The position numbers and the translations under genes were made by a program. The notes under the pieces are model-generated. The model ran no database searches and was not told the DNA's origin. It worked only from the letters and a program-made list of their open reading frames with translations. From NCBI GenBank assembly GCA_963826115.1, contig CAWGVS010000010.1:384001-448000 (forward strand): DNA of 64,000 bases. The letters are read 5' to 3'. Of the stretch, positions 1 through 64,000 are shown piece by piece. Numbering within the stretch: the stretch's first letter is position 1; the number at the start of each line of letters is the position of its first letter. The DNA comes from an uncultured Candidatus Rokubacteria bacterium. GTDB taxonomy: Bacteria > Methylomirabilota > Methylomirabilia > Rokubacteriales > DASRDR01.

Positions 1-10
1 CAGCCTCGGC

Positions 11-793
11 GTGGACAAGGCCGTGGCGCTGGCGCTCCGCGAGGCCCTCGGACGCAAGGACGTGGCGGAGCTGACACGCCTGGTCGGCGAGCTGTCGGTG
101 CCGTCGGCGACGGCCGACCTCCTGCTGGCGCTGCCCGGCCTCCAGGGTGGCGCGGACGTGATCCGCCGGGCGGCGGCGCTGGTCCAGAACGCGCGCTCCG
201 AGCGGGCGGTCAGCGGACTCGGCGAGGTCTACCGTCTCCTGACCGCCTACGGGCTCGTGGACAACGTCCTGCTGGACCTCGGCGAGGTCCGCGGGTTCGA
301 CTACTACTCGGGCGTGAACTTCGAGGGCTACGTCGACGGGTTCGGCGCGGAGATCGTGGGCGGCGGCCGGTACGATCAGATGCTCGCGCGCTTCGGCACG
401 CCGTGCCCGGCCACGGGGTTCGCGTTCGACGTGAACCGGCTCGGGCTCGCGCTCGCCGGGCAGGGGCTCGAGCCGCGCGCGGCCGGCCCCGAGTTCTTCG
501 TCATCGACTTCACCGAGGACAAGGCGACCGCGCTCGCGCTCTGCCGCCGCCTGCGGGAACTCGGGCTGGCGGTTGCCCGCGACATCATGAGCCGGCCCCT
601 CGAGGAGTCGCTCGCCTACGCGCGGGACATCCGCGCGGCGCGCGCGGTGGTCATCGACCCCGTGGGGCTCGCCCGGGGCGAGGTGCGGGTCATCGACCCG
701 GCGAGCGGGCACGAGGCGGCCTGCCCGCTCGCCACGCTGATGACCGCGCCGAGCCGCGTCCTCGAGCCCGCGCCGGGAGGCGCCCTTGCCTAA
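11..793 (+). CDS. hisZ: ATP phosphoribosyltransferase regulatory subunit (HisRS-like), 5' end lies outside the window
   Basis: DLGEVRGFDYYSGVNFEGY and GGGRYD motifs of the HisRS/HisZ family; overlaps the purA start, a common hisZ-purA arrangement. Confidence 0.85.
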   Translation: MDKAVALALREALGRKDVAELTRLVGELSVPSATADLLLALPGLQGGADVIRRAAALVQNARSERAVSGLGEVYRLLTAYGLVDNVLLDLGEVRGFDYYSGVNFEGYVDGFGAEIVGGGRYDQMLARFGTPCPATGFAFDVNRLGLALAGQGLEPRAAGPEFFVIDFTEDKATALALCRRLRELGLAVARDIMSRPLEESLAYARDIRAARAVVIDPVGLARGEVRVIDPASGHEAACPLATLMTAPSRVLEPAPGGALA

Positions 794-2096
794 CATCGTC
801 ATCGTGGGTGCCCAGTGGGGCGACGAGGGCAAGGGAAAGGTCGTTGACCTGATCGCGCCGTGCTTCGACGTGGTCGCCCGGTATTCGGGCGGCCCCAACG
901 CGGGCCACACCATCGTGGTCGGCGGCCGGCGCTTCGTCCTCCAGCTCGTGCCCTCGGGCGTGCTCCGGCCCGGCAAGAAGAGCGTGATCGGGGGCGGGAC
1001 CGTCGTCGACCCGATCGGGCTCGTGCAGGAGCTCGACGGCCTCGCGGCCGCGGGGATCAGGGTGGACGACCTCTACGTCTCCCACGCCGCCCACGTGATC
1101 CTGCCGTATCACCGGGCGCTCGACCAGGCGATGGACCAGGAGCGGATCGGCACGACGGGCAAGGGTGTCGGCCCGGCCTACGCCGACAAGGCGGCCCGAC
1201 TCGGCATCCGCGTCGGCGACCTCCTCGACGAGGCGCACTTCCGGGAGAAGCTCGAGATCACGCTCCCGATCAAGAACCAGCTCCTGCGGAACTTCGGCCG
1301 GGACTCCTTCGAGGTCGAGGACCTCGTGAAGGGCCTGCGGGGCGCGGTCGAGCGGCTCCGGCCGCACGTCACGGACACGGCCCTCCTGCTCCACCGGTGG
1401 ATGCGCGACGGCGCCGCCGTGCTCTTCGAGGGCGCGCAGGGGACGCTCCTCGACATGGACCACGGCACCTATCCGTACATCACGGCCTCGAGCGCCTCGG
1501 CCGGCGGCGCGGCGCCCGGCACCGGCGTGCCGCCGACCCGGATCGACGGCGTCCTCGGCATCACGAAGGCCTACGCGACGCGGGTCGGGGGCGGGCCGTT
1601 CCCCACCGAGGTCACCGGTGACCTGGGCGAGCTGATCCGGGCTCGGGGGAAGGAGTACGGAGCGGTCACGGGCCGGCCCCGGCGCTGCGGGTGGTTCGAC
1701 GCGCCGCTCCTCCGCCACGCGGTGCGGATCAACGGTCTCGACACGCTCGCGGTGACCAAGCTCGACGTGCTCGATCCCTGCCACTCCGTCCTGGTCGGCG
1801 TCGGCTACCGGTACAAGGGGACGCCGCTCACCGAGTGGCCCGGCGAGGAGCGCGTCGTCGCGAAGCTCGAGCCGGTGTTCGAGGAGCGCCCGGGGTGGCT
1901 CGATGAGACCGCGGGGCTCCGCGACTGGGCGGACCTCCCGGTGCGCGCTCGCGACTACCTCCGGTGGCTCGCGGACCTCATAGAGTGCGAGATCTCGCTG
2001 GTCTCGACCGGGCCGGCCCGCGACGAGACCGTCCTCGTCGAGCCGTCGCGCCTGACCCGCTGGTTCCCCGACTTCCGCCAGCGCTGCCTGGCGTGA
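786..2096 (+). CDS. purA: adenylosuccinate synthetase
   Basis: GAQWGDEGKGK, GPNAGHT, IGTTGKGVGPAY, EGAQG, TGRPRRCGW and TKLDVL motifs; TTG start. Confidence 0.98.
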   Translation: MPNIVIVGAQWGDEGKGKVVDLIAPCFDVVARYSGGPNAGHTIVVGGRRFVLQLVPSGVLRPGKKSVIGGGTVVDPIGLVQELDGLAAAGIRVDDLYVSHAAHVILPYHRALDQAMDQERIGTTGKGVGPAYADKAARLGIRVGDLLDEAHFREKLEITLPIKNQLLRNFGRDSFEVEDLVKGLRGAVERLRPHVTDTALLLHRWMRDGAAVLFEGAQGTLLDMDHGTYPYITASSASAGGAAPGTGVPPTRIDGVLGITKAYATRVGGGPFPTEVTGDLGELIRARGKEYGAVTGRPRRCGWFDAPLLRHAVRINGLDTLAVTKLDVLDPCHSVLVGVGYRYKGTPLTEWPGEERVVAKLEPVFEERPGWLDETAGLRDWADLPVRARDYLRWLADLIECEISLVSTGPARDETVLVEPSRLTRWFPDFRQRCLA

Positions 2097-2100
2097 GCCA

Positions 2101-2230
2101 CGGCCGCTACCGGCCGCCACGGGTCGCCACGGGCCGCCACCGGCCGAAGGCCGTCGGATCAAGGCCGTCGGGTCAAGCCCGTCGGGTCAAGCCCGTCGGA
2201 TCACGGCCGTCCAATCAGGGCCGTCCGATC
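2101..2230. repeat. compound short tandem repeat (10-bp units then 14-bp units)
   Basis: About 4.5 copies of (c/g)gg(c/t)cgc(c/t)ac at 2101-2146, then ccgtcggatcaagg / ccgtcgggtcaagc x2 / ccgtcggatcacgg / ccgtccaatcaggg / ccgtccgatc at 2151-2230, between convergent genes. Confidence 0.85.
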
Positions 2231-2266
2231 TGTCATCGCGCTGACCGGGTGGCCGGCTCGTCGGGG

Positions 2267-3217
2267 CTACTCGTAGCTGAACCCCATCGTCCGGCAGTGG
2301 TAGTACACGCCCCCGTCCTGGACGATCAGGAAGAGCGCGAGCTCGCTCCCCTCGTTGTGGTGGGAGTGGAAGGCCGCGGGCGGCGTGATCATCACCGCGT
2401 GGGGCTCCCAGTCCGCGCGCGCCCCGTCGATCAGGGAGTAGCAGCGCTCGCCGGACAGGACGAGCGTCACCGCGACGGCGTTGTGCCGGTGGCCGCGCTG
2501 CGCCTCGCCGGGCAGCAGCGAGTTGAGCGCGAGCGTGAACGAGGGCGTCGTCGTGCGGCTCTCCTCCATCGCGACGTTGCCGAGGTTGACGGACTTGCCG
2601 GCCATGGCCGCCCCCCGCGGGTCCAGGTAGACGGCGAGCAGCCGCCGGCGGATCTCCGCCATCGGGTAGAGGGCCGGCCGGATCGGCCCGGCGCCCGGGT
2701 CCGGCGGGCGGAGCCCCTCGAACCGCAGCTGGGGCTCGTTGGTGGTGACCCAGAGGACCGCGTCCTCCGTCGCCGCGTGGCGCGCCGCCCCGCCGCCGGG
2801 CAGGCAGAAGGTGTCGGCCGGCTCCCAGGCGAGCGTCCGCCCGTCGCCCGTGGTGGTGGTGCCCGACCCGCGGATGACGTGGTAGAGCTCCGTGCTCGCG
2901 TGGAAGGCGGTCACCAGCGCGTCGCCCGCCCGGATCCGCGCGTACTGCGACAGGATGAACGGCGTGGTCGCGGGATAGGGGAGGTCGATGGCCGCCGAGA
3001 GGTCGAGCGGCACCAGGCCCGTCGGCGCGGCGGGGTCGAGCGCCCGGTCGCGCTCCGCGCGGAACACGTGGGCGGGGACCGGCGGATGCTTGATGTTGAA
3101 GCCGTCGAGCGACGTCAGGTAGCGGGCGTTCTCGGTGTACGGCGAGGCCGCGCGGGGCGCGGTCCGGCCGGCGCCGAGGAGGGTCCGGAGCTCCAGCTCG
3201 TCGAGCGTCTTGGCCAT
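2267..3217 (-). CDS. bicupin, gentisate 1,2-dioxygenase-like
   Basis: HRHNAVAVTLVLSG...W....ITPP..FHSHHN metal-binding cupin motifs; second degenerate cupin domain at the N-terminus. Confidence 0.75.
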   Translation of the reverse strand: MAKTLDELELRTLLGAGRTAPRAASPYTENARYLTSLDGFNIKHPPVPAHVFRAERDRALDPAAPTGLVPLDLSAAIDLPYPATTPFILSQYARIRAGDALVTAFHASTELYHVIRGSGTTTTGDGRTLAWEPADTFCLPGGGAARHAATEDAVLWVTTNEPQLRFEGLRPPDPGAGPIRPALYPMAEIRRRLLAVYLDPRGAAMAGKSVNLGNVAMEESRTTTPSFTLALNSLLPGEAQRGHRHNAVAVTLVLSGERCYSLIDGARADWEPHAVMITPPAAFHSHHNEGSELALFLIVQDGGVYYHCRTMGFSYE

Positions 3218-3318
3218 GGGGGTCCTCCCGAAAGGGTGCGCGAGGGTCGATCGGGCCGGATGCTAGCGCGGCGGCTTTCCGAGCGTCAAGACGGCGCGGC
3301 CGCGGGTCGGAGGCGTCG

Positions 3319-3762
3319 GTGACGGCGACGGTGGTCGGCGGCGCCGCGGGGCCACGCCCGCTCGTCGTCCGGCTCCTCGTCCTGTGGCTCGCGCTGGCGC
3401 CGGCGCTCCAGGCCCTGAGCCTCGCCGGCCTCCGCATGGGGAACTTCGCGCCCGACCGGCCCTGGAACTACCTCGCGTACGGCCTGGCGGCGCCCTACGT
3501 CGCGTGGCTCGTGTGGCGGCGCCGCCCCCGCGCCCGCTTCGCCGCCTACGTGTTCCTCAGCCACGAGGCGGTCCGCGGCCTCCACTTCCACCGGCGGGAC
3601 GCGCTGGCGATCGCCGTCCTGTGGGTCCTGCTGCTCCAGCTCCCGGCCGCGCGCCGCTACATGCCCTCGCTCCGTCCCGCGGAGATGCGGGCGCGCTGGC
3701 GGCGCGCCCTGACCGGCCCGCGAGACGATCCGGCGTCGGGCGGGCGTCCCCGGGCGTCGTGA
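3319..3762 (+). CDS. hypothetical membrane protein
   Basis: Several hydrophobic segments, GC3-rich codons, GGAGG upstream of the GTG. Confidence 0.55.
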   Translation: MTATVVGGAAGPRPLVVRLLVLWLALAPALQALSLAGLRMGNFAPDRPWNYLAYGLAAPYVAWLVWRRRPRARFAAYVFLSHEAVRGLHFHRRDALAIAVLWVLLLQLPAARRYMPSLRPAEMRARWRRALTGPRDDPASGGRPRAS

Positions 3763-3781
3763 CGCGTCCTCCTCGCGCGCG

Positions 3782-4759
3782 ATGAGCTCCTTCCTGTCGC
3801 CGACCTCGCGGGTGGACCGGCCCCTCCACGGGATCGCCTTCATCGTCGTGGGCGCCTCCGTGTTTCCCGTGCAGGACGTGCTGATCAAGGGCCTGAGCGG
3901 CGCCTACCCGGTGCTCCAGATCGTGTTCGTGCGGAGCATCGTCGCGCTCTGCGTCTTCTCCGCGCTCCTCTGGCGCGAGCAAGACGGCACGACCTTCCCG
4001 CTCCAGCGGCCGTGGCTCCACGGTGTTCGTGGACTGCTGGGCCTCTGCTCGTTCACGACGTACTACATGGCCATCGCCGCCTTGCCGCTCGCCACCGTCG
4101 CGGCGGTGGCGTTCGCCGCGCCGCTGTTCGTGACCGCGCTGTCGGCGCTCGTGCTCGGTGAGCCGGTTGACCGGCGCAGCTGGCGCGCCGTCCTGGTGGG
4201 CTTTGCCGGCGTGCTCGTGGTCCTCCGGCCGGGGGCCGCGACGTTCGAGCCAGCGGCCCTCCTCGCGGTGCTCTCGGCCGTCTTCTACGCGACCTCGCAG
4301 ACCATCACCCGCCGCCTCGGCCGCACGGACTCCGGCGCCGTCATCGTGCTGAGCGCGACCCTCGTGTCCCTCGTGGCGTCGGGGCTGGGCGGGCTCCTGG
4401 CCGGCGGCGGCGGCCAGGGCGCGGGACTCCACCCGAGCCTCGCGTTCCTGGTCCGCGGCTGGACGCTCCCGCCGCTGGGATCGCTCGGGCGGATGGCGCT
4501 CTGCGGGCTCATCTCGAGCGTCGGCATCTACTGCCTGACCCAGGCCTATCGCATCGCGCCCGCGAGCACGGTCGCGCCCTTCGAGTACATCATGATTGGC
4601 TGGGCGGTCCTGTGGGGCTACGTGTTCTGGGGCGATATCCCCGGGCCGACGACCGTCATCGGCGTCGTCACCACGGTCGGTGCCGGCGTGTACGTGCTGG
4701 AGCACCAGGCACGCCTCCAGCGCGAGCGGCGCCGCGAAGGTCGCCCGCCCACCGGGTAG
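3782..4759 (+). CDS. DMT/EamA family transporter
   Basis: About 10 TM segments; PLFVTALSALVLGE and APASTVAPFEY motifs. Confidence 0.9.
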   Translation: MSSFLSPTSRVDRPLHGIAFIVVGASVFPVQDVLIKGLSGAYPVLQIVFVRSIVALCVFSALLWREQDGTTFPLQRPWLHGVRGLLGLCSFTTYYMAIAALPLATVAAVAFAAPLFVTALSALVLGEPVDRRSWRAVLVGFAGVLVVLRPGAATFEPAALLAVLSAVFYATSQTITRRLGRTDSGAVIVLSATLVSLVASGLGGLLAGGGGQGAGLHPSLAFLVRGWTLPPLGSLGRMALCGLISSVGIYCLTQAYRIAPASTVAPFEYIMIGWAVLWGYVFWGDIPGPTTVIGVVTTVGAGVYVLEHQARLQRERRREGRPPTG

Positions 4760-4783
4760 CCCGCGCCGGCCCGCGGCGCGCCG

Positions 4784-5206
4784 TCACTCGCCGGGCTTCC
4801 CCTCCTGCGCGCGGAGGAGAACCAGGTCGAAGCGCTCCTCGCGGCCGGTCGGCCGGAGCGTGATCTCGAAGGGCACGCTGCTACGCGCGAACCCGCCATG
4901 GACATCCGTCTGTCCCCTGCTCACGACACGCCCGCCACCGTCCACCCCGAACAGCGCCACCGTCGACCAGGGGATGACGCGGCTCGAGGATTCCATGACC
5001 CCCGCGGCCCGGACCGTGGTCGGCTCCCGTGCGAGCGCCCAGCGGAAGCTGAACCCCCACTGGTCGGTGCGGTTCGGAAGGTCGGCGGGAATCGCGAGCG
5101 GCGCGGGCGTCGCGCACGCGGCGGTCAGGAGCGCCAGCGCCATCCAGGAGCCCGCGCGGCCCAGACGGATCCTCTTCGACGCGGCGATCAGCAGGCTCAT
5201 GCCCAT
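4784..5206 (-). CDS. hypothetical lipoprotein
   Basis: Hydrophobic stretch ending in lipobox-like LTAAC; start uncertain. Confidence 0.55.
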   Translation of the reverse strand: MGMSLLIAASKRIRLGRAGSWMALALLTAACATPAPLAIPADLPNRTDQWGFSFRWALAREPTTVRAAGVMESSSRVIPWSTVALFGVDGGGRVVSRGQTDVHGGFARSSVPFEITLRPTGREERFDLVLLRAQEGKPGE

Positions 5207-5330
5207 AGAACGTCTCGGCTGCCGCGGAGGGTCCCGGGCCGGTCCGGGGGACTGACCTCGGCACGCCTGTCGGCCCCGTTGGGGCGCGCGCGGCGCCGGA
5301 CGCGCGACAACTATGCAGAATGACTGGCAC

Positions 5331-5369
5331 GAGGCGTTCGCTCAGCCAGGCACAGCTCCCGCCTCTCAA
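5331..5369 (+). pseudogene. degenerate copy of the 5' half of tRNA-Lys (att-like remnant)
   Basis: GAGGCGTTCGCTCAGCCAGGC-ACAGCTCCCGCCTCTCAA aligns with tRNA 6365-6404 at 33/40 positions and ends at the anticodon loop; upstream CTGGCAC vs CTGGCGC. Confidence 0.75.
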
Positions 5370-5538
5370 ACCCAGTGCGAGATCAAGACCCGCTGGGAAG
5401 AGGTGAACTTCTCAGCGGGTTTCGTCTTGGCCATTTGGTCCGGCTTGCCTGGATTGGGATAGAATCGGGCCAGTTCGAGCACGTTTCCGAGCGCGGTCCT
5501 GGCCCGCGCCTCTTGCTGGCTCCGGAAGGAGACGATCA

Positions 5539-6246
5539 ATGGCGAGCACACCCGGGGTGAACGTGGTTCTCGTTCATGGCGGTTTCGTCGATGGGGGCGG
5601 GTGGGAGCGCCTGTACAGGCTCCTCAGGAAAGACGGCTACCCCGTGAGTGTCGTCCAGAATCCCACCTTGTCACTTGCCGGCGATGTGGCGGCCACGAAG
5701 CTGGTCCTCGCCGCGCAGGACCGTCCCGTGGTCCTCGTCGGCCACTCCTACGGCGGCGTGGTGATCACCGAGGCCGGGACGGATCCCAAGGTGGCCGCGC
5801 TCTGCTACATCGCCGCGTTCGCGCCGGATCGGGGTGAGTCCGTCGCCTCGCTCATCAAGGATCCGCCGCCCGGTGCCCCCGTGCCGCCGATTCTGCCCCC
5901 GCAGAACGGCTATCTGCTCCTCGACAAGACGAAGTTCCACGCATCCTTCGCGGCGGACGTCGACGCGGACCGCGCGGCATTCCTGGCCGACTCGCAGGTC
6001 CCCTGGGGCTTGGAAGCGCTCGGTGGCACGATCAGCGAGCCCGCATGGAAGACCAAGCCGAGCTGGTACCTGGTCGCCAGCGAGGACCGGATGATCCCGC
6101 CGGCGGCGCAGCGTCTCATGGCGAAGCGTGCCGGAGCGACCGTCGTCGAGGCGCGAGGGAGTCATGCGATCTACGAGTCGCAGCCCAGCGCGGTGGCCGC
6201 GCTCATCGACAGTGCCGCGCGCGGGGTCAAGGGGATCGCACGCTAG
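5539..6246 (+). CDS. alpha/beta hydrolase
   Basis: VLVHGGF, GHSYGG nucleophile elbow, DRMIPP, GSH; AAGGAG RBS. Confidence 0.92.
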   Translation: MASTPGVNVVLVHGGFVDGGGWERLYRLLRKDGYPVSVVQNPTLSLAGDVAATKLVLAAQDRPVVLVGHSYGGVVITEAGTDPKVAALCYIAAFAPDRGESVASLIKDPPPGAPVPPILPPQNGYLLLDKTKFHASFAADVDADRAAFLADSQVPWGLEALGGTISEPAWKTKPSWYLVASEDRMIPPAAQRLMAKRAGATVVEARGSHAIYESQPSAVAALIDSAARGVKGIAR

Positions 6247-6326
6247 ATTGACGCGGACCTCCGGGCGGGCGACCCAGCGGCTGACCGGCATGGGCACGTT
6301 TGCGGACACGTCGGGGGTCGGGCGCG

Positions 6327-6355
6327 TTGACTCTCGACCCGCAAGTAGCGACAAT
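6327..6355 (+). promoter_or_regulatory. sigma70-type promoter of tRNA-Lys
   Basis: TTGACT-17 nt-GACAAT, 9 nt upstream of the tRNA. Confidence 0.6.
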
Positions 6356-6364
6356 CGCTGGCGC

Positions 6365-6442
6365 GAGGCGTTAGCTCAGTCAGGTTAGAGCTCCCGCCTT
6401 TTAAGCGGGGAGTCGGTGGTTCGAATCCACCACGCCTCACCA
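6365..6442 (+). tRNA. tRNA-Lys (anticodon UUU)
   Basis: Acceptor GAGGCGT/ACGCCTC plus ACCA, D stem GCTC/GAGC, anticodon stem CCCGC/GCGGG with loop CTTTTAA, T arm GGTGG-TTCGAAT-CCACC. Confidence 0.97.
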
Positions 6443-6483
6443 ATCGCCCGTCCCGCCGCGCTGGCCCGTCGAGGGAGAGGGAC

Positions 6484-6873
6484 ATGACCGATCGCGGAGC
6501 CTCGGACCCCGAGTCCGCCGCGACCCTCGCCGCGGCCCGCCGGTTCCTCGACGCGTTCGGTCGCCACGACGTCGACGGGCTCATGGCCGCGATGGTCGAG
6601 GACTGCGTCTTCGAGAACACGTTCCCGGCGCCCGACGGCGAGCGCCACGTCGGCCAGGCCGCCGTCCGAGGCTTCTGGGAGCGATTCTTCCGGGAGAACC
6701 CGTCCGCCGCGTTCGAGACGGAGGAGATCTTCGCCGGCGGCGCCCGCTGCATCGTCCGGTGGCGCTACCGCTGGCGGAACGTCGACGGCTCCGCGGGCCA
6801 CGTGCGGGGCGTCGACGTGCTGCGCGTGCGAGACGGGAAGGTCGCGGAGAAGCTCTCCTACGTCAAGGGCTAG
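6484..6873 (+). CDS. SnoaL-like / NTF2 family protein
   Basis: F..AF..HD.D.L N-terminus, RGVDVLRVRDGKVAEK C-terminus. Confidence 0.88.
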   Translation: MTDRGASDPESAATLAAARRFLDAFGRHDVDGLMAAMVEDCVFENTFPAPDGERHVGQAAVRGFWERFFRENPSAAFETEEIFAGGARCIVRWRYRWRNVDGSAGHVRGVDVLRVRDGKVAEKLSYVKG

Positions 6874-6958
6874 GGCCCCGTCCATGAGCCGTCGACGGCA
6901 TCGGGGACGACGTCCGCGTCGCCCCCGCCCGGGAGGGGGCGCCGGCAGGCGTAGCTAG

Positions 6959-7042
6959 TCAGTCCCGGTGAAGCTCGACCGTGTACCCGTTCGGGTCCCG
7001 GAAGTAGACGGGCCCGGTCGGCCGTTGCCTCGGTCGCGTCAC
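6959..7042 (-). pseudogene. C-terminal fragment of a VOC/glyoxalase family gene
   Basis: Minus strand reads (M)TRPRQRPTGPVYFRDPNGYTVELHRD*; YFRDPxGxxxEL is the VOC C-terminal motif, only 27 aa remain. Confidence 0.55.
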
Positions 7043-7860
7043 GGCGGGGCCGACCAGACGACGACGCCCAGCGCGTCGGCGAGGGCGAGGGCCGCCCCGC
7101 GGCCGGGGGCGAGGCTCATCGTTCCGCGCGGCCGCCCGTCCGCGCCGTTCAGGTTGAAGGCCGGCGTGCCGTCGCCCAGCACGGTGAGGGTGGCCCGGGA
7201 GCGCCCGTCGGCGTCGCGCAGGGACACGTCGGGCGTGCCGTCCGGCTGGGAGCGAAGCACCGCGCGCGCCGTCCCGCGCGCGTCCGCGAGCTCGAGCCCC
7301 GCGTCCTGTCCCCGGATCCCGAAGGTGGCGCGCACCACCCCCGCCGCGTCGTAGGCGACGAGGGCGGGTTGCGGCTCGCGGGCGCCCGCCGCGCGGCTCG
7401 CCGGGCTCCCGCTGCCGCTCCGACCGAGGAAGAGTGCCGCGGCCAGGCGGGGCTTCCCGGCCGGATCGAAGAGCGCGAAGCCCGGGGCGCCGTCGGGGCC
7501 CACCACGAGGGCGGCCCGCACCGTCGCGCCGTCGGTGTCGAGGAGCGTCAGGCCGGGCGCGCCGCCCGCGCCGACCGTCAGCACGGCGCGGGACCGTCCG
7601 CCGGCGTCGTGGAGCGTGAGGCGCGGCGTCTCATCGGCCTCCCACCCGAGAGTGGCACCCGTCCGCCCGCGCGCGTCGCGCAGGACGAACCGCTCGGCCT
7701 CGACGGCCGGCGCCTTGGCGGCCCGGGGCGGACTCTGGCCCAGCAGGAAGAGCGCCGCGATCGCGAGCCAGGAGCCGAGCGCCGCGCGCTTCCAGCGGCG
7801 GCTCTCGCGCTCCAGCCGGTCGAGGCGAGCCGTGATCCGGTCCTCCGTCATGAGCGCCAT
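7039..7860 (-). CDS. membrane-anchored protein with repeated LxLxDxxGxxRAxL units
   Basis: Short coiled coil, one TM segment, then about 8 beta-hairpin-like repeats. Confidence 0.7.
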   Translation of the reverse strand: MALMTEDRITARLDRLERESRRWKRAALGSWLAIAALFLLGQSPPRAAKAPAVEAERFVLRDARGRTGATLGWEADETPRLTLHDAGGRSRAVLTVGAGGAPGLTLLDTDGATVRAALVVGPDGAPGFALFDPAGKPRLAAALFLGRSGSGSPASRAAGAREPQPALVAYDAAGVVRATFGIRGQDAGLELADARGTARAVLRSQPDGTPDVSLRDADGRSRATLTVLGDGTPAFNLNGADGRPRGTMSLAPGRGAALALADALGVVVWSAPP

Positions 7861-7972
7861 CGCGACCTCCCAGGCCGCGCGCCGCCCGGAGACGTGAGGA
7901 TTCGCGCGCGGCGGCTACGACGCTACGTCACCCATCGCACACCGGTCAACGTGACGGCGCGGCGGGCCCGCC

Positions 7973-9397
7973 TCAGTCGAGCGGCGGGCGGTGCCCTGCC
8001 CAGGGCTGGAGCGCCTCGAAGCACGCGGAGGCCCGGAGCACGTCGACCTCGCGGTGCCAGCGGCCGACGATCTGGAGCCCGACCGGGAGCTTCTCCCGCG
8101 TGAAGCCGCACGGCACGTTGGCGGCCGGGTAGCCCGTCAGGTTGAACGGGTACATGAACGGCACGCGGTCGAAGATCGAGTGGGCGGGCTTGCCGCCGAG
8201 GTCCTTCAGGCCCTCGAAGGGGCCGGGGTCGGCCGGCCAGGCGGCGACCGGCATCTGCGGCGTCAGGAGCAGCTGGTAGCGGTCGAAGGTCTTCCGCACC
8301 TTCTCGCAGAACTCGGTGCGCGCGAGGTGCGCCTTCAGGTAGTCGATCGCGCTCCACTGACCGGCGTCGAGGATCATGCGCATGAGCGTCGTCTCGATCC
8401 AGTCGGGGCGCTCGCGCGCGCGGTCGTAGTTCCTGGCCGCCACGTTCGATGAGTAGATGATCTTGTGGAACTCGTAGGGATGGCCCCAGTCGACCTTCGC
8501 CTCCTCCACGTGGGCTCCGAGCTCCTCGAACCGGCGCGCCGCGCGGTGGGTGAGCTCGGCGACCTCGGGGTCAACGGACGCGAACCCGAGGTCCACGCTC
8601 CAGCCCACGCGCCAGCCGCGCACGTCGCCCTCGCAGGCGGCGAGGTAGTCCTCGGGGGGCGCGTCGATCGACATGGGGTCGCGCGCATCGGGGCCGGCCA
8701 TGACGTGGAGGAGCAGCGCAGCGTCGCGGACGGTGCGCGTCATCGGGCCGTTGTGGGACCGCGCGCCCCAGAGGTCGGCGCTCGGCCAGTAGGGGACGCG
8801 CGCCAGCGAGGGCTTGAGCCCGAAGATGCCGCAGAGGGCCGAGGGGATCCGGATCGAGCCGGAGCCGTCCGAGCCGTGGGCGAGCGGCCCGAGCCCGGCG
8901 GCCACCGCGGACCCCGCGCCGCCCGAGGAGGCGCCCGACGTGCGCGCGAGGTTCCACGGGTTCTTGCACGGCGGGCCGATCAGGTTGTCGCACATGTCCT
9001 TGTAGCCGAAGTGCGGCGTGTTGGTCTTCCCGAGGATGATGCCGCCGGACCCGCGGAGCCGCGACGCGACCGCGCCGTCCTCGGCGGGCACGTTGTGCTC
9101 GAAGAACTTCGACCCGAATGTCGTCCGGATGCCCGCGGTCGGCTCGAGGTCCTTGATGGAGTAGGGGATCCCGTCGAGCGGCCCCTTCGCCTGGCCGCGC
9201 CCGATCCGCGCCTCGGCCGCGCGGGCCAGCTCGCGCGCATGGTCGGCGGTGACCGTGAGGTAGGCGTTCAGCTTCGGGTTCAGACGCTCGATCCGGGCGA
9301 GCACGGCGTCCGTGACCTCCACGGGTGAGAGCGACTTCGCGCGGTAGAGCCGGCCGAGCTCGAGGGCGGGCGTGTAGGACAGGTCCGTCGCGTTCAT
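7973..9397 (-). CDS. amidase signature family protein
   Basis: GIPYSIKD, GKTNTP, SGASSGG, HGSDGSGSIRIP, LPVGLQIVG; start MNATDL with GAGGAGG RBS. Confidence 0.93.
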   Translation of the reverse strand: MNATDLSYTPALELGRLYRAKSLSPVEVTDAVLARIERLNPKLNAYLTVTADHARELARAAEARIGRGQAKGPLDGIPYSIKDLEPTAGIRTTFGSKFFEHNVPAEDGAVASRLRGSGGIILGKTNTPHFGYKDMCDNLIGPPCKNPWNLARTSGASSGGAGSAVAAGLGPLAHGSDGSGSIRIPSALCGIFGLKPSLARVPYWPSADLWGARSHNGPMTRTVRDAALLLHVMAGPDARDPMSIDAPPEDYLAACEGDVRGWRVGWSVDLGFASVDPEVAELTHRAARRFEELGAHVEEAKVDWGHPYEFHKIIYSSNVAARNYDRARERPDWIETTLMRMILDAGQWSAIDYLKAHLARTEFCEKVRKTFDRYQLLLTPQMPVAAWPADPGPFEGLKDLGGKPAHSIFDRVPFMYPFNLTGYPAANVPCGFTREKLPVGLQIVGRWHREVDVLRASACFEALQPWAGHRPPLD

Positions 9398-9587
9398 CCG
9401 GGGCCTCCTCGGTGTGGTCGACGAAGCGCGGGCGGACGCGCCGTCCGGCGGTCCGCCCGACGAGCCCCAGGGTAGGGCGAGGCCGGACGGCTGTCCAGAG
9501 GGCGGGCGTCTCGCCCGGTCCCGGGGCCGCCCGGGCCGTGCGATGATCGACGGCGCCGTCACTCTCGACCGAACGGAGGCCTGCCCG

Positions 9588-10697
9588 ATGCCCGACGCGA
9601 AGCCCCCCGTGCTGTGTCCGCCGGATCCCCTCCGCGAGTTCGTCGACGCCGTTGCGAGACGCATGGGCGCCGACGCCGACGTCGCGGCGGAGCTGGCGCG
9701 CCACCTGGTCGGCTCGAACCTCGCGGGCCACGACTCGCACGGGGTGATCCGGGTCCCCCAGTACGTGGGCGACATGGACCAGGGTCTGATCGTGCCGAAA
9801 GCCCGCCCCGTCGTCGCCCGGGAGAGCGCCGTGGCAGCCCTCGTCGACGCACACCGCGGGTTCGGCCAGCACTCGACGATGTTCGCCCTCGAGTGGGCGA
9901 TGGCGCGGGCGCGCCAGCATGGCGTCGCGATGGTCGCCGTGCGGCACTCGACCCATATCGGACGGCTCGGCGAGTACGTGGAGCGCACCGCCGACGAGGG
10001 GCTCATCGGGATCGTGACGGTGGGCGCGGTGGGGGACGGCATCGGCGGCGTCGTCCCGTTCGGCGGGCGGACCCGCTTCCTCGGGACGAACCCGTGGGCC
10101 CTGTCGGTGCCGGGGCGCTCGCGCCGGCTGATCTTCGACGCGGCGACGTCCATGCTCGCCGAGGGGAAGGTGCGCGTGGCGCGCGCGGCCGGGAAGCCAT
10201 TGCCGCCCGACGCGATCGTCGACTCCGCGGGACATCCGAGCCGCGATGCCGAGGCGTTCTACGCGGGCGGCGCGCTCCTGCCGCTCGGCGGGCCGCTCGG
10301 CGGGCACAAGGGCTACGGGCTCGGGCTGGCCTCGGCGCTCCTGGGGGCGCTCGGCATGATCGGAGACGGCGACCCCACCCTCGTCGGCGCGGCGCCGCCG
10401 GACTCGACCGACGCGCGCGGACGCGTCGCGGGCGTGTTCCTCGAGGTCGTGGACCCGGCGGCCTTCGGGGACGCCGGCCGCTACGCCGTGCTCGTCGACG
10501 AGGCGCTCGAGGCCGCGAAGCGCCAGCCGCCGGCCGACGGGATCGCCGAGGTGCTGGTGCCCGGCGAGCCGGAGGAGCGCGCTCGCGCCAAGCGGACCCG
10601 CGAGGGCGTCCCGCTCCCGGCGGCGACGTGGGCGGAACTGGGGAGGGTCGCGGCCCGCTTTGGCGTGTCCCTGCCGCCGTCGCGTGCCGGCGCGTGA
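9588..10697 (+). CDS. Ldh_2 family (malate/L-lactate/ureidoglycolate) dehydrogenase
   Basis: GHDSHG, HIGRLG, GTNP, D.ATS, HKGYGL, VLVPGE motifs; GGAGG RBS. Confidence 0.9.
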   Translation: MPDAKPPVLCPPDPLREFVDAVARRMGADADVAAELARHLVGSNLAGHDSHGVIRVPQYVGDMDQGLIVPKARPVVARESAVAALVDAHRGFGQHSTMFALEWAMARARQHGVAMVAVRHSTHIGRLGEYVERTADEGLIGIVTVGAVGDGIGGVVPFGGRTRFLGTNPWALSVPGRSRRLIFDAATSMLAEGKVRVARAAGKPLPPDAIVDSAGHPSRDAEAFYAGGALLPLGGPLGGHKGYGLGLASALLGALGMIGDGDPTLVGAAPPDSTDARGRVAGVFLEVVDPAAFGDAGRYAVLVDEALEAAKRQPPADGIAEVLVPGEPEERARAKRTREGVPLPAATWAELGRVAARFGVSLPPSRAGA

Positions 10698-10707
10698 GCG
10701 GTGACTC

Positions 10708-11031
10708 CTACCGCGCGCCGGGCGCCTGGTAGCCGACGGTCTTCTTGACCGCCTGGTCCACCTCCTCCGGCGTGATGAGCACGATCGTCTTGACACGGAC
10801 GGCACCGCTGGCCGCAACCGTCAGGGAGACGGCCGTCGCGCTCGCCGAGTCCGGCAGATCGACGATCACGAACGCGTCGGAATCGCCGTAGGCAAAGTAG
10901 AAGGCCTCGACACGGCCCCCGAGGCCCTTCGCGAGCGCCTCGATCGCGGCCCGGCGCTTGGAGCCGCCGTCCTTCAGGAGACCCTGGGCGCCTTCGTGTG
11001 TGTAGGACGCCTCGAAGAGATACTTGGGCAT
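10708..11031 (-). CDS. GYD domain protein
   Basis: YLFEASYT..G..GL, GG..EAFYFAYG..D pattern. Confidence 0.85.
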   Translation of the reverse strand: MPKYLFEASYTHEGAQGLLKDGGSKRRAAIEALAKGLGGRVEAFYFAYGDSDAFVIVDLPDSASATAVSLTVAASGAVRVKTIVLITPEEVDQAVKKTVGYQAPGAR

Positions 11032-11167
11032 CGCGCACCTCCCGCGCGTCGGGACGACGCGCTTCTCGGTTGGGATCCCGCGGCTGGCAACGTCCTCGTC
11101 GGGAAGACTGACAGTAGCGCGAACGGGCAGTCGGGGCCAGGGCCTCCGGCGCCGCGCGCCGGCGTGG

Positions 11168-12040
11168 TCAGCCCCGGCCGAGGACCAGGATGACGATGCC
11201 GGCCAGCATGACGGCGCACCCGAGCCAGATCTGGCGGATGCGGGCGCCCTCGCCGAACATGAGCCAGCCGATCACCAGGGCCAGGATGATCTCGATCTGC
11301 TTCACGGCCTCGACGTAGGAGCTCACCGTCATCGTGTAGGCCGTCGTGCCGAGCTGGGTCGACAGGGCGGCGAAGGCGCCCAGGCCGATGAAGCCGAGCC
11401 AGTGCTGGCCGATCTGGCGGAAGTGGCGGGCCGAGCGGTAGAGCACCCAGGGCGTGATCAGGATCGAGCAGAAGAGGTAGCCCATGAACACCGCGTAGGC
11501 GGGGTTCGACAGGAGCGCCATCTTCTTGATGAGCACGACCGACGGCGCGTAGAACAGCGCGGCCCCGAGCGTGTAGCGCTGGCCGGGATCGCGCACCAGC
11601 GAGACGAGCGGCGCCCAGAGCGACACGCGCGCCCGGCCCACGTTGATCAGGTAGACGCCGGCGACGGCGACGAGCACCCCGATCACGCCCGTCAGGGACG
11701 GCTCCTCGCCGAGGAACAGGTACCCCCAGACGACGAGCAGGACGACGGACAGCTTCCACAGCGCCGTGACCAGGGAGATCTCGGCGACCTTGAGCGCGAG
11801 GGCGAGGCACTGGGTGCCCGTGATCTGCGTCACGGCGAAGAGGAAGCAGTACCAGTAGATCCCGGGCTGACGCGGCGGCAGCCCATAGGTGACGAGGGGG
11901 ATCGCGGCGAACGGCAGGATGAAGGTGAAGCGGCCCCAGACGTTGATCGTCTCGTCGAGGGCGTGACCGAGCCGCTTCATCACCATGTTCCGCAGCACCT
12001 GGAACAGGGCGCTGCCGATCGAGAGCACGAACCAGGTCAC
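11168..12040 (-). CDS. DMT/EamA family transporter
   Basis: About 10 TM segments, two repeats ending in FLGE and FGE. Confidence 0.85.
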   Translation of the reverse strand: MTWFVLSIGSALFQVLRNMVMKRLGHALDETINVWGRFTFILPFAAIPLVTYGLPPRQPGIYWYCFLFAVTQITGTQCLALALKVAEISLVTALWKLSVVLLVVWGYLFLGEEPSLTGVIGVLVAVAGVYLINVGRARVSLWAPLVSLVRDPGQRYTLGAALFYAPSVVLIKKMALLSNPAYAVFMGYLFCSILITPWVLYRSARHFRQIGQHWLGFIGLGAFAALSTQLGTTAYTMTVSSYVEAVKQIEIILALVIGWLMFGEGARIRQIWLGCAVMLAGIVILVLGRG

Positions 12041-12196
12041 CGAGTCCCTCCGCGCGTCGCCGCCCTTTCGCCGGGCGGCGTGCCGCCGGCCATCCTAGGG
12101 TAGACGGTGGCCGGCGTCGACCCCGGGAATCCGGTGTCGGGACTTTCCCTACGTTGACAGCCCGTTCCCCCCGGGGAGACCTTCAGCCCGGCGGTC

Positions 12197-12493
12197 GTGA
12201 GCTTCCACGAGACCGGCCAGAACCCGTACAGGGGCGACCCGGCGGCGCTCGCGGACGGCAAGCGTCTCTACGAGACGTGGTGCCAGTCGTGCCACATGCC
12301 CGACGGGTCGGGCCGGATCGGACCGAGCCTGATCGGGTCGCAGCATCTCCACGCGCGGTCGGCCACCGACGTCGGGTTCTTCGAGGCCGTGCTGGGCGGA
12401 TCGCTGGGCGCGATGCAGTCGTTCCGGGACCGCCTCACGCAGGACGAGATCCTGCGGGTGGTCGCCTACGTGCGGAGCCTGCGGCCCTCTTGA
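12197..12493 (+). CDS. cytochrome c, cytochrome cL (MxaG/XoxG)-like, no signal peptide (5'-truncated or frameshifted)
   Basis: CQSCH heme motif; AV..F.ETGQNPY, GPSL, TDVG.F..V.GG, LT.DE.L resemble cytochrome cL; in-frame TGA at 12155-12157 upstream. Confidence 0.65.
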   Translation: MSFHETGQNPYRGDPAALADGKRLYETWCQSCHMPDGSGRIGPSLIGSQHLHARSATDVGFFEAVLGGSLGAMQSFRDRLTQDEILRVVAYVRSLRPS

Positions 12494-12590
12494 CGGCTAT
12501 TCGCGTGTCGGTCATGGTGGCTGCGTTCTAGTTCGATGTCGTGCGGAATTAATACCCACCCGTTTCGTGCGCGGAGGAGGACTCAGGGCA

Positions 12591-13874
12591 ATGAAGCTCA
12601 TCGCCACCATCCTCATGGTCCTCATGGCCGGGAGTCTCGCGGCCGGCGTCGCGTCCGCCGAGATGACCGTTAACCTCCAGGTCGCTGCCGATGGATTGAC
12701 CGGGCCGCTCAACATGGTGACGCCGCCCGACGGCAGCAAGCGACGGTTCATCACCGAGCAGATCGGCGTGATCAGGATCTTGATGCCCGACGGGAAGATG
12801 CTGGACGAGCCGTTCCTCAACATCCGCCACCGGATCCCGAAGCTCCACCAGGACTTCGATGAGCGCGGCCTGCTCGGCCTCGCCTTCCATCCGGACTTCA
12901 AGAACAACGGACGCTTTTTCGTCGCCTATAGCGGTCTCCTGCCCGGGGATTCCACGCTCGACAAGGTCGTGTGGTACGACCACACGAACTACGTTGCCGA
13001 GTACCGCGTCTCCAAGAGCGACCCCAATCGGGCCGACCAGATGAGCGAGCGGATCCTGAGCAAGATCGACTGGCCGCAGTTCAACCACAACGGCCACTGG
13101 ATCGGGTTCGGGCCCGACGGGTTCCTGTACGTCTCGACCGGCGACGGCGGCTACGCGAACGACTGGGGCATCGGCCACAACGTCACGAAGGGGAACGGCC
13201 AGGACCTGATGTCGCTCAACGGCAAGGTCCTCCGGATCGACGTCAACGGCGCGGAGCCGTACGCGATCCCTCCGGACAACCCGTTCGTGGGCCGGCAGGA
13301 CGCCAAGGCCGAGATCTGGGCGTACGGATTCCGCAATCCCTGGCGCTGCTCGTTCGACATGGGCGGCGGCAAGGAGCTGTACTGCGCCGACGTCGGGCAG
13401 AACTCGTTCGAGGAGGTCAACGTCGTCACCAAGGGCGGGAACTACGGCTGGCGGATGAGGGAAGGCAAGCACTGCTTCGACTACGTCAACCCGAACACCC
13501 ACCTGCCGTCCTGCGACTCGGCGGGGATGGTCGATCCGATCTTCGAGTACAGCAACTGCAACGTGACCCAGGACTGCAAGGGCCTCTCGATCACGGGCGG
13601 CGCCGTCTACCGCGGGAGCCACGGGCCCTGGCAGGGGAAGTACTTCTTCGGTGACTGGAGCAAGCAGTTCGGCCTCCGGGACGGCCGCCTCTACGTCGCG
13701 ACCAACAACGGCGGCACCTGGACGATGGAGGACGTGAAGGTCGCCAACATGCCGACCTTCAACTCCTATGTCCTCGCCTTCGGCCAGGACGCGGACGGCG
13801 AGGTGTACGTGCTGACGCAGGACACCACCGGGCCGGTTGGCGGCCTGGCGAAGATCTACAAGATCACCCCGTAG
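12591..13874 (+). CDS. secreted PQQ-dependent sugar dehydrogenase (glucose/sorbosone dehydrogenase beta-propeller)
   Basis: Signal peptide; ERGLLGLAFHPDF, NHNG, FGPDG.LY, GKVLRID, GFRNPWR, DVGQ, GGNYGW; GGAGGAGG RBS. Confidence 0.9.
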   Translation: MKLIATILMVLMAGSLAAGVASAEMTVNLQVAADGLTGPLNMVTPPDGSKRRFITEQIGVIRILMPDGKMLDEPFLNIRHRIPKLHQDFDERGLLGLAFHPDFKNNGRFFVAYSGLLPGDSTLDKVVWYDHTNYVAEYRVSKSDPNRADQMSERILSKIDWPQFNHNGHWIGFGPDGFLYVSTGDGGYANDWGIGHNVTKGNGQDLMSLNGKVLRIDVNGAEPYAIPPDNPFVGRQDAKAEIWAYGFRNPWRCSFDMGGGKELYCADVGQNSFEEVNVVTKGGNYGWRMREGKHCFDYVNPNTHLPSCDSAGMVDPIFEYSNCNVTQDCKGLSITGGAVYRGSHGPWQGKYFFGDWSKQFGLRDGRLYVATNNGGTWTMEDVKVANMPTFNSYVLAFGQDADGEVYVLTQDTTGPVGGLAKIYKITP

Positions 13875-13924
13875 GACGGACGCGACACGGGGCCCGGCCC
13901 AGCGCCGGGCCTCGTGACCTCACC

Positions 13925-14332
13925 ATGCGACGCTTCGCGTCCCTCGGCCTGACCATCGTCGCCGCGCTCGGCGCGTGGGGGCTCCTTGCCGCGCCCGGCG
14001 CGGCCCAGACGCCGGCGCCCCCGGCGCCGCCCGCCCCGGCGTCGACGGTCGGGCCGGCCCCGCCCGCCCAGTTCACCCCGGACTTCCTGGCCGACGCGAA
14101 GAACGTCAAGCAGGGCCGCGAGGTCTGGCAGGCGCGCTGCCAGTTCTGCCACGGGAAGATGGCGTACCCGGGCAAGGCGCCGAAGCTCCAGCCGTCGCGC
14201 TACACGCCCGACTTCGTCTACGACCGCGTCGCGAACGGCTTCCAGGGCATGCCGCCGTGGCGGCACGAGTTCTCGGTGGACCAGCTGAAGTCGGTCGTCG
14301 CCTACGTGCTCAGCCGCGAGTTCCCCAACTGA
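13925..14332 (+). CDS. periplasmic monoheme cytochrome c
   Basis: Signal peptide, Pro/Ala linker, CQFCH, distal GMPPW. Confidence 0.9.
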   Translation: MRRFASLGLTIVAALGAWGLLAAPGAAQTPAPPAPPAPASTVGPAPPAQFTPDFLADAKNVKQGREVWQARCQFCHGKMAYPGKAPKLQPSRYTPDFVYDRVANGFQGMPPWRHEFSVDQLKSVVAYVLSREFPN

Positions 14333-14337
14333 CGCGC

Positions 14338-15504
14338 ATGCCCCCGATCCTCCAGAAGATCACCGTCCCCTACGAGTATCCGGTCTACTTCACGGTCGAC
14401 GTCTTCGACCCGGGGAATCCGGACCTCGTCGAGGCGCTCGCGCGGAAGGAGCCGGGCCGCCGGCATCGCCTGTTCGTGGTGGTGGAGCGCGTCATCGCCG
14501 AGGCGTGGCCGGGGCTCTCGGCCACGATCGAGCGCTACGCCGAGCGGCACGCCGACCGGCTCGAGCTCGTCGCGCCGCCCTGGATCGTCGAGGGCGGCGA
14601 GGCCGTGAAGAACGACCCCGCGCCGCTGGCGGCCCTCCAGACCGTGCTCCATGCGCTCCGCCTGGATCGCCAGTCCTACGTGGCGATCGTGGGCGGCGGG
14701 GCCCTGCTGGACGCCGCGGGCTATGCCGCGGCGACCGCGCACCGCGGGATCCGGACGGTCCGGCTGCCGACCACGGTGCTGGCCCAGGGGGACTCGGGCG
14801 TCGGGGTGAAGAACGGCGTCAACGCCTTCGGGGTCAAGAACTTCCTGGGGACGTTCGTTCCACCCTTCGCCGTGCTGAACGACCGGCGGTTCCTCGAGAG
14901 CCTGGGCCGGCGGGACACCATCGCCGGCATGGCGGAGGCGGTCAAGGTCGCGCTGATCCGGGACCCCGACTTCTTCACGTGGCTCGAGACGCGCGCGGAC
15001 GCGCTCGCCGCGTGCGACCCGGAGGCCGTGAGCGAGCTGGTCCGCCGGGGCGCCATGCTCCACCTCGAGCACATCGCGTCCTCGGGCGACCCGTTCGAGA
15101 TGGGGAGCGCGCGGCCGCTCGACTTCGGACACTGGGCGGCCCACCGGCTCGAGTCGCTGACCCGGAACCGCCTCCGCCATGGCGAGGCGGTCGCCATCGG
15201 CATCGCGCTCGACACCCTGTACTCCCGCGCCGTCGGGCTCCTGCCGGCGCCGGCGGTCGAGCGCGCGCTGGCGCTCCTCGGGCGGATCGGGCTCCCGCGC
15301 TGGGACGAGGCGCTCGATCTGCGGGACCCCGCCGGGCGGCCCGTCATCCTCGACGGACTGGCGGAGTTCCGGGAGCACCTCGGGGGCGAGCTCACCGTCA
15401 CCCTCCTGGCCGCGATCGGCCGGGGCGTCGAGGTGCACGAGATGCGCGAGCCTCTGGTGGTGGGCGCCCTCGACGAGCTCCGCCGCCGCCACGGCCGGCC
15501 GTGA
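14338..15504 (+). CDS. eboD: 3-dehydroquinate synthase-like sugar phosphate cyclase of the ebo cluster
   Basis: GGEAVKN, GGGALLD, HRGIR..RLPTTVLAQ.DSGVGVKN, PFE.GSARPLDFGHWAAH, GLAEFREHLGG. Confidence 0.85.
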   Translation: MPPILQKITVPYEYPVYFTVDVFDPGNPDLVEALARKEPGRRHRLFVVVERVIAEAWPGLSATIERYAERHADRLELVAPPWIVEGGEAVKNDPAPLAALQTVLHALRLDRQSYVAIVGGGALLDAAGYAAATAHRGIRTVRLPTTVLAQGDSGVGVKNGVNAFGVKNFLGTFVPPFAVLNDRRFLESLGRRDTIAGMAEAVKVALIRDPDFFTWLETRADALAACDPEAVSELVRRGAMLHLEHIASSGDPFEMGSARPLDFGHWAAHRLESLTRNRLRHGEAVAIGIALDTLYSRAVGLLPAPAVERALALLGRIGLPRWDEALDLRDPAGRPVILDGLAEFREHLGGELTVTLLAAIGRGVEVHEMREPLVVGALDELRRRHGRP

Positions 15505-16709
15505 AGCTCGCCGCTCCCGGCGGCCCGCATCTGACGTACTGCACGAACATCCATCCCGGCGAGACCTGGGCCGAGGTGCGCGCGAACCTCGAGCGGCACG
15601 TCGTGCGGGTCAAGGCCGCGGTCGCGCCGGACCGGCCATTCGGCGTGGGCCTCCGGTTGTCCGCGGTGGCGGCGGCCGCGCTCGCCGAGGCGCAGGAGCT
15701 CGAGCGCTTCCGGAGCTTCCTCCATGATCATGGCCTCTACGTCTTCACCATCAACGGCTTCCCGTACGGCCCGTTCCACGGGACGCGCGTGAAGGAGGAC
15801 GTGTACCTCCCCGACTGGCTCGACGACGCGCGGCTCCAGTACACCGACCAGCTGGCCGAGCTGCTCGCTGCGCTCCTGCCCGACGGCCTCGAGGGGACGG
15901 TCAGCACGGTGCCCGGCGCCTTCAAGGGACGCGTCCGCGGCGCGGCCGACGAGGCGCGGATGGCCGAGGTCATGGTCCGGCACGCCGCCGGGCTCCACCG
16001 GCTCCGCGAGCGCACCGGCCGGATGGTCTCGCTCGCGCTCGAGCCCGAGCCGTGCTGCCACATGGAGACCGTGGACGAGACGGTCCGCTTCTTCGAGGGA
16101 CACCTGTTCGCCGCGCCGACCGTCGCCCTCTTCGGGCGCCTCACGGGCCTCGGACACGGCGAGAGCGAGGCGGCCCTCCGGCGCCACCTCGGCGTCTGCT
16201 TCGACGCCTGCCACATGGCCGTGGAGTTCGAGGACGCCGCGGCCGGACTGGCCGCGTTCCGGAAGGCGGGCATCCGGATCGGCAAGGTGCAGGTGAGCGC
16301 GGGCCTCCGCGTGAGGATGGATCCGGGGGACCGCGCGCTCGTGGCCGCGCTCCGGCCGTTCGCCGAGGGCGTCTATCTCCACCAGGTCGTCGAGCGGCGC
16401 GACGGTCGGCTCGTCCGCTACCTGGACCTGCCGGAGGCGCTGGAGGCGGCCGCGCGCGACGGCGGCGGCGTGCGCGAGTGGCGCATCCACTTCCACGTCC
16501 CGCTCTTCCGCGAGGAGCTCGGCCCGTTCGCGAGCACGCAGGACTACCTGCGCGGCGTGCTCGAGCTCCTCCGCCACGAGGCTCACACGCCGCACCTCGA
16601 GGTCGAGACGTACACGTGGGACGTCCTGCCCGAGGCGTTCCGGCGCGAGGACATCGTGGCCGCGGTGGCGCGCGAGCTCCAGTGGGTGCTCGGCGTGCTG
16701 CGGGGATGA
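15501..16709 (+). CDS. eboE: EboE TIM-barrel (xylose isomerase-like) protein
   Basis: HLTYCTNIHPGETW, TINGFPYGPFH...VKEDVY.PDW, LEPEP, WRIHFHVP, HLEVETYTW; GTGA overlap with eboD. Confidence 0.9.
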   Translation: MKLAAPGGPHLTYCTNIHPGETWAEVRANLERHVVRVKAAVAPDRPFGVGLRLSAVAAAALAEAQELERFRSFLHDHGLYVFTINGFPYGPFHGTRVKEDVYLPDWLDDARLQYTDQLAELLAALLPDGLEGTVSTVPGAFKGRVRGAADEARMAEVMVRHAAGLHRLRERTGRMVSLALEPEPCCHMETVDETVRFFEGHLFAAPTVALFGRLTGLGHGESEAALRRHLGVCFDACHMAVEFEDAAAGLAAFRKAGIRIGKVQVSAGLRVRMDPGDRALVAALRPFAEGVYLHQVVERRDGRLVRYLDLPEALEAAARDGGGVREWRIHFHVPLFREELGPFASTQDYLRGVLELLRHEAHTPHLEVETYTWDVLPEAFRREDIVAAVARELQWVLGVLRG

Positions 16710-17613
16710 GCCCGGCCGCCGTCGCGTCGGGCCCCGCCGCGAGCCGCTGGCGGGACTACCTCCTCCTCGGGCGCGTCTCCAACCTGCCGACGGTCTGGAC
16801 CAACACGCTCGCCGGCGCCGCGCTGTCCGGCGCGGACGCGGGCCCCGGCCAGCTCGCGCTCCTCGCGCTCGCGTTCTCGCTCCTCTATACGGGCGGCATG
16901 TACCTGAACGACGCCTTCGACCGCGACGTCGACCGGCGCGAGCGGCCCGAGCGGCCGATCCCGGCGGGCCGGATCGGGGCCGGCCGGGTCTTCCGCATCG
17001 GCTACGCGCTGCTCGCGGGAGGGGTCCTGGTCGTGGCGGTCGGGGCTCGCGGGCCGGGCGGCGGCGGGATCGGGGCGGTGGGCGCGGGCATCCTCCTGGC
17101 GGGTGTGATCACGGCGTACGACGCCTGGCACAAGGCGAACCCGCTGAGCCCGGTGGTGATGGGTCTGTGCCGCGTTCTCGTCTACGTCACCGCCGCCCTG
17201 GCGGTGTCGGGACGCGTGGCGCCCGGCGGTGACCGGCGGGGCGGTCGTCCTCCTCGGCTACCTGATCGGCCTCACGTACGCGGCCAAGCAGGAGAACCTC
17301 GCCGCGGTCCAGAACCTCTGGCCGCTCGCGCTCCTGGCGGCGCCCTTCGCGTACGCGGCCCCGACACTCCTGGCCGGAGGCGCCGGGGCGCTCCTCTATC
17401 GTCGGCTTCCTCGGGTGGGTGGTCTTCGCGGTGAGCCTGCTGGTGCGCCCGGGACACCGCGACATCCGGCGCGCGGTCGTGAGCCTGATCGCCGGCATCT
17501 CGCTCCTCGACGCGGTCCTGATCGCGGGGGTCGGCGACCCGGCCCGTGCCCTGTGGGCCGTCGCCGGTTTCGCGCTCACCCTCGCCTTTCAGCGCTGGGT
17601 GCCGGGGACCTGA
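16706..17613 (+). CDS. eboC: UbiA family prenyltransferase EboC, interrupted by two +1 frameshifts (~17223, ~17400)
   Basis: GRVSNLPTVW, GGMYLND.FD..D..ERPERPIP, YD..HK, MGLCR; continues in the frames of ORFs 17229 and 17419 (RAVVSLIAGISLLDA). Confidence 0.8.
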
Positions 17614-17682
17614 GGCGTCTCCCGGTGGCGCGTCGCCGGGGGCGGCCGCATACTGGGACCGATCGCTGACACGGAGGTCGCC

Positions 17683-18177
17683 ATGCACGCAGCCTCGCTC
17701 GCCGACGCCGTTCGCCGGACCCTCTCGGACAGCACGGGACCCGAGCGCTTCGGGGGCGCGCTGGCCGCCGTCGTCCGCCACTTCGGCGCCGACATGGGCA
17801 TGATCCACCGGCTCAACCCGGCCGACCAGCACCTCGACCTGGTGGCGACGACCGCGGGCGTGCCCGAGCCCGTTCTCCAGGCGGCGCGGCGGATCCCGCT
17901 CGGCAAGGGCATCGCCGGCGAGACCGCGCTGACCGGGAAGCCCGTGTCGATGTGCAATCTCCAGACGGACACGAGCGGCGTGGCGCGGCCGGGCGCGAAG
18001 GCCACCGGGGCCCAGGGCACGCTCTGCGTGCCCGTGTTCCGGAGCGACCAGGTCGTCGGCACCCTCGGCATCGGCGTCCGCGGAGAGCGCACGTTCACCG
18101 AGGCGGAGACGGAGGAGTTGCTCGCCGCCGGCCGCGCGCTGGCGAGCCCCCTCGCGCAGCAGGGCTCGGGCGCCTAA
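17683..18177 (+). CDS. stand-alone GAF domain protein
   Basis: RIPLGKGIAG.TA, LCVPVF..DQVVGTL, FTEAE; GGAGG RBS. Confidence 0.85.
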   Translation: MHAASLADAVRRTLSDSTGPERFGGALAAVVRHFGADMGMIHRLNPADQHLDLVATTAGVPEPVLQAARRIPLGKGIAGETALTGKPVSMCNLQTDTSGVARPGAKATGAQGTLCVPVFRSDQVVGTLGIGVRGERTFTEAETEELLAAGRALASPLAQQGSGA

Positions 18178-18194
18178 CGAGGCGGGGGCTTCCT

Positions 18195-18944
18195 ATGGCC
18201 ACGCCCGCCGCCCGCCCGCCGGCCGTGGACCTTCGCCGGGCCGCCGAGCGGTTCCACACGCGCATCGGCTGGCTCGACTCGCATCACAGCTTCAGCTTCT
18301 CCAACCACTATGACCCCGCGAACACGCACCACGGGCTCCTGCTGGTCTCGAACGACGACACCGTGCGGGCCGGGACCGGGTTCCGGACCCACCCCCACCA
18401 GGACATGGAGATCGTCACCTGGGTGCTTGACGGCGAGCTCGAGCACAAGGACTCCGAGGGGCACACGGGGATCATCTACCCGGGCCTCGCCCAGCGGATG
18501 AGCGCCGGCACGGGCATCTGGCACTCGGAGATGAACCCCCGCCACGACCGGGACGTCCACTTCGTGCAGATGTGGGTCCCGCCGGACACCGAGCGCATCC
18601 GCCCGGGCTACGAGCAGCTCGACATCAACGCCGAGCTCCAGAAGGGCGGTCTCGTCCCGATCGCGTCGGGCCGCGGCCACGAGTCGGCCATCTCGATCCG
18701 CCAGCGTGGGGCGGTCCTGTGGGGTGGGCGGCTCAAGCCCGGCGAGGTCGTGCGCCTGCCCGACGCGCCGTTCGTGCACGTGTTCGTCGCCCGGGGCGGG
18801 GCCACGCTCGAGGGCGCGGGGCCGCTCGAGACCGGCGACGCGGCCCGGCTCACCGCCGCCGGCGCCCGGTCGCTGACGGCGGATGCCGTCGCGGGCGCGG
18901 AGGTGCTGGTCTGGGAGTCGGCGGCCGACGCTGCCGGCGCCTGA
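18195..18944 (+). CDS. pirin family protein (YhhW-like)
   Basis: WLDSHHSFSF, GF.THPHQDMEIVT, H.DSEG, QRMSAGTGI.HSE.N. Confidence 0.93.
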   Translation: MATPAARPPAVDLRRAAERFHTRIGWLDSHHSFSFSNHYDPANTHHGLLLVSNDDTVRAGTGFRTHPHQDMEIVTWVLDGELEHKDSEGHTGIIYPGLAQRMSAGTGIWHSEMNPRHDRDVHFVQMWVPPDTERIRPGYEQLDINAELQKGGLVPIASGRGHESAISIRQRGAVLWGGRLKPGEVVRLPDAPFVHVFVARGGATLEGAGPLETGDAARLTAAGARSLTADAVAGAEVLVWESAADAAGA

Positions 18945-18976
18945 CGTTCAGGCCCGGGCCGTCAGCGCCGCTCCCG

Positions 18977-19483
18977 TCACGGACGCCACCGGGCTGCCGC
19001 GGGGACTGGCGCGATCCGCGCGACGCGGCCGGTCGCCGCCGAGCTGCCGACCAGCTGGAGCGGGCCGTTGATCGCCCAGCGGAGGCGCTCGTCACGGTCC
19101 CACCCTAGCGTCCAGCGGCGACGCTCGGAGCTCGCCACGACGAGCCGGGCCCCGAGGTGCTCCGCCACGGACGCGAGCTCGGTCACCGGGTCTCCGAAAC
19201 GGACCACGACGCCCACGCGCGTGGCCGGTCCGACCCACTCGTCCGCGACCTCGCGCAGCTCGTAGCGGATCGTCGCCTCGAGGCCCTGCATCCGTTGCCA
19301 CGGCTCGAGATGCCGCCGCCATCGCGAGCCGCCCGGCGGGACTTCCGGCGGAAGCGGCGCGACGTGAACCAGGACGAGCGGCGCCGCGGCCGCTACGGTA
19401 TGGGCGCGCGCGTCCCGCATCACCTGCTCGTCGGAGCGTCGGCGCTCGATCAGCGCCACCACGGGTCGATCGCTGTCACGCAT
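18977..19483 (-). CDS. universal stress protein-like
   Basis: LVLVHV and VRFGDPV.EL...A....A.LVV pattern. Confidence 0.6.
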   Translation of the reverse strand: MRDSDRPVVALIERRRSDEQVMRDARAHTVAAAAPLVLVHVAPLPPEVPPGGSRWRRHLEPWQRMQGLEATIRYELREVADEWVGPATRVGVVVRFGDPVTELASVAEHLGARLVVASSERRRWTLGWDRDERLRWAINGPLQLVGSSAATGRVARIAPVPAAARWRP

Positions 19484-19589
19484 GAGGTGCCTTCCTTCCG
19501 TCAAAAAACAAGGCGCTCTCCGCCCTCACCGGCGGAAGCGCCCTTGCCGAGAACGCGCGTCCTTGCGCTCGTGTCGTCCGACGTGACGT

Positions 19590-19605
19590 TGCATCGAGGA
19601 TGCCA
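19590..19605 (-). promoter_or_regulatory. candidate sigma54 (-24/-12) promoter upstream of the USP-like gene
   Basis: Minus strand TGGCATCCTCGATGCA = GG-N10-GC, close to the TGGCAC-N5-TTGCA consensus. Confidence 0.5.
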
Positions 19606-19839
19606 GGGGAGTGCGGACGGCACCTCACTCCGCGCCAGAGCCGCGAGACGACAGGGAAATCGGTCGGATACGGGCGACCGCGATGCCGGCGTCGATGCCC
19701 ATTCGATGGGCAGGTGCCTGCCGAACGGCCAGGTCGCTACGGTGGCGGGGCGATCACGTCCGCGGAGCGGTGGTGCCGGGTGAGAACCGAGTGAGCTCGA
19801 TCCGGATCTCCTGGCTCACCTTGCTCTCCGTGAGCGGAG

Positions 19840-21216
19840 TCAGCGTCCGAACACGTGGTCGAGAAGGAGCGCCTTGACGGCGGTGGCGTCGACCGGGCCG
19901 TCGGGCAGGAGCCCGGCCTCGCTCGAGATGACGACCGGCCCGGCGGCGAGGTCGTCGGTCGGCCGCCCGTGCGAGCCCCTCACGAGGCTCGCGTCGAGCG
20001 GGATCACGTCCATCAGGTACCGGAAGCCGAGCGCCTTCTTCGCGAGCCGCCACCCGACGCTTGCCTGCGGGACGCGCAGCGCCGGGTCGAGGAAGAGCTC
20101 GACCGGGTCGTAGCCCGGCTTCCGGTGGATGTCGACGGTGCGGGCGAAGTCGGGCGCGCGAGCGTCGTCCAGCCAGTAGTAATACGTGAACCAGCGGTCG
20201 GGGCGTGACACGAGGACCAGCTCGCCCGATCGCGGGTGATCGAGCCCGGCCGCGCGCTTCCCCTCCTCGTCAAGGACGGCTTCCACACCCGGCAAGCCTT
20301 CCAGCAAGCGCCGGACTTCGGCGACCCGCTCCGCCCGGCGGACGTAGACGTGCGCGACCTGGTGGTCCGCCACCGCGAACGCCTCCGACGCGCCCGGGTC
20401 CAGAAGCTCGCGCCCGAGCTCGGTGCGGACCTGGATCAGCCCGGCCTCGCGGAGCCGCCGGTTCACGTGGACAGGGCCGGTCACCGGCGTGATGCCGTAC
20501 TCGGACAGCACGACGACCCGCGTGCCGTCGCGCCGCGCCGCCGCGATCAGCTCGCCGCAGAGGGCGTCCACGGCGCGGAGATCCCCGGCGATCGCGGGAT
20601 CGCCGGGGCCGAGGCGCTGGAGGTTGTAGTCGAGGTGCGGGAGGTAGACGAGCGTGAGCGTGGGCCGCTTGGTCTCGTAGACGTGCCGCGCGCAGTCGGC
20701 GATCCAGCGGCTCGACGTGATGTCGGTGGCCGGGCCCCAGAACTTGAAGAGCGGGAACTGGCCGAGGCGGCCGTTCAGCTCGTCGCGCAGCTCCGCCGGC
20801 TGCGTGTAGACGTCGGGGATCTTGCGACCGTCGGCGGGGTACATCGGGCGCGGCGTCACCGACCAGGTCGCCGTGCTGTGCATGTTGTACCACCAGAAGA
20901 GCTTGGCGCACGTGAACGCGGGATCCCGCCGCGCGGCAGCCTCCCAGATCTTCTCCCCGCCGACCAGCCGGTTCGACTGGCGCCAGAACCAGACCTCCGC
21001 GAGGTCGCGGAAGTACCAGCCGTTGGCGACGACGCCGTGGTCGCGGGGCAGGAGCCCGGTGGTGAGCGTGGCCTGCACGGAGCAGGTGACGGCCGGGAGG
21101 AGGGTGCGGAGCGGCCGGGCGCCGCCCTCACGCGCCAGCGCGGCCAGGCTCGGGGTGGCTTCGCCGATGTGCTCGCCGGCGAGCCCGACGACGAGGAGGA
21201 CGACGGTCCGGTGCAC
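19840..21216 (-). CDS. eboF: alkaline phosphatase / nucleotide pyrophosphatase family protein EboF
   Basis: PAVTCSVQAT..TG..P..HG.VANGWY, LVYLPHLDY, SEYG, DHQVAH, DIHRKPGYDP, GSHGR. Confidence 0.9.
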   Translation of the reverse strand: MHRTVVLLVVGLAGEHIGEATPSLAALAREGGARPLRTLLPAVTCSVQATLTTGLLPRDHGVVANGWYFRDLAEVWFWRQSNRLVGGEKIWEAAARRDPAFTCAKLFWWYNMHSTATWSVTPRPMYPADGRKIPDVYTQPAELRDELNGRLGQFPLFKFWGPATDITSSRWIADCARHVYETKRPTLTLVYLPHLDYNLQRLGPGDPAIAGDLRAVDALCGELIAAARRDGTRVVVLSEYGITPVTGPVHVNRRLREAGLIQVRTELGRELLDPGASEAFAVADHQVAHVYVRRAERVAEVRRLLEGLPGVEAVLDEEGKRAAGLDHPRSGELVLVSRPDRWFTYYYWLDDARAPDFARTVDIHRKPGYDPVELFLDPALRVPQASVGWRLAKKALGFRYLMDVIPLDASLVRGSHGRPTDDLAAGPVVISSEAGLLPDGPVDATAVKALLLDHVFGR

Positions 21217-21262
21217 GGAGGCGATCGGAGACGCGCGACCGGAGGGCCGCCGCGACCCCGCG

Positions 21263-22177
21263 TCAGGCGCCCGGTCGGCCCGCGCCGCCCGCCGGGGCGG
21301 TCACCCGGGGCGCCTGGCCGCGCAGGACCGAGTTGCCCTCGAACAGCTGGCTCTGGTCGATGGCGGGCGCCGCGTCGAGCGCGCCGGGGTCGAGCTGACC
21401 GCTCTGGGCGAAGAAGGCCGCGGGATTCTCCCAGGCGACCCGGCGGACGTCGGCCTCCGCGATCCCGCTCTCGCGCATGAGCGCGACCGTCTTCGGCACC
21501 TTGAGGGGATCGCTCACGCCCCAGTCCGCGGCGCTGTTGATCAGGATCCGCTCGCTGCCGTAGCGCTTGACGAGCGCCACCATCCGGGGCTCGTCCATCT
21601 TCGTGAACGGGTAGATGGAATGCCCGGCCCAGCATCCGGTCGCCAGCACGAGGGGCAGCGTCTCCTCGGTGTTGTGGTCGATGAGGACCCGCCCCTCAGG
21701 GAACCCGACGTCACGGACCAAGGCGAGGCTTCGCTCGGTGCCCCGCTTCTTGTCCCGGTGCGGGGTGTGGACCAGGACCGGCAGGTCAAAGCGGAGGGCG
21801 AGCTCGAGCTGGGCCGCGAAGTACTTCTCCTCCTCCGGCGTCTGGTCGTCGAACCCGATCTCCCCGACGGCCACGACGCCGTCCTTGGCGAGGTAGCGCG
21901 GCAGGATCTCGATCACGCCCGGCGCCACGCGCCGGTTGTTCGCCTCCTTCGGGTTGAGCGACAGGGTGCAGAAATGATGGATGCCGAACTGGCTGGCGCG
22001 GAAGCGCTCCCAGCCGAGCAGCCCGTTGAAATAGTCCTCGAAGGTGCCGACGTGGGTGCGCGGCTGGCCCAGCCAGAACGCGGGCTCCACGATCGCGGCG
22101 ATGCCGGCCTGGGCCATCGCCTCGTAGTCGAGGGTCGTCCGCGATGTCATGTGGATATGCGGATCGAAGAGCTTCAT
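21263..22177 (-). CDS. eboB: TatD family hydrolase EboB
   Basis: FDPHIHMTSRTT.DYEAM, EPAFWLGQPRT, GEIG.D, HTPHRDK, NSAADWG.SDPL. Confidence 0.9.
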   Translation of the reverse strand: MKLFDPHIHMTSRTTLDYEAMAQAGIAAIVEPAFWLGQPRTHVGTFEDYFNGLLGWERFRASQFGIHHFCTLSLNPKEANNRRVAPGVIEILPRYLAKDGVVAVGEIGFDDQTPEEEKYFAAQLELALRFDLPVLVHTPHRDKKRGTERSLALVRDVGFPEGRVLIDHNTEETLPLVLATGCWAGHSIYPFTKMDEPRMVALVKRYGSERILINSAADWGVSDPLKVPKTVALMRESGIAEADVRRVAWENPAAFFAQSGQLDPGALDAAPAIDQSQLFEGNSVLRGQAPRVTAPAGGAGRPGA

Positions 22178-22917
22178 GACCGGCTCCCGTTCTCGCCGAG
22201 GACGTAGGCGACGTCCGCGGGCACGCTCCGTCCCGCCGCCCGCCGCTCGCTCGCGTAGTCGGCCGCCATCCGCCGGAGCTCCGGCGTGATCCGGCCCTCG
22301 AGCCCGAGGATACGCCCGACGGCGACTTCGATGAAGATCGCCTTCAGCACCATGTGGTTGAAGCTCGACTCGGGGAAATGCCGGCCGGGGAAGGGGTTCT
22401 CGCACGCGATCGCCTCGAAGACGGGCTGGACCGACGTGCGGCAGGCTTCCACGCCGAGCGGGACGAAGCGGGCCGGGTCGGGGAGGAGGGGGAGCGTCCG
22501 AAGGACCGCCTGGCGCTCGCGCGTGTCGCCCTGGAAGTAGCACTGCTCCACCAGAGACTCGACCTCGCCCGGGGTCAGTCCGGCGACCGCGCGGAGCAGG
22601 AGCGCGGACCGGGTCAGTCCGTCGAGACCCCAGGGCACGACGGACCACGTGACGCCCGCGGCCCGGAGTCCCGCCGTTTCCGCCGGGCCGGGCTCGGGCG
22701 TCGCGCGGCCGGTCTGGCGCGCGGCGAGCGCGAACGCGGTCGCGAAGCCGCTCCGGTCGAGGGGCGCCCGCGTCGTGGCTACCGCGTCCGCCAGCCAGCG
22801 CTGGGCGCGCTCGGTGGCTTGCGCGCGGACGACTGCGAGCAGGCCCTCCGCCGTCTCCAGCGGCGGGATCACCGGCGGCGACGACTCCGAGCTCGATCGG
22901 ATCTCACGGTGGCTCAC
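22174..22917 (-). CDS. eboA: EboA domain protein (start uncertain)
   Basis: GD.RE..AVLR.LP.L, F.AIA.ENP.P...F....FN.MVLKA.F, DYA.ER.AAGR.VP; ATGA overlap with eboB. Confidence 0.85.
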   Translation of the reverse strand: MSHREIRSSSESSPPVIPPLETAEGLLAVVRAQATERAQRWLADAVATTRAPLDRSGFATAFALAARQTGRATPEPGPAETAGLRAAGVTWSVVPWGLDGLTRSALLLRAVAGLTPGEVESLVEQCYFQGDTRERQAVLRTLPLLPDPARFVPLGVEACRTSVQPVFEAIACENPFPGRHFPESSFNHMVLKAIFIEVAVGRILGLEGRITPELRRMAADYASERRAAGRSVPADVAYVLGENGSRS

Positions 22918-23039
22918 GGCTCCGAGGGTGCTTGCTGACCGAGTATAGGCCCCGGGGGGCGGTCCGCGCGTGTCGCCCGGCGTCACCATTGGCCGAGCGC
23001 GCGGCCGATCGCCTCCGCCGCGCCCCGGCGGAGGACCGG

Positions 23040-23861
23040 TCAGGGTCCCGGCGGCGTGGCCGGCGGCAGGAGCACGACGATCTCGCTCAGGACGCGGCTC
23101 ACGCCCGGCAGGGTCGTCACGACCTCCTCGGCGACGCGGCGCTGATCGTCGCGCGCCACCCGACCGCTGAGCGAGACCTGGCCGTCCTGGCAGCTGAAGA
23201 ACAGTCCGAGCTCCCGCGTCCGGGGATGACAAAGGAGCGCCGCGTGGACGCGCGTCGTCAGGCATCGATCGCGGACCTCGGCGAGCGAGGCCGGGGTGGC
23301 CTGGAAGCGTTCCACCGCCAGCGACGCGCGGATCGTCGACACCGCGGCGGAGACGTCCAGGCGGGCGGTGTTGACGACCAGGTCGTACTGGAGCGGATCG
23401 TCGAGGGCCACCTCGTAGAGGTGGCGGATCCGGGCTGCCCAGTCGCGGTCGGCTCGCGCCACGACCTCCTCGGCGTTGGGGACGAGCCCGCGCTCGGCCT
23501 CCAGGCGCCGGGCTCGGACGTGGAGCGGGGCGGTCGCCCGGACGCGCAAGGCGTGGCGGATCCGCTGGAGCACGAACGTCGAGCCGCGTCCGACCAGGAC
23601 GACGTTGTCGCGCGCCGCGAACTCCCAGATCACCGCCTCGACCGCTGCCAGGTAGTCGCGCCGCGTCTCGGTGAGCCGCTCCCGGAGCGTCGGGCGGCTC
23701 TCGAGGAGGCGCTCGAGGGCGGCCACGCCCTGCCCGAGCCGCTCCGCAGCCTTCAGGATGATCTCGCGGTCGGCGAAGGTGTAGGTGAGCTCCTCGGCGA
23801 GGGCGCGGCCGACGGCCTCGCCGGCGCTCCCGAGTGCCGATGAGATCGTGACGATGCTCAT
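23040..23861 (-). CDS. cytidylate kinase-like family protein with C-terminal BON domain
   Basis: IVTIS..LGS.G, VLVGRG, YDLVVNT; G.VSLSG.V...PGV..V BON pattern. Confidence 0.8.
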   Translation of the reverse strand: MSIVTISSALGSAGEAVGRALAEELTYTFADREIILKAAERLGQGVAALERLLESRPTLRERLTETRRDYLAAVEAVIWEFAARDNVVLVGRGSTFVLQRIRHALRVRATAPLHVRARRLEAERGLVPNAEEVVARADRDWAARIRHLYEVALDDPLQYDLVVNTARLDVSAAVSTIRASLAVERFQATPASLAEVRDRCLTTRVHAALLCHPRTRELGLFFSCQDGQVSLSGRVARDDQRRVAEEVVTTLPGVSRVLSEIVVLLPPATPPGP

Positions 23862-24049
23862 GGACGTCGTCCAGCGGGAACGCCGCCGCGCGTCTTCGTG
23901 CAAGCCGGCGCCTGGCGCTCCAGAGGGCGGGCGCGGTCGCGGCAGGCGACAAGGGGAACGCGCTGAGTTGCGTCGGTCCGCACGGGTGCTCCCGAGGACC
24001 GCCGGTCTTCTGGGCGGAAGCCTAGGCTGGCTCGCCGGGGCCTGTCAAG

Positions 24050-24145
24050 ACGTGATGACCGTGGCCTGCCTCGGAGCGCGACGCCCCGCCATGCCGCGAA
24101 GGAGCCGGCGGTCCCGGCGCCGATGACGAGGAGGTCGCAGTCCAT
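24050..24145 (-). pseudogene. N-terminal remnant of an FAD-dependent oxidoreductase
   Basis: MDCDLLVIGAGTAGSFAA Rossmann GxGxxG start with AGGAG RBS, then coding character is lost. Confidence 0.55.
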
Positions 24146-24213
24146 GGCCGCTCTCCTGTCCGTCTTCGGTTGGCTAGAAATCCACCGGAACCATGTCGCC
24201 CGTCACGGGCCCG

Positions 24214-24918
24214 TCACCATCCGATGCGCGGCGTCGCGGCATCGACCACGAAGCTCTCCACCGACGCTCCGAAGCTCCGCGCGAGTCCCGACGTCAGGTC
24301 CTCGAGGATGGTCTCGGCCACGCCGGGGCCCGTCTCCGGCAGGCTCTCGGAGACGAGGAAGACCGAGCGGGTCTCGGGGTGGATGAGCCCGTCCTTCGCC
24401 TGGCGCCACATGAGGTGCCGCGTGAGGACCGTCGGGCCGGTGGCGTAGGCGATCTCGCCGGGCGGCACCGGGGCGGGCCCGTCGCCGTCGAGCGCCGCGA
24501 ACGTGTCGCCCTCGCGGGTGAGCCGCACCGTCAGCGGGCCGGCCACGCGGGCGAGGTCGAAGCCGCCCACGGGCACCGCGTGACGGAGCGACACGCTGTT
24601 GTAGAAGTCGACGAGCGGATTGATGTGGAACGGCGCGCCGCCCTTCATGGCGCGGCGGAGCAGCGCCTCGATGGACGTCGGGTACTGGCGCATCGAGACG
24701 CCGGCGGCCTGGAAGCGCTGCCGCCAGGGCACGATCCGCGGGTGGGACTGGGCGTTGCCGTGGGGCGCTCCCGCGGCGGGGGCGCCGGCCCAGGCCTCGG
24801 CCCACTCGCGCGCGACTGACGGATGGTCCGCCTGGTTGTCCACGCCGCGCGCCACCACGACGGCGAGACGCATGCCCGGAAAGCGCGCGAAGACCTCGGG
24901 CTCGACGGAGAAGTCCAT
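24214..24918 (-). CDS. stand-alone B3/B4 (PheRS beta editing-like) domain protein
   Basis: WRQ.F, Y.TSIEALLRR, INPLVDFYNSVSL...P.GG.D, WRQ. Confidence 0.88.
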   Translation of the reverse strand: MDFSVEPEVFARFPGMRLAVVVARGVDNQADHPSVAREWAEAWAGAPAAGAPHGNAQSHPRIVPWRQRFQAAGVSMRQYPTSIEALLRRAMKGGAPFHINPLVDFYNSVSLRHAVPVGGFDLARVAGPLTVRLTREGDTFAALDGDGPAPVPPGEIAYATGPTVLTRHLMWRQAKDGLIHPETRSVFLVSESLPETGPGVAETILEDLTSGLARSFGASVESFVVDAATPRIGW

Positions 24919-24927
24919 CGACAGGCC

Positions 24928-25569
24928 TCAGGGCTTCGGGATCCGGAGCGTCTTGCTGATCATCAGCGATCCGGAGAGCCCGAACGCCAGGACGAAGGGA
25001 TGGAAGGCGGCGCCGCCGATCGACACCGAGCCGAGCGGCAGGGCGTCGCCGGTCCGACCCGCCCACGTGAGCGCGACCAGCGCCAGGACGAGGAGGACGC
25101 TCGTTGGGATGGGCGTTCCCTCGAAGTGGGTCACCTTGCCGGTGTCGGTCGAGAGCGCCTCGGCGGTGATGTTGTACCGGGCGAGCCGGCTGATCCCGCA
25201 GGCGACGAAGTAGAGCAGCACGAGCTGGTCGACCACCGTGCCCATGCCGACGGCGTAGGCGAGGCAGGCGGGCGCCACGCCGAAGCTGATCACGTCCGCC
25301 AGCGAGTCGAGCTCGCGTCCCATGGGCGAGGCCCGGTGCCGCCACCGCGCGATCCGCCCGTCGATCACGTCGAACACGAGCGCGAGGACGATGAGACCGC
25401 CCGCGGCGTAGATCCGCTCCGGCGTGGCGCGCCGGACGTAGTCCATGGCGTAGAAGATCGCGGCGGTGCCGCCGCAGCCATTCGCCAGCGTGAAGAGGTC
25501 CGCCAGGTGAAAGGAGCGGAGCATCGAGAAGTGCCGCCGCGGCCCGCCCCGGTCGTGGACTGCCCCCAC
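24928..25569 (-). CDS. pssA: CDP-alcohol phosphatidyltransferase (PssA-like)
   Basis: FD..DG.IAR....S..G.ELDSLAD.ISFGVAPA, RLARYN, FEG.PIP. Confidence 0.8.
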   Translation of the reverse strand: MGAVHDRGGPRRHFSMLRSFHLADLFTLANGCGGTAAIFYAMDYVRRATPERIYAAGGLIVLALVFDVIDGRIARWRHRASPMGRELDSLADVISFGVAPACLAYAVGMGTVVDQLVLLYFVACGISRLARYNITAEALSTDTGKVTHFEGTPIPTSVLLVLALVALTWAGRTGDALPLGSVSIGGAAFHPFVLAFGLSGSLMISKTLRIPKP

Positions 25570-25680
25570 GCGTGTTCCCCCCGCCGTGCTTGATCCCCGG
25601 TGCCGTCCACCCTAGCATTCCCGCAACGCGCTGCCGAGCCGCCGGGACCCGCCCGGCGGCCGCGCGCGATCGGAGGCTCC

Positions 25681-26502
25681 ATGCGGGCTCGGGCGGCGGG
25701 GCGCGGGGACGCGCCGGCCGGGGGCAACAACGACTGGTACCGCTTCCACGCGCCGCGCCGCGTCCCCGCGCTGGCGGCCCCGGAGATGCTGGCCGCGCGC
25801 GCCCGAGCCGAGCGCGACCTTGACGCCGTGCTGGGGCGGACCGGGCTGTCCCGCTCGGACCGCATCCTGGAGGTCGGCTGCGGCTGGGGGCGGCACGCGC
25901 TCGCGCTCGCTCGCCGCGGCTTCGGCCGGGTCGTCAGCGTGGACATCGCTCCGGAGCCGCTCGCCGTGGCGGGGGCCCTCGCGCGGGAGGCCGGGCTCGC
26001 GTGCGAGATCCGCCAGCAGGACTTCGGCCTCGTGGACGACGGTCCGTACCGCGCCGTGCTGTCCCTCTACGACCGGAGCCTCTGCGGCTTTCCCACCGAG
26101 GACGAGGATGCCCGGAGCCTCCGGCGCCTCGCCGGCCTCCTCGACCCCGGCGGGTGGCTCGTGTTCGGCATCGACGACTGGCCGGCCCGGCTGCCGGACG
26201 CGTCGGCTCGTCGGGAGGAGACGGAGCGGGGCGTGGAGTGGGTCGAGGTCGTTCCCGACGCGGCGACGATGACCTGCACCCACCGGGTCTCGCTCGTCCG
26301 GCCCGACGGCCGCCGGGAGACGCACGCGCTCACCCGGCGGCACTACTCGCTGGCCGAGCTCGAGAGGCTCCTGGCGCGCTGCGGGTTCGTCCTGGCCGCC
26401 GCGTTCCACCGCCTGGCCGAGGAGCGCCCGTACGTGGAGGGCGGCGAGGGGCTGTTCGTCTACGCGCGGCGGGGCGGGGAGGCCCGGTCGTCCGGGACCT
26501 GA
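25681..26502 (+). CDS. class I SAM-dependent methyltransferase
   Basis: ILEVGCGWGRH, VD, L.PGG.LV motifs; GGAGG before the ATG. Confidence 0.85.
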   Translation: MRARAAGRGDAPAGGNNDWYRFHAPRRVPALAAPEMLAARARAERDLDAVLGRTGLSRSDRILEVGCGWGRHALALARRGFGRVVSVDIAPEPLAVAGALAREAGLACEIRQQDFGLVDDGPYRAVLSLYDRSLCGFPTEDEDARSLRRLAGLLDPGGWLVFGIDDWPARLPDASARREETERGVEWVEVVPDAATMTCTHRVSLVRPDGRRETHALTRRHYSLAELERLLARCGFVLAAAFHRLAEERPYVEGGEGLFVYARRGGEARSSGT

Positions 26503-26530
26503 GCCTCCCCGCGTGCGCGAGTGGGCGCCG

Positions 26531-27187
26531 CTATTCCTTGACCAGGAAGTGCGCCCGTCGATTCCGGGTCCAGCACCCCTCCGTGCGGTCGCCGCAGAGC
26601 GGCCGCTCCTCGCCGTAGCTCACCATCGTCATCCGCGTCTCGGCGATTCCGGCGGCCGCAAGGTAGTCCCGGGTGGCTCGGGCCCGCCGCTCCCCGAGCG
26701 CGAGGTTGTACTCGTTGGTCCCGCGCTCGTCGCAGTGGCCCTGGATGAGGACCTGGGTGCGGCCGTGCGACTTCAGCCAGCGAGCGTTCGCGTCGAGGAT
26801 GGCCTTGCCCGACGGCGGGATGTCGGACCGGTCGAACTCGAACTGGACGTCATGGAGGCTCGAGGCGTCCGAGAACTCCGTCGGCGACGGCAGCGCGGGG
26901 ATCGTGGTCCCGCCGGTGCCGCCCGTTCCGCCGGCCATGCCCCCACCGGCGCCGCCCGCACCCTGGGCGCCCGCGGCGCCGCCGCCGGCTGACCCCATGC
27001 CCGAGCCCGCGCCGCCAGCGCCACCGGCAGTGCCGGCGCCTCCTGCCCCGCCTGCGCTGCCGCCGGGACCGAGCCCCGCGCCGGCGGCTCCGCCGGGCTT
27101 CGGACTCTTCGGGCAGCCCGCGAGCAGCACCGTGGCCAGCGCCAGCAGGACGATGGTGCGAAACCGTCCAAGAGCGACGTGTGTCAT
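26531..27187 (-). CDS. pal: peptidoglycan-associated lipoprotein with long Gly/Ala linker
   Basis: Lipobox LAGC; F.FD.S, I.GHCDERGT.EYNLALGERRA, VSYGEERP, NRRA. Confidence 0.9.
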   Translation of the reverse strand: MTHVALGRFRTIVLLALATVLLAGCPKSPKPGGAAGAGLGPGGSAGGAGGAGTAGGAGGAGSGMGSAGGGAAGAQGAGGAGGGMAGGTGGTGGTTIPALPSPTEFSDASSLHDVQFEFDRSDIPPSGKAILDANARWLKSHGRTQVLIQGHCDERGTNEYNLALGERRARATRDYLAAAGIAETRMTMVSYGEERPLCGDRTEGCWTRNRRAHFLVKE

Positions 27188-27308
27188 CGTGCTCCTCCTC
27201 TCACTCGGAGCGTCGGCCGCGGCGCGGCATCGCGCGCCCCATGCCCGCGATCGCCTCATGTGACGGCAGAAGGATAGCTCACATATCGCCCCACGATATA
27301 CTTTTCGC

Positions 27309-27809
27309 GTGGGTCCGGGAGTCGGGCGAGGGAGTCGGGGGGCTCGGGTCGACTACGCGACCCTCGCCGCGCTGCGGTACCAGCTGCGGTTGTTCCTCCA
27401 CCGGCGGGAGAAGGCAGCGCGCGCCGCCGGCGTCGAGCCCCAGCAGTACCTCTTGCTGCTCCAGCTGAAAGGCCTGGAGGGACACGGGCCCGCGACCGTC
27501 GGCGTGCTCGCGGAGCGCCTGCAGGTCCGGCACCACAGCGCGGTCGGACTGGTCGACCGCCTCGCCCGCCGGGGGATGGTGTCACGGCAGCGGGACCAGC
27601 GGGACGGTCGGACCGTGATCGTGCGTCTGACGGCGACGGGCCGGTCCATCCTGAGGCGGCTGGCGCTCAGATCCCTCGCCGAGCTCGAGACCGACGGACC
27701 CGCGCTCGTGGCGGTGCTGAGGCGGCTGATCCGCCGTCCTGCGAGCGGGCTCGCGGGACGGCGGTCAGCGGCCGGCGCGCTCAGGCGTCGCCCGGCTCCT
27801 CGCGGATGA
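27309..27809 (+). CDS. MarR family regulator (start uncertain)
   Basis: QQY.LLL.L, LAERLQVRHHSAVGLVDRL...G.V.R....DGR...V.LT..G. Confidence 0.85.
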   Translation: MGPGVGRGSRGARVDYATLAALRYQLRLFLHRREKAARAAGVEPQQYLLLLQLKGLEGHGPATVGVLAERLQVRHHSAVGLVDRLARRGMVSRQRDQRDGRTVIVRLTATGRSILRRLALRSLAELETDGPALVAVLRRLIRRPASGLAGRRSAAGALRRRPAPRG

Positions 27810-28653
27810 AGCGACCGGTGCGGAGGTCCTGGAGAGTCTGCTCGATCTCCGCGCGCGTGTTCATGACGAACGGGCCGTAGCGGGCGATCGGCTCGCCGAG
27901 CGGCCGGGCCGCGGCGAGCAGGAACCGGCCCCCGCCGGGGCCCGCCCACGCCTCGATCAGGTCGCCGTCGCCGAACACCAGGAGGGCGGGGCCGTGGACC
28001 GGCTTCCGCTCCGGGCCGAACGCGACGTCGCCCTTGTCCAGGTACGCGAAGACGGTGTGGCCGCGCGCCACCGTCTCCCGGAACGCGGTCCCCGGCGGCA
28101 GCGTGACGTCCACGAACTTGGGCGCGACCGCCAGGCCCTCGACCGGGCCCTGGAGCGTCCCGCCGGCCGCGTCCCCCGCGATCACGCGGATCCGCGCGCC
28201 CTCGGCGACCTCGACCTCGGGCAGGCTCTTCCCCTGGAGGTCCCGGTACTTCGGGCGCGTCATCTTGTCCCGCGCCGGCAGGTTCAGCCAGAGCTGGAGC
28301 CCGGCGATCCCCTCCGGGCGGACCTGGGGCATCTCCTCGTGGAGGATGCCGCTGCCCGACGTCATCCACTGGATGTCGCCGGCGCCGATGCTGCCCTGGT
28401 GGCCGAGCGAGTCGCGGTGCCGGACCTCGCCCTGGCGCACGATCGTCACCGTCTCGATGCCGCGATGCGGGTGGTAGGGGAACCCGGCCCGGTAGTCGGC
28501 CGGCTCCGCCGACTCGAAGTGGTCCAGCAGCAGAAACGGATCGAGGTGGTCGAGCCGCCGCGTGCCGATGCTGCGCCCGAGATGGACGCCCGCGCCCTCG
28601 ACGACCGGCTCGGGCGGGGTCACGACCTTCGTCACCTTCCTGGACTCCGACAT
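27781..28653 (-). CDS. pirin family protein
   Basis: DPFLLLDHF, GFP.HPHRG.ETVT, QWMT.GSGI.H.E, YGPFVMNT. Confidence 0.95.
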   Translation of the reverse strand: MSESRKVTKVVTPPEPVVEGAGVHLGRSIGTRRLDHLDPFLLLDHFESAEPADYRAGFPYHPHRGIETVTIVRQGEVRHRDSLGHQGSIGAGDIQWMTSGSGILHEEMPQVRPEGIAGLQLWLNLPARDKMTRPKYRDLQGKSLPEVEVAEGARIRVIAGDAAGGTLQGPVEGLAVAPKFVDVTLPPGTAFRETVARGHTVFAYLDKGDVAFGPERKPVHGPALLVFGDGDLIEAWAGPGGGRFLLAAARPLGEPIARYGPFVMNTRAEIEQTLQDLRTGRFIREEPGDA

Positions 28654-28836
28654 GTCTCAGCGACCTCCTTGGCTCAAGATTTCAACGCTCCCAGTCCAGT
28701 GTAGCGAGCGCGTCAAACGGCCCCCGGCGGAAAGGGGACGGCGGCTGGCGTGGGGCCGCGGCCGGGGGTAGTGTGTCTGCCACGGTTGGCGGGCCCCGGT
28801 CCTGGCCGAGAAAACGTCGAGCCGCGGAGGTGACCC

Positions 28837-29169
28837 ATGCCCCTCTACATGTACCAGGCCGCCTATACGCCCGAGTCCTGGAGCGCCCAGCTGAAGAATC
28901 CGCAGAACCGGATCGAGAGCGTGGGCCGACAGGTGTGCGAGGCCGTGGGAGGAAAGCTCCTCGGAGGCTGGCTCTCGTTCGGCGAGTACGACCTCGTGAT
29001 CATCGCGGACGTCCCGGGGAACGAGGCGATGGCCGCCATCGCCCTCGGGGTGGCCGCCGGAGGCGCCATCAAGTCCGCCAAGACGACCGTCCTCATGTCG
29101 GGAGCGGAGGGCGTGGCCGCCCTCAAGAAGGCGGACGCCGTCACCAAGACGTATCGCCCCGCCCGCTGA
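28837..29169 (+). CDS. GYD domain protein
   Basis: Y..Q..YT.E, GGKL, FGEYD motif; GGAGG RBS. Confidence 0.88.
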   Translation: MPLYMYQAAYTPESWSAQLKNPQNRIESVGRQVCEAVGGKLLGGWLSFGEYDLVIIADVPGNEAMAAIALGVAAGGAIKSAKTTVLMSGAEGVAALKKADAVTKTYRPAR

Positions 29170-29228
29170 GCCGTCCGGACGCGAGGCCGGGGCGCCCGCC
29201 AACCGCCCCCCGGCCGGCGCCCCGACCG

Positions 29229-30248
29229 TCAGTCGCCCGCGCCCCGGGCCCGCAGGCGATCGAACAGCACGGCGACGATGATGAAGGTCCCCACGAACGT
29301 GCCCTGCCAGAACGTGCTGATCCCGAGCAGGATGAGGCTGTTCCGGATCACCTCGATCAGGGCGGCGCCGACGATCGCGCCGAAGGCGGTGCCGGCGCCG
29401 CCGCTCAGGTTCGCCCCGCCGATGACGGCGGCGGCGATGACGGTCAGCTCCATCCCCTGGCCGAGGCCCGTGGTGATGGTGCCGAGCCACCCGACCTCGA
29501 GGATGCCGGCGATGCCGGCGCAGAGCGCGCAGGCCATGTAGACGCTGACCTTCACCAGCCGGACCGGCACGCCCGTGAGGTTGGCCGCCGCCTCGTTGCC
29601 GCCGATCGCGAACACGTGGCGGCCCCAGCGAGTCCAGCGGAAGGCGAAGCCGGCGATGAGCGCCATGGCGACCAGGAACAAGACGGGATTCGGGACCTGC
29701 ACGGGGGCCCGGAACGGCAGCGCGACGGTGATGAACCCCCCGCCGAGGGCCAGCAGCTGGTCCTGGTCGGGGCCGAACTCGTAGACCATGCGGTTGTTGG
29801 AGAGCACCATCGCCAGGCTCCGAGCGATGGACAGCATGCCGAGCGTCACCACGAACGGGGGCATGCCGACGTAGGCGATCATCACGCCGTTGAACGCCCC
29901 CACGCCGAGCGCGGTGGCGAGCGCCAGCGGGACGGCCACCCAGAACGGCGTGCCGACGTTCATCGACATGCCGATCACCATGCCGGACAGGGCGAGGACG
30001 GCGCCGACCGACAGGTCGATGCCGCCGGTGACGATGACCGCGGTCATGCCGAGCGCGATGATCCCGACGAAGGCGAAGTTGCGGGTGACGTTGAAGAGGT
30101 TCTGCTGCGTCGCGAACACGTCGCTGGCGAACGAGAGAAGGACGAAGGCCAGCACGGCGGCCAGGGAGACCCAGAACGTCTGGCGGCTGACGAGCCAGCT
30201 CACCGGGCCCTCGTGCGTCCGCCGCCCGATCGACTCCTCGAGCGTCAT
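29229..30248 (-). CDS. monosaccharide ABC transporter permease (RbsC-like)
   Basis: GGIDLSVG, PPFVVTLG, GR..FAIGGNE.AA.L.G, IAAAVIGG. Confidence 0.93.
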   Translation of the reverse strand: MTLEESIGRRTHEGPVSWLVSRQTFWVSLAAVLAFVLLSFASDVFATQQNLFNVTRNFAFVGIIALGMTAVIVTGGIDLSVGAVLALSGMVIGMSMNVGTPFWVAVPLALATALGVGAFNGVMIAYVGMPPFVVTLGMLSIARSLAMVLSNNRMVYEFGPDQDQLLALGGGFITVALPFRAPVQVPNPVLFLVAMALIAGFAFRWTRWGRHVFAIGGNEAAANLTGVPVRLVKVSVYMACALCAGIAGILEVGWLGTITTGLGQGMELTVIAAAVIGGANLSGGAGTAFGAIVGAALIEVIRNSLILLGISTFWQGTFVGTFIIVAVLFDRLRARGAGD

Positions 30249-30291
30249 CGCCACGTCGGGACGCCTCGCGCTCGGGCCGCCGGCCCGTCCA

Positions 30292-31032
30292 TCAGGCGGA
30301 TTCGACGGCACCGGTGATGAGCCCCGTGACCTCCTGGGGGGAGCTCGCCGCGATGGCCTTGTCCGCGACCTTCGCGCCGCGCCGGAGCACCACGATGCGG
30401 TCGGCGACCGCGAACACGTCCGGCATGCGGTGGCTGATCAGCACCACCGCGATCCCGTGGTCGCGCAGCCGGCGGATGAGGCTCAGCACCTCCGCGACCT
30501 GGCGCACGCTGATGGCCGCCGTCGGCTCGTCCATCAGCACGATCTTCGGCTCCGAGAGGCGCGTCCGCGCGATGGCGACCGCCTGCCGCTGCCCACCCGA
30601 CATGCGCCGGACCAGGTCGCGGGGCCGCGTCTCGGACTTCAGCTCCGCGAAGAGCTCCCCGGCCCGCTGGTACATCGCCCGGTAATCCAGGACGCGGAAC
30701 GGCCCGAACCCCCGGGTGAGCTCGCGCCCGAGGTACACGTTCGCCGCCGCGGTGAGGTTGTCGCAGAGCGCGAGGTCCTGATAGACGACCTCGATGCCCT
30801 CGACGCGCGCGTCGGCCGGCTTGTGAAACGCGACCGGGCGGCCGAGCATCGCCATCGTCCCGCCGCTCGGCGGGTAGTTCCCCGCCACGATCTTGACGAG
30901 CGTGGACTTGCCGGCGCCGTTGTCGCCCATGAGGCCCACGACTTCCCCGGCGCTGAGCGACAGCGACACGTCGACCAGCGCCTGGATGGCGCCGAAGTGC
31001 TTGGAGATGCCGGTGAGCTCGAGGAGCCCCAT
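30292..31032 (-). CDS. monosaccharide ABC transporter ATPase
   Basis: GDNGAGKST, SGGQRQ, MDEPT, ISH. Confidence 0.93.
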   Translation of the reverse strand: MGLLELTGISKHFGAIQALVDVSLSLSAGEVVGLMGDNGAGKSTLVKIVAGNYPPSGGTMAMLGRPVAFHKPADARVEGIEVVYQDLALCDNLTAAANVYLGRELTRGFGPFRVLDYRAMYQRAGELFAELKSETRPRDLVRRMSGGQRQAVAIARTRLSEPKIVLMDEPTAAISVRQVAEVLSLIRRLRDHGIAVVLISHRMPDVFAVADRIVVLRRGAKVADKAIAASSPQEVTGLITGAVESA

Positions 31033-31102
31033 CGGACGGCGCGCCTACCCGGCCCCGCCGCGCGCCGCGAGCGGCCCGCGGGCCGGCCGGAGGCCTGGAA
31101 CA

Positions 31103-31128
31103 GAAAGGGCGCCGCGGGGCGCCCTTTC
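31103..31128 (-). terminator. hairpin after the binding-protein gene (terminator or mRNA stabiliser)
   Basis: Perfect 11-bp inverted repeat GAAAGGGCGCC-N4-GGCGCCCTTTC, T-rich end on the minus strand. Confidence 0.55.
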
Positions 31129-31148
31129 GCCAGGGACCGGGCGCCGGG

Positions 31149-32144
31149 CTACTGCGCCGGGCACTTCCCGATGTTCTGAGGCGTGCACTCGTCCAGGCCG
31201 GTGTAGAGCGGGTCCTTGACCGGCTTCTTGTTGATGAGGTCGATCAGCACGGCCGGGGCCCGGTGTCCCATCTCGAAGGGGCGCTGCCCGATCTGCGCGT
31301 GGCTCCGCCCCGCCTTCAGCGCGTTCATCTGCGGCGGGAGCGTGTCCCCGGCCACGATGACCAGCTTCTTCTCCTTGAGCTTCGCCATCACCTGGTCGGT
31401 GACTTGCGCGTAGGCCTGCGGGCCGAACTGGGCCCAGCCGCCCACGAGGATGAAGGCGTCCAGGTTGGGGTTGGCGATGAACGTGTCGGACATCTGCTGG
31501 TTCGCGAGGTCGATCTGGTCGTTCGTGAAGAGCGGGCAGCCCTTGATCTCGGTCCAGCCGCCCTCGCCCTTCAGGCGATCGATGCCCTTCTTGCCCGAGA
31601 TGGTGTCGCGGAACCCCTGCGCGCGGGCGTTGATGTTGTCGGCGGCGACGTTGCCGAGCTGCAGGCACACGGTGCCGCCCTTGGGCTTGAGCCCCTTCAG
31701 GTGCTTCGCCATCAGGACGCCCATGTCGTAGTTGTTCGTTCCGAGGTAGGTCTTCCGGAGCGACCGGTCCGCCGCCGCCAGGTCGGCGTCGATCGTCATG
31801 ATCGGCATGGTCGGCTTCTTCGCCTTGAGCATGTTGGCCATGGCCGGCGCGTTCGACGGCGAGATCGCGATGCCGGCGGCGCCCGAGTTGATGAGGTCCT
31901 CCACGATCCGGACCTCCCCGGTCTCGTCGGCGCTCGATGCCGGCCCCGTGTACACGCACTTGTACTCGGACTTCGGATTCTCCTTGTTCCAGAGCTCGCA
32001 GCCGTTGCCGAGCACGGTGAAGAACGGGTTGTCCAGGCCCTTGACCACGACCGCGAGGGTCTTCTTCTGCTGGGCCGGGGCGGGAGTGCTCCCGACGAGC
32101 GCGAGCGCCCAGACGCCGATGAGGACGAGGATCGTCTTTTTCAT
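31149..32144 (-). CDS. sugar ABC transporter substrate-binding protein
   Basis: Signal peptide MKKTIL..., K..DNPFF, GTNNY, Q.PFEMG. Confidence 0.92.
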   Translation of the reverse strand: MKKTILVLIGVWALALVGSTPAPAQQKKTLAVVVKGLDNPFFTVLGNGCELWNKENPKSEYKCVYTGPASSADETGEVRIVEDLINSGAAGIAISPSNAPAMANMLKAKKPTMPIMTIDADLAAADRSLRKTYLGTNNYDMGVLMAKHLKGLKPKGGTVCLQLGNVAADNINARAQGFRDTISGKKGIDRLKGEGGWTEIKGCPLFTNDQIDLANQQMSDTFIANPNLDAFILVGGWAQFGPQAYAQVTDQVMAKLKEKKLVIVAGDTLPPQMNALKAGRSHAQIGQRPFEMGHRAPAVLIDLINKKPVKDPLYTGLDECTPQNIGKCPAQ

Positions 32145-32346
32145 TCCGCGCCTCCACGTGGTGCGTGATTCACGCCGTCGTGCCGCGGACCGGGCGGGTC
32201 GTAGGCGGTCGCCGTTGACCACCGGACGACCATACCCCAGCCGAGGGGCCCACGCCAGGGGCCGGGGCGCGGCCCGTCCGGCGAATGATATTCGCGCCTT
32301 ACCGGCCGGCGGCGCCGGATCCGCGCGCGTTTCGCTGGACAAGCGA

Positions 32347-32362
32347 GTGAGTGCATGCTCAC
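32347..32362. promoter_or_regulatory. palindromic candidate TetR operator
   Basis: GTGAG-TGCATG-CTCAC, 9 nt upstream of the TetR ATG. Confidence 0.5.
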
Positions 32363-32371
32363 CTGGAAGGC

Positions 32372-33055
32372 ATGCGGAAGCGTGTCCGGCTCCCGTCGGG
32401 GGAGCGTCGCCAGGCGATCGTCACGGCCGTGAAGGGCGTCTTCGCCGCCAAGGGCTTCGACGGCACGACGACGCGCGAGCTCGCGCGCGCGGCGGGCGTG
32501 TCGGAGGCGCTCCTCTACAAGCACTTCCCCAGCAAGGAGTCCCTCTACGCCGGCATGCTCGACGCGTGCGCCGACGGGCGCATGGCCGCGGAGTTTGGCC
32601 GCATCCTCGCGCGGCCCGCGTCCACGTCGACCTTGATCGTGCTGGTGCACCTCCTGACCTCGCACTTCGTGCTCTCGAAGGACCTCCAGAAGGTCACCAT
32701 GCACCGTCTGGTGCTCCGGAGCCTCCTGGAGGACGCCGACTTCGTCCGGCTCGGCGCCCGACAGTTCGACGCGAGCTGGATCCGGAAGGTCGAGGCGTGC
32801 ATCGAGGCGGCGGTCAAGTCCGGCGACCTGAAGGCGACGCCCGTCCGGCGGGACCTGGGCGCCTGGTTCGTGCACCACCTGGCGTTCGCGCTGATGCTGC
32901 ATCTGCAGCCCAAGGTGCCGCCCGTCGACTACGGAATCCCTCGTTCCGCGCTGGTCGTCCAAGCAGTGTGGTTCCTTCTCCGGGGGATCGGCCTGGAGGA
33001 GGCGGCGATCCGGCGCCACTATCGCCCCCAGGCCCTGTCGCACCTCCCGACGTGA
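32372..33055 (+). CDS. TetR/AcrR family regulator
   Basis: FA.KGF.GTTTRELA.AAGVSEALLYKHF.SKE HTH. Confidence 0.95.
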   Translation: MRKRVRLPSGERRQAIVTAVKGVFAAKGFDGTTTRELARAAGVSEALLYKHFPSKESLYAGMLDACADGRMAAEFGRILARPASTSTLIVLVHLLTSHFVLSKDLQKVTMHRLVLRSLLEDADFVRLGARQFDASWIRKVEACIEAAVKSGDLKATPVRRDLGAWFVHHLAFALMLHLQPKVPPVDYGIPRSALVVQAVWFLLRGIGLEEAAIRRHYRPQALSHLPT

Positions 33056-33084
33056 CGCGGCCAGAGCGACGCACAGGAATCGAC

Positions 33085-34500
33085 ATGAGCGTGTCATCGT
33101 TCGTCACCGCGGCCCGGACGCTCCTCGGCGTGGGCCTGCTCGCGCTGGCGCTCGCCGCCTGCGACCGGCAGGCCCAGCCCGCCTTCGAGCGGCCGCCGGC
33201 CCCCGTCGCCGTGGCGACGGCCGTCCAGCGCGATACGCCCCTCTATCTCGACGCCGTGGGGAAGTGCGCGGCCAACGAGGTGGTCTCCATCCAGCCGCAG
33301 ATCTCCGGGCGGATCGTGAAGATCCACTTCACCGACGGCGCCGACCTGAAGCAGGGCGACCTCCTGTTCACGATCGACCCGCGGCCGGTCCAGGCCGCCG
33401 TCCAGCAGGCCGAGGCCAACGTGGCGCGCGACCAGGCGCAGGCGCGCCAGGCTGAGGCCAACACCGCGCGCGACCAGGCTGCGGTGGCGCAGGCGCAGGC
33501 GGCGCTGACCCAGGCCCGGGCGCAGCTCGCCCAGGCGGAGGCCAACGTCGTCCGCGACCAGGCGCAGCTCGAGAACGCGCAGGCGCAGGACCGGCGCTAC
33601 GCCGAGCTGGTCCGCCAGGGGTACGTCGCCCGCGAGCAGGGCGACCAGGTCCGGACGGCCATGGAGACGGCGGCGGCCACGCTCCGGGCCGACCAGGCGA
33701 TGATCGACAACGGCAAGGCCGCCATCGCGGCCGCCGAGGCCTCGCTGGCGCAGGCGCGCGCCGCGGTGATTGCCGGCCAGGCGGCGGTCGAGAACGCCCG
33801 CGCCACCGTCCGCGCCAACGAGGCGGCGGTCGAGAGCACGCGGCTGCAGCTCGCGTACACGGAGATCCGGGCGCCGATCGACGGGCGCGCGGGCCAGCGG
33901 CTGGTCGACATCGGCAACGTCGTCACCGCCAATGCGGGCTCGCTCCTCAGCATCCAGCGGCTCGACCCGATCTACGCCGAGTTCACGGTGACGGAGAACG
34001 ACCTCACCGCGGTCCAGCAGCACATGCAGGGCGGCCGGCTCGCGGTCGAGGTGCGGCTGCCCGACCTGCCGGGCACGGTCATGCCGGGCACGCTGACCTT
34101 CGTCGACAACGCCGTGCAGGAGGGGACCGGGACCGTCAAGCTTCGCGCGACCGTGCCGAATCGGGAGCGCCGGCTCTGGCCGGGGCGCTTCGTGAATGTG
34201 CGGCTCATCCTCGGCCAGGTCGCCAACGCCGTGCTCATCCCCGGCGCGGCGCCCCAGGCGGCGGCGAAGGGCCTGTTCGTCTACGTGGTCAAGGAGGACG
34301 GGACGGCGGACATCCGGCCGGTGACGCTCGGACAGCGCCAGGGCGACCTGGTCATCGTGACGGCGGGCCTCAAGCCCGGCGAGCGCGTGGTCACCGTGGG
34401 CCAGATGGGCGTCACGCCCGGCGGGAAGGTCCGCATCGAGGCGCCGCCGGCCGCCGGGCAGCCCGCCACGCCCGGCGCGGACGCGAAGCCGAAGCCGTGA
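33085..34500 (+). CDS. RND efflux membrane fusion protein (MdtA-like) with extended helical hairpin
   Basis: Lipobox LAAC; GDLLFTIDPRP, YTEIRAPIDG, TGTVKLRA, LWPG.FV. Confidence 0.92.
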   Translation: MSVSSFVTAARTLLGVGLLALALAACDRQAQPAFERPPAPVAVATAVQRDTPLYLDAVGKCAANEVVSIQPQISGRIVKIHFTDGADLKQGDLLFTIDPRPVQAAVQQAEANVARDQAQARQAEANTARDQAAVAQAQAALTQARAQLAQAEANVVRDQAQLENAQAQDRRYAELVRQGYVAREQGDQVRTAMETAAATLRADQAMIDNGKAAIAAAEASLAQARAAVIAGQAAVENARATVRANEAAVESTRLQLAYTEIRAPIDGRAGQRLVDIGNVVTANAGSLLSIQRLDPIYAEFTVTENDLTAVQQHMQGGRLAVEVRLPDLPGTVMPGTLTFVDNAVQEGTGTVKLRATVPNRERRLWPGRFVNVRLILGQVANAVLIPGAAPQAAAKGLFVYVVKEDGTADIRPVTLGQRQGDLVIVTAGLKPGERVVTVGQMGVTPGGKVRIEAPPAAGQPATPGADAKPKP

Positions 34501-37500
34501 ACCTCTCCGAGCCGTTCATCCGCCGGCCGGTCATGACGGCGGTCCTCACCGCCTCGGTGGTGCTCTTCGGCGTCCTGAGCTACCGCCAGCTGCCGGTGAA
34601 CGACCTGCCCGTCGTCGACTACCCGGTGATCCAGGTGCAGGCGGACTATCCGGGGGCCAGCCCCGACACGATGGCCAACAACATCGCGACGCCGCTCGAG
34701 CGCCAGTTCATGCAGATCACCGGGCTCGAGGTCGTGACCTCGAAGAGCACCCAGGGGCACGTCAGCCTGACGCTCCAGTTCTCGCTGGACAAGAGCATCG
34801 ACGCCGCCGCCACCGACGTCCAGACGGCGATCACCCAGGCCACCGGCAGCCTCCCCGTCGACCTGCCGTCACCGCCGACCCTGTCGAAGACGAACCCGAA
34901 CGACCAGCCGATCATGTACGTCGCGCTGACGAGCGACTCGATCACGCCCGGCCAGCTCTACGACTACACGAACGTCCAGATCGGCCAGCGCATCAGCATC
35001 CTGCCCGGCGTCAGCCGCGTCGCGGTCTTCGGCACCAAGTCGGCCATCCGCATCAAGGCGGACCCGGCGTCGATGTGGGCGCGCGGCATCTCGATCGACG
35101 ACCTCGCCAACGCCATCCGGGGCGGCACCAGCTACTCCGGGGCCGGGCAGCTGGACTCGGCGGCCGGCACCGCGCTGATCCGCCCCCACGGCCAGCTGGA
35201 CAGCGCCGACGCGTACCGGAGCCTCGTCGTCAACGTCAACTCGACCGGCGGCGCGCCCGTGTACCTCCGCGACGTCGCGGAGGTGAAGGAGTCCGTCCAG
35301 GACGAGCGCATCAGCATGCGGTACTGGGCGCGGGGCTACACCATCCCGTCCGCCACCGTCGTCATGGCCGTCTACCGGCAGGCGGGCGCGAACGCCGTGA
35401 AGGTGTCCCAGAGCATCAAGGACCTGGTGCCGGTCATCATGGCCGAGCTCCCGGGCGCGGTGCGCATCACGCCGGTCTACGACCGCTCGCAGACGATCGT
35501 GAACTCCGTCCACGACGTGCAGCTCACCCTGATCGTCGCGTTCGTGCTGGTCGTCGTCGTGATCTTCGTGTTCCTGGGCCGGGCGGCCGACACGCTGATC
35601 CCGGCCGTGGCGCTGCCGCTGTCGCTCCTGCTCACCTTCGTCGTCATGCGGCTTCTCGACTACAGCCTGGACAACCTGTCGCTGATGGCGCTCACGCTGG
35701 CCATCGGGTTCCTGGTGGACGACGCCATCGTGTTCCTGGAGAACACGGTGCGGCGCATGGAGCGCGGCGAGCGGGCCCTCGAGGCGACGCTCACCAGCGC
35801 CCGGGAGATCAGCTTCACGATCTTCGCCATGACCATCTCGCTGGCGGCCGTGTTCCTGCCGCTGGTCGTCATGCCAGGCCTGGTCGGCCGCATCTTCCGG
35901 GAGTTCGCCATCACGATCGTGGTGGCCATCCTCGCCTCGGGCCTCGTGTCGCTCACGCTGACCCCGCTGATGTGCGCGCGGCTCCTCGGACCGCGCGGGC
36001 ATGGGGCGGCCCAGACGTGGATGGAGCGGGTGATGGGCGGCGTCGAGCGCCGGATCCTCGGGATCTACGGCCGGTCGCTCGACTGGTTCCTGCGCCGGCG
36101 CCGGGTGGCCGTCGCGATCTGGCTCGCGTCCCTCCTGGGCACCGTCGGGCTGTTCCTCGTCGTCCCCAAGGCGTTCCTGCCGGTGGGCGACAGCAGCGTG
36201 GTCTTCGGCGTCTTCATCGCGCGCGAGGGCTCGTCGCCGGAGCAGATGCAGCGCGTGCAGGACCGGGCCGACGAGGTGCTCCACAACGACCCGAACGTCA
36301 TGACCGCGTTCACCATGACCGGGAACGGCGCGTTCCTGTCCTCGAACCAGGGGATCACCTTCACCTTCCTCCGGCCGCCCGAGGAGCGCGCGCCCATCGC
36401 CCAGGTGGCGGGCCAGCTGATGGGGAAGATGAGCTCGATCCCCGGGATGTTCGCGTTCCTGAGGCCCTACCCGGTGCTCGAGATCAGCACGGGGGCCACC
36501 AACCAGAACCAGGGGCAGTACGCGTTCTCGGTGTCGGGCGTGAACCCCGAGCAGGTGTACGACGCGGCGACCAAGCTGATGGCGAAGCTCTACGAGTACC
36601 CGGGGTTCGCCACGGTGTCCTCGGACTTCTTCAACAACACCCCGAACCTCGACGTCGAGCTCCGCCGGGACCAGGCCAAGATGTACGGGGTCTCGGAGGC
36701 GCGGATCCTGTCGCTCCTCCGCACCGCGTACTCCCAGAACTACGTGTACCTGATCAAGAAGCCGACGGACCAGTACCAGGTCATCCTCGAGATGGAGGAC
36801 TCCGCCCGGGCCCATCCGGAGGACCTCTCGCGCCTGTACATCCGGTCGGACGACGGGAAGAACCTGGTCCCGCTGAAGGCCCTCGTCGACTGGAAGACGA
36901 CGCTCGGGCCGCAGGCGGTGAACCACATCAACCAGTTCACCAGCGTCACGCTGTTCTTCAATCTGAAGCCGGGCGTGGCGATCGGCGAAGCGGCGGACCA
37001 CATCACGAAGACGGCCGCCGCGATCGTGCCGCCGACCCTGCGGGCCCAGCTCCAGGGCGAGGCCCTGACCTTCCAGAACACGGTGCGGGACCTGACGCTC
37101 CTGATGGCGCTCGCCGTGTTCGTGATGTACGTGATCCTGGCGATCCTCTACGAGAGCTACGTCCACCCGCTGACCGTGCTCTCGACCTTGCCCACGGCGC
37201 TGGTGGGCGGGCTGGCCACGCTCTACCTCTTCGGGGAGCCGGCCACCCTCTACGCGTTCGTCGGGATGTTCATGCTGATGGGCATCGTCAAGAAGAACGG
37301 GATCATGATCGTGGACTTCGCGCGGCACCGCGTCGAGGCGGGGCAGCCCGCGGCCCGCGCCATCCACGACGCGAGCCTCGACCGCTTCCGGCCGATCGTC
37401 ATGACGACCCTGGCCGCGGTGGCGGGGGCGGTGCCGATCGCGGTGGGCGTGGGCGCCGACGGCTCGTCGCGCCGGGCCCTCGGCCTGGTCATCGTCGGCG

Positions 37501-37721
37501 GCCTGATGGTGTCCCAGCTGATCACGCTCTACGTCACGCCGGTGATCTACCTCTACCTCGAGGGCTTCCAGACGCGGGTCCTCGACCGTTCGAGCTTCTT
37601 CCGGTCGGCGGCCCGTCGCGGGGCGGAGCGCGAGGCCGGGGTGGACCGGCGCGCCGTCCCGGCGGCGCCGACGGTCGCCGGCGGGAGCGGCGAGGACGAG
37701 CGCTCGGCCGGCTCCGCCTAG
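34497..37721 (+). CDS. RND efflux permease (MdtB/C-like)
   Basis: FIRRPV, LVDDAIV..EN, ILYES..HP.T.LS, GIVKKNGIM.VDF, RFRPI.MTT. Confidence 0.95.
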   Translation: MNLSEPFIRRPVMTAVLTASVVLFGVLSYRQLPVNDLPVVDYPVIQVQADYPGASPDTMANNIATPLERQFMQITGLEVVTSKSTQGHVSLTLQFSLDKSIDAAATDVQTAITQATGSLPVDLPSPPTLSKTNPNDQPIMYVALTSDSITPGQLYDYTNVQIGQRISILPGVSRVAVFGTKSAIRIKADPASMWARGISIDDLANAIRGGTSYSGAGQLDSAAGTALIRPHGQLDSADAYRSLVVNVNSTGGAPVYLRDVAEVKESVQDERISMRYWARGYTIPSATVVMAVYRQAGANAVKVSQSIKDLVPVIMAELPGAVRITPVYDRSQTIVNSVHDVQLTLIVAFVLVVVVIFVFLGRAADTLIPAVALPLSLLLTFVVMRLLDYSLDNLSLMALTLAIGFLVDDAIVFLENTVRRMERGERALEATLTSAREISFTIFAMTISLAAVFLPLVVMPGLVGRIFREFAITIVVAILASGLVSLTLTPLMCARLLGPRGHGAAQTWMERVMGGVERRILGIYGRSLDWFLRRRRVAVAIWLASLLGTVGLFLVVPKAFLPVGDSSVVFGVFIAREGSSPEQMQRVQDRADEVLHNDPNVMTAFTMTGNGAFLSSNQGITFTFLRPPEERAPIAQVAGQLMGKMSSIPGMFAFLRPYPVLEISTGATNQNQGQYAFSVSGVNPEQVYDAATKLMAKLYEYPGFATVSSDFFNNTPNLDVELRRDQAKMYGVSEARILSLLRTAYSQNYVYLIKKPTDQYQVILEMEDSARAHPEDLSRLYIRSDDGKNLVPLKALVDWKTTLGPQAVNHINQFTSVTLFFNLKPGVAIGEAADHITKTAAAIVPPTLRAQLQGEALTFQNTVRDLTLLMALAVFVMYVILAILYESYVHPLTVLSTLPTALVGGLATLYLFGEPATLYAFVGMFMLMGIVKKNGIMIVDFARHRVEAGQPAARAIHDASLDRFRPIVMTTLAAVAGAVPIAVGVGADGSSRRALGLVIVGGLMVSQLITLYVTPVIYLYLEGFQTRVLDRSSFFRSAARRGAEREAGVDRRAVPAAPTVAGGSGEDERSAGSA

Positions 37722-38980
37722 TCCGCGCCTGACAGCTCGCGGAGGCGGCCCTCGAGGAAGCGGCGCTCCGGTTCCTGTCGGGTGAGGGCGAGCGCGCGCT
37801 CGTAGGACGCGCGGGCCTCCGCCGCGCGGCCCAGCCGGCGGCAGAAGTCGGCCCGGGTCGAGTGGGCGAGGTGGTAGTCGGCGAGGTCGCCGCGCGCGAG
37901 AATGGCGTCGACCAGGGCCAGGCCCGCTTCCGCACCCTGGTGCATCGCCACCGCCACGGCGCGGTTCAGCTCGATCACCGGCGACGGCTCCACCCGCAGC
38001 AGCAGGTCGTACAGACCCACGATCTGGGCCCAGTCGGTCGCGTCCGCGGTCGGCGCCTGCGCGTGCACCGCGGCGATCGCCGCCTGGAGCGTGTACGGGC
38101 CGAAGCGGCGCGAGGACAGGGCCTGCGAGACCAGGCGCGATCCCTCCGCGATCTGCCGGCGGTCCCAGGCCGAGCGGTCCTGGGCGTCCAGGAGGATGAG
38201 CTCGCCGTCCGGCGTCGTGCGCGCCGCGCGCCGAGACTCGTGGAGCAGCATCAGCGCGAGGAGGCCCACCGCCTCGGGCTCTGGCAGGAGCTCGGTCAGG
38301 AGCCGCCCCAGCCGGATCGCCTCGCCGGAGAGGTCGTGACGCGTGAGCGAGGGTCCCGAGGACGCGAAGTACCCCTCGTTGAACACGAGGTAGATCACGT
38401 GGAGCACGGTGTCCAGCCGGTCCGGAAGCTCGGCGCGCTCCGGCACCTGGTAGGGGATGCCCGCGTCGCGGATCTTGGCCTTCGCCCGCACGATCCGCTG
38501 CGCGACGGCGCTCGGCGCGCTGAGGAAGGCCCGCGCGATCTCCTCCGTCGTGAGGCCGCAGACCTCGCGTAGCGTCAGCGCCACCTGGCCGGCCGGTGGG
38601 AGGGCCGGGTGGCAGCAGGTGAAGATCAGCCGCAGACGGTCGTCCTCGACGTCCTCTTCCTCGCGCATGGCTACGTCTTGCGCCTCCCCCTCGAGCCGTT
38701 CGGCGAGCTCACCCGAGGTGGCGTCGAAGCGGGCGCGCCGGCGGAGGCCGTCGATCGCTTTGAACCGGCCGGCGGAGACGAGCCAGGCGCGCGGATTCGC
38801 CGGCACGCCGTCCTTGGGCCACCGCTCCACCGCGGCGGCGAATGCCTCGTGGAGCGCCTCCTCGGCGAGGTCGAAGTCGCCGAGGAGGCGGATCAGGGTG
38901 GCGAGGACCCGCCGCGACTCGGCGCGGTAGACGGCCTCGACCGTCTCGCGCCCGCGCTCGCCCGCGCTCTCGTCCACCAT
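37718..38980 (-). CDS. ECF sigma factor with TPR-like C-terminal extension (ECF42 type)
   Basis: DFDLAEEA, WP..G.P.NP.AWL, DDRLRL.FTCCHPAL, GPY.LQAAIAA.H, SPV.ELNRAVA; next to DGPF genes. Confidence 0.9.
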   Translation of the reverse strand: MVDESAGERGRETVEAVYRAESRRVLATLIRLLGDFDLAEEALHEAFAAAVERWPKDGVPANPRAWLVSAGRFKAIDGLRRRARFDATSGELAERLEGEAQDVAMREEEDVEDDRLRLIFTCCHPALPPAGQVALTLREVCGLTTEEIARAFLSAPSAVAQRIVRAKAKIRDAGIPYQVPERAELPDRLDTVLHVIYLVFNEGYFASSGPSLTRHDLSGEAIRLGRLLTELLPEPEAVGLLALMLLHESRRAARTTPDGELILLDAQDRSAWDRRQIAEGSRLVSQALSSRRFGPYTLQAAIAAVHAQAPTADATDWAQIVGLYDLLLRVEPSPVIELNRAVAVAMHQGAEAGLALVDAILARGDLADYHLAHSTRADFCRRLGRAAEARASYERALALTRQEPERRFLEGRLRELSGAD

Positions 38981-39008
38981 TCCCACAAGCGGCGGCTGGG
39001 CTGCCCCG

Positions 39009-39374
39009 CTATTGGTGACAGCCGTCGGCGATGGGTCGGACCTCGACGGCCCAGCCCTGATGCTCGCCGAGCCGCGCGCCCGGGTGCATCGATGCCACCC
39101 GGACCGCCTCGTCGAAGTCCTTGGCCTCGATGATGAACAGGCCGCCGACCGTCTCCTTGGTCTCGACGAACGGGCCGTCGGTGGTGACGAGCCGGCCGTT
39201 CCGGGTGCGGACGGTCCGGGTCGCCCACTCGAGGCTCTCCACGGAGACGAGGTGGCCGCTCTGCCGGAGCTCCTCGTCGTAGACGCGGCATTTCGCGACC
39301 AGGGCCTCGAACTCGTCCTTGGACAGGGCCTCCATCTTCTGCTGGTCGCCGTAGGCGAGGCACAGGAACCTCAT
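39009..39374 (-). CDS. YciI/DGPF domain protein
   Basis: TDGPFVETKETVGG, EVRP. Confidence 0.92.
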   Translation of the reverse strand: MRFLCLAYGDQQKMEALSKDEFEALVAKCRVYDEELRQSGHLVSVESLEWATRTVRTRNGRLVTTDGPFVETKETVGGLFIIEAKDFDEAVRVASMHPGARLGEHQGWAVEVRPIADGCHQ

Positions 39375-39488
39375 GACTCCTCCTCGATCGCGCGGAGATC
39401 GCGCTGAGCTGGGGACGGACGTCCGGTATCGATCGGTCGGTGCTCAGGAGTCCGCTCGTTCGAGCGTACCCCTGGCGCCGGCAGCTGG

Positions 39489-39845
39489 CTACGGTCGCGT
39501 GAACTCCCTCACGGGGCGCACCTCGATGCACCCGAGCCGCCCGGGCGGCATCTTCGAGGCCACGCGGATGGCGTCGTTCAGGTCCCGCGCCTCGATCAGC
39601 AGGAACCCGCCGAGCTGCTCCTTCGTCTCGGCGAAGGGGCCGTCGGTCGTCGTGAGCCGCCCGTTCCGCGTGCGGATCGTCGTGGCGGTCTGGACGGGCT
39701 GGAGGGCGTTCGAGGCGATGTACTGCCCGCTCCGCCGCAGCGCCTCGAGGTACTCGAACGTCTCGCTGACGAGGGTGTCGGACTCTGCCTTCGAGAGGGC
39801 GTCGAACGCTCGCTCCTCGTGGTAGATCAAGCAGAGGTATCTCAA
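39489..39845 (-). CDS. YciI/DGPF domain protein
   Basis: TTG start (MRYLCLIY) after AAGGAGG; TDGPFAETKEQLGG, IEVRP. Confidence 0.9.
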   Translation of the reverse strand: MRYLCLIYHEERAFDALSKAESDTLVSETFEYLEALRRSGQYIASNALQPVQTATTIRTRNGRLTTTDGPFAETKEQLGGFLLIEARDLNDAIRVASKMPPGRLGCIEVRPVREFTRP

Positions 39846-39890
39846 GGAGATCTCCTCCTTCTCGGGGTGGAAGGGCGCAGTCACCCCGTA

Positions 39891-39917
39891 GTCGTCCGGC
39901 GCCGTCCGGGATCGACA
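39891..39917 (-). promoter_or_regulatory. ECF42-type promoter, leftward
   Basis: Minus strand TGTCGA-N17-CGAC(TA), upstream of yciI-yciI-ECF. Confidence 0.7.
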
Positions 39918-39967
39918 TGCCGCGCTCGCCGGGGGCGCCCCAGGGTCACGCCGGGCCGGGCGGAGGG

Positions 39968-39994
39968 TGTCGATCGCCGGGGGCCCCGTTCGAC
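39968..39994 (+). promoter_or_regulatory. ECF42-type promoter, rightward
   Basis: TGTCGA-N17-CGAC(TA), upstream of the BNR-MoaD-YciI operon. Confidence 0.7.
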
Positions 39995-40094
39995 TATAGA
40001 GTGAGAGGAAGGGTACCTGGTCCCGGTACGGGGACCGGGCTCGCGTGACGGACTGCAGGCCGAGCCATCCAGAGGCTCGGGAAGGAGCTTGGGG

Positions 40095-41210
40095 ATGAGC
40101 GGAGTACGGGTGCTCGTGGGGACGCGAAAGGGGGCGTTCGTCCTGACGTCGGACGGCAAGCGCGCCCACTGGGATGTCAGTGGCCCCCACTGGGGCGGCT
40201 GGGAGGTCTACCACCTCAAGGGCTCGCCCGTTGACCCGAACCGGCTGTATGCGTCCCAGTCCTCGGGCTGGTTCGGCCAGCTGATCCAGCGCTCGGACGA
40301 CGGCGGCAAGACGTGGGACGCGGTCGGGAACAAGCTCGTCTACGAGGGCGTCCCCGGGATGCACCTCTGGTACGACGGCACCCCGCGTCCTTGGGAGTTC
40401 TCGCGTGTCTGGCACCTCGAGCCGTCCCTGACCGATCCGGACACCGTCTACGCCGGGGTGCAGGACGCCGCGCTCTTCCGCTCGACCGACGGCGGGCAGA
40501 CCTGGCAGGAGCTGGCCGGGCTCCGCCAGCACCCGTCCGCCGGCCAGTGGCAGCCAGGCGCCGGCGGACTCTGTCTCCACACCATCCTTTTGGACCGGAG
40601 CCACCCCGGGCGCATGTTCGCGGCGATCTCGGCGGCGGGCACCTTCCGGAGCGACGACGCCGGCCAGACGTGGCGGCCCATCAACAAGGGGCTCCGGTCG
40701 GAGCAGATCCCCGACCCCACCGCGGAGGTCGGCCACTGCGTCCACCGCATCGCCATGCACCCGTCGCGTCCCCGGACGCTCTTCATGCAGAAGCACTGGG
40801 ACGTGATGCGGAGCGACGACGCCGGCGAGACGTGGCGGGAGGTGAGCGGCAACCTGCCGACCGACTTCGGGTTCCCGATCGACGTCCACGCCCACGAGCC
40901 GGAGACGATCTACGTGGTGCCGATCAAGAGCGACTCGGAGCACTACGTGCCGGACGCGAAGCTCCGCGTCTACCGGAGCCGCACGGGCGGCGGCGAGTGG
41001 GAGGCGCTCACGAAGGGCCTGCCGCAGCGGGACTGCTACGTGAACGTGCTGCGCGACTCGATGGCCGTCGATTCCTTGGACCCGTGCGGCGTCTACTTCG
41101 GCACCACCGGCGGCCAGGTCTACGCCTCCGCCGACGCGGGGGACAGCTGGGCGCCCATCGTGCGAGACCTGCCGTCCGTGGTGTCGGTCGAGGTCCAGAC
41201 GCTCGCATGA
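40095..41210 (+). CDS. BNR/Asp-box beta-propeller (sialidase-like) protein
   Basis: Repeated RSxDGGxTW Asp-box motifs; no signal peptide. Confidence 0.88.
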
Positions 41211-41503
41211 TCCGGGTGGTGCTCCCGGCGCACCTCCGGACGCTCGCCCGCGCGGAGGGGGAGGTGCGGCTCGACGTCGACGGCGAGGCCACCACGCGGG
41301 CGGTCCTCGACGCGCTGGAGGCGCGCTACCCGATGCTGCGAGGGACGGTCCGCGACCAGGTGACGGGCCGGCGCCGGGCGTTCCTGCGGTTCTTCGCCTG
41401 CGGGGAGGACCTGTCCCACGAGTCGCCCGAGGCCCCGCTGCCGGAAGCGGTCGCGACGGGAAAGGAGCCGTTCCTGATCGTCGGCGCGATGGCCGGCGGC
41501 TAG
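41207..41503 (+). CDS. MoaD/ThiS ubiquitin-like protein
   Basis: V.LP..LR start, C-terminal AMAGG; ATGA overlap. Confidence 0.88.
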
Positions 41504-41524
41504 GGACGTGATGGAGGAACGCGC

Positions 41525-41890
41525 GTGAGATACATGCTGCTGATCTACCTGCACGAGCACGCCCTGGACGAGGCCGAGCGCGAGGCCTGCTACCGGGAGT
41601 CCATCCAGCTCGCGCACGAGCTTCGCGCCGCCGGGCAGTACCTCGACGCCGCACCGCTCCAGCCCGTCGCGACGGCGGCGAGCGTCCGGGTGCGCGACGG
41701 CCGGCGGCTCGTGACCGACGGCCCGTTCGCCGAGACGCGCGAGCAGCTGGGCGGCTTCTTCATGATCGAGGCGAAGGACCTCGACGAGGCGACCGCCGTG
41801 GCCGCGCGGATCCCGATGGCGCGGAAGGGGACCGTGGAGGTCCGCCCGGTGATCGAGATCGCCGGTCTGCCGGACCCCGGGACGGTCTGA
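41525..41890 (+). CDS. YciI/DGPF domain protein
   Basis: MRYMLLIY, TDGPFAETREQLGG, VEVRP. Confidence 0.92.
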   Translation: MRYMLLIYLHEHALDEAEREACYRESIQLAHELRAAGQYLDAAPLQPVATAASVRVRDGRRLVTDGPFAETREQLGGFFMIEAKDLDEATAVAARIPMARKGTVEVRPVIEIAGLPDPGTV

Positions 41891-41907
41891 GGCCAGGGGG
41901 AAACGCC

Positions 41908-42447
41908 GTGCTGAAGAAGGTCCTCATCGTCCTGGCTGTGCTGGTCGTCATCCTCGTCGTGGTGACCGCCCTCCAGCCGTCCGAGTTCCACGTCGCGCGG
42001 GCGACCACCGTCGCCGCGCCTGCCCCGGTGGTGTTCGCGCAGGTGAACGACTTCCACAAGTGGGAAGCCTGGAATCCCTGGGCGAGGATCGACCCGACGA
42101 TGAAGCAGGAGTATCAAGGTTCTCCGGCGGGCGTCGGCGCCGTCTACACCTGGGTCGGCAACTCCGAGGTGGGCGAGGGGCGGATGACCGTCGTGGAGAG
42201 CCGCCCGAGCGACCTCATCCGGGTGAAGCTCGAGTTCTTCAAGCCGATGGCGGGCGAGAGCGTCGCCGAGTTCACCTTCACGCCAGACGGCGACCGGACG
42301 GCCGTGACGTGGAGCATGAGCGGGCGGAACAATTTCATCGCCAAGGCGATGTGCCTGGTGATGAACATGGACAAGATGATCGGCGGCCAGTTCGAGAAGG
42401 GCCTGGCGCAGATGAGGGTGGCGGCGGAAGCCGCCGCCAAAGGCTGA
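41908..42447 (+). CDS. SRPBCC/polyketide cyclase-like protein
   Basis: W..WNPW...DP, G.GA.YTW.GN.EVG.G.M, FEKGL. Confidence 0.88.
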   Translation: MLKKVLIVLAVLVVILVVVTALQPSEFHVARATTVAAPAPVVFAQVNDFHKWEAWNPWARIDPTMKQEYQGSPAGVGAVYTWVGNSEVGEGRMTVVESRPSDLIRVKLEFFKPMAGESVAEFTFTPDGDRTAVTWSMSGRNNFIAKAMCLVMNMDKMIGGQFEKGLAQMRVAAEAAAKG

Positions 42448-42476
42448 GGACTCGCCCGATGGCGGAGGGTAGGGTT

Positions 42477-42875
42477 TTGAACACCGTTTTGTGGGTCCTG
42501 CAAGGGTTGCTGGCGCTCGTCTACCTGTTGTCGGGCGGCATGAAGTTCGTGATGTCGATCGAGGAAATGACGAAGGACATCGCCCTACCCGGGGCCTTCC
42601 TGCGTTTCATCGGGGTGGCCGAGGTCGTCGGCGCGCTCGGGCTGGTCCTGCCCGGCCTCACGGGCATCCGGCCAGGCCTCACGCCGCTGGCCGCCGCAGG
42701 GCTCGTGATCATCATGACCGGGGCGACGCTGATCACCGCCGCGACCGTGGGGATGCCGATCGTGCTGATCCCGCTGGCGGTCGGGCTCGCCGTCGCCTTC
42801 GTGGGTTACGGCCGCTGGCGTCTGGCGCCGCTCCGCAGCCGTGCCCGACCGTCGCCCGTTCGGCCGTCCCGCTAG
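42477..42875 (+). CDS. DoxX-like membrane protein
   Basis: LWVLQ.LLA, FIG.AEV.GA.GL.LP, LTPLAA.GL; TTG start after GGAGG (alternative ATG at 42459). Confidence 0.85.
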   Translation: MNTVLWVLQGLLALVYLLSGGMKFVMSIEEMTKDIALPGAFLRFIGVAEVVGALGLVLPGLTGIRPGLTPLAAAGLVIIMTGATLITAATVGMPIVLIPLAVGLAVAFVGYGRWRLAPLRSRARPSPVRPSR

Positions 42876-42947
42876 TCCCGCCGTCCTGATACGCTGAAGA
42901 TGCGGGGGGGCGCGCGACCCTACCGGGGCCGCCGCGGTCCTGCGATC

Positions 42948-44737
42948 ATGCCGGCCCGGATCGAGGACTACGCGCTCATCGGCGACTGTCACACCGCGGC
43001 CCTCGTGGCGCGCGACGGGTCGATGGATTGGCTGTGCTTGCCGCGCTTCGACTCCGGCGCGTGCTTCGCGGCCCTCCTGGGGTCGCCGGACCACGGCCGG
43101 TGGCGGGTCGGCCCGGCGGTGCCCGCGCGCGCGACCCGCCGGCGCTACCGGGGCGACAGCCTCGTCCTCGAGACCGAGCACGACGTGGACGGCGGCACGG
43201 TGCGGGTCGTCGACTGCATGCCGCCCCGGACCGCGGCCCCCGACGTCGTGCGGATCGTGGAGGGCGTCCGGGGACGGGTGCCAGTGCGGTCCGACCTGGC
43301 GATCCGGTTCGACTACGGCGCGATCGTGCCCTGGGTCCAGCGGTCCGAAGGGGGGATCCGGGCCATCGCCGGTCCGGACACGCTGTTTCTCAGGACCCCC
43401 GCGCCGCTCCGGGGCGAGGGCTTCACGACCGTCAGCGAGTTCACGGTGGGGGAAGGGGAGCGCGTCAGCTTCGACCTCACATGGTGCCCGACGTGCGACC
43501 TCCGGCCCGAGGCGATCGACGCCGAGGCCGCGGTCGCCGAGACAGAGCGGTGGTGGACCGAGTGGGCGGCGCGCTGCCGGTATCGCGGCCCGTGGCGGGA
43601 GGCGGTGACGCGCTCCCTCATCACCCTGAAGGCCCTGACCTACGCTCCGACCGGCGGCATCGTGGCCGCGCCGACGACGTCCTTGCCCGAGCGGCTGGGC
43701 GGGGTGCGCAACTGGGACTACCGCCTCTGCTGGATCCGCGACGCGACCTTCACGCTCTATGCCCTGATGCTCGGCGGCTACGTCGACGAGGCGCGAGCCT
43801 GGCGCGACTGGCTACTCCGCGCGGTCGCCGGCATGCCGTCGCAGATCCAGATCATGTACGGGATCGCGGGCGAGCGGCGACTCACGGAGCTGGAGCTCCC
43901 GTGGCTCCCCGGGTACGAGGGCGCGGCGCCGGTGCGGATCGGCAACGCCGCGTATGGCCAGCGCCAGCTCGACATCTTCGGGGAGGTGCTGGACGCCTTC
44001 CACGTGGCCCGGCGCGAGGGCCTGCCCGACGACGAGACGGCGTGGCGAGTCCAGCGCGAGCTGCTCGGCTACCTCGAGACGATCTGGCAGGAGCCCGACG
44101 AGGGGATCTGGGAGGTCCGCGGCCCCCGCCGGCACTTCACGCACTCCAAGGTGATGGCGTGGGTGGCGCTCGACCGCGCCGTGAAGGGGGTCGAGCGGTT
44201 CGGGCTCGACGGGGACGTCGGACGGTGGCGCGCCCTCCGGGACGCGATCCACGCGAGGTGTGCGAGAAGGGGTTCGACCCAGGCCGCCAGACGTTCGTCC
44301 AGTACTACGGGAGCCGCGAACCCGACGCGAGCCTCCTCATGATGCCGCTCGTCGGGTTCCTGCCGGCTTCAGACTCCCGCGTGCGCGGAACGGTGGCGGC
44401 CATCGAGCGGGAGCTCATGGCGGATGGGTTCGTGCGGCGCTACCTGCCCCATCCCGACGTGGACGGTCTCCCGCCGGGAGAGGGCGCTTTCCTGGCGTGC
44501 ACGTTCTGGCTTGCCGACAACCTGAGCCTGCTCGGCCGGGACGCCGACGCCCGCGCGCTCTTCGAGCGCCTGTGCGGGCTGGCCAACGATGTGGGACTCC
44601 TGTCAGAGCAGTACGACCCCGTGTCGCAGCGACTCGTTGGCAACTTCCCGCAGGCCTTCACGCACGTCTCGCTGATCAACACCGCCTGCAACCTCGCGGG
44701 CGGGCGCGGCCCTGCGGACCACCGGCCCGCGAGCTGA
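42948..44737 (+). CDS. glycoside hydrolase family 15 (glucoamylase/trehalase-like), one -1 frameshift at ~44255
   Basis: IEDYALIGD, RNWDYR.CWIRD, QLD.FGE, EPDEGIWE; C-terminus (EGAFLACTFW, GNFPQAFTH) in another frame. Confidence 0.88.
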
Positions 44738-44912
44738 CACCGACTCACCCGGCCCTCCGCCCGTAACATATCGTAACAATGTGTGATTCGGCGGTCGGAC
44801 ACCGCGACGGCGGCTGGGCTATACTCCTCGCGACCCACGGCCGGGACGCCATCCGGTGCCGTGGCCCGCGATCGTGTCGCGGGACGATGTGTCGCGGACG
44901 AGAGGAGCGTGG

Positions 44913-46265
44913 ATGTCGGGGAGCGACGATCAGCGCCTGATGGCCCCTCGGTCGGAATCCGGCGCGCCTCTCGTCGCGGAGCCCGGATCGGAGCTCTCGG
45001 CGCGCTCGGCGGCCGTGTTCCCGGGCGCCTCGCTCGGCGAGTACAACCTCCCCGAGGACCTGGCCGTCGTCCTCACGAAGGGCGACGGGCCCGTGGTGTG
45101 GGACAGCACCGGCCGCCGATTCCTCGACTTCACGATGGGCTGGGGCTCGGTCCTGCTCGGGCACGCCCATCCCGCCGTGGTCGAGGCGGTCCGTCGCCAG
45201 GCGGGCCTCGGGTCCAACTTCGCCTACGTGAGCGCACCGGCCCTCGAGCTCGGCGAGGAGATCCAGCGCGCGATGCCCTGCGCGGAGCGCCTCCGCTTCT
45301 GCGCGTCCGGCACCGAGGCCACGGCGTACGCCGCGCGCCTGGCGCGCGCCTTCACCGGCCGGCCGCGGCTCCTGAAGTTCGAGGGCGCGTACCACGGCGC
45401 CAACGAGCTCGGGACGGTGAGCCTGTTCCCGCGTCGCCTCCACGACTTCCCGCGCGGCGAGCCGAGCTCGGCGGGGCTGCCCTCGAGCGCGGTGGCGGAT
45501 GTCCTCGTCGCCCCGTTCAACGACCTCGGGACGACGGAGGCCATCGTCCGGGCCCACCGGGACGAGCTCGCCGGGATCGTCGTCGAGCCGCTCCACCGCT
45601 GCACGTCGCCCCGGCCGGGTTTCCTCGCGGGGCTCCGGCGGCTGGCGTCGGAGACGGAGAGCCTGCTGATCTTCGACGAGACGGTCACCGGCTTCCGGTT
45701 GGCGTACGGCGGCGCCCAGGCCTACTACGGCGTCACGCCCGACCTGTGCGCCCTCGGCAAGGCGCTCGGCGGCGGCTATCCCCTCGGCGCAATCGCGGGG
45801 CGCGCCGACGTCCTCGACCTCGTCCGCGAGGACCGCTTCGGCGAGCCGCGCTACGTCTGGTACGCGTCGAGCCTCGGCGGGAACCCGGTCTCCGCGGCGG
45901 CCGGGCTGGCCGCGCTCGCGGAGCTCCGGAAGCCCGGGACCTACGCGCGCCTCTTCGCCCTGGGCGCGGCGCTCCGCGCGGGCCTCCGGGCCGTGCTCCG
46001 CGAGGAGGGCGTGACGGCCCACGTGCAGGGGGACGGCCCTCTCGCCGCGGTGGTGTTCACCGACGGCGAGGTGGTGGACTACCGCTCGGCCTTCCGCGCG
46101 GACCGCCAGCGGGCTCGCGCCTTCCTGCTGGGCCTGTTTCGCCGAGGCATCTTCCTCAACCCCATGTCGACGAAGCTCTACCTGTCGCTCGCCCATACCG
46201 AGCGAGAGATCGGCCTGTTCCTGGACGCGGCTCGCGCCACCCTGCGCGAGGACTGCCGTGCCTGA
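44913..46265 (+). CDS. class III PLP aminotransferase (GSA aminomutase-like)
   Basis: LLGHAHP, SGTEA, FEGAYHG, FDETVTGFR, PDL..LGKALGGG.P. Confidence 0.88.
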   Translation: MSGSDDQRLMAPRSESGAPLVAEPGSELSARSAAVFPGASLGEYNLPEDLAVVLTKGDGPVVWDSTGRRFLDFTMGWGSVLLGHAHPAVVEAVRRQAGLGSNFAYVSAPALELGEEIQRAMPCAERLRFCASGTEATAYAARLARAFTGRPRLLKFEGAYHGANELGTVSLFPRRLHDFPRGEPSSAGLPSSAVADVLVAPFNDLGTTEAIVRAHRDELAGIVVEPLHRCTSPRPGFLAGLRRLASETESLLIFDETVTGFRLAYGGAQAYYGVTPDLCALGKALGGGYPLGAIAGRADVLDLVREDRFGEPRYVWYASSLGGNPVSAAAGLAALAELRKPGTYARLFALGAALRAGLRAVLREEGVTAHVQGDGPLAAVVFTDGEVVDYRSAFRADRQRARAFLLGLFRRGIFLNPMSTKLYLSLAHTEREIGLFLDAARATLREDCRA

Positions 46266-46341
46266 GCCCCGCCCGAGGACGGTGGCCGCGGCCGACGGAC
46301 CTGACCCCCCTCGTCCGACACCCCGAACCGGAGGAGAAGTC

Positions 46342-47331
46342 ATGAAGCGCACGCTCGTTCTACTCGTCCTCGCCGCGGTCCTCTCGGCGCTCGCGGGCCC
46401 CGCCGCCGCGCAGGACATCAACGCCTACATGGGCACGTCGCCGGAGAACAACGTCAAGATCGTCAACTTCATCAAGGAGAAGACGGGCATCACCGTCAAC
46501 CAGACGTTCCAGTCCTTCGGCGAGATCGAGGCGCGGGTGAAGGCCGAGGCCCCGAACTTCAACGCCGACATGATCATCGGCTGCGGGTCCGCGCTCGGCT
46601 TCCTGGCCAAGAAGAGCGGCTGGTCGGTGCCCTACGTCTCGCCCGGCTGGAAGGGCGTGGCGGACGTCTTCATGGACCCGCAGGGCGACTGGTACAACAT
46701 CGCCAACTTCTCCTTCGTCCTGGTCGGCAACAAGGACCGGCTCGCCAAGGCGGGCTACGCGATGCCCAAGAGCTGGAAGGAGCTCCTGGACCCGAAGTGG
46801 AAGGGCGAGATCGTCATGCCCTCGCCGTTCAGCTCCGGCACCGCCAACATGATGCGCTACTCGTTCCTCGCGCTCTACGGCGACGCCGAGGGCTGGAAGT
46901 TCCTCGAGGCGCTCGATCAGAACATCCACCACTACACGCGGAGCGGCAACGCGCCCACCGACCTGGTCGGGCGCGGCGAGTTCATGCTGGGGCTCACCTC
47001 GGACGAGAACGTGAAGAAGCGCCTCGACGACGGCTACCCGCTGCTCTGGTCGGTGCCCGAGGAAGGCACCGGGTACGACGGCACGTTCGCCCTCGTCCTG
47101 AAGGGGACCAAGAAGCCCGACCTGGCCAAGAAGGTCGTCGACGCGCTCGGCACCCCCGAGTTCTCGGCGCTGATGGCCGGGATCGGGTACGCCACGCCGC
47201 GGCCGGCGCCGAACGCCCTCTACGGCAGCACGCCGCCCAAGTACATCAAGGTCGATCTCGCCAAGGCGGCCGACGACAAGGCGAAGAACAACGACATCTG
47301 GAAGTCCAAGCTCCGCTCGGACTTCAAGTAG
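46342..47331 (+). CDS. ABC substrate-binding protein, AfuA/Fe3+/2-aminoethylphosphonate clade
   Basis: Signal peptide; PKSW.ELL.P.WKGEI.MP.P.SSGT, NI..YT.SG..P. Confidence 0.85.
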   Translation: MKRTLVLLVLAAVLSALAGPAAAQDINAYMGTSPENNVKIVNFIKEKTGITVNQTFQSFGEIEARVKAEAPNFNADMIIGCGSALGFLAKKSGWSVPYVSPGWKGVADVFMDPQGDWYNIANFSFVLVGNKDRLAKAGYAMPKSWKELLDPKWKGEIVMPSPFSSGTANMMRYSFLALYGDAEGWKFLEALDQNIHHYTRSGNAPTDLVGRGEFMLGLTSDENVKKRLDDGYPLLWSVPEEGTGYDGTFALVLKGTKKPDLAKKVVDALGTPEFSALMAGIGYATPRPAPNALYGSTPPKYIKVDLAKAADDKAKNNDIWKSKLRSDFK

Positions 47332-47412
47332 GCGAGGGCGCGCGAGACTCATGCGGCACGGCGCCCGCTGACCCGTCCGGACGTCGTGCGGTCGCGACCG
47401 GGCTCGAGCGTG

Positions 47413-49101
47413 ATGACGATCGGTCCGGGCGCGGCCGCGCCCGGGCGGGCCGTGCCCCGCCTCGCGCGCTTCCTGAACGCGAACCTGATCGGTCTCCTCG
47501 CGGCTGGGCTGTTCCTGCTGCTGGCGTTCTTCCTCCTCTACCCGATCGCCGCGGTCTTCGCGAAGTCGGTCCGGGGACCGGACGGCTTCACGCTCCAGTA
47601 CTACCGGGCCTTCTTCGGGAAGGGCTACTACTTCCGGTCGCTCTACAACACGCTCCTCCTCGGCGCCGTCAACACCGCGGTGTGCCTGACGGTCGGCTTC
47701 TGCCTCGCCTACATGACGACGCGCGGGCCCTGGCTCCTCCGGCGGCCCCTGAAGCTGATCGCGCTGGTCCCGCTGATCGCGCCGCCGTACCTCTTCGCGC
47801 TCTCGCTGATCATCCTCCTCGGTCGCAACGGGCTGATCACGCGGGCGCTCGACCTCAAGTGGCAGCTCTACGGCTTCGGCGGTGTCGCCCTGTCCCAGGC
47901 CCTGGCGTTCATCCCGCTGGCGTACCTGATGATCGAGAGCTCCCTCGTCTCGCTCGACCCCAACCTCGAGGAGAGCGCGTACGACATGGGGGCGTCCGAG
48001 GCCACCATCCTCCGCACGATCACGATCCCGCTCCTGGCCCCCGGGCTCCTCAAGGCCGCGCTCCTCATCTTCGTCATGACGATCGCCGAGTTCGGGAACG
48101 CCGCGATCCTCGGCGGGCGCACGCCCTTCCTGGCGCCCGACACCTACACGCTGATCACCGGCGAGTCCGACTTCAACATGGGGAGCGTCCTGTCCGTCGT
48201 GCTGATCGCGCCCTGCGTCGTGATCTTCATCCTGCACAGCCGGCTCCTCGAGGGGCGGAAGTACACGACGATCGGAGGGAAGCCCGTCGCCGCCCAGCCG
48301 AGGCGGATGAGCCCCCTGATCCGGGTGCCCTTCGTGACGATCGCGACCGGGGCCGCGGCGGCGATCTGCCTGTGCTTCGCGGTCGTGCTCGTCGCCTCGT
48401 TCTACAAGATCCTCGGGGTGACCACCCAGGCGACGCTGGCGAACTACCTGGACTTCACGTCGAACCGCGCGATCTACAACAGCATCCGCGTGAGCTTCGT
48501 GGCGGCGGTCATCGGCGCGTTCGTGGGCGTGCTCCTCGCCTACGTCATCGTGCGGGGGCGCTTTCCCGGCCGGTCCGTCATCGAGGCGGTGTCCCTGTCC
48601 GGGTTCGCGCTCCCGGGAACCGTCCTCGGCATCGGGTACCTCCTCGCCTTCAGCGCGCCGCCGCTCAAGCTCACCGGCGGGATCATGATCCTGGCGCTCA
48701 ACTGCGTGTTCCGCTTCCTCGCGGTGGGCGTCGAGGCGGGGGTCAGCAAGCTCCACCAGATCCACGTCGAGATCGAGGAGGCGTCGACGGACCTCGGCGC
48801 CGGCTCCCTGACCACGTTCTTCCGCATCGTCCTGCCCATCATGTTCCCGGCCTTCGTCGCGGGCTTCATCTACACGTTCATGACCGCCATCGTGTCGCTG
48901 AGCGCGATCGTGTTCCTGGTCAGCCCCGGCTTCGAGCTGGCCGCGGTCCGGATCTTCGACGCCGCGGTCTACGGGGAGATCGGCATCGCCGCGGCGACGA
49001 CGATGAAGCTGGTCCTGACCGTCCTCCTCTGCATGATCGCGCTGGGCTACGTGTCGCGAAAGGCGCGGATCGGCGCGGGCGTGACCCGGACCGCGGCATG
49101 A
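47413..49101 (+). CDS. FbpB-type double-domain ABC permease
   Basis: About 12 TM segments with two EAA loops (LEESAYDMGA, IEEASTDLGA). Confidence 0.9.
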   Translation: MTIGPGAAAPGRAVPRLARFLNANLIGLLAAGLFLLLAFFLLYPIAAVFAKSVRGPDGFTLQYYRAFFGKGYYFRSLYNTLLLGAVNTAVCLTVGFCLAYMTTRGPWLLRRPLKLIALVPLIAPPYLFALSLIILLGRNGLITRALDLKWQLYGFGGVALSQALAFIPLAYLMIESSLVSLDPNLEESAYDMGASEATILRTITIPLLAPGLLKAALLIFVMTIAEFGNAAILGGRTPFLAPDTYTLITGESDFNMGSVLSVVLIAPCVVIFILHSRLLEGRKYTTIGGKPVAAQPRRMSPLIRVPFVTIATGAAAAICLCFAVVLVASFYKILGVTTQATLANYLDFTSNRAIYNSIRVSFVAAVIGAFVGVLLAYVIVRGRFPGRSVIEAVSLSGFALPGTVLGIGYLLAFSAPPLKLTGGIMILALNCVFRFLAVGVEAGVSKLHQIHVEIEEASTDLGAGSLTTFFRIVLPIMFPAFVAGFIYTFMTAIVSLSAIVFLVSPGFELAAVRIFDAAVYGEIGIAAATTMKLVLTVLLCMIALGYVSRKARIGAGVTRTAA

Positions 49102-50226
49102 CGGCATCCACCCCGGCCGCCACTCCGGACGCGGACACCGGACGCCCCATGCTCGCCCTCCGGGACGTGCGGAAGTTCTACGGCCGCCACGAGGTCATCA
49201 AGGGCGTGTCGCTCGAGGTGAAGCGGGGCGAGCTCGTGACCTTCGTCGGGCCCAGCGGGTGCGGGAAGACGACGCTCCTCCGGCTGATCGGCGGCTTCAC
49301 CGACGTCTCGTCGGGCGACATCGTCCTCGACGGCCAGCGCGTGAACGACCTGCCGCCGAACCTCCGGGACACCCGGATCTGCTTCCAGAATTACGCGCTG
49401 TTCCCCCACATGACGGTGGCGGGCAACATCGGCTACGCGCTCCGGATCCACGGCTGGTCCCGGAAGGCGATCGCCGACCGGGTGACGGAGCTCCTCGAGA
49501 TGGTCGAGCTCGCGGGCTACGGGGACCGCATGATCGACAAGCTCTCGGGCGGCCAGCAGCAGCGGGTCGCCTTCGCGCGGGCGCTGAGCCTCGAGCCCAA
49601 GGTGCTCCTCCTCGACGAGCCGCTCTCGAACCTCGACGCCAACCTCCGGCTCGTGATGCGCGAGGAGATCCGGAAGCTCCAGGGCCGGCTCGGGATCACG
49701 ACCGTGCTCGTGACCCACGACCAGTTCGAGGCGATGGCGATCTCCGACCGCCTCGCGGTGATGCGGGACGGGGTCGTCGAGCAGGTCGGAAGCCCGATCG
49801 AGATCTACGAGCGACCCGCGACGGAGTTCGTCGCGGGCTTCGTCGGCTACGTGAACTTCCTGGAGGGCCGGCTCGCGGCGGTCGACGAGACGCGCGGGGC
49901 GGCCGTCGTCGAGACCGCCCACGGGGCGATCGACGTGGCGCTCGAGCAGCCGGGGCTCGCGCCCGGGCGATGACGTCCTGATGGTCATCCGACCGGAGAG
50001 CGTCGGGCTGTCGCTCGACTGCGAGTCGCCGCGGCGGAACGTGCTCGTCGGCACCCTCGAGACGTACATGTACGCGGGGTCCCTGGCGAAGTGCACCGTG
50101 GCGATCGGCGGCCGCACCATGATCGTCGACCAGTACAACCCGCGGGACGCGCGCCACTTCAAGGATGCGCGCCGGGTCGCGGTCGAGATTCCGCGGAGCG
50201 TCCACCTCCTGAAGCGGTCGCGGTAG
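49098..50226 (+). CDS. ABC ATPase (PotA/FbpC-like), +1 frameshift at ~49965 before the TOBE domain
   Basis: GPSGCGKTT, LSGGQQQR, LLDEPLSNLD, VTHDQ; continues as VIRPE in ORF 49981. Confidence 0.88.
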
Positions 50227-50233
50227 GCGCGAT

Positions 50234-50560
50234 TCAGGCCCGGTCCACGAGGACGAACACGCACCCCGTCTCCGAGTGAACGTCCTCGTCGACGCTGCCG
50301 GCGGCGGCGACGCTCGCCCAGCCGGGTCCGAGGCGCCGGCCGTTCTGGACGAGCTCGCCCTCGAGGACGAAGAGGAACTCCGGCCGCTCGTGGGCGTGGA
50401 TCGGGAACCGGGCTCCGGGCTCGAAGCGCACCACCTGCATCTCCCAGCCGTCGGTGACGGCGACGTCCTTCACGTGGACTCCGGTGGCGAACGTCGACGG
50501 CCGCCAGGGAAGGCGGTCCGTGTCGACGGTCCGGACGGCCCCACGCGCGAGCTGGCTCAT
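50234..50560 (-). CDS. small cupin (ChrR-like)
   Basis: F.PGARFP.HAHE.PE..FVLEG; GAGGAGG RBS. Confidence 0.8.
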   Translation of the reverse strand: MSQLARGAVRTVDTDRLPWRPSTFATGVHVKDVAVTDGWEMQVVRFEPGARFPIHAHERPEFLFVLEGELVQNGRRLGPGWASVAAAGSVDEDVHSETGCVFVLVDRA

Positions 50561-50760
50561 CGGGGTCGCCTCCTCGCCCGCGATGACATCCGCCCTCTCG
50601 GACGGACCGCTCAGGCTGCCTCGTACGACCAAAGTCGTATGGACCACCCCGATCCCGGGACCGATACTGAGGCCGCCTGGGGTATCGCTCGAGAGTGGGC
50701 AGCCAGGTGTACGTTGAAGGTTCCACCGCCCGGCGTGACGGGGGTGAAGGGAGACGAGAG

Positions 50761-53218
50761 ATGGATGACCCCGTGATGAGGCCGAGCGAGCCGCGCCTGC
50801 CCGTGACGCGTCCGGAGCCGCCCGCGGTCGGGCTGATGAGCCGACGAGCGGCGCTGGGCGGGCTGATCGTCCTCGCGTGGGAGGCGCGGGCGCTGGCCCA
50901 GACCCCGCCGGGGGGCGCGAGCCCGCCGATGTCCGCCGCGGACGCCCTGGCGGCGCGCGGCGCGCCGACCCCGGCGGACTGGCCCCGGGTGGTGAAGACG
51001 GGCGACACCACGATCGAGTACTACCTGCCCCAGCTCGACTCCTGGGACGGCCGCCGCCTCGAGACGCACAGCGCGGTCAGCATCCAGACCTCGGCGAAGG
51101 CGCCGCCCGTGTTCGGCGTCGCCGTCGTCGTGGCCGACACCCAGGTGGACAAGGGCGCGCGCCAGGTGACCCTCGAGAACGTCCGGATCGAGAAGGTGAC
51201 GTTCCCCTCGGCGACGGCCCAGGAGGCGGCCTACCAGAAGCTCCTGCAGCAGAGCATCCCCGCCAAGGTCCGCACGATCGAGCTGGACCGGCTGGAGACC
51301 GCGCTGTCGATGAGCGAGCAGAAGGAGAAGGGCGAGTCGAAGCCCCTCAAGAACGACCCGCCGAAGATCGTGTTCTCGACGACGCCGGCCATCCTCGTCC
51401 TGATCGATGGCGCGCCGGTGTACCGGCCGGTCCCGGGGAGCACCAGCTACACGCGGGTCGTGAACACGCGTCCGCTCATCCTGAAGGACACGGGCGGGAA
51501 GCACTTCCTCCGGCTCTTTGACGGGTGGATGACCGCCACCGCCTTCACGGGACCATGGACCGTCGCCCCCACCGTGCCCGGGGGCGAGCTCGACAAGCTG
51601 GTCCAGAATCTGTCGAAGACGCAGTCCCTGGACCTCCTCGACTTCGTGGACCCGAAGGACCCGAAGAGCCGGCCGACCCTGGCGAAGGGCCCGGTCCCCA
51701 CGGTCGTGGTGGCGACCGAGCCCACCGAGCTGATCGTGACGCAGGGGGAGCCGAACTACTCGCCCATCGACGGCACCCAGCTCCTCTACGCGTCGAACAC
51801 GACCGGCCACGTCTTCAAGCACCTCGGCGACCAGCGGACCTACGTGCTGGTGACCGGGCGCTGGTTCCGCGCGGAGGCGCTTGCGGGTCCGTGGACGTTC
51901 GTTCCCGGCAAGGACCTCCCGCCGGACTTCGCGAAGATCCCCGACGAGAGCCCGAAGGAGAACGTGAAGGCGTCGGTGCCCGGCACTCCGCAGGCCGGAG
52001 AGGCCGTGATCGCGAACAGCCTGCCCGAGACGGCGGCGATCAAGATCAGCGAGGCGAAGCTTCCGGTGCCGAAGTACGACGGACCGCCCCAGCTCAAGCC
52101 GATCGAGGGCACGCCGCTGTCCTACGTCGTGAACAGCCCGCTGCCGGTGATCCACGTCCCGCCGGACCAGTACTACGCCCTCCAGAACGGGGTCTGGTTC
52201 GTCGCCCCGTCGCCCCAGGGACCGTGGAAGGTCGCGACCACCGTGCCCCCGGTCATCTACTCGATCCCGCCGAGCTCGCCGCTGCACTACGTCACCTACG
52301 TCTACGTGTACCGGGCGACGCCCCAGGTGGTGTACGTCGGCTACACGCCGGGGTACTACAGCGTCTACGTGTCCGACGGCGTCGTGGTCTACGGCACCGG
52401 CTACTCGTACGTGTCGTGGGACGGCACCGTCTGGTACGGCACGCCGGTCACCTACGGGTTCGCGACCGCTCCGACCTACACGCCGTGGACCGGCTGGGTC
52501 ATGGGCTTCGGCTTCGGGCTCGCGTTCGGTGCCGCGACGGCCGGCTGGGGCTGGGGCTCCTACCCCTGGTGGGGTCCCTATCACTATGGTTACGGCTCCG
52601 GCCGGGCCGTCGGGCCGTACGGCGCCGCGGCGTGGGGTCCCGGTGGCTGGGCCGCGACCACCGGGAACGTCTACAGCCGGTGGGGCGACACCGCTGCGGT
52701 CACCCGCCACTCGGCGGGCTACAACGCGTGGACGGGGAACGCATGGGCGGGCGGCGCGGGGATGTCCTACAACTCGCGGACCGGCACCGTCGCGGCCGGC
52801 CAGCGGGGCGTCGTCAGCAACGCCTACACCGGCAACTACGCCTACGGGGGGCGCGGCGCCGCGGTGAACCCGAACACGGGGCAAGCGGTGTCGGCGCGGA
52901 CGCGTGACGGCGGGGAACGCCTACTCCGGCCAGGCCGGCTCGGCCGGCTACGTCCGGGGGGAGCAGGGCGGTGTGGCCCGAGTCGGCAACGACGTCTACG
53001 CCACCCGCGACGGCTCGGTCTACCGCAACACGGGCAGCGGCTGGCAGCAGAACAGCGGCAGCGGCTGGGGCAACGTGAGCGAGCCGGCGCGCACGCAGTC
53101 GCTCAACAACGAGGCCCAGGCCCGCTCGAGCGGCCAGACCCGCGTCAACAACTACCAGGCATCGGGCGGATACCGCGGCGGGGGCGGCGCTCGCGGGGGC
53201 GGCGGCCGACGGCGGTAA
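50761..53218 (+). CDS. large exported protein with Tyr/Gly/Trp-rich C-terminus, +1 frameshift at ~52895
   Basis: Twin-arginine-like signal (SRRAALGG); Y.L.TGRWFR....GPW repeats; YVGYTPGY; ends RGGGGRRR in ORF 52904. Confidence 0.75.
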
Positions 53219-53382
53219 CGCGCGTCGGCGCCGGCGCGTCGTTCGACCGCGGCGACGGCTCGATGGTACGCCATGGGGCGTTTGCCCCGTCGCGCCGCGG
53301 CCGTGACTCGATCGCGGGGAGTCACACAACCAGCGGGCAATGGTCCCGGCGAGGAGACCGGCCCGGGACAGGGGAAATCGCG

Positions 53383-53839
53383 ATGGGACGGATCGTCGGA
53401 GTCCTGGCGCTCCTCGCAGCCTATCGGCCGGATGCGCGACGCCGGGCGGGATCCCGATGCCGCAGGCCGACGTGGACGCGGTCAACCAGGCCGTCGAGGC
53501 GCACCGGGCGGCGTTCAACGCGCGCAACCTCGACGCGCTGCTCCTGGGCATCGCGGACGACGCCAGGGTCGTGTCGCTGCCCGCGTTCGGCACCGGACGC
53601 GGAGCGGGCGACGGCCAGGTGACGAAGGTCCAGTACCGGGAGGACATGACGGCCCTGATGGCGCGCGGCGACGGACGCTGCTCGAGCACGCCCGGTGGAC
53701 CGTGGAGTTCGCGGATGCGACCCACGCGACGGCCAAGGGGCAGGGCCAGCTCGGCGAGAGCCGCGGCGACTTCCAGTACAAGCTCGAGAAACGGCAGGGC
53801 CGCTGGGTGATCGTCGAGTCCACGGTGAAGCGGAAGTAG
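53383..53839 (+). pseudogene. NTF2/SnoaL-like lipoprotein broken by two frameshifts
   Basis: Signal plus GCAT lipobox, AFNARNLDALL, and KRQGRWVI lie in three different frames. Confidence 0.55.
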
Positions 53840-53920
53840 TGAAGCGCATGAAGCAGGCGTGGCGCGCGGATCGTGCGACGCTCCGCGGGCGTGATCTCGA
53901 CGCTGATGAAGGAGAACGCA

Positions 53921-54370
53921 ATGCACTCGCGAGAAAACCGCAATCGCGCGACCGACTGGGCGAGACGACTCGGGGCCTTCGTGCTGGCCGCCGGCCTGCT
54001 GCGCCGGGGCCATGAGGGCCCGGGCGGCGGACGACGTCCAGGACGCAAACCAGCTCGCCGAGAAGGCCAAGCTGAGCGTCGAGGAGTTCCAGAAGGACCC
54101 GAACATGGAGAGCTTCCGCGAGCTCGCCAAGAAGGCCCACGGGATGCTCATCATGCCCCAGATGGTCCGGGGCGCGTTCATCATCGGGGCGTCTGGCGGC
54201 AGCGGCGTCATGGTCGCGCGGGACGCGCCCGGCGGGCAGTGGAAGGGTCCGGCCTTCTACACGCTCGGCGGGGCGAGCTTCGGGTTCCAGGCCGCGCCGA
54301 CGTGGCCGAAGTGATCATCCTGGCGTATGGAGTGAGGCCGCGGGAGGCACCCATGAGGAGAACGTTATGA
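53921..54370 (+). pseudogene. Ysc84/SYLF lipid-binding domain protein, frameshifted and 3'-truncated
   Basis: A.G..I.P....GAFIIG.SGG.GV, W.GPAFY..GG.SFGFQA; AAGGAG RBS. Confidence 0.7.
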
Positions 54371-55446
54371 GATCAGGCGCTACTGCGCCGAACGATAAGC
54401 GAGACAGACTGACTGCGCCCCGCGCCCCGGGCGGTCGACGAGTCGGGCGGCCGCGCGGCGCCGCGCTCGCGATGGGCGTCGTGGCGGCCGTCCTCCTCGG
54501 CGCGTGGCTTCCCGCTCCCGCCCAGACGGACCCCCTGCCGTCGTGGAACGACGGGCCGGTGAGGCAGGCCATCGTGAAGTTTGTCGAGGCCGTCACGACC
54601 CAGGGTGGACCGCAGTTCGTCGCGCCCGAGGCGCGCATCGCGGTCTTCGACAACGACGGGACCCTCTGGAGCGAGCAGCCGATGTACTTCCAGGGCTTCT
54701 TCGCGTTCGACCGGGTCAAGGCGCTCGCGCCCAAGCACCCGGAATGGAAGACGAAGCAGCCGTTCAAGGGCATTCTCGAGAACGACATGAAGGCGGTGGC
54801 GGCGGCGGGAGAGAAGGGGCTCGGCGAGGTGATCGCGGCCACGCACTCGGGGATGACGACCGACGAGTTCGCGCGGACGGTCACGGAGTGGCTCGGGCAG
54901 GCGAAGCACCCCAAGCTCCAGCGGCCGTACACGGACCTCGTGTACCAGCCCATGCTCGAGCTGCTGGCGTATCTCCGCGCCAACGGCTTCAAGACCTTCA
55001 TCGTCTCCGGCGGCGGCGTCGAGTTCATGCGCGTGTTCACCGAGCAGGTGTACGGCATCCCGCCCGAGCAGGTCGTCGGGAGCGTGGGCGAGACGAAGCT
55101 CGAGCTGCGGAACGGCAAGCCCGTGCTGGTGAAGCTGCCCAAGATCAACCTGGTCGACGACAAGGCCGGGAAGCCGGTCGGCATCAACCGGTTCATCGGG
55201 CGGCGGCCCATCCTGGCCTTCGGCAACTCCGACGGCGACCAGCAGATGCTGGAGTGGACCGCCGCCGGAGACGGCGCGCGCTTCATGGGCATCGTCCGCC
55301 ACACGGACGCCGCGCGGGAGTGGGCCTACGACCGGCAGTCCTCCATCGGGCGGCTCGACAAGGCGCTGGACGAAGCGACCCAGAAGGGCTGGACGGTGGT
55401 CGACATGAAGCAGGACTGGAAGGTCATCTACCCCTTCCAGCGATGA
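54367..55446 (+). CDS. exported HAD-family phosphatase (start uncertain)
   Basis: DPLPSWNDG, FDNDGTLW.EQP, IVSGGG, GNSDGD. Confidence 0.9.
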   Translation: MRSGATAPNDKRDRLTAPRAPGGRRVGRPRGAALAMGVVAAVLLGAWLPAPAQTDPLPSWNDGPVRQAIVKFVEAVTTQGGPQFVAPEARIAVFDNDGTLWSEQPMYFQGFFAFDRVKALAPKHPEWKTKQPFKGILENDMKAVAAAGEKGLGEVIAATHSGMTTDEFARTVTEWLGQAKHPKLQRPYTDLVYQPMLELLAYLRANGFKTFIVSGGGVEFMRVFTEQVYGIPPEQVVGSVGETKLELRNGKPVLVKLPKINLVDDKAGKPVGINRFIGRRPILAFGNSDGDQQMLEWTAAGDGARFMGIVRHTDAAREWAYDRQSSIGRLDKALDEATQKGWTVVDMKQDWKVIYPFQR

Positions 55447-55563
55447 CCAGCCCCATCGTCCGGAGGGTCGCAGCGATCGCCGGGCTCGCGGTCGCCGTGG
55501 CCGCGGGCGACGTCCGGGCCGGCGTCATGTAACCTGGTAGTGATCGTGGCGCTGAGCGAAGCG

Positions 55564-55956
55564 CTAGCGAGGCGCGCCCGCCGCGGGCTTCAGCACGAGG
55601 AAGTCGGCCACGCCGATCAGGCGCAGGATGAGGCGGACGGGCCAGGGCACCATCCGCCGGGACGGGTCGTGGACCACCTCGGGGTGGACCAGGCGGACGT
55701 GCCGGCCGCGCGTCTCCACGACGCATGCGCCGGCCGCCAGGACGTTCTTCACCCACTCGCTGTCGCGCCCGTAGGTCAATGCGATCGCGTAGCCCAGGCC
55801 CTGCGCAAAGATGTTCACCGGCGTGCGCCGCACCCGGCCGCTCGTCCGGCCGACGTGGGTCACCATGGCGAAGCCGGGCGCCCACCACGCGATGTGCCGC
55901 AGGATGGGATTGGTCAGGATCAGGTTGAGTCGGGCGACGGCCCTGGGAATCGGCAT
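55564..55956 (-). CDS. deazaflavin (F420)-dependent nitroreductase family protein
   Basis: H.GR.SGR.RRTPV, YG..S.WVKNVLA.G. Confidence 0.8.
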   Translation of the reverse strand: MPIPRAVARLNLILTNPILRHIAWWAPGFAMVTHVGRTSGRVRRTPVNIFAQGLGYAIALTYGRDSEWVKNVLAAGACVVETRGRHVRLVHPEVVHDPSRRMVPWPVRLILRLIGVADFLVLKPAAGAPR

Positions 55957-56055
55957 CGCAGCTCCAAGGTACGCCGGCTCGGCGGCTCGCCGCGAGCGCT
56001 CGAGGCGCTGTGATATGGTGAGGCGGGCGCACGTCAGGACGCCCGGGAAGAGGCC

Positions 56056-56415
56056 ATGGTGGCGGAGCGCTTCATCATGAACGCCGGTCGGACGACCAAG
56101 CAGGGGCAGCAGGTCAACGCCGGCAAGGACTCCCCGGAGTATCGGGCGATCGTGAGCACCCTGACCATGCACCCCGAGGACATGCGGACGGTCGGCGTCG
56201 CCGCCGGCGGCTCCGTCCGGGTGCGCACGCCCCACGGCGAGGCGGTCTTCCAGTGCGTCGAGGGGAAGGTCCCCGCGGGGATGATCTTCGTCCCCTACGG
56301 CCCGCCCACCTGCCGGCTGATGGGCGGCGAGACCGACGGGACCGGCATGCCGACGTCCAAGGGCTGGGAGGTCGAGGTCGAGGCCATCGGGCCCGACGGC
56401 CCGGCCTCGGCGTAG
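56056..56415 (+). CDS. fwdD: formylmethanofuran dehydrogenase subunit D (molybdopterin dinucleotide-binding)
   Basis: GRT..QG...GK.S.EY, M.PEDM, G..V.V....G, G.IF.PYGP, T.GTGMP..KG. Confidence 0.88.
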   Translation: MVAERFIMNAGRTTKQGQQVNAGKDSPEYRAIVSTLTMHPEDMRTVGVAAGGSVRVRTPHGEAVFQCVEGKVPAGMIFVPYGPPTCRLMGGETDGTGMPTSKGWEVEVEAIGPDGPASA

Positions 56416-56448
56416 ACCGTCTCGCGACGCGGGATCGGGGAGCGCACG

Positions 56449-56607
56449 ATGGCAGAGCGGTTCGAAGAAACAAGGATGGGGGAGCGGGACGCCGCGCGGC
56501 CCGACGCTCCGGCCGGCGGCCACACCCCGGCCTGGGAGCTGGTCGAGCCCGGGCGCTACCGACCCCTCCGGATCCGGGGGAGCTTCCCCGGCCGCGAGCT
56601 CGGCTGA
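56449..56607 (+). CDS. possible 52-aa small protein inside the fwd operon
   Basis: ATG with GGGGAG RBS; MAERFEETRMGERD...WELVEPGRYRPLRIRGSFPGRELG*. Confidence 0.35.
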   Translation: MAERFEETRMGERDAARPDAPAGGHTPAWELVEPGRYRPLRIRGSFPGRELG

Positions 56608-56663
56608 ACGTTCGCGGTGCCGCCCGGTCCGGGGCGGCCAGACGAGGCGGAAGCGGGAGACCG

Positions 56664-57998
56664 ATGACCGTCACGGTCGTGAAGAACGCGACGTGCACCT
56701 TCTGCGGGTGCGTCTGCGACGACATCGAGCTCCACGCCGATGGCACGCGGATCCTCAAGAGCAAGAACGCCTGCAGCCTCGGCGACGCCTGGTTCCAGAA
56801 CCACACGGCCGAGCGCCTGTACCCCGACGCGCTGGTGGACGGGAAGCCCGCGACGCTCGACGCCGCGGTGGAGGCGGCCGCGAGCTTCCTCCACGCCGCG
56901 GACATGCCGCTCGTCTACGGCCTCAGCAACATCACCTGCGAGGCCCAGCGGGAGGCGGTGGCGATCGCCGAGCTGATCGGCGGCGTGATCGACAGCCACA
57001 CCTCCCTCTGACACGGCCCCACTGAGATAGCCGCCCAGTTGGGGGGCAAGGTGACGTGCACGCTGGGGGAAGTGAAGAACCGGGCGGACCTCATCATCTA
57101 CTGGGGCGGTAATCCGGCCGAGTGCCACCCGCGGCACTTCACGAAGTACACGCTGACCCAGAAGGGGAAGTACGTCCCGCAGGGCCGGAAGGGCCGCTAC
57201 ATGGTCCTGGTCGACATCCGCGAGACGCCCAGCGCGCGCGCGGCCGACCTGTTCCTCCAGATCCGGCCCGGCAAGGACTTCGAGGTCGTCACCACGCTCC
57301 TGGCGCTCGTGAAGGGCCGCCCGGTGGACGCCGAGCGCGTCGCCGAGACTGGCATGACGGTCGAACAGCTCCAGGACCTCGCGGACCGGATGAAGCGCGC
57401 CCGCTTCGGCGTCCTGTTCTTCGGGATGGGCCTGTCGATGACGCGGGGGAAGCACATGAACTCCGCGTCGGTCCTGACCCTGGTCACGGCGCTGAACGCC
57501 TACACGAAGTTCGTCGCCATGCCGATGCGGGGCCACGGCAACGTGACCGGCGCCGACATGGTGATCCGCTGGACGACGGGCTACCCGTTCGGCGTCAACC
57601 TGGCCCGCGGCTACCCCCGCTTCAATCCCGGCGAGTTCTCGACCGTGGACCTCCTCGTCCGCGGCGACAACGACGCCGCGCTCATCCTGGGGGCCGATCC
57701 GGGCGCCACGATGCCCCAGCCCGGCATCGAGCACCTGCGCCGCATCCCGACGATCGTCCTCGACCCGAAGGTGACCCACACCAGCCGCATGGCGCGCGTG
57801 CACATCACGACCGCCGCCACCGGCATCAGCGCGCCCGGCACCGTGTACCGCATGGACGAGGTGCCGCTCCCGCTCCGGCCCGCCCTCAGCTCCCCGTACC
57901 CGACCGACGAGGAGGTCCTGCGCCGCATCCGCCGGGCCGTCGCGGCGAAGCCGGCCTGGACGCCGGCGGCGTCGAACGGTCGACCGCGCTCCGCCTGA
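56664..57998 (+). CDS. fwdB: formylmethanofuran dehydrogenase subunit B, selenocysteine-containing (TGA 57009-57011, codon 116), 444 aa
   Basis: CTFCGCVCDD...C [4Fe-4S] motif; DSHTSL-U-HGP...TCTLGEVKNRAD; WG.NP...HPRH; MRGHGNV; the two ORF halves are in the same frame. Confidence 0.9.
57012..57053 (+). promoter_or_regulatory. candidate bacterial SECIS hairpin
   Basis: CCCCACTG (57017-24) pairs with CAGT-T-GGGG (57036-44); outer CAC/GTG pair; rare ACT, ATA and TTG codons cluster here. Confidence 0.6.
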
Positions 57999-58003
57999 CC
58001 GCG

Positions 58004-59638
58004 ATGCTCCGCATCACCGGCGGGAAGGTCTACGATCCCGCCAACGGCGTGGACGGCGAAGTCCGGGACGTCGCCATCGCGGATGGCCGGATCGTGTCCC
58101 ACGTCGAGGGCGGGCGGACGATCGACGCGACGGGCATGGTCGTCGTCCCCGGTGGCGTCGACGCCCACACCCACGTGGCCGGCGCCGCGCTCAACTTCGC
58201 GCGCGCCATGACCCCGGAAACCCAGCGGCAGGCGCTTCCGTTCCTCCACACGCCGGAGCGGCGGATGGGGCTCGGCGGCCTCACGCCCACGACCTTCGCC
58301 ACCGGGTACCTCTACGCCGGCATGGGCTACACGACGGTCACCGAGGCCGCGGTGCCGGTGCTCACCGCCAAGCACACGCACGAGGAGCTCCGCGACACGC
58401 CGATCCTCGACAAGGCGTGCCTGCTCCTCATGGCCAACAACGAGATCGTGATGGACCTCCTGGAGGCCGGGGAGACGGAGCGCGCCGGTCACGTCGTGGC
58501 CTGGCTCATCTGGGCCGCCAAGACGTACGGCGTGAAGGCGGTCAACCCGGGCGGCGTGGCGGCCTGGAAGTGGGGCGGGAACGCGAAGGGGCTCACCGAT
58601 CCGATCGAGGGCTACCGCACCGTGACCCCGGCCCGGATCATCGAGAGCCTGGCGGATATCATCGACGGCCTCGGGCTCCCGCACCCGCTCCACCTTCACT
58701 GCAACGCGCTCGGCATGCCGGGCAACGTCGCGACCACGCTCGAGACCATGCGGATATTGGAGGGCCGCCGGGCCCACCTGGCGCACCTCCAGTTCCACGC
58801 GTACGGCGGCGACGACTGGGCCACGATGCGCTCGGAGGCGCCGGCGGTCGCCGAGTACTTCAACGCGCACCCGGGCTTCACGGCCGACGCCGGCGCGATC
58901 CTGTTCGGGAACGCCATGACGATCACCGCCGACGGGCCCTGGCAGCACCTGCTCCACGAGCTGACCGGGCGCAAGTGGGGCAACATCGACGTCGAGAACG
59001 AGACGGGGTGCGGCATCGTGCCGTACGTCTACAAGAAGCGCAGCCTCGTCAACGCGGTGCAGTGGGCGACGGGGCTCGAGCTCCTGCTGCTCGTCACCGA
59101 CCCCTGGCGGATCTTCCTGACCACCGACCATCCGAACGGAGCCGGCTTCTGGCGCTACGCGGAGATCGTCCAGCTCCTGACGGACGTGGACTACCGCCGG
59201 GAGCGGGTGAAGAGCCTGCCGACCAAGGCGCTCAAGCGGATCGTGCTCCCGGAGCTCGACCGCCGGTACACGCTGTCGGAGATCGTGACCATCACCTCCG
59301 CGGGGCCGGCGCGGGCTCTCGGCCTCTCGCGGAAGGGGCATCTCGGCGTCGGCGCGGACGCGGACGTGGCGATCTACTCCGAGCGCGCGGGCGTCGTGGC
59401 GATGTTCCAGTCGCCCCGCTACGTCCTGAAGGGCGGCGAGATCGTCGTCGAGGAGGGCCAGGTCCGGGCGGTGACCGAGGGCCGCGAGTTCGTCGTCCGG
59501 CCCGCCTTCGATCCCGGCATCGAGGACTACCTCCGGCCGGTGTTCCAGCAGTCCTACACCATGTCCTTCGACAACTACCCGGTCGAGGCCGAACGCGTCC
59601 ACGGCATGGAGCTGGCCGAGTGCCGGCCCCGCGCGTGA
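58004..59638 (+). CDS. fwdA: formylmethanofuran dehydrogenase subunit A (amidohydrolase)
   Basis: VYDP.NG, D.HTH.AG, YA.MGYTT, K.VNPGG, HLHCN.LG.PGN, H.QFH.YG, E.ETGCG, TTDHPNG. Confidence 0.95.
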   Translation: MLRITGGKVYDPANGVDGEVRDVAIADGRIVSHVEGGRTIDATGMVVVPGGVDAHTHVAGAALNFARAMTPETQRQALPFLHTPERRMGLGGLTPTTFATGYLYAGMGYTTVTEAAVPVLTAKHTHEELRDTPILDKACLLLMANNEIVMDLLEAGETERAGHVVAWLIWAAKTYGVKAVNPGGVAAWKWGGNAKGLTDPIEGYRTVTPARIIESLADIIDGLGLPHPLHLHCNALGMPGNVATTLETMRILEGRRAHLAHLQFHAYGGDDWATMRSEAPAVAEYFNAHPGFTADAGAILFGNAMTITADGPWQHLLHELTGRKWGNIDVENETGCGIVPYVYKKRSLVNAVQWATGLELLLLVTDPWRIFLTTDHPNGAGFWRYAEIVQLLTDVDYRRERVKSLPTKALKRIVLPELDRRYTLSEIVTITSAGPARALGLSRKGHLGVGADADVAIYSERAGVVAMFQSPRYVLKGGEIVVEEGQVRAVTEGREFVVRPAFDPGIEDYLRPVFQQSYTMSFDNYPVEAERVHGMELAECRPRA

Positions 59639-59645
59639 CCCCCGC

Positions 59646-60455
59646 ATGATCACGCTGACGCTCACGCGGCCGCCGACCGTGCCCCTCGAGGCGGAGAGCA
59701 TCTCGCCGGACGTCATGGCGCCGCTCTCCCACGACGCGATCCGAGCCCTGCCGGTGCTCCTGGGGAAGCGGCAGCGCCGTCTCGACGACTTCTTCGCGGT
59801 CGAGGGCGTGGCGAGCGACGAGCTCCTGATCCGGGGCGACCTCGGGCGGGTCAAGTGGATCGGCCGGGGCATGACGCGCGGCCGCATCGCCATCGAGGGC
59901 AACGCGGGCATGCACCTCGGGGCCTCCATGCGGGGCGGGACGATCGAGGTCCGCGGCAACGTGTCCGACTGGCTGGGCGCCGAGATGTCGGGTGGGCTCA
60001 TCCGGGTCCGCGGCAACGCCGGCGGCCAGGTGGGGGCCGCCTATCGCGGCAGCCCCCGAGGGATGAACCAGGGGACGATCCTGATCGAGGGCTCGGCGGG
60101 CATCGAGCTGGGGATGCGGATGCGGCGCGGCGTCATCGCCGTCGCCGGTCCCGTGCGCGACTTCGCCGGGCTCCAGATGAAGGGCGGGACGATCTTCCTG
60201 CTGGGCGGGGCGGAGATCCGGACCGGCGCCTGGATGAGCCGCGGCACGATCGTCTCCATGAAGCCGCTCCACCTCCTGCCGACGTTCACCTACGCCTGCA
60301 CATATCAGCCCACGTTCCTGCGCCTCTACGCGCGACATCTCGAGACCCTCGGGTTGCCCATTCCCGCCGATTCCGGGGATGGGTCCTACCAGCGCTACAC
60401 GGGGGACACGTCGGGCCTGGGCAAGGGCGAGATCTTGGTGTGGGAGGCGCGGTAA
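59646..60455 (+). CDS. fwdC: formylmethanofuran dehydrogenase subunit C
   Basis: EAE.ISPD, repeated G..M.GG.I.V.GN beta-helix units, LLPTF.Y, GD....GKGEI. Confidence 0.93.
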   Translation: MITLTLTRPPTVPLEAESISPDVMAPLSHDAIRALPVLLGKRQRRLDDFFAVEGVASDELLIRGDLGRVKWIGRGMTRGRIAIEGNAGMHLGASMRGGTIEVRGNVSDWLGAEMSGGLIRVRGNAGGQVGAAYRGSPRGMNQGTILIEGSAGIELGMRMRRGVIAVAGPVRDFAGLQMKGGTIFLLGGAEIRTGAWMSRGTIVSMKPLHLLPTFTYACTYQPTFLRLYARHLETLGLPIPADSGDGSYQRYTGDTSGLGKGEILVWEAR

Positions 60456-60590
60456 CCAGCGGGACACGACGGGGGTCGGCATGGCAGGCAGCATGACGCG
60501 TCGCGCCAGGGCGACCGAAGCCGTTCCGGTGGCACCCGCGGTCGACGCGAGGTCGTAGGGTACCCTGGAGGTCGCCACAGGGCGCCAGAC

Positions 60591-61460
60591 ATGCCTCTCC
60601 GCGTAACGAAGCCAGAGCTGGAGTTGGACGTCCCGAAGGGCGCCTCCGCCGTTCCCCACACGGTGGTCAGCTTCCGGGACCTGATTCCGGCCGTCCAGGA
60701 GGACGAGCTCGCCGTCGAGGAGCCGCTCGAGATCCGGCTGGGCGGTACGAGTCTCGCCGTGACCATGCGGACGCCCGGGCACGACGAGGAGCTCGTCGCG
60801 GGCCTGCTGCTCTCTGAGCGCGTGATCGAGGGCCCCGCCGACATCGACGTGATCGCCCACTACACCGGACCGGACGACGATCCCCGGGTCGGGAACGTGA
60901 TCAACGTCCTCCTGAACCGTCCCGGCCCCGCGATCCACCAGCGCCTCCACCGGAGCTTTTTCACGTCCTCCGCCTGCGGCCTCTGCGGCAAGACCTCGCT
61001 GGACGCGATCGACTTGGACTTCCAGCCCGTTGCCGGCGACGTCACGGTGTCCCTCGACGCGCTCTACACGCTCGTCCCCGCGCTGACCGCGGTGCAGGCG
61101 ACCTTCGAGCGGACGGGTGGCCTCCACGCGGCCGCGCTCTTCGACTCCACCGGGCAGCTCCTGGCGGTGCGGGAGGACGTGGGGCGGCACAACGCCGTCG
61201 ACAAGGTCGTCGGCCACATGCTGCTGACGGGCGGCCTGCCCCTCGACCGGCACATCCTGATGGTGAGCGGACGGGCGAGCTTCGAGATCATGCAGAAGGC
61301 GCTGGTGGCGCGGATCCCTGTCGTGGCCGCCATCTCGGCGCCGTCGAGCCTGGCGGTCCAGCTGGCGCTCGCCAACGGCGTGACCCTCATCGGCTTTCTG
61401 CGCCCCGGGCGGCTCAACGTGTACGCGAATTCCCACCGGCTCCGGCCGGAGCCTGCGTGA
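60591..61460 (+). CDS. fdhD: formate dehydrogenase accessory sulfurtransferase
   Basis: VEEPLEI, TMRTPG.D.EL, SACGLCG, TGG.HAA, EDVGRHNA.DK, SAPSSLA. Confidence 0.95.
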   Translation: MPLRVTKPELELDVPKGASAVPHTVVSFRDLIPAVQEDELAVEEPLEIRLGGTSLAVTMRTPGHDEELVAGLLLSERVIEGPADIDVIAHYTGPDDDPRVGNVINVLLNRPGPAIHQRLHRSFFTSSACGLCGKTSLDAIDLDFQPVAGDVTVSLDALYTLVPALTAVQATFERTGGLHAAALFDSTGQLLAVREDVGRHNAVDKVVGHMLLTGGLPLDRHILMVSGRASFEIMQKALVARIPVVAAISAPSSLAVQLALANGVTLIGFLRPGRLNVYANSHRLRPEPA

Positions 61461-61498
61461 CGACGGCCGAGGAGGCCGCGCCTCGCGCGGCCCGGCGC

Positions 61499-61684
61499 TT
61501 ACGACGGAGTGGCGCCCTGGCGAAGGCGGTCGATGAGCGCCGTCACCTCTTCGAGGCGCGCGCGCACCTCCCGCTCGGACTCGCGTATCTCCTCCAGCGA
61601 AGACCGGTTCTGAACCGCGTCCTCGTACGCGGTCACGGCCACACCGAACACCCTCAGGAGGCGGCGGGTCTCGTCGCTGGGCAT
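61499..61684 (-). CDS. small helical hypothetical protein (61 aa)
   Basis: MPSDETRRLLRVFGVAVTAYED...; GAAGGAAGG RBS; overlaps the AOR 3' end. Confidence 0.55.
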   Translation of the reverse strand: MPSDETRRLLRVFGVAVTAYEDAVQNRSSLEEIRESEREVRARLEEVTALIDRLRQGATPS

Positions 61685-63501
61685 CGATGTCCTTCCTTCT
61701 CGGCCGCGGGAATTCCGAGCTCGGTGGCCTTCCATTGGGGAACGAACCCGTGTTCGTCCCACTGCCTCGCCTCGTAGTAGCCGCCCACCATCTCGCGTAG
61801 CTCGTCTCGAGACAACCCGATGCCGGCGGCGACCCCGGTCGGCAGCGATTCGCTCAGCAATCGCTCGGGCAGCCAGTCGTCCTCGGGTTGCCAGCGCTCT
61901 CGGATGTTGAAGAGCTTCTTCAGCGTGTGGATGCGTTCGCCCGCGCGACGTAACTCCGCGCCCGTGTAGTCCCAGCCCGTCACTGCGGCGAGCATCTCCG
62001 CGGCTTCCGCGTAGAAGTCGGTGAAGCACTTCCGCAGAAACTTGCAGACGATCAGCGAGTCCAGCACCGCGGCGAAGTCTTCCGACGCCGCGACCAGGGT
62101 GCCCCGGCTCGCGTCACCGCGGAATCGATCCACCTCGCCGGAAAAGTCGGCTTCGTACGCGCCCGACCGGTTGTGACAGGCGCCGCGCGGGCTGACGGCC
62201 AGGCCCAGCGCCATGGTCTTCAGGCTTCGCGGGTCGTACCCCGGAAGCTCGAGACCCTTCACCTGCATCGCCCAGTAGCCACTGTCCCGGCCGGTCTCGA
62301 TCGCGGCGCGTTTCGATCCCTCGGCCAGGAGATCGCCCACGCCTTCCCGATTGGCAATCGCGCCGATCGTGGCCAGGACCGCTTCGCCGTGGCCGAAGCG
62401 CAATCCGAGCGCCTCCGCCTCGGGCAGCACTCCCTTCTGGACGCTCTCGATCGCCCATGCGAGCGTGCCGCCGGTGCTGATCGTATCGAGACCATAGCGA
62501 TCGCAGAGACGAGCCGCGGCGAGCACGACCTCGGGATCGCTGATGCCGCAGAGCGGCCCGAGCGCAAACAAGGTCTCGTACTCGAGCCTCTGTTCTTCGC
62601 CGCCGCGCGACGCGAAGAGCCGCTCGCAGCGAATCGAGCAAGATGCGCAGCCGTGCCGGCGGCTGAAGCTCGTTTCGGTCAGCGACTCCCCGGTCAGGGC
62701 ATCGGCCTCTTCGAAGGTGGCCTGCTGGAAGTTGCGCGTGGGCAGCGTGCCGAGGCGGTTGAACACCGCCAGGTTGGCGACGGTCCCGACGAGCCGGTAC
62801 TTGGCGGTCACCGCGCCGAGGCTGCGGCGTCGCAGCGACTCGGCGATGGCGCTCACCTGTCGGGGATCCGCGACCAACGTGGCCCGGTCGCCGGACACTG
62901 CGATGGCCTTCAGGTTCTTGGACCCCATCACTGCGCCGACGCCGCCCCGGCCGGCATGGCGACCCTCGTTGCTGATGGTGGCGAAGCGGACCCGGTTCTC
63001 GCCGGCGCTGCCAATGGACGCCACCCACGCGCCCCGGCACCCCCCGTCGGAGCGGATGAACGATTGCGTCTCCTCCGGGGTCTTCCCCCTCAGCTGGTCG
63101 GCCGCTCGAATCTCGACCTCCTCGCCACGGATGAACAGGTAGACCAAGGACGGCGCCTGGCCGGTGATCACCAGAGCATCGATGCCGAGCCGCTTCAGCT
63201 CCAGGGCGAAGTGGCTCGACGAGAGCGAGTCCGCGATGAATCCGGTCAACGGCGACTTGGTGACGACCGCGAACTTCGCCGTCGTGGTGAGACCGGTTCC
63301 GACCAGGGGTGCGGTTGCGAAGATCAGGGGGTTGTCGGCTGACAGTGGATCGACTCCCGGGGGCGCATAGTCGTGGAGCAGGCTCACCCCAAGGCCTATG
63401 CCGCCCATGTACATGCGCAGCCGCGACTCTTCCAGGTCGTGGTGCGCGCTACGCCCGCTCGTCAGATCGATGTGCAGGACGCGGCCGGAAAAGCCGTGCA
63501 C
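61654..63501 (-). CDS. aor: aldehyde:ferredoxin oxidoreductase family (tungstopterin) enzyme
   Basis: G..GR.L.IDL, KSPLTG, GRGG.GAVMGSKNLKAI, CASCSIRC, EYET, CD.YGLDTIS, YDPR, RGACH; GTG start. Confidence 0.92.
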   Translation of the reverse strand: MHGFSGRVLHIDLTSGRSAHHDLEESRLRMYMGGIGLGVSLLHDYAPPGVDPLSADNPLIFATAPLVGTGLTTTAKFAVVTKSPLTGFIADSLSSSHFALELKRLGIDALVITGQAPSLVYLFIRGEEVEIRAADQLRGKTPEETQSFIRSDGGCRGAWVASIGSAGENRVRFATISNEGRHAGRGGVGAVMGSKNLKAIAVSGDRATLVADPRQVSAIAESLRRRSLGAVTAKYRLVGTVANLAVFNRLGTLPTRNFQQATFEEADALTGESLTETSFSRRHGCASCSIRCERLFASRGGEEQRLEYETLFALGPLCGISDPEVVLAAARLCDRYGLDTISTGGTLAWAIESVQKGVLPEAEALGLRFGHGEAVLATIGAIANREGVGDLLAEGSKRAAIETGRDSGYWAMQVKGLELPGYDPRSLKTMALGLAVSPRGACHNRSGAYEADFSGEVDRFRGDASRGTLVAASEDFAAVLDSLIVCKFLRKCFTDFYAEAAEMLAAVTGWDYTGAELRRAGERIHTLKKLFNIRERWQPEDDWLPERLLSESLPTGVAAGIGLSRDELREMVGGYYEARQWDEHGFVPQWKATELGIPAAEKEGHRCPATRPAAS

Positions 63502-63503
63502 CG

Positions 63504-63998
63504 CTAGCCCCCCGCGTCCGCCGAGAGTATGACGATGTTGTCTCCCGGATTGACGGTGACCGTCGGCGTGCGGATGAAGTCCAGGCCGTTCACGTTGCAC
63601 GCAAAGCCGTCGATGAGGCGAGCCCGATCGGGGGCGATGACCCTGCCAACCAACACCGGCAGCTCGGCGGCGAGCGCCGCATAGACCTCGGAGAACGTCG
63701 CCCCCGCGGGCAGGCTGAGCGACACCTCCCTGGTGTGGGCCAGGAAGCGCGCAGCGCCGAACAGCTCGACGGTGCACTGAATCGTGGCATCCGAGCGCAG
63801 GCCGGGTGATCGGCGCGCCTGGCTCCAGCGCCTCTGCGCCTCTGCGTAGTCCTCCGGCGTGTTCATGTTGAAGAAGCTCGAACCGTCGGGGTCGAAGCGG
63901 CGAATCTCCTCCTCGTCGACCCTGCGGGTGCGAACGCGATCGAACAGATAGACGGGCCTCAGCTGCCCGCGCGCGAGGAGCTCCGCGAGGTGCGGTAG
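63504..63998 (-). CDS. MobA-like nucleotidyltransferase C-terminus fused to a MoaD/ThiS domain (5' end outside the window)
   Basis: Open frame from the window end: ...FDPDGSSFFNMNTPEDY (MobA C-terminal motif), then VELFG.AR...NVNG...ILSADAGG. Confidence 0.78.
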   Translation of the reverse strand, partial: LPHLAELLARGQLRPVYLFDRVRTRRVDEEEIRRFDPDGSSFFNMNTPEDYAEAQRRWSQARRSPGLRSDATIQCTVELFGAARFLAHTREVSLSLPAGATFSEVYAALAAELPVLVGRVIAPDRARLIDGFACNVNGLDFIRTPTVTVNPGDNIVILSADAGG

Positions 63999-64000
63999 CA

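What the first reader, a model, noticed from the sequence alone, without database searches (positions are those of the whole stretch)
56056..61460. Catalytically complete, methanogen-type fwdDBAC-fdhD operon in a bacterium, with no formyltransferase
Seen: the order is fwdD, fwdB(Sec), fwdA, fwdC, fdhD. FwdB keeps its [4Fe-4S] cysteines, ligand residue and following His, FwdA keeps its metal-binding motifs, and no ftr, mch or polyferredoxin (fwdF/G) gene is in the window. Established: the methylotroph complex Fhc (fhcBADC) includes Ftr, lacks FwdD, and its FhcB has lost the pterin cofactor and is redox-inactive. Inference: this is a real W/Mo-bisPGD formate/CO2 redox module coupled to a formyl-amide hydrolase and matured by FdhD. 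The C1 carrier, electron partner and direction are unknown. It could oxidise formyl-methylofuran to CO2, fix CO2, or act on another N-formyl compound. I cannot confirm novelty without a search.
Basis: partly seen in the sequence, partly recalled or inferred. Interest (0 to 1): 0.9.

Follow-up and report, generated by a model that had tools for sequence, protein, structure and literature searches.

The report
Bacterial formylmethanofuran dehydrogenase with hidden selenoprotein
A soil bacterium carries a complete, selenium-dependent version of the methanogens' CO2-forming enzyme as the last step of its formaldehyde-oxidation pathway, and inside the operon sits a small, apparently undescribed selenocysteine-containing gene.

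Summary
The operon is real: fwdD, fwdB (in-frame TGA at the metal-ligand position), fwdA, fwdC and fdhD. All catalytic signatures are kept, and FwdB resembles archaeal FwdB, not cofactor-less FhcB. "No formyltransferase" holds only for the window. Another contig of the genome carries fae, ftr, mch, an mtd-type dehydrogenase, mptG and methanofuran-synthesis genes mfnB/E/F. The genome has only one FwdA, one FwdB and one FdhD. So this is most likely the terminal, CO2-forming step of an H4MPT/methanofuran formaldehyde-oxidation pathway.

The kind is already in print: Kim 2016 reported Sec-fmdB in an fmdD-B-A-C operon of a planctomycete, and Wells 2023 reported bacterial FwdB. It is also widespread; 73 of the 80 related loci fetched have the TGA.

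It occurs in 71 of 80 loci. The TGA is invariant in 67 of 67, amino-acid-level selection acts on both sides of it, and a covarying SECIS-like hairpin follows it. It matches no Pfam or NCBIfam family. I read it as a new small selenoprotein tied to Sec-type bacterial Fwd; its role (subunit or selenium-sensing translational gate) is open. The electron acceptor is also unknown.

The parts
56056..56415 (+). fwdD (119 aa), the molybdopterin-dinucleotide-binding 'fourth domain' subunit
   Evidence: Pfam PF01568 E 3e-12; NCBIfam FwdD model 82 bits. PDB FwdD chains match at E 5.8e-19 and 1e-18.
56449..56667 (+). Small ORF of 72 codons with an in-frame TGA (candidate selenoprotein, U53). Its final stop, 56665-56667, overlaps the fwdB ATG as ATGA.
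   Evidence: Found in 71 of 80 related loci. TGA in 67 of 67. Synonymous-codon pattern on both sides of the TGA. No Pfam or NCBIfam family. 214 database proteins match its profile.
56605..56607 (+). TGA read as selenocysteine in the small ORF
   Evidence: Invariant in 67 of 67 sequences. Flanked by the conserved motif ..GR.LG-U-TF.VP...
56619..56638 (+). SECIS-like hairpin (7-bp stem, loop GGUCCG) starting 11 nt after the small ORF's UGA
   Evidence: MFE fold. On 67 sequences, 90.8% of cells are paired against 27.5-49.3% when slid. 5 of 7 pairs carry compensatory changes, 66 cells in all; 0 of 500 shuffles reach the observed value.
56664..57998 (+). fwdB (444 aa), W/Mo-bisPGD and [4Fe-4S] subunit with Sec116
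   Evidence: TIGR03129 502.5 bits. Full-length match to archaeal FwdB structures. It is the only FwdB-class match in the genome.
57009..57011 (+). TGA read as selenocysteine, the metal ligand of FwdB
   Evidence: Aligned to the ligand Cys/Sec of solved FwdB chains. TGA at this position in 73 of 80 related loci.
57030..57047 (+). Conserved hairpin GCCGCCC-AGUU-GGGGGGC downstream of the fwdB UGA (putative SECIS)
   Evidence: 98.0% of cells paired against 29.0-56.4% when slid. Synonymous sites are almost invariant, and only 1 cell shows a compensatory change. The single-sequence fold is not better than shuffles.
58004..59638 (+). fwdA (544 aa), amidohydrolase (formyl-methanofuran-forming/hydrolysing) subunit
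   Evidence: TIGR03121 679.1 bits. PDB FwdA 484 bits against FhcA 357 bits. Metal motifs are aligned. It is the only such gene in the genome.
59646..60455 (+). fwdC (269 aa), GXGXG beta-helix subunit
   Evidence: TIGR03122 261.7 bits. PDB FwdC/FhcC matches.
60591..61460 (+). fdhD (289 aa), sulfurtransferase that matures formate-dehydrogenase-type Mo/W-bisPGD centres
   Evidence: NF001943 290 bits. It is the only FdhD in the genome. It lies next to fwdC only in the closest relatives, L020 and L021.

Best explanation
The window encodes a redox-active, selenocysteine-dependent formylmethanofuran dehydrogenase (FwdABCD type) of a Rokubacteria-like soil bacterium. I propose that it works in the oxidative direction, as the last step of an H4MPT/methanofuran-linked formaldehyde-oxidation pathway whose other genes lie on another contig. 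The proposed route is as follows:

- Fae, the Mtd-type dehydrogenase and Mch convert formaldehyde to formyl-H4MPT.
- Ftr passes the formyl group to a methanofuran-type carrier.
- FwdA hydrolyses formyl-methanofuran.
- The formate is oxidised to CO2 at the Sec-ligated W/Mo-bisPGD centre of FwdB/FwdD. This replaces the formate release of the cofactor-less Fhc complex of proteobacterial methylotrophs.
- Electrons leave through the FwdB [4Fe-4S] cluster to an unidentified acceptor, most simply a soluble ferredoxin.
- FdhD supplies the sulfido ligand.

Shown here: gene content, conserved residues, Sec machinery, pathway genes and synteny with ftr. Inferred: direction, carrier, metal and acceptor.

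Between fwdD and fwdB the operon also encodes a 72-residue selenoprotein (U53) found wherever this Sec-type cluster occurs. I rate it about 0.85 likely to be translated through its UGA. For its role I give about 0.5 to a small extra subunit or accessory of the enzyme, about 0.3 to a selenium-dependent translational gate for fwdB, and the rest to other roles.

Within the genus, this unlinked Sec-type operon appears to have taken the place of the Cys-type fwdDBA/fwdC genes that other members keep inside the fae-ftr cluster.
For: Families and catalytic residues.

Single FwdA, FwdB and FdhD in a genome that is 99% complete.

Pathway genes on C3:80223-95260 are fae, ftr, beta-RFAP synthase, mch, an MfnF-like gene (TIGR03123), MfnE-like, MfnB (PF04476), a DHPS-like gene and Mpt_N.

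Sec machinery comprises tRNA-Sec, selA, selB and selD, and a second Sec enzyme (NAD-type FDH) is present.

Synteny across the 80 loci: fwdD in 73, fwdA in 67, fwdC in 54, ftr adjacent in 30. TGA at the ligand position in 73 of 80.

Small ORF:
- It occurs in 71 of 80 loci. The nine without it are the five Cys-type clusters and four loci with no fwdD upstream.
- The TGA is present in 67 of 67 sequences. The true stops are mixed TGA/TAA/TAG.
- Invariant G, R, P, S and L residues are encoded by 3-5 synonymous codons each.
- Mean entropy by codon position is 0.49/0.54/1.44 before the TGA and 0.73/0.48/1.23 after it.
- The hairpin shows compensatory changes.
- Of the 150 best of 214 database matches, 148 stop just before the Sec column. 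One carries Cys there and one Trp.

Replacement within the genus:
- The window's FwdB groups with L020 and L021 (support 100). That group sits inside a 17-row set dominated by Acidobacteriota (support 95).
- Other Methylomirabilota/Rokubacteria rows fall in the Cys-type clade.
- The C3 Fae and Ftr are 86-88% identical to those Cys-type clusters, while FwdB is only 64% identical.
- In the same genus, G095 and G149 have a non-TGA FwdB 2-3 kb from ftr. G096 and G108 have the TGA type unlinked to ftr.
Against: - No enzyme, metal or selenium measurement exists for any bacterial member.
- No FwdF/FwdG polyferredoxin or any ferredoxin motif is in the window, so the electron path is unexplained.
- No PQQ methanol dehydrogenase was found in the genome, so the source of formaldehyde is unknown.
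- The genome also has a separate Sec-dependent NAD-type formate dehydrogenase. That enzyme would be redundant if no free formate were made.
- The fwdB hairpin has almost no covariation (1 cell), and its single-sequence fold is no better than shuffles (z = 0.34).
- For the small ORF there is no protein-level evidence. Part of the conservation just after the UGA may be imposed by the RNA hairpin.
- The conserved core has no hydrophobic pattern typical of a folded domain.
- The tree is FastTree with midpoint rooting, so a donor cannot be named.
- The genome bin has 5.3% estimated contamination.
Confidence: 0.65

Rival explanations
1. The small ORF is not a subunit but a selenium-sensing upstream ORF. 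With selenium, ribosomes read its UGA as Sec and terminate at or near the fwdB start (ATGA overlap in the window), which allows coupled translation of fwdB; fwdB itself needs Sec. Without selenium they stop 57 nt earlier and fwdB stays untranslated. The conserved 26 residues before the UGA would then act as a nascent peptide in the exit tunnel that slows RF2-mediated release, as TnaC does (recalled).
For: In the window and in 8 related loci the second stop overlaps the fwdB ATG, and in five other loci, all Acidobacteriota-labelled MAGs (L023-L027), it lies 2-16 nt away. The conserved stretch is about as long as the exit tunnel and ends exactly at the UGA. The tail after the hairpin is variable in length and sequence. 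The ORF occurs only with the Sec-type fwdB clade.
Against: In many Planctomycetota loci the second stop lies 50-300 nt before fwdB, which is too far for simple coupling. F at +2 is invariant with both of its codons used (37 TTC, 30 TTT), and T and P after the UGA are conserved; this points to selection on the finished product. L097 keeps the ORF although its fwdB has lost the ligand motif.
Confidence: 0.3
2. The complex works like Fhc. FwdA hydrolyses formyl-methanofuran to free formate, FwdB/FwdD serve only as a scaffold, and the separate NAD-type formate dehydrogenase oxidises the formate.
For: A Sec-dependent NAD-type FDH with a NuoE/F-like subunit lies about 55 kb away on the same contig. 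Some full-length bacterial homologues carry Ser or Thr at the ligand position (6 of the 11 aligned), so redox-dead forms probably exist in this family.
Against: The window's FwdB keeps Sec, His, Arg, His and all four cluster cysteines, and it has FwdD. Fhc lacks all of these features (PMC6926001 passages). The costly TGA is kept in 73 of 80 loci across several phyla.
Confidence: 0.05
3. The enzyme runs in the reductive, methanogen-like direction. It fixes CO2 to formyl-methanofuran and on to methylene-H4MPT for assimilation under anoxic, low-potential conditions.
For: Fwd enzymes are reversible (passages of PMC11656701). A tungsten-type aldehyde:ferredoxin oxidoreductase gene lies next to the operon, which hints at low-potential ferredoxin metabolism.
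Against: The linked genes include fae (formaldehyde-activating enzyme), and the layout is that of the bacterial oxidative module. No hydrogenase, Hdr or polyferredoxin partner is nearby. I did not search the genome for a downstream assimilation route.
Confidence: 0.08
4. The module acts on another N-formyl compound and is independent of the H4MPT pathway.
For: The operon is unlinked to ftr in this genome.
Against: It holds the only FwdA and FwdB in a genome that has ftr, mch, fae, mtd and mfnB/E/F. ftr is adjacent to the same cluster in 30 of 80 relatives. FwdA is 45-50% similar over its full length to archaeal FwdA.
Confidence: 0.04

Closest known systems
Archaeal tungsten/molybdenum formylmethanofuran dehydrogenase FwdABCD(FG) (e.g. 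Methanothermobacter wolfeii, PDB 5T5I; Sec forms in Methanopyrus and Methanococcus)
   Same: It has the four core subunits A, B, C and D. FwdB keeps the [4Fe-4S] motif, the Sec/Cys-His ligand motif and the Arg/His of PMRGH. FwdA keeps the binuclear-metal motifs. Full-length sequence matches reach E 1e-105 to 1e-144.
   Different: It occurs in a bacterium. No FwdF/FwdG polyferredoxin is nearby. It is linked to fae/ftr of the oxidative bacterial pathway. It carries an additional small Sec ORF between fwdD and fwdB, which I did not find in the Methylomirabilis-like Sec-type fwdD-fwdB locus L102. Archaeal operons were not searched for this ORF.
Formyltransferase/hydrolase complex FhcABCD of Methylorubrum extorquens (PDB 6S6Y)
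   Same: It holds the same place in the pathway (formyl-H4MPT to C1 product through a furan carrier). The A and C subunits are homologous, at 357 and 126 bits. In many relatives ftr lies adjacent.
   Different: FhcB lacks the cluster domain, the ligand Cys (Ser62 instead), His119 and Arg288, and Fhc has no FwdD (PMC6926001 passages). The window's FwdB matches FhcB only at E 1.9e-14 over about 95 residues. Fhc releases formate, whereas this enzype should release CO2.
Planctomycete fmdD-fmdB(Sec)-fmdA-fmdC operon (Rhodopirellula-like 'P2', Kim et al. 2016, PMC4807772)
   Same: It has the same gene order and Sec in subunit B, in a bacterium. The paper also notes the operon on a Lake Washington fosmid and in Ca. 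Methylomirabilis oxyfera (passages). My survey places the window in the same clade as 61 Planctomycetota rows.
   Different: In the passages I saw, the paper does not mention a second, small Sec ORF between fmdD and fmdB. Its supplementary selenoprotein table (S9) could not be opened. Here the host is Rokubacteria-like, fdhD is attached and ftr is unlinked.
VhuU, the 25-residue Sec-containing subunit of the Methanococcus [NiFeSe] hydrogenase (recalled; listed as MvhA/VhuA/VhuU in Table 1 of PMC13188914)
   Same: It is a precedent for a very small, separately encoded selenopeptide that forms part of a metalloenzyme.
   Different: VhuU is a split-off C-terminus of the large subunit and carries a metal-binding motif. 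The small ORF here has no detectable similarity to any Fwd subunit or any other family.

Membership tests
Formylmethanofuran dehydrogenase (Fwd/Fmd) | Subunit B with an N-terminal [4Fe-4S] Cys motif and a Sec/Cys-His metal-ligand motif plus the active-site Arg | tested here: met
   C11, C14, C18 and C37 are present. S-L-U-H-G-P aligns to the ligand Cys/Sec of 5t5i_B and 9sfi_Q, and PMRGH is kept. Residue roles come from PMC6926001.
Formylmethanofuran dehydrogenase (Fwd/Fmd) | Separate subunit D (fourth domain capping the pterin) | tested here: met
   fwdD lies at 56056-56415, with PDB FwdD matches at E 5.8e-19. Its NCBIfam score of 82 bits is below that model's 175-bit cut-off.
Formylmethanofuran dehydrogenase (Fwd/Fmd) | Subunit A amidohydrolase with binuclear-metal ligands, and subunit C with a GXGXG beta-helix | tested here: met
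   TIGR03121 679 bits and TIGR03122 262 bits.
Formylmethanofuran dehydrogenase (Fwd/Fmd) | Polyferredoxin/ferredoxin subunits FwdF/FwdG for electron transfer | tested here: not met
   No CxxCxxCxxxC motif occurs in any frame of the 64-kb window. Inserts between fwdB and fwdA in relatives are unrelated genes. I did not search the whole genome for ferredoxins.
Formylmethanofuran dehydrogenase (Fwd/Fmd) | W or Mo content and formyl-methanofuran:acceptor oxidoreductase activity | not testable with these tools
   This needs purified enzyme.
Formyltransferase/hydrolase complex (Fhc) | Subunit B without cluster domain, ligand residue or pterin site, and no subunit D | tested here: not met
   The window's FwdB has all of these features and FwdD is present. 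FhcB matches only at E 1.9e-14 over residues 57-152.
Bacterial selenoprotein (small ORF 56449-56667) | In-frame TGA conserved among homologues, with protein-level conservation on both sides | tested here: met
   TGA in 67 of 67 sequences. Entropy by codon position is 0.49/0.54/1.44 before and 0.73/0.48/1.23 after the TGA. F at +2 is invariant, with TTC 37 and TTT 30.
Bacterial selenoprotein (small ORF 56449-56667) | SECIS hairpin shortly downstream of the UGA with G/U in the apical loop | tested here: met
   The hairpin starts 11 nt after the UGA, with loop GGUCCG in the window. 90.8% of cells are paired and 5 of 7 pairs have compensatory changes. No Rfam family matched.
Bacterial selenoprotein (small ORF 56449-56667) | Sec-decoding machinery in the same genome | tested here: met
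   tRNA-Sec is at C8:85942-86039, with selA and selB beside it, and selD is on C5.
Bacterial selenoprotein (small ORF 56449-56667) | Homologues with Cys in place of Sec | tested here: inconclusive
   1 of the 150 listed matches has Cys (P0122) and 1 has Trp (P0123, possibly a TGA read as W). The DNA of neither was seen.
Bacterial selenoprotein (small ORF 56449-56667) | Selenium incorporation shown (75Se labelling or mass spectrometry) | not testable with these tools
   No experiment exists. RNA-library contigs give no decoding information.

The most novel reading that the evidence does not exclude
The 72-codon ORF between fwdD and fwdB defines a selenoprotein family that has not been catalogued and is strictly tied to the Sec-type bacterial formylmethanofuran dehydrogenase of Planctomycetota, Acidobacteriota, Rokubacteria and some Actinomycetota. 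It would be either a fifth, Sec-bearing subunit that takes part in electron exit or protection of the W/Mo centre in these mostly aerobic bacteria, or the first selenium-sensing translational gate built from a Sec codon. In either case bacterial Fwd would not be a simple copy of the archaeal enzyme.
Probability: 0.45. Interest if true: 0.75.

Novelty: new variant of a known kind. Interest (0 to 1): 0.62.

Why it matters
Formylmethanofuran dehydrogenase is treated as an archaeal enzyme of methanogenesis. The only studied bacterial relative, Fhc, is redox-dead.

The survey here shows a catalytically intact, selenium-dependent form to be common in soil and aquatic bacteria: more than 590 matches among species-representative genomes, and 73 of the 80 fetched with the Sec codon. 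In these bacteria the H4MPT pathway would therefore end in CO2 plus low-potential electrons rather than in formate. That changes how C1 and selenium or tungsten demand should be read from such genomes, all the more because gene callers cut fwdB at the TGA (most database hits are 314-318-residue fragments).

The small Sec ORF gives a concrete, testable new component. Cultivated planctomycetes that carry the operon would allow 75Se labelling, purification and genetics. This could reveal how a strongly oxygen-sensitive type of centre is wired or regulated in aerobes.

Tried and rejected
- Rfam: a gathering-threshold search of the whole window found only a tRNA. An E-value search of 55500-57200 found nothing, so there is no known riboswitch or SECIS family.
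- Single-sequence fold of the fwdB post-UGA stretch: no better than shuffles.
- Inserts between fwdB and fwdA in ten related loci, checked as possible electron-transfer partners: they are toxin-antitoxin genes, Uma2, AAA and unknown genes. Rejected.
- Window neighbours (aminotransferase, ABC transporter, HAD hydrolase, an F420H2-quinone-reductase-like gene, GH15, RND pump, sigma factor) gave no partner.
- PQQ methanol dehydrogenase was not found in the genome.
- Methylomirabilis-like genome G008: its TGA-type fwdB (47.5% identity) has fwdD 40 nt upstream and no small ORF. The ORF therefore belongs to one clade only.
- ESM Atlas with P0122 returned only unnamed 48-55-residue planctomycete clusters at scores of 0.82-0.87. 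This is a lead only.
- Complex prediction (database FwdB, window FwdD and database small protein): the verdict was 'no answer' at score 0.00, with controls not run. It counts neither for nor against binding.
- Metatranscriptomes: nine RNA runs hold small shares. Contigs from four of them lie on fwdD, on fwdB and, in X1 and X2, on 56574-56614, with unlike flanks that look like relatives' copies of the small ORF and its hairpin. They are contigs from RNA libraries and show neither transcription of this organism nor decoding. I did not use them as evidence.
- A tree with archaeal FwdB and FhcB could not be built, because no archaeal or Fhc sequences were available as usable records. PDB match scores were used instead.
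- Supplement S9 of PMC4807772 (selenoprotein candidates) could not be read and may list the small ORF.
- About 1,200 characters of Table 1 of PMC13188914 were not shown in the passages I saw.

Full report
OBSERVATION. On the + strand the window carries fwdD (56056-56415), fwdB (56664-57998), fwdA (58004-59638), fwdC (59646-60455) and fdhD (60591-61460). NCBIfam scores pass the curated cut-offs for subunit B (502.5 bits, cut-off 327.8), subunit A (679.1, cut-off 392.75), subunit C (261.7, cut-off 130.65) and FdhD (290, cut-off 269). FwdD is recognised by Pfam Molydop_binding and, below cut-off, by the FwdD model. fwdB has an in-frame TGA at 57009-57011.

Against solved structures, FwdB matches archaeal FwdB chains over its whole length (E 4.9e-112 to 1.7e-94). 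It matches the cofactor-less FhcB of Methylorubrum only at E 1.9e-14 over residues 57-152. The TGA aligns with the tungsten-ligand Cys of 5t5i_B and with the X (Sec) of 9sfi_Q, in the motif S-L-U-H-G-P. The C-x2-C-x3-C...C cluster motif and the Arg and His of PMRGH are kept. The roles of Cys118, His119 and Arg288 are taken from passages of PMC6926001. FwdA is closer to archaeal FwdA (484 bits) than to FhcA (357 bits), and its HxH, Lys, His, His and Asp motifs align. No ferredoxin-type Cys motif occurs in any frame of the window.

GENOME CONTEXT. The window is G000:C10:384001-448000 of a 6.24-Mb, 12-contig genome with 99.09% completeness and 5.34% contamination. "No formyltransferase" holds only for the window. 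Contig C3 carries:
- fae, ftr (TIGR03119, 446 bits), a beta-RFAP synthase and mch;
- a few kb further on, MfnF-like (TIGR03123, 353 bits), MfnE-like and MfnB (PF04476, 224 bits) genes, a dihydropteroate-synthase-like gene and an Mpt_N (methylene-H4MPT dehydrogenase type) gene.

The genome has only one FwdA-class and one FwdB-class gene, those of the window, and one FdhD. tRNA-Sec, selA and selB lie together on C8, and selD (itself with a TGA) is on C5. A second Sec enzyme, an NAD-type formate dehydrogenase alpha subunit with a NuoE/F-like partner, lies about 55 kb downstream on C10. No PQQ methanol dehydrogenase was found.

The simplest reading is that the operon supplies the terminal step of an H4MPT/methanofuran-linked formaldehyde-oxidation pathway. 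Formyl-methanofuran would be oxidised to CO2 at a Sec-ligated W/Mo centre instead of being hydrolysed to formate as by Fhc. The direction, the metal, the exact furan carrier and the electron acceptor are inferred or unknown.

DISTRIBUTION AND PRIOR KNOWLEDGE. A protein search gave 6775 hits at E <= 1e-10 among 8000 scored candidates. Most of the best 120 are 314-318-residue fragments at 91-93% identity, that is, genes cut at the TGA by gene callers. A scan of species-representative genomes found 590 relatives; the best 80 loci were fetched. By their titles they are Planctomycetota (61 tree rows), Acidobacteriota (12), Candidatus Rokubacteria, Methylomirabilota, Actinomycetota, Chloroflexota and Nitrospirota MAGs. 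The closest, at 91%, is a Rokubacteria MAG.

Among the 80 loci:
- 73 have TGA at the ligand position, 6 have Cys and 1 has a degenerate motif. This sample was chosen by similarity to a Sec-type query.
- fwdD is found in 73, fwdA in 67, fwdC in 54 and all four genes in 48.
- ftr is adjacent in 30, and fdhD only in the two closest loci.

The type is already in print. Kim et al. 2016 (PMC4807772, passages) reported a Sec-fmdB in an fmdD-fmdB-fmdA-fmdC operon of a planctomycete, and noted the operon on a Lake Washington fosmid and in Ca. M. oxyfera. Wells et al. 2023 (PMC10100899, passages) counted 149 bacterial FwdB representatives. Chistoserdova 2016 (PMC5020050, passages) stated that fwdD is not present in Planctomycetes, which the present loci contradict. 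A 2024 review of these enzymes (PMC11656701, passages) mentions only Fhc as a bacterial relative. I found no biochemical study of a bacterial redox-active form in searches.

THE SMALL ORF. Between fwdD and fwdB there are 248 bases. They hold an ORF that starts at ATG 56449, with GGGGAG a few bases upstream. Under the standard code it ends at TGA 56605-56607 after 52 codons. Read through, it continues for 19 codons to a TGA at 56665-56667 that overlaps the fwdB ATG.

- Occurrence. A strict motif search found the ORF in 66 of 80 loci, and a looser one found it in 71 of 80, once per locus, and once in the window's own genome. The nine loci without it are the five Cys-type clusters (L094-L096, L098, L099) and four loci in which no fwdD precedes fwdB (L022, L044, L056, L082).
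- The TGA. In the window and the 66 strict matches the codon after ...G-R-x-L-G is TGA in 67 of 67. The frame stays open behind it with conserved T-F-x-V-P, and the real stops are a mixture of TGA, TAA and TAG.
- Selection at the amino-acid level. Invariant Gly, Arg, Pro, Ser and Leu residues are each written with three to five synonymous codons. Mean column entropy by codon position is 0.49/0.54/1.44 for the 26 codons before the TGA and 0.73/0.48/1.23 for the five after it. The invariant Phe at +2 uses TTC 37 times and TTT 30 times. This is the pattern of a translated frame on both sides of the TGA.
- Hairpin. A hairpin begins 11-14 nt after the TGA (window 56619-56638, loop GGUCCG). On 67 sequences, 90.8% of cells pair, against 27.5-49.3% for slid partners. 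Five of seven pairs show compensatory changes (66 cells), and 0 of 500 shuffles reach the observed value.
- Database matches. A profile of the family found 214 proteins (E <= 0.001) among 1.84 billion representatives. Of the 150 listed, 148 end just before the Sec column, one (P0122) has Cys there and one (P0123) has Trp.
- Families and literature. The ORF matches no Pfam or NCBIfam family even at E <= 10, apart from one chance-level hit at E 0.1 for one relative. The ESM Atlas returned only unnamed planctomycete clusters. In the parts of Table 1 of a 2026 review of prokaryotic selenoproteins (119 families) that I saw, nothing corresponds to it (PMC13188914).

I conclude that this is very probably a real selenoprotein gene. 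It has probably escaped annotation because it is short and is cut at its UGA.

The conserved stretch downstream of the fwdB UGA also forms a hairpin (57030-57047). It is 98.0% paired against 29.0-56.4% when slid. It is almost invariant at synonymous sites, including a TTG Leu codon, and has only one compensatory cell. The support is therefore conservation rather than covariation.

ROLE OF THE SMALL SELENOPROTEIN. Two readings fit the data.

(a) It is a small extra subunit or accessory of the enzyme. The product is under selection beyond the UGA. It occurs only with this FwdB clade. L097 keeps it although its fwdB has lost the ligand motif.

(b) It is a selenium-dependent translational gate. 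In the window and eight loci the second stop overlaps the fwdB start, and in five other Acidobacteriota-labelled loci (L023-L027) it lies 2-16 nt away. The conserved 26 residues end exactly at the UGA, like a nascent-peptide regulator. In many Planctomycetota, however, the gap to fwdB is 50-300 nt.

I put (a) at about 0.5 and (b) at about 0.3. A complex prediction gave no verdict and is not used.

EVOLUTION. In a FastTree of 85 FwdB rows, the window groups with L020 and L021 (support 100). That group sits inside a 17-row set of 11 Acidobacteriota, 3 Planctomycetota, 1 Rokubacteria and 2 unlabelled rows (support 95). Other Rokubacteria/Methylomirabilota rows (L096, L099, and both copies of G008) lie in the separate Cys-type clade. 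By contrast, the C3 Fae and Ftr are 86-88% identical to those of L096 and L099, whose cluster runs fae-fwdD-fwdB-fwdA-ftr-(mptG)-fwdC-mch.

In a sample of 150 further genomes of the phylum, 26 have FwdB; counting the window's own genome, that is 27 of 151. All five same-genus genomes checked have ftr:
- G095 and G149 have a non-TGA fwdB 2-3 kb from ftr.
- G096 and G108 have the TGA type on another contig, as here.
- G149 also has a broken TGA-type copy.
- G065 has ftr but no FwdB match at E <= 1e-50.

This fits replacement of the in-cluster Cys-type genes by a laterally acquired Sec-type operon. The tree is midpoint-rooted and was not tested, so I name no donor and no order of events.

VERDICT. 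Its claims of a missing formyltransferase and an unknown carrier are not supported, and the operon type is already described and widespread. What raises the interest is the unannotated small selenoprotein gene, together with the open question of how electrons leave a polyferredoxin-less Fwd in these bacteria.

Noticed in passing
window 61654-63777 (- strand; the frame may extend further upstream): A tungsten-type aldehyde:ferredoxin oxidoreductase gene (AFOR_N and AFOR_C, E 3.6e-69 and 9.1e-115) lies convergent to fdhD. The same neighbour, at 93% identity, follows the operon in the Rokubacteria MAG locus L021. This hints at tungsten and ferredoxin metabolism near the operon.
   Followed up: partly
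G000:C10:499657-503311 (about 55 kb beyond the window's fwd operon): A second Sec enzyme: an NAD-type formate dehydrogenase alpha subunit with an in-frame TGA, next to a fused NuoE/NuoF-like subunit. A xanthine-dehydrogenase-family Mo enzyme lies downstream.
   Followed up: partly
alignment A1; L060 and L063: Full-length bacterial FwdB homologues carry Ser (P0003, P0006, P0092) or Thr (P0008, P0025, P0085) at the metal-ligand position. Two Gemmataceae loci have tandem fwdB genes, a Thr type followed by a Sec type. These may be redox-dead, Fhc-like forms or Ser/Thr-ligated forms.
   Followed up: no
L097:8001-9311 (Gemmataceae MAG): This fwdB has lost the ligand motif (SDTVQRKSPPS in place of SHTSLUHGPTE) and sits on a long branch. 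Even so, the small Sec ORF with its TGA is intact upstream.
   Followed up: no
P0002: The closest full-length database protein (81% identity, NCBI source) lacks 26 residues exactly at and after the Sec site (..SLY then FIVYWGG..). It looks like a gene model built around the TGA, not a natural deletion.
   Followed up: no
G000:C5:561687-562604: selD itself has one in-frame TGA, so the selenophosphate synthetase of this genome is probably a selenoprotein too.
   Followed up: no
L102 and L103 (genome G008, same class): Methylomirabilis-like genomes often carry two FwdB genes. One is a Cys type inside fae-fwdDBA-ftr-fwdC-mch. The other is a TGA type with only fwdD beside it, without the small ORF and only about 47% identical to the window's.
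   Followed up: partly
window 50695-53622 (+): A 975-residue ORF matches no Pfam family. It has a signal-peptide-like start and a Gly/Tyr/Trp-rich C-terminal part.
   Followed up: no
window 55567-56013 (-): A small gene of the F420H2-dependent quinone reductase family (PF04075, E 6.4e-7) lies divergent from fwdD. Whether F420 has any link to the Fwd enzyme was not examined.
   Followed up: no
G000:C3:81616-82284: A 222-residue ORF between ftr and the beta-RFAP synthase gene matches no NCBIfam family. Its start overlaps the end of ftr, so the gene model is uncertain.
   Followed up: no

What the first reader, a model, noticed from the sequence alone, without database searches (positions are those of the whole stretch)
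56664..57998. Hidden selenoprotein: FwdB with an in-frame UGA at the metal-ligand position
Seen: ORFs 56253-57011 and 57039-57998 share one frame and are separated only by TGA at 57009-57011, reading DSHTSL*HGPTEIAAQLGGKVTCTLGEVKNRAD. Established: methanogen FwdB/FmdB has S-x-C-H-G-P here, the Cys ligates W/Mo, and the FwuB isoform of Methanococcus and Methanopyrus has selenocysteine at this site. Inference: UGA is recoded as Sec, giving one 444-aa protein that gene callers would split. It is a substitution at exactly the catalytic codon, unlike the indels elsewhere in the window.
Basis: partly seen in the sequence, partly recalled or inferred. Interest (0 to 1): 0.95.

Follow-up and report, generated by a model that had tools for sequence, protein, structure and literature searches.

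The report
Selenocysteine FwdB in a soil bacterium
The stop codon inside this gene very probably encodes selenocysteine at the metal-binding site of a bacterial formylmethanofuran dehydrogenase, a known kind of enzyme that databases routinely cut in two, and a small gene just upstream appears to carry a second, undescribed selenocysteine codon.

Summary
Window 56664-57998 (+) is one 444-codon frame with a single in-frame TGA at 57009-57011. Read through, it is a full-length FwdB, and the TGA falls on the W/Mo-ligand Cys of solved FwdB structures. The host is a bacterium of a Candidatus Rokubacteria genus (72% GC), not a methanogen.

The genome holds selA, selB, tRNA-Sec and selD, and no second fwdB. 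TGA stands at this codon in 79 of the 80 closest species-level homologues from eight phyla; the other has TGC. A hairpin 18 nt downstream (57030-57047) shows almost no synonymous change. I conclude that the TGA is decoded as Sec through a SECIS inside the reading frame.

This is not new in kind. A Sec fmdB in a planctomycete was printed in 2016, and reviews list FwdB as a selenoprotein family of bacteria and archaea. The nearest 120 database entries are all truncated fragments of 310-318 aa.

The likely new item is a small ORF between fwdD and fwdB (56449-56667). It has its own in-frame TGA (56605-56607) in all 79 loci that hold it. A covarying hairpin lies 11 nt downstream, and coding-type conservation continues past the TGA. 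It matches no family model, and I found no description of it.

The parts
56056..56415 (+). fwdD (molybdopterin-dinucleotide-binding subunit), 119 aa
   Evidence: PF01568, E 3e-12. NF042908 FwdD, E 3.7e-23, below that model's archaeal cut-off. Found upstream of fwdB in 74 of 80 related loci.
56449..56667 (+). Small ORF, 72 codons if its internal TGA is read as Sec. Its terminal TGA (56665-56667) overlaps the fwdB ATG as ATGA.
   Evidence: The motif WExIExGRYxPRRIRGSxxGRELG-TGA-TFxxPPGxG is present in 79 of 80 related loci. No Pfam or NCBIfam hit at E up to 10.
56605..56607 (+). In-frame TGA of the small ORF, a candidate second Sec codon (U53)
   Evidence: TGA in 79 of the 79 loci that hold the ORF, whereas the terminal stops are TGA 47, TAA 20 and TAG 12. 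Period-3 conservation continues for four codons after it, and Phe at +2 is invariant with TTC/TTT synonyms. One database homologue has C at this site and reads on.
56619..56638 (+). SECIS-like hairpin of the small ORF (GCCGCCC / loop GGUCCG / GGGCGGC), 11 nt after the TGA
   Evidence: ViennaRNA fold. Covariation: 25 cells changed on both sides against 5.0 +/- 1.9 in shuffles (0 of 500), and 4 of 6 pairs have compensatory changes.
56664..57998 (+). fwdB, 444 aa with Sec116, ending in an ordinary TGA stop
57009..57011 (+). Sec codon (TGA) at the W/Mo-ligand position, followed by His-Gly-Pro
57030..57047 (+). fwdB SECIS hairpin (GCCGCCC / AGUU / GGGGGGC), 18 nt after the TGA. The window copy has an internal G.G mismatch.
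   Evidence: RNAalifold finds this helix on its own. 98.4% of 497 cells are paired, against 29-57% when the partners are slid. Codons +7 to +10 show almost no synonymous change.
58004..59638 (+). fwdA (amidohydrolase subunit)
   Evidence: TIGR03121, 679 bits against a cut-off of 393.
59646..60455 (+). fwdC
   Evidence: TIGR03122, 262 bits against a cut-off of 131.
60591..61460 (+). fdhD (sulfurtransferase that matures the Mo/W cofactor)
   Evidence: NF001943, 290 bits against a cut-off of 269.

Best explanation
fwdB of this Rokubacteria-type bacterium encodes one 444-residue selenoprotein.

How it most likely works: UGA at 57009-57011 is decoded as selenocysteine by SelB carrying Sec-tRNA(Sec). 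SelB is recruited by a hairpin in the coding sequence 18 nt downstream (57030-57047). Sec116 takes the place of the Cys that ligates tungsten or molybdenum in archaeal FwdB. With FwdD, FwdA and FwdC the product forms a redox-active formylmethanofuran dehydrogenase. This enzyme links the H4MPT C1 pathway (ftr and mch are in the genome) to CO2.

Shown here: the codon, its alignment with the ligand Cys, its conservation, the RNA constraint, the Sec machinery and the operon. Inferred: actual Sec insertion, which metal is bound, and the direction of catalysis.
For: - Family and site. The full-length match to TIGR03129 is 502.5 bits against a cut-off of 327.8. The best solved relatives are FwdB chains at E 1e-112 to 1e-95, and the TGA lies on their C (or X) of S-V-C-H-G-P. 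By the coordinates it lies on residue 118 of 5t5i_B.
- Fe-S motif. C11, C14, C18 and C37 are invariant in 32 sequences.
- Sec machinery. selA scores 576 bits, selB 348 bits and selD 393 bits, all over their cut-offs; tRNA-Sec(tca) lies beside selAB.
- Single copy. It is the only fwdB in a genome that is 99% complete, while ftr and mch are present.
- Conservation of the codon. TGA stands here in 79 of the 80 closest species-level homologues; the other one has TGC. The phyla, by record title, are Planctomycetota 45, Acidobacteriota 23, Rokubacteria 4 and five others. TGA also stands here in the 6 same-genus orthologues whose locus I read.
- Sec/Cys pairs. Cys-type homologues of 63-66% identity carry TGC or TGT.
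- RNA constraint. Among 81 sequences, codons +9 and +10 are CAG and TTG in 81 of 81, and +7 and +8 are GCC in 76 and 77. GGA, the one Gly codon that would break a pair, occurs 0 times at +11. Other Ala and Leu codons nearby have synonymous entropy of 1.1-2.2 bits.
- Independent fold. RNAalifold predicts the same helix.
- No code change. fwdB itself ends in an ordinary TGA.
Against: - There is no direct evidence of Se incorporation.
- The hairpin shows no change on both sides of any pair (0 of 7 pairs). Its support is structure-preserving one-sided changes plus suppressed synonymous variation.
- In the window copy one internal pair is G.G.
- The fold of the single sequence is not more stable than shuffles (z = -0.70).
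- No Rfam SECIS family matched.
- The 18-nt spacer is longer than in the same genome's fdhA and selD (10 and 12 nt).
- The read evidence is from contigs, and only 40 of 160 difference rows were shown.
Confidence: 0.93

Rival explanations
1. The TGA is a true stop. The cell makes a 115-aa Fe-S piece and a separate C-terminal piece of about 315 aa (from TTG 57039 or a nearby start). Together they form a ligand-less, non-redox enzyme like the Fhc hydrolase of methylotrophs.
For: Gene callers produce exactly these pieces: the nearest 120 database entries are 310-318 aa. Fhc-type complexes without a metal ligand exist (6s6y_B).
Against: - The nine codons between the TGA and TTG 57039 (HGPTEIAAQ) are conserved in frame in 80 of 80 homologues, including the catalytic-site His-Gly-Pro.
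- The protein resembles archaeal FwdB (E 1e-112) far more than FhcB (E 2e-14 over residues 57-152).
- fwdD and fdhD, which serve a pterin cofactor, are kept.
- The codon is always TGA and never TAA or TAG.
Confidence: 0.03
2. The TGA is an assembly or sequencing error, or the gene is a recent pseudogene.
For: I did not check these. The relatives' record titles suggest long-read metagenome bins.
Against: - The same TGA is found in 79 of 80 independently assembled species-level genomes and in the 6 same-genus orthologues I read.
- Both halves are under purifying selection: mean column identity is 84%, with many invariant residues.
- Independent contigs from two soil-metagenome runs bridge the site, and no difference is listed there.
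Confidence: 0.01
3. UGA is read through with an ordinary amino acid: Cys carried on tRNA(Sec), or Trp or Gly by near-cognate decoding or a changed genetic code.
For: One database caller translated the upstream small ORF's TGA as W (P0027). This shows that some pipelines assume such codes.
Against: - TGA ends fwdB and the read-through frame of the small ORF in this window, so the code is standard.
- A complete Sec system is present, and selD and an fdhA-like gene also carry in-frame TGA with hairpins.
- The RNA constraint sits where a SelB site is expected.
Confidence: 0.03

Closest known systems
Sec-encoding fmdB of the planctomycete 'P2' (Rhodopirellula) and two unclassified bacteria (PMC4807772, 2016; passages read)
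   Same: It is a bacterial FwdB/FmdB with Sec at the ligand site. It has the same fmdD-fmdB-fmdA-fmdC operon order. Some organisms hold both Sec and Cys forms, as G004 does here.
   Different: The host phylum differs (Rokubacteria genus). In the passages I read, that paper describes neither the in-frame SECIS hairpin nor the small upstream ORF. Its supplementary selenoprotein table could not be opened.
Archaeal selenium-dependent formylmethanofuran dehydrogenase (FwuB of Methanopyrus kandleri; Vorholt 1997, as cited in PMC13188914 and PMC4807772) and solved FwdB structures (5t5i_B, 8rja_B, 9sfi_Q)
   Same: Same family (TIGR03129), the same U/C-H-G-P ligand motif and the same N-terminal Fe-S Cys motif.
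   Different: From recall, archaea place the SECIS in the untranslated region. Here the element lies inside the reading frame, directly after the UGA, as in bacteria. No polyferredoxin subunit gene (fwdF or fwdG) stands between fwdD and fdhD; I did not search the rest of the window for those families.
FhcB of the formyltransferase/hydrolase complex of methylotrophs (6s6y_B)
   Same: A distant homologue in a bacterial H4MPT pathway.
   Different: The match is weak (E 1.9e-14, residues 57-152 only). The window protein keeps the Fe-S motif, the ligand position, fwdD and fdhD. It is therefore not an Fhc-type protein.
Bacterial Sec formate dehydrogenases (FdhA/FdhF) with SelB-type SECIS
   Same: Same enzyme superfamily and the same U-H-x-P motif (PMC13188914, Table 1). 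The hairpin lies just after the UGA. The genome's own fdhA-like gene has TGA, a 10-nt spacer and a hairpin with loop GGUCU.
   Different: The fwdB hairpin lies 18 nt after the UGA and has an AGUU loop. The substrate is formyl-methanofuran/CO2 rather than free formate.
For the small ORF: VhuU, the very small Sec-containing hydrogenase subunit of Methanococcus (family row in PMC13188914 Table 1; its small size is recalled), and selenium control of fdhF(Sec) by translational uncoupling in Treponema primitia (PMC3892789; only the search listing and the start of the abstract were seen)
   Same: These are precedents for the two readings. One is a tiny selenopeptide acting as a metalloenzyme subunit. 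The other is a Sec codon acting as a selenium gauge for expression downstream.
   Different: There is no sequence likeness to either. Neither precedent is a separate ORF upstream of a selenoprotein gene.

Membership tests
FwdB/FmdB, formylmethanofuran dehydrogenase subunit B (TIGR03129) | Full-length match above the curated cut-off | tested here: met
   502.5 bits against 327.8, residues 8-425 on profile positions 1-420 of 421.
FwdB/FmdB, formylmethanofuran dehydrogenase subunit B (TIGR03129) | Metal-ligand Cys or Sec followed by His-Gly-Pro | tested here: met
   The TGA aligns with C of SVCHGPS (8rja_B) and X of SVXHGPS (9sfi_Q). By coordinates it falls on chain position 118 of 5t5i_B. That Cys118 is the tungsten ligand is recalled, not shown by a call.
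FwdB/FmdB, formylmethanofuran dehydrogenase subunit B (TIGR03129) | N-terminal [4Fe-4S] Cys motif | tested here: met
   C11, C14, C18 and C37 are invariant in 32 sequences and aligned with the PDB chains.
FwdB/FmdB, formylmethanofuran dehydrogenase subunit B (TIGR03129) | Encoded with the FwdA, FwdC and FwdD subunits | tested here: met
   fwdD, fwdA and fwdC lie in one operon, followed by fdhD. In 80 related loci tblastn found fwdD in 74, fwdA in 66 and fwdC in 53; the misses are limited by flank length.
FwdB/FmdB, formylmethanofuran dehydrogenase subunit B (TIGR03129) | Bound W- or Mo-bis-pterin cofactor and formyl-MFR dehydrogenase activity | not testable with these tools
   This needs purified enzyme.
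Bacterial SelB/SECIS-dependent selenoprotein | In-frame TGA at a position where homologues have Cys | tested here: met
   TGC in L056, L024 and L028; TGT in L025 and L026.
Bacterial SelB/SECIS-dependent selenoprotein | Conserved hairpin shortly downstream of the UGA with a G in the loop (the spacing rule of 16-37 nt to the loop is recalled from the bSECISearch model) | tested here: met
   Helix 57030-57047 with loop AGUU, 25 nt from the UGA to the loop. Synonymous variation is suppressed at codons +7 to +10. No compensatory double changes were seen.
Bacterial SelB/SECIS-dependent selenoprotein | selA, selB, selC and selD in the genome | tested here: met
Bacterial SelB/SECIS-dependent selenoprotein | Selenium in the polypeptide | not testable with these tools
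   This needs 75Se labelling or mass spectrometry.
FhcB (non-redox formyltransferase/hydrolase complex) | Close likeness to FhcB, with loss of the ligand and the Fe-S motif | tested here: not met
   6s6y_B matches at only E 1.9e-14 over residues 57-152. The Fe-S motif and the ligand codon are kept.
Small upstream ORF read as a selenoprotein | In-frame TGA, a hairpin at SECIS spacing, coding conservation beyond the TGA, and a Cys homologue | tested here: inconclusive
   The first three features are met. Only one homologue has C at the site (P0028), and I could not see its DNA.

The most novel reading that the evidence does not exclude
The small ORF between fwdD and fwdB (56449-56667) is an undescribed selenoprotein family of about 60-80 aa. 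Its conserved motif is WExIExGRYxPRRIRGSxxGRELG-U-TFxxPP. It occurs only beside Sec-type fwdB, in at least eight phyla.

It could be a tiny Sec-bearing subunit or assembly factor of the enzyme. Alternatively it could be a selenium-gauging leader ORF: read-through ends at or near the fwdB start (an ATGA overlap in the window), so fwdB expression would be coupled to the supply of Sec-tRNA.
Probability: 0.55. Interest if true: 0.7.

Novelty: new member of a known kind. Interest (0 to 1): 0.45.

Why it matters
The fwdB codon shows that soil Rokubacteria carry a redox-competent, selenium-dependent formylmethanofuran dehydrogenase. So do many Acidobacteriota, Planctomycetota and other phyla. This is not the ligand-less Fhc hydrolase of classical methylotrophs. 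It ties their C1 metabolism to selenium and to tungsten or molybdenum.

Public protein collections hold the enzyme almost only as fragments: all 120 nearest entries are truncated. Pathway reconstructions and selenoproteome counts for these phyla will therefore be wrong until the gene is read through.

If the upstream small ORF is confirmed, it would add a selenoprotein family that Sec/Cys-pair searches miss, because nearly all its members carry TGA. It could also reveal either a new small subunit or a new way of matching selenoprotein synthesis to selenium supply.

Tried and rejected
- Rfam at E up to 10 over 56500-57500 found no SECIS family, only a chance miRNA match. I do not count this against the reading, because Rfam holds few bacterial SECIS models (recalled).
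- The fold of the 67 nt after the fwdB TGA was no more stable than shuffles (z = -0.70). The comparative analysis replaced it.
- No H4MPT-pathway genes were found among the flanking ORFs I scanned (glycosyl hydrolase, aminotransferase, ABC transporter parts, HAD hydrolase). ftr and mch lie on another contig.
- Literature searches, passage searches in BSepDB and the deep-Sep paper, and Table 1 of PMC13188914 (119 families) gave no description of the small ORF. The groundwater-MAG selenoproteome study that the review cites (its ref 66) did not appear among the 10 papers listed, and I made no other attempt to reach it. The supplementary selenoprotein table of PMC4807772 is closed. Either could hold the small ORF.
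- The RNA contig of run X15 (record 13, 57002-57315) starts only 7 nt before the TGA. It does not bridge the codon and does not show transcription of this organism's gene.
- Habitat was not inferred from the low-share runs.

Full report
**Observation.** Window 56664-57998 on the + strand is one reading frame. It starts at an ATG with a GGGAG a few bases upstream and is interrupted once, by TGA at 57009-57011. It ends in another TGA at 57996-57998. The local text is DSHTSL*HGPTEIAAQLGGK, as reported.

**What the protein is.** Read through, the 444-residue product matches NCBIfam TIGR03129 (FwdB) over its whole length, with 502.5 bits against a cut-off of 327.8. Its best solved relatives are archaeal FwdB chains: 9sfi_Q E 5e-112, 8rja_B 7e-110 and 5t5i_B 9e-105.
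- In those alignments the TGA falls on the C of S-V-C-H-G-P in 8rja_B, and on an X at the same place in 9sfi_Q.
- The N-terminal 115 residues alone align to 5t5i_B with query 5-114 on chain 3-116. This puts the TGA on chain residue 118. That Cys118 is the tungsten ligand is my recollection of the structure paper, not a call result.
- The Fe-S motif C11-x2-C14-x3-C18...C37 is invariant in 32 aligned sequences.
- The methylotroph FhcB (6s6y_B) matches only weakly, at E 2e-14. This is a true Fwd-type protein, not an Fhc-type one.
- The neighbours are fwdD (56056-56415), fwdA (58004-59638), fwdC (59646-60455) and fdhD (60591-61460).

**Organism and Sec machinery.** The genome has 6.24 Mb in 12 contigs, 72% GC and 99% completeness.
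- Its same-genus relatives carry record titles 'uncultured Candidatus Rokubacteria bacterium'. For example, L048 covers the same coordinates as G013. The host is a bacterium.
- selA (C8:83339-84706, 576 bits) and selB (C8:81424-83304, 348 bits) are adjacent. A tRNA-Sec(tca) lies at C8:85942-86039. selD is on C5 and itself contains one in-frame TGA.
- An fdhA-like gene on C10 also has TGA-His.
- The window gene is the only fwdB in the genome. ftr and mch are present on C3. The pathway therefore needs this gene to be whole.

**Conservation.**
- Among 41 genomes of the order (own genome included), Sec-type orthologues of 89-93% identity with the TGA were found in seven other genomes of the same genus. 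Cys-type homologues of 63-66% identity were found in four genomes. One genome (G004) has both. G019's listed '1 TGA' lies elsewhere; its ligand codon is TGC.
- Across GTDB species representatives, the 80 best loci (of 424 confirmed) have TGA at this codon in 79 cases and TGC in one, L056.
- By record title these rows are Planctomycetota 45, Acidobacteriota 23, Rokubacteria 4 and Gemmatimonadota 2, with one each of Binatota, Actinomycetota, Myxococcota and Pseudomonadota. Bins can hold foreign contigs, so the single rows are weak.
- A FastTree of 84 rows was built from the window, 79 of the 80 loci (one failed my motif filter) and 4 Cys-type rows used as outgroup. It puts all Sec-type rows in one clade (support 99) with short branches. 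Rokubacteria form one clade (99) and the phyla are mostly clustered.
- The Sec type of this genus is closer to those of other phyla than to the Cys type of its own genus. This suggests past transfer of the operon. That is an inference only: I ran no root test or topology test.

**SECIS of fwdB.** RNAalifold on 72 distinct 54-nt stretches predicts one helix, columns 22-28 with 33-39. In the window this is 57030-57047: GCCGCCC, loop AGUU, GGGGGGC.
- 98.4% of 497 cells pair, against 29-57% when the partners are slid.
- No pair changes on both sides. The variation is one-sided and keeps pairing (G-C to G-U), apart from 8 unpaired cells.
- The stronger evidence is codon-level. In 81 sequences, codons +7 to +10 are GCC (76), GCC (77), CAG (81) and TTG (81). 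Gly +11 is never GGA. Flanking Ala, Leu and Gly codons vary freely, with entropy of 1.0-2.2 bits.
- TTG for Leu and ATA for Ile in a 72% GC genome point the same way.
- Points against: the single-sequence fold is unremarkable, there was no Rfam hit, and the window copy has an internal G.G.

**Reads.** The best-scoring DNA run (X1, plant metagenome) covers the codon only by bin depth: none of its listed pieces spans it. Contigs from two soil-metagenome runs do bridge it (X2 record 16, X6 record 26). No difference is listed there, but only 40 of 160 difference rows were shown.

[quoted passage not shown] It gives the operon order fmdD-fmdB-fmdA-fmdC and notes that Sec and Cys forms can coexist. 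[quoted passage not shown] The latter also mentions a Methylomirabilota MAG with 63 predicted selenoprotein genes. The kind is therefore known, and this is a new member. The annotation gap is real, however: the 120 best of 6358 database relatives of the C-terminal ORF are all 310-318 aa, many of them named FwdB by JGI.

**The small ORF (outside the given coordinates).** Between fwdD and fwdB lies an ORF of 52 codons (56449-56607) that ends in TGA.
- The motif with this TGA is present in 79 of 80 related loci; L056, the one Cys-type member of the clade, lacks it. It is also present in 6 of 6 same-genus Sec-type loci, and in none of the 4 Cys-type loci.
- The internal stop is TGA in 79 of 79. 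The ORFs' final stops are TGA 47, TAA 20 and TAG 12.
- After the TGA the frame continues with T-F-(V/I/A)-(V/I/M)-P-P-G. Entropy at third codon positions stays high while first and second positions stay conserved, and Phe at +2 is invariant with TTC/TTT synonyms (79 sequences, L107 left out because of a 3-nt insertion).
- A hairpin follows 11 nt after the TGA (56619-56638, loop GGUCCG). It has real covariation: 4 of 6 pairs have compensatory changes, and 25 cells are changed on both sides against 5.0 +/- 1.9 in shuffles (0 of 500). Some of these changes alter the encoded residues, for example PPGSGG to PSGSDG.
- Its spacing and loop resemble the genome's own fdhA element (10 nt, loop GGUCU).
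- In the window the read-through frame (72 codons) ends in a TGA that overlaps the fwdB ATG. In one search the commonest spacing between the read-through stop and the first Cys codon of fwdB was 26 nt, which is what the window's ATGA overlap gives; I did not inspect the junction in each of those loci. The other stops mostly lie within about 100 nt upstream of fwdB.
- The ORF has no Pfam or NCBIfam match at E up to 10 and is single-copy in the genome.
- Its database relatives are unnamed or 'hypothetical' proteins of about 50-65 aa.
- A profile search of 1.84 billion representatives gave 214 hits. Of the 150 listed, 148 stop at the residue before the TGA. One shows W at the site, which looks like a code-4-style call. 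One (P0028, from NCBI) shows C and reads on. I could not see the DNA of P0028.
- I read this as a probable second Sec codon (about 0.8). Whether the product is a small subunit or a selenium-gauging leader is open.

**Verdict.** It is a new member of a known kind, in a bacterium rather than a methanogen. The upstream small ORF is the part that deserves follow-up.

Noticed in passing
window 56449-56667 (+): A small ORF between fwdD and fwdB has its own conserved in-frame TGA (56605-56607) and a covarying SECIS-like hairpin (56619-56638). Coding-type conservation continues past the TGA. It occurs in 79 of 80 Sec-type fwdB loci and in none of 4 Cys-type loci, and it matches no family model.
   Followed up: yes
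own genome C5:561687-562604 (L011) and C10:502796-503311 (L131), outside the window: selD and an fdhA-like molybdoenzyme each carry one in-frame TGA, followed by a hairpin 12 and 10 nt downstream (loops AGGAU and GGUCU). The genome therefore has at least three or four selenoprotein genes.
   Followed up: partly
L056 (Gemmataceae record), around 3346: This is the only Cys (TGC) member inside the Sec-type clade. It still keeps the hairpin sequence, and neither fwdD nor the small ORF was found upstream of it. It looks like a recent Sec-to-Cys change in a rearranged locus.
   Followed up: partly
G004 (same genus): C5:1609655-1610950 and C18:618117-619446: This genome holds both a Cys-type and a Sec-type fwdB. 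In that assembly the Sec-type copy is matched in two overlapping pieces, which suggests a frameshift.
   Followed up: no
window 55564-56523 (-): A long minus-strand ORF matches F420H2-dependent quinone reductase (PF04075, E 3e-6) near its C-terminus. Its 5' part overlaps fwdD on the other strand, so the real gene is probably much shorter.
   Followed up: no
window 63504-63866 (-): A ThiS/MoaD-family small protein (PF02597, E 4e-5) lies close to fdhD. It may belong to molybdopterin synthesis.
   Followed up: no
window 61500-63500: No ORF in this stretch shows the high third-position GC typical of this genome's genes, and the long ORFs there gave no Pfam match. The content of this stretch is unresolved.
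   Followed up: no
window 50695-53622 (+): A 975-aa ORF with coding-like GC3 has no Pfam match at E 0.001.
   Followed up: no
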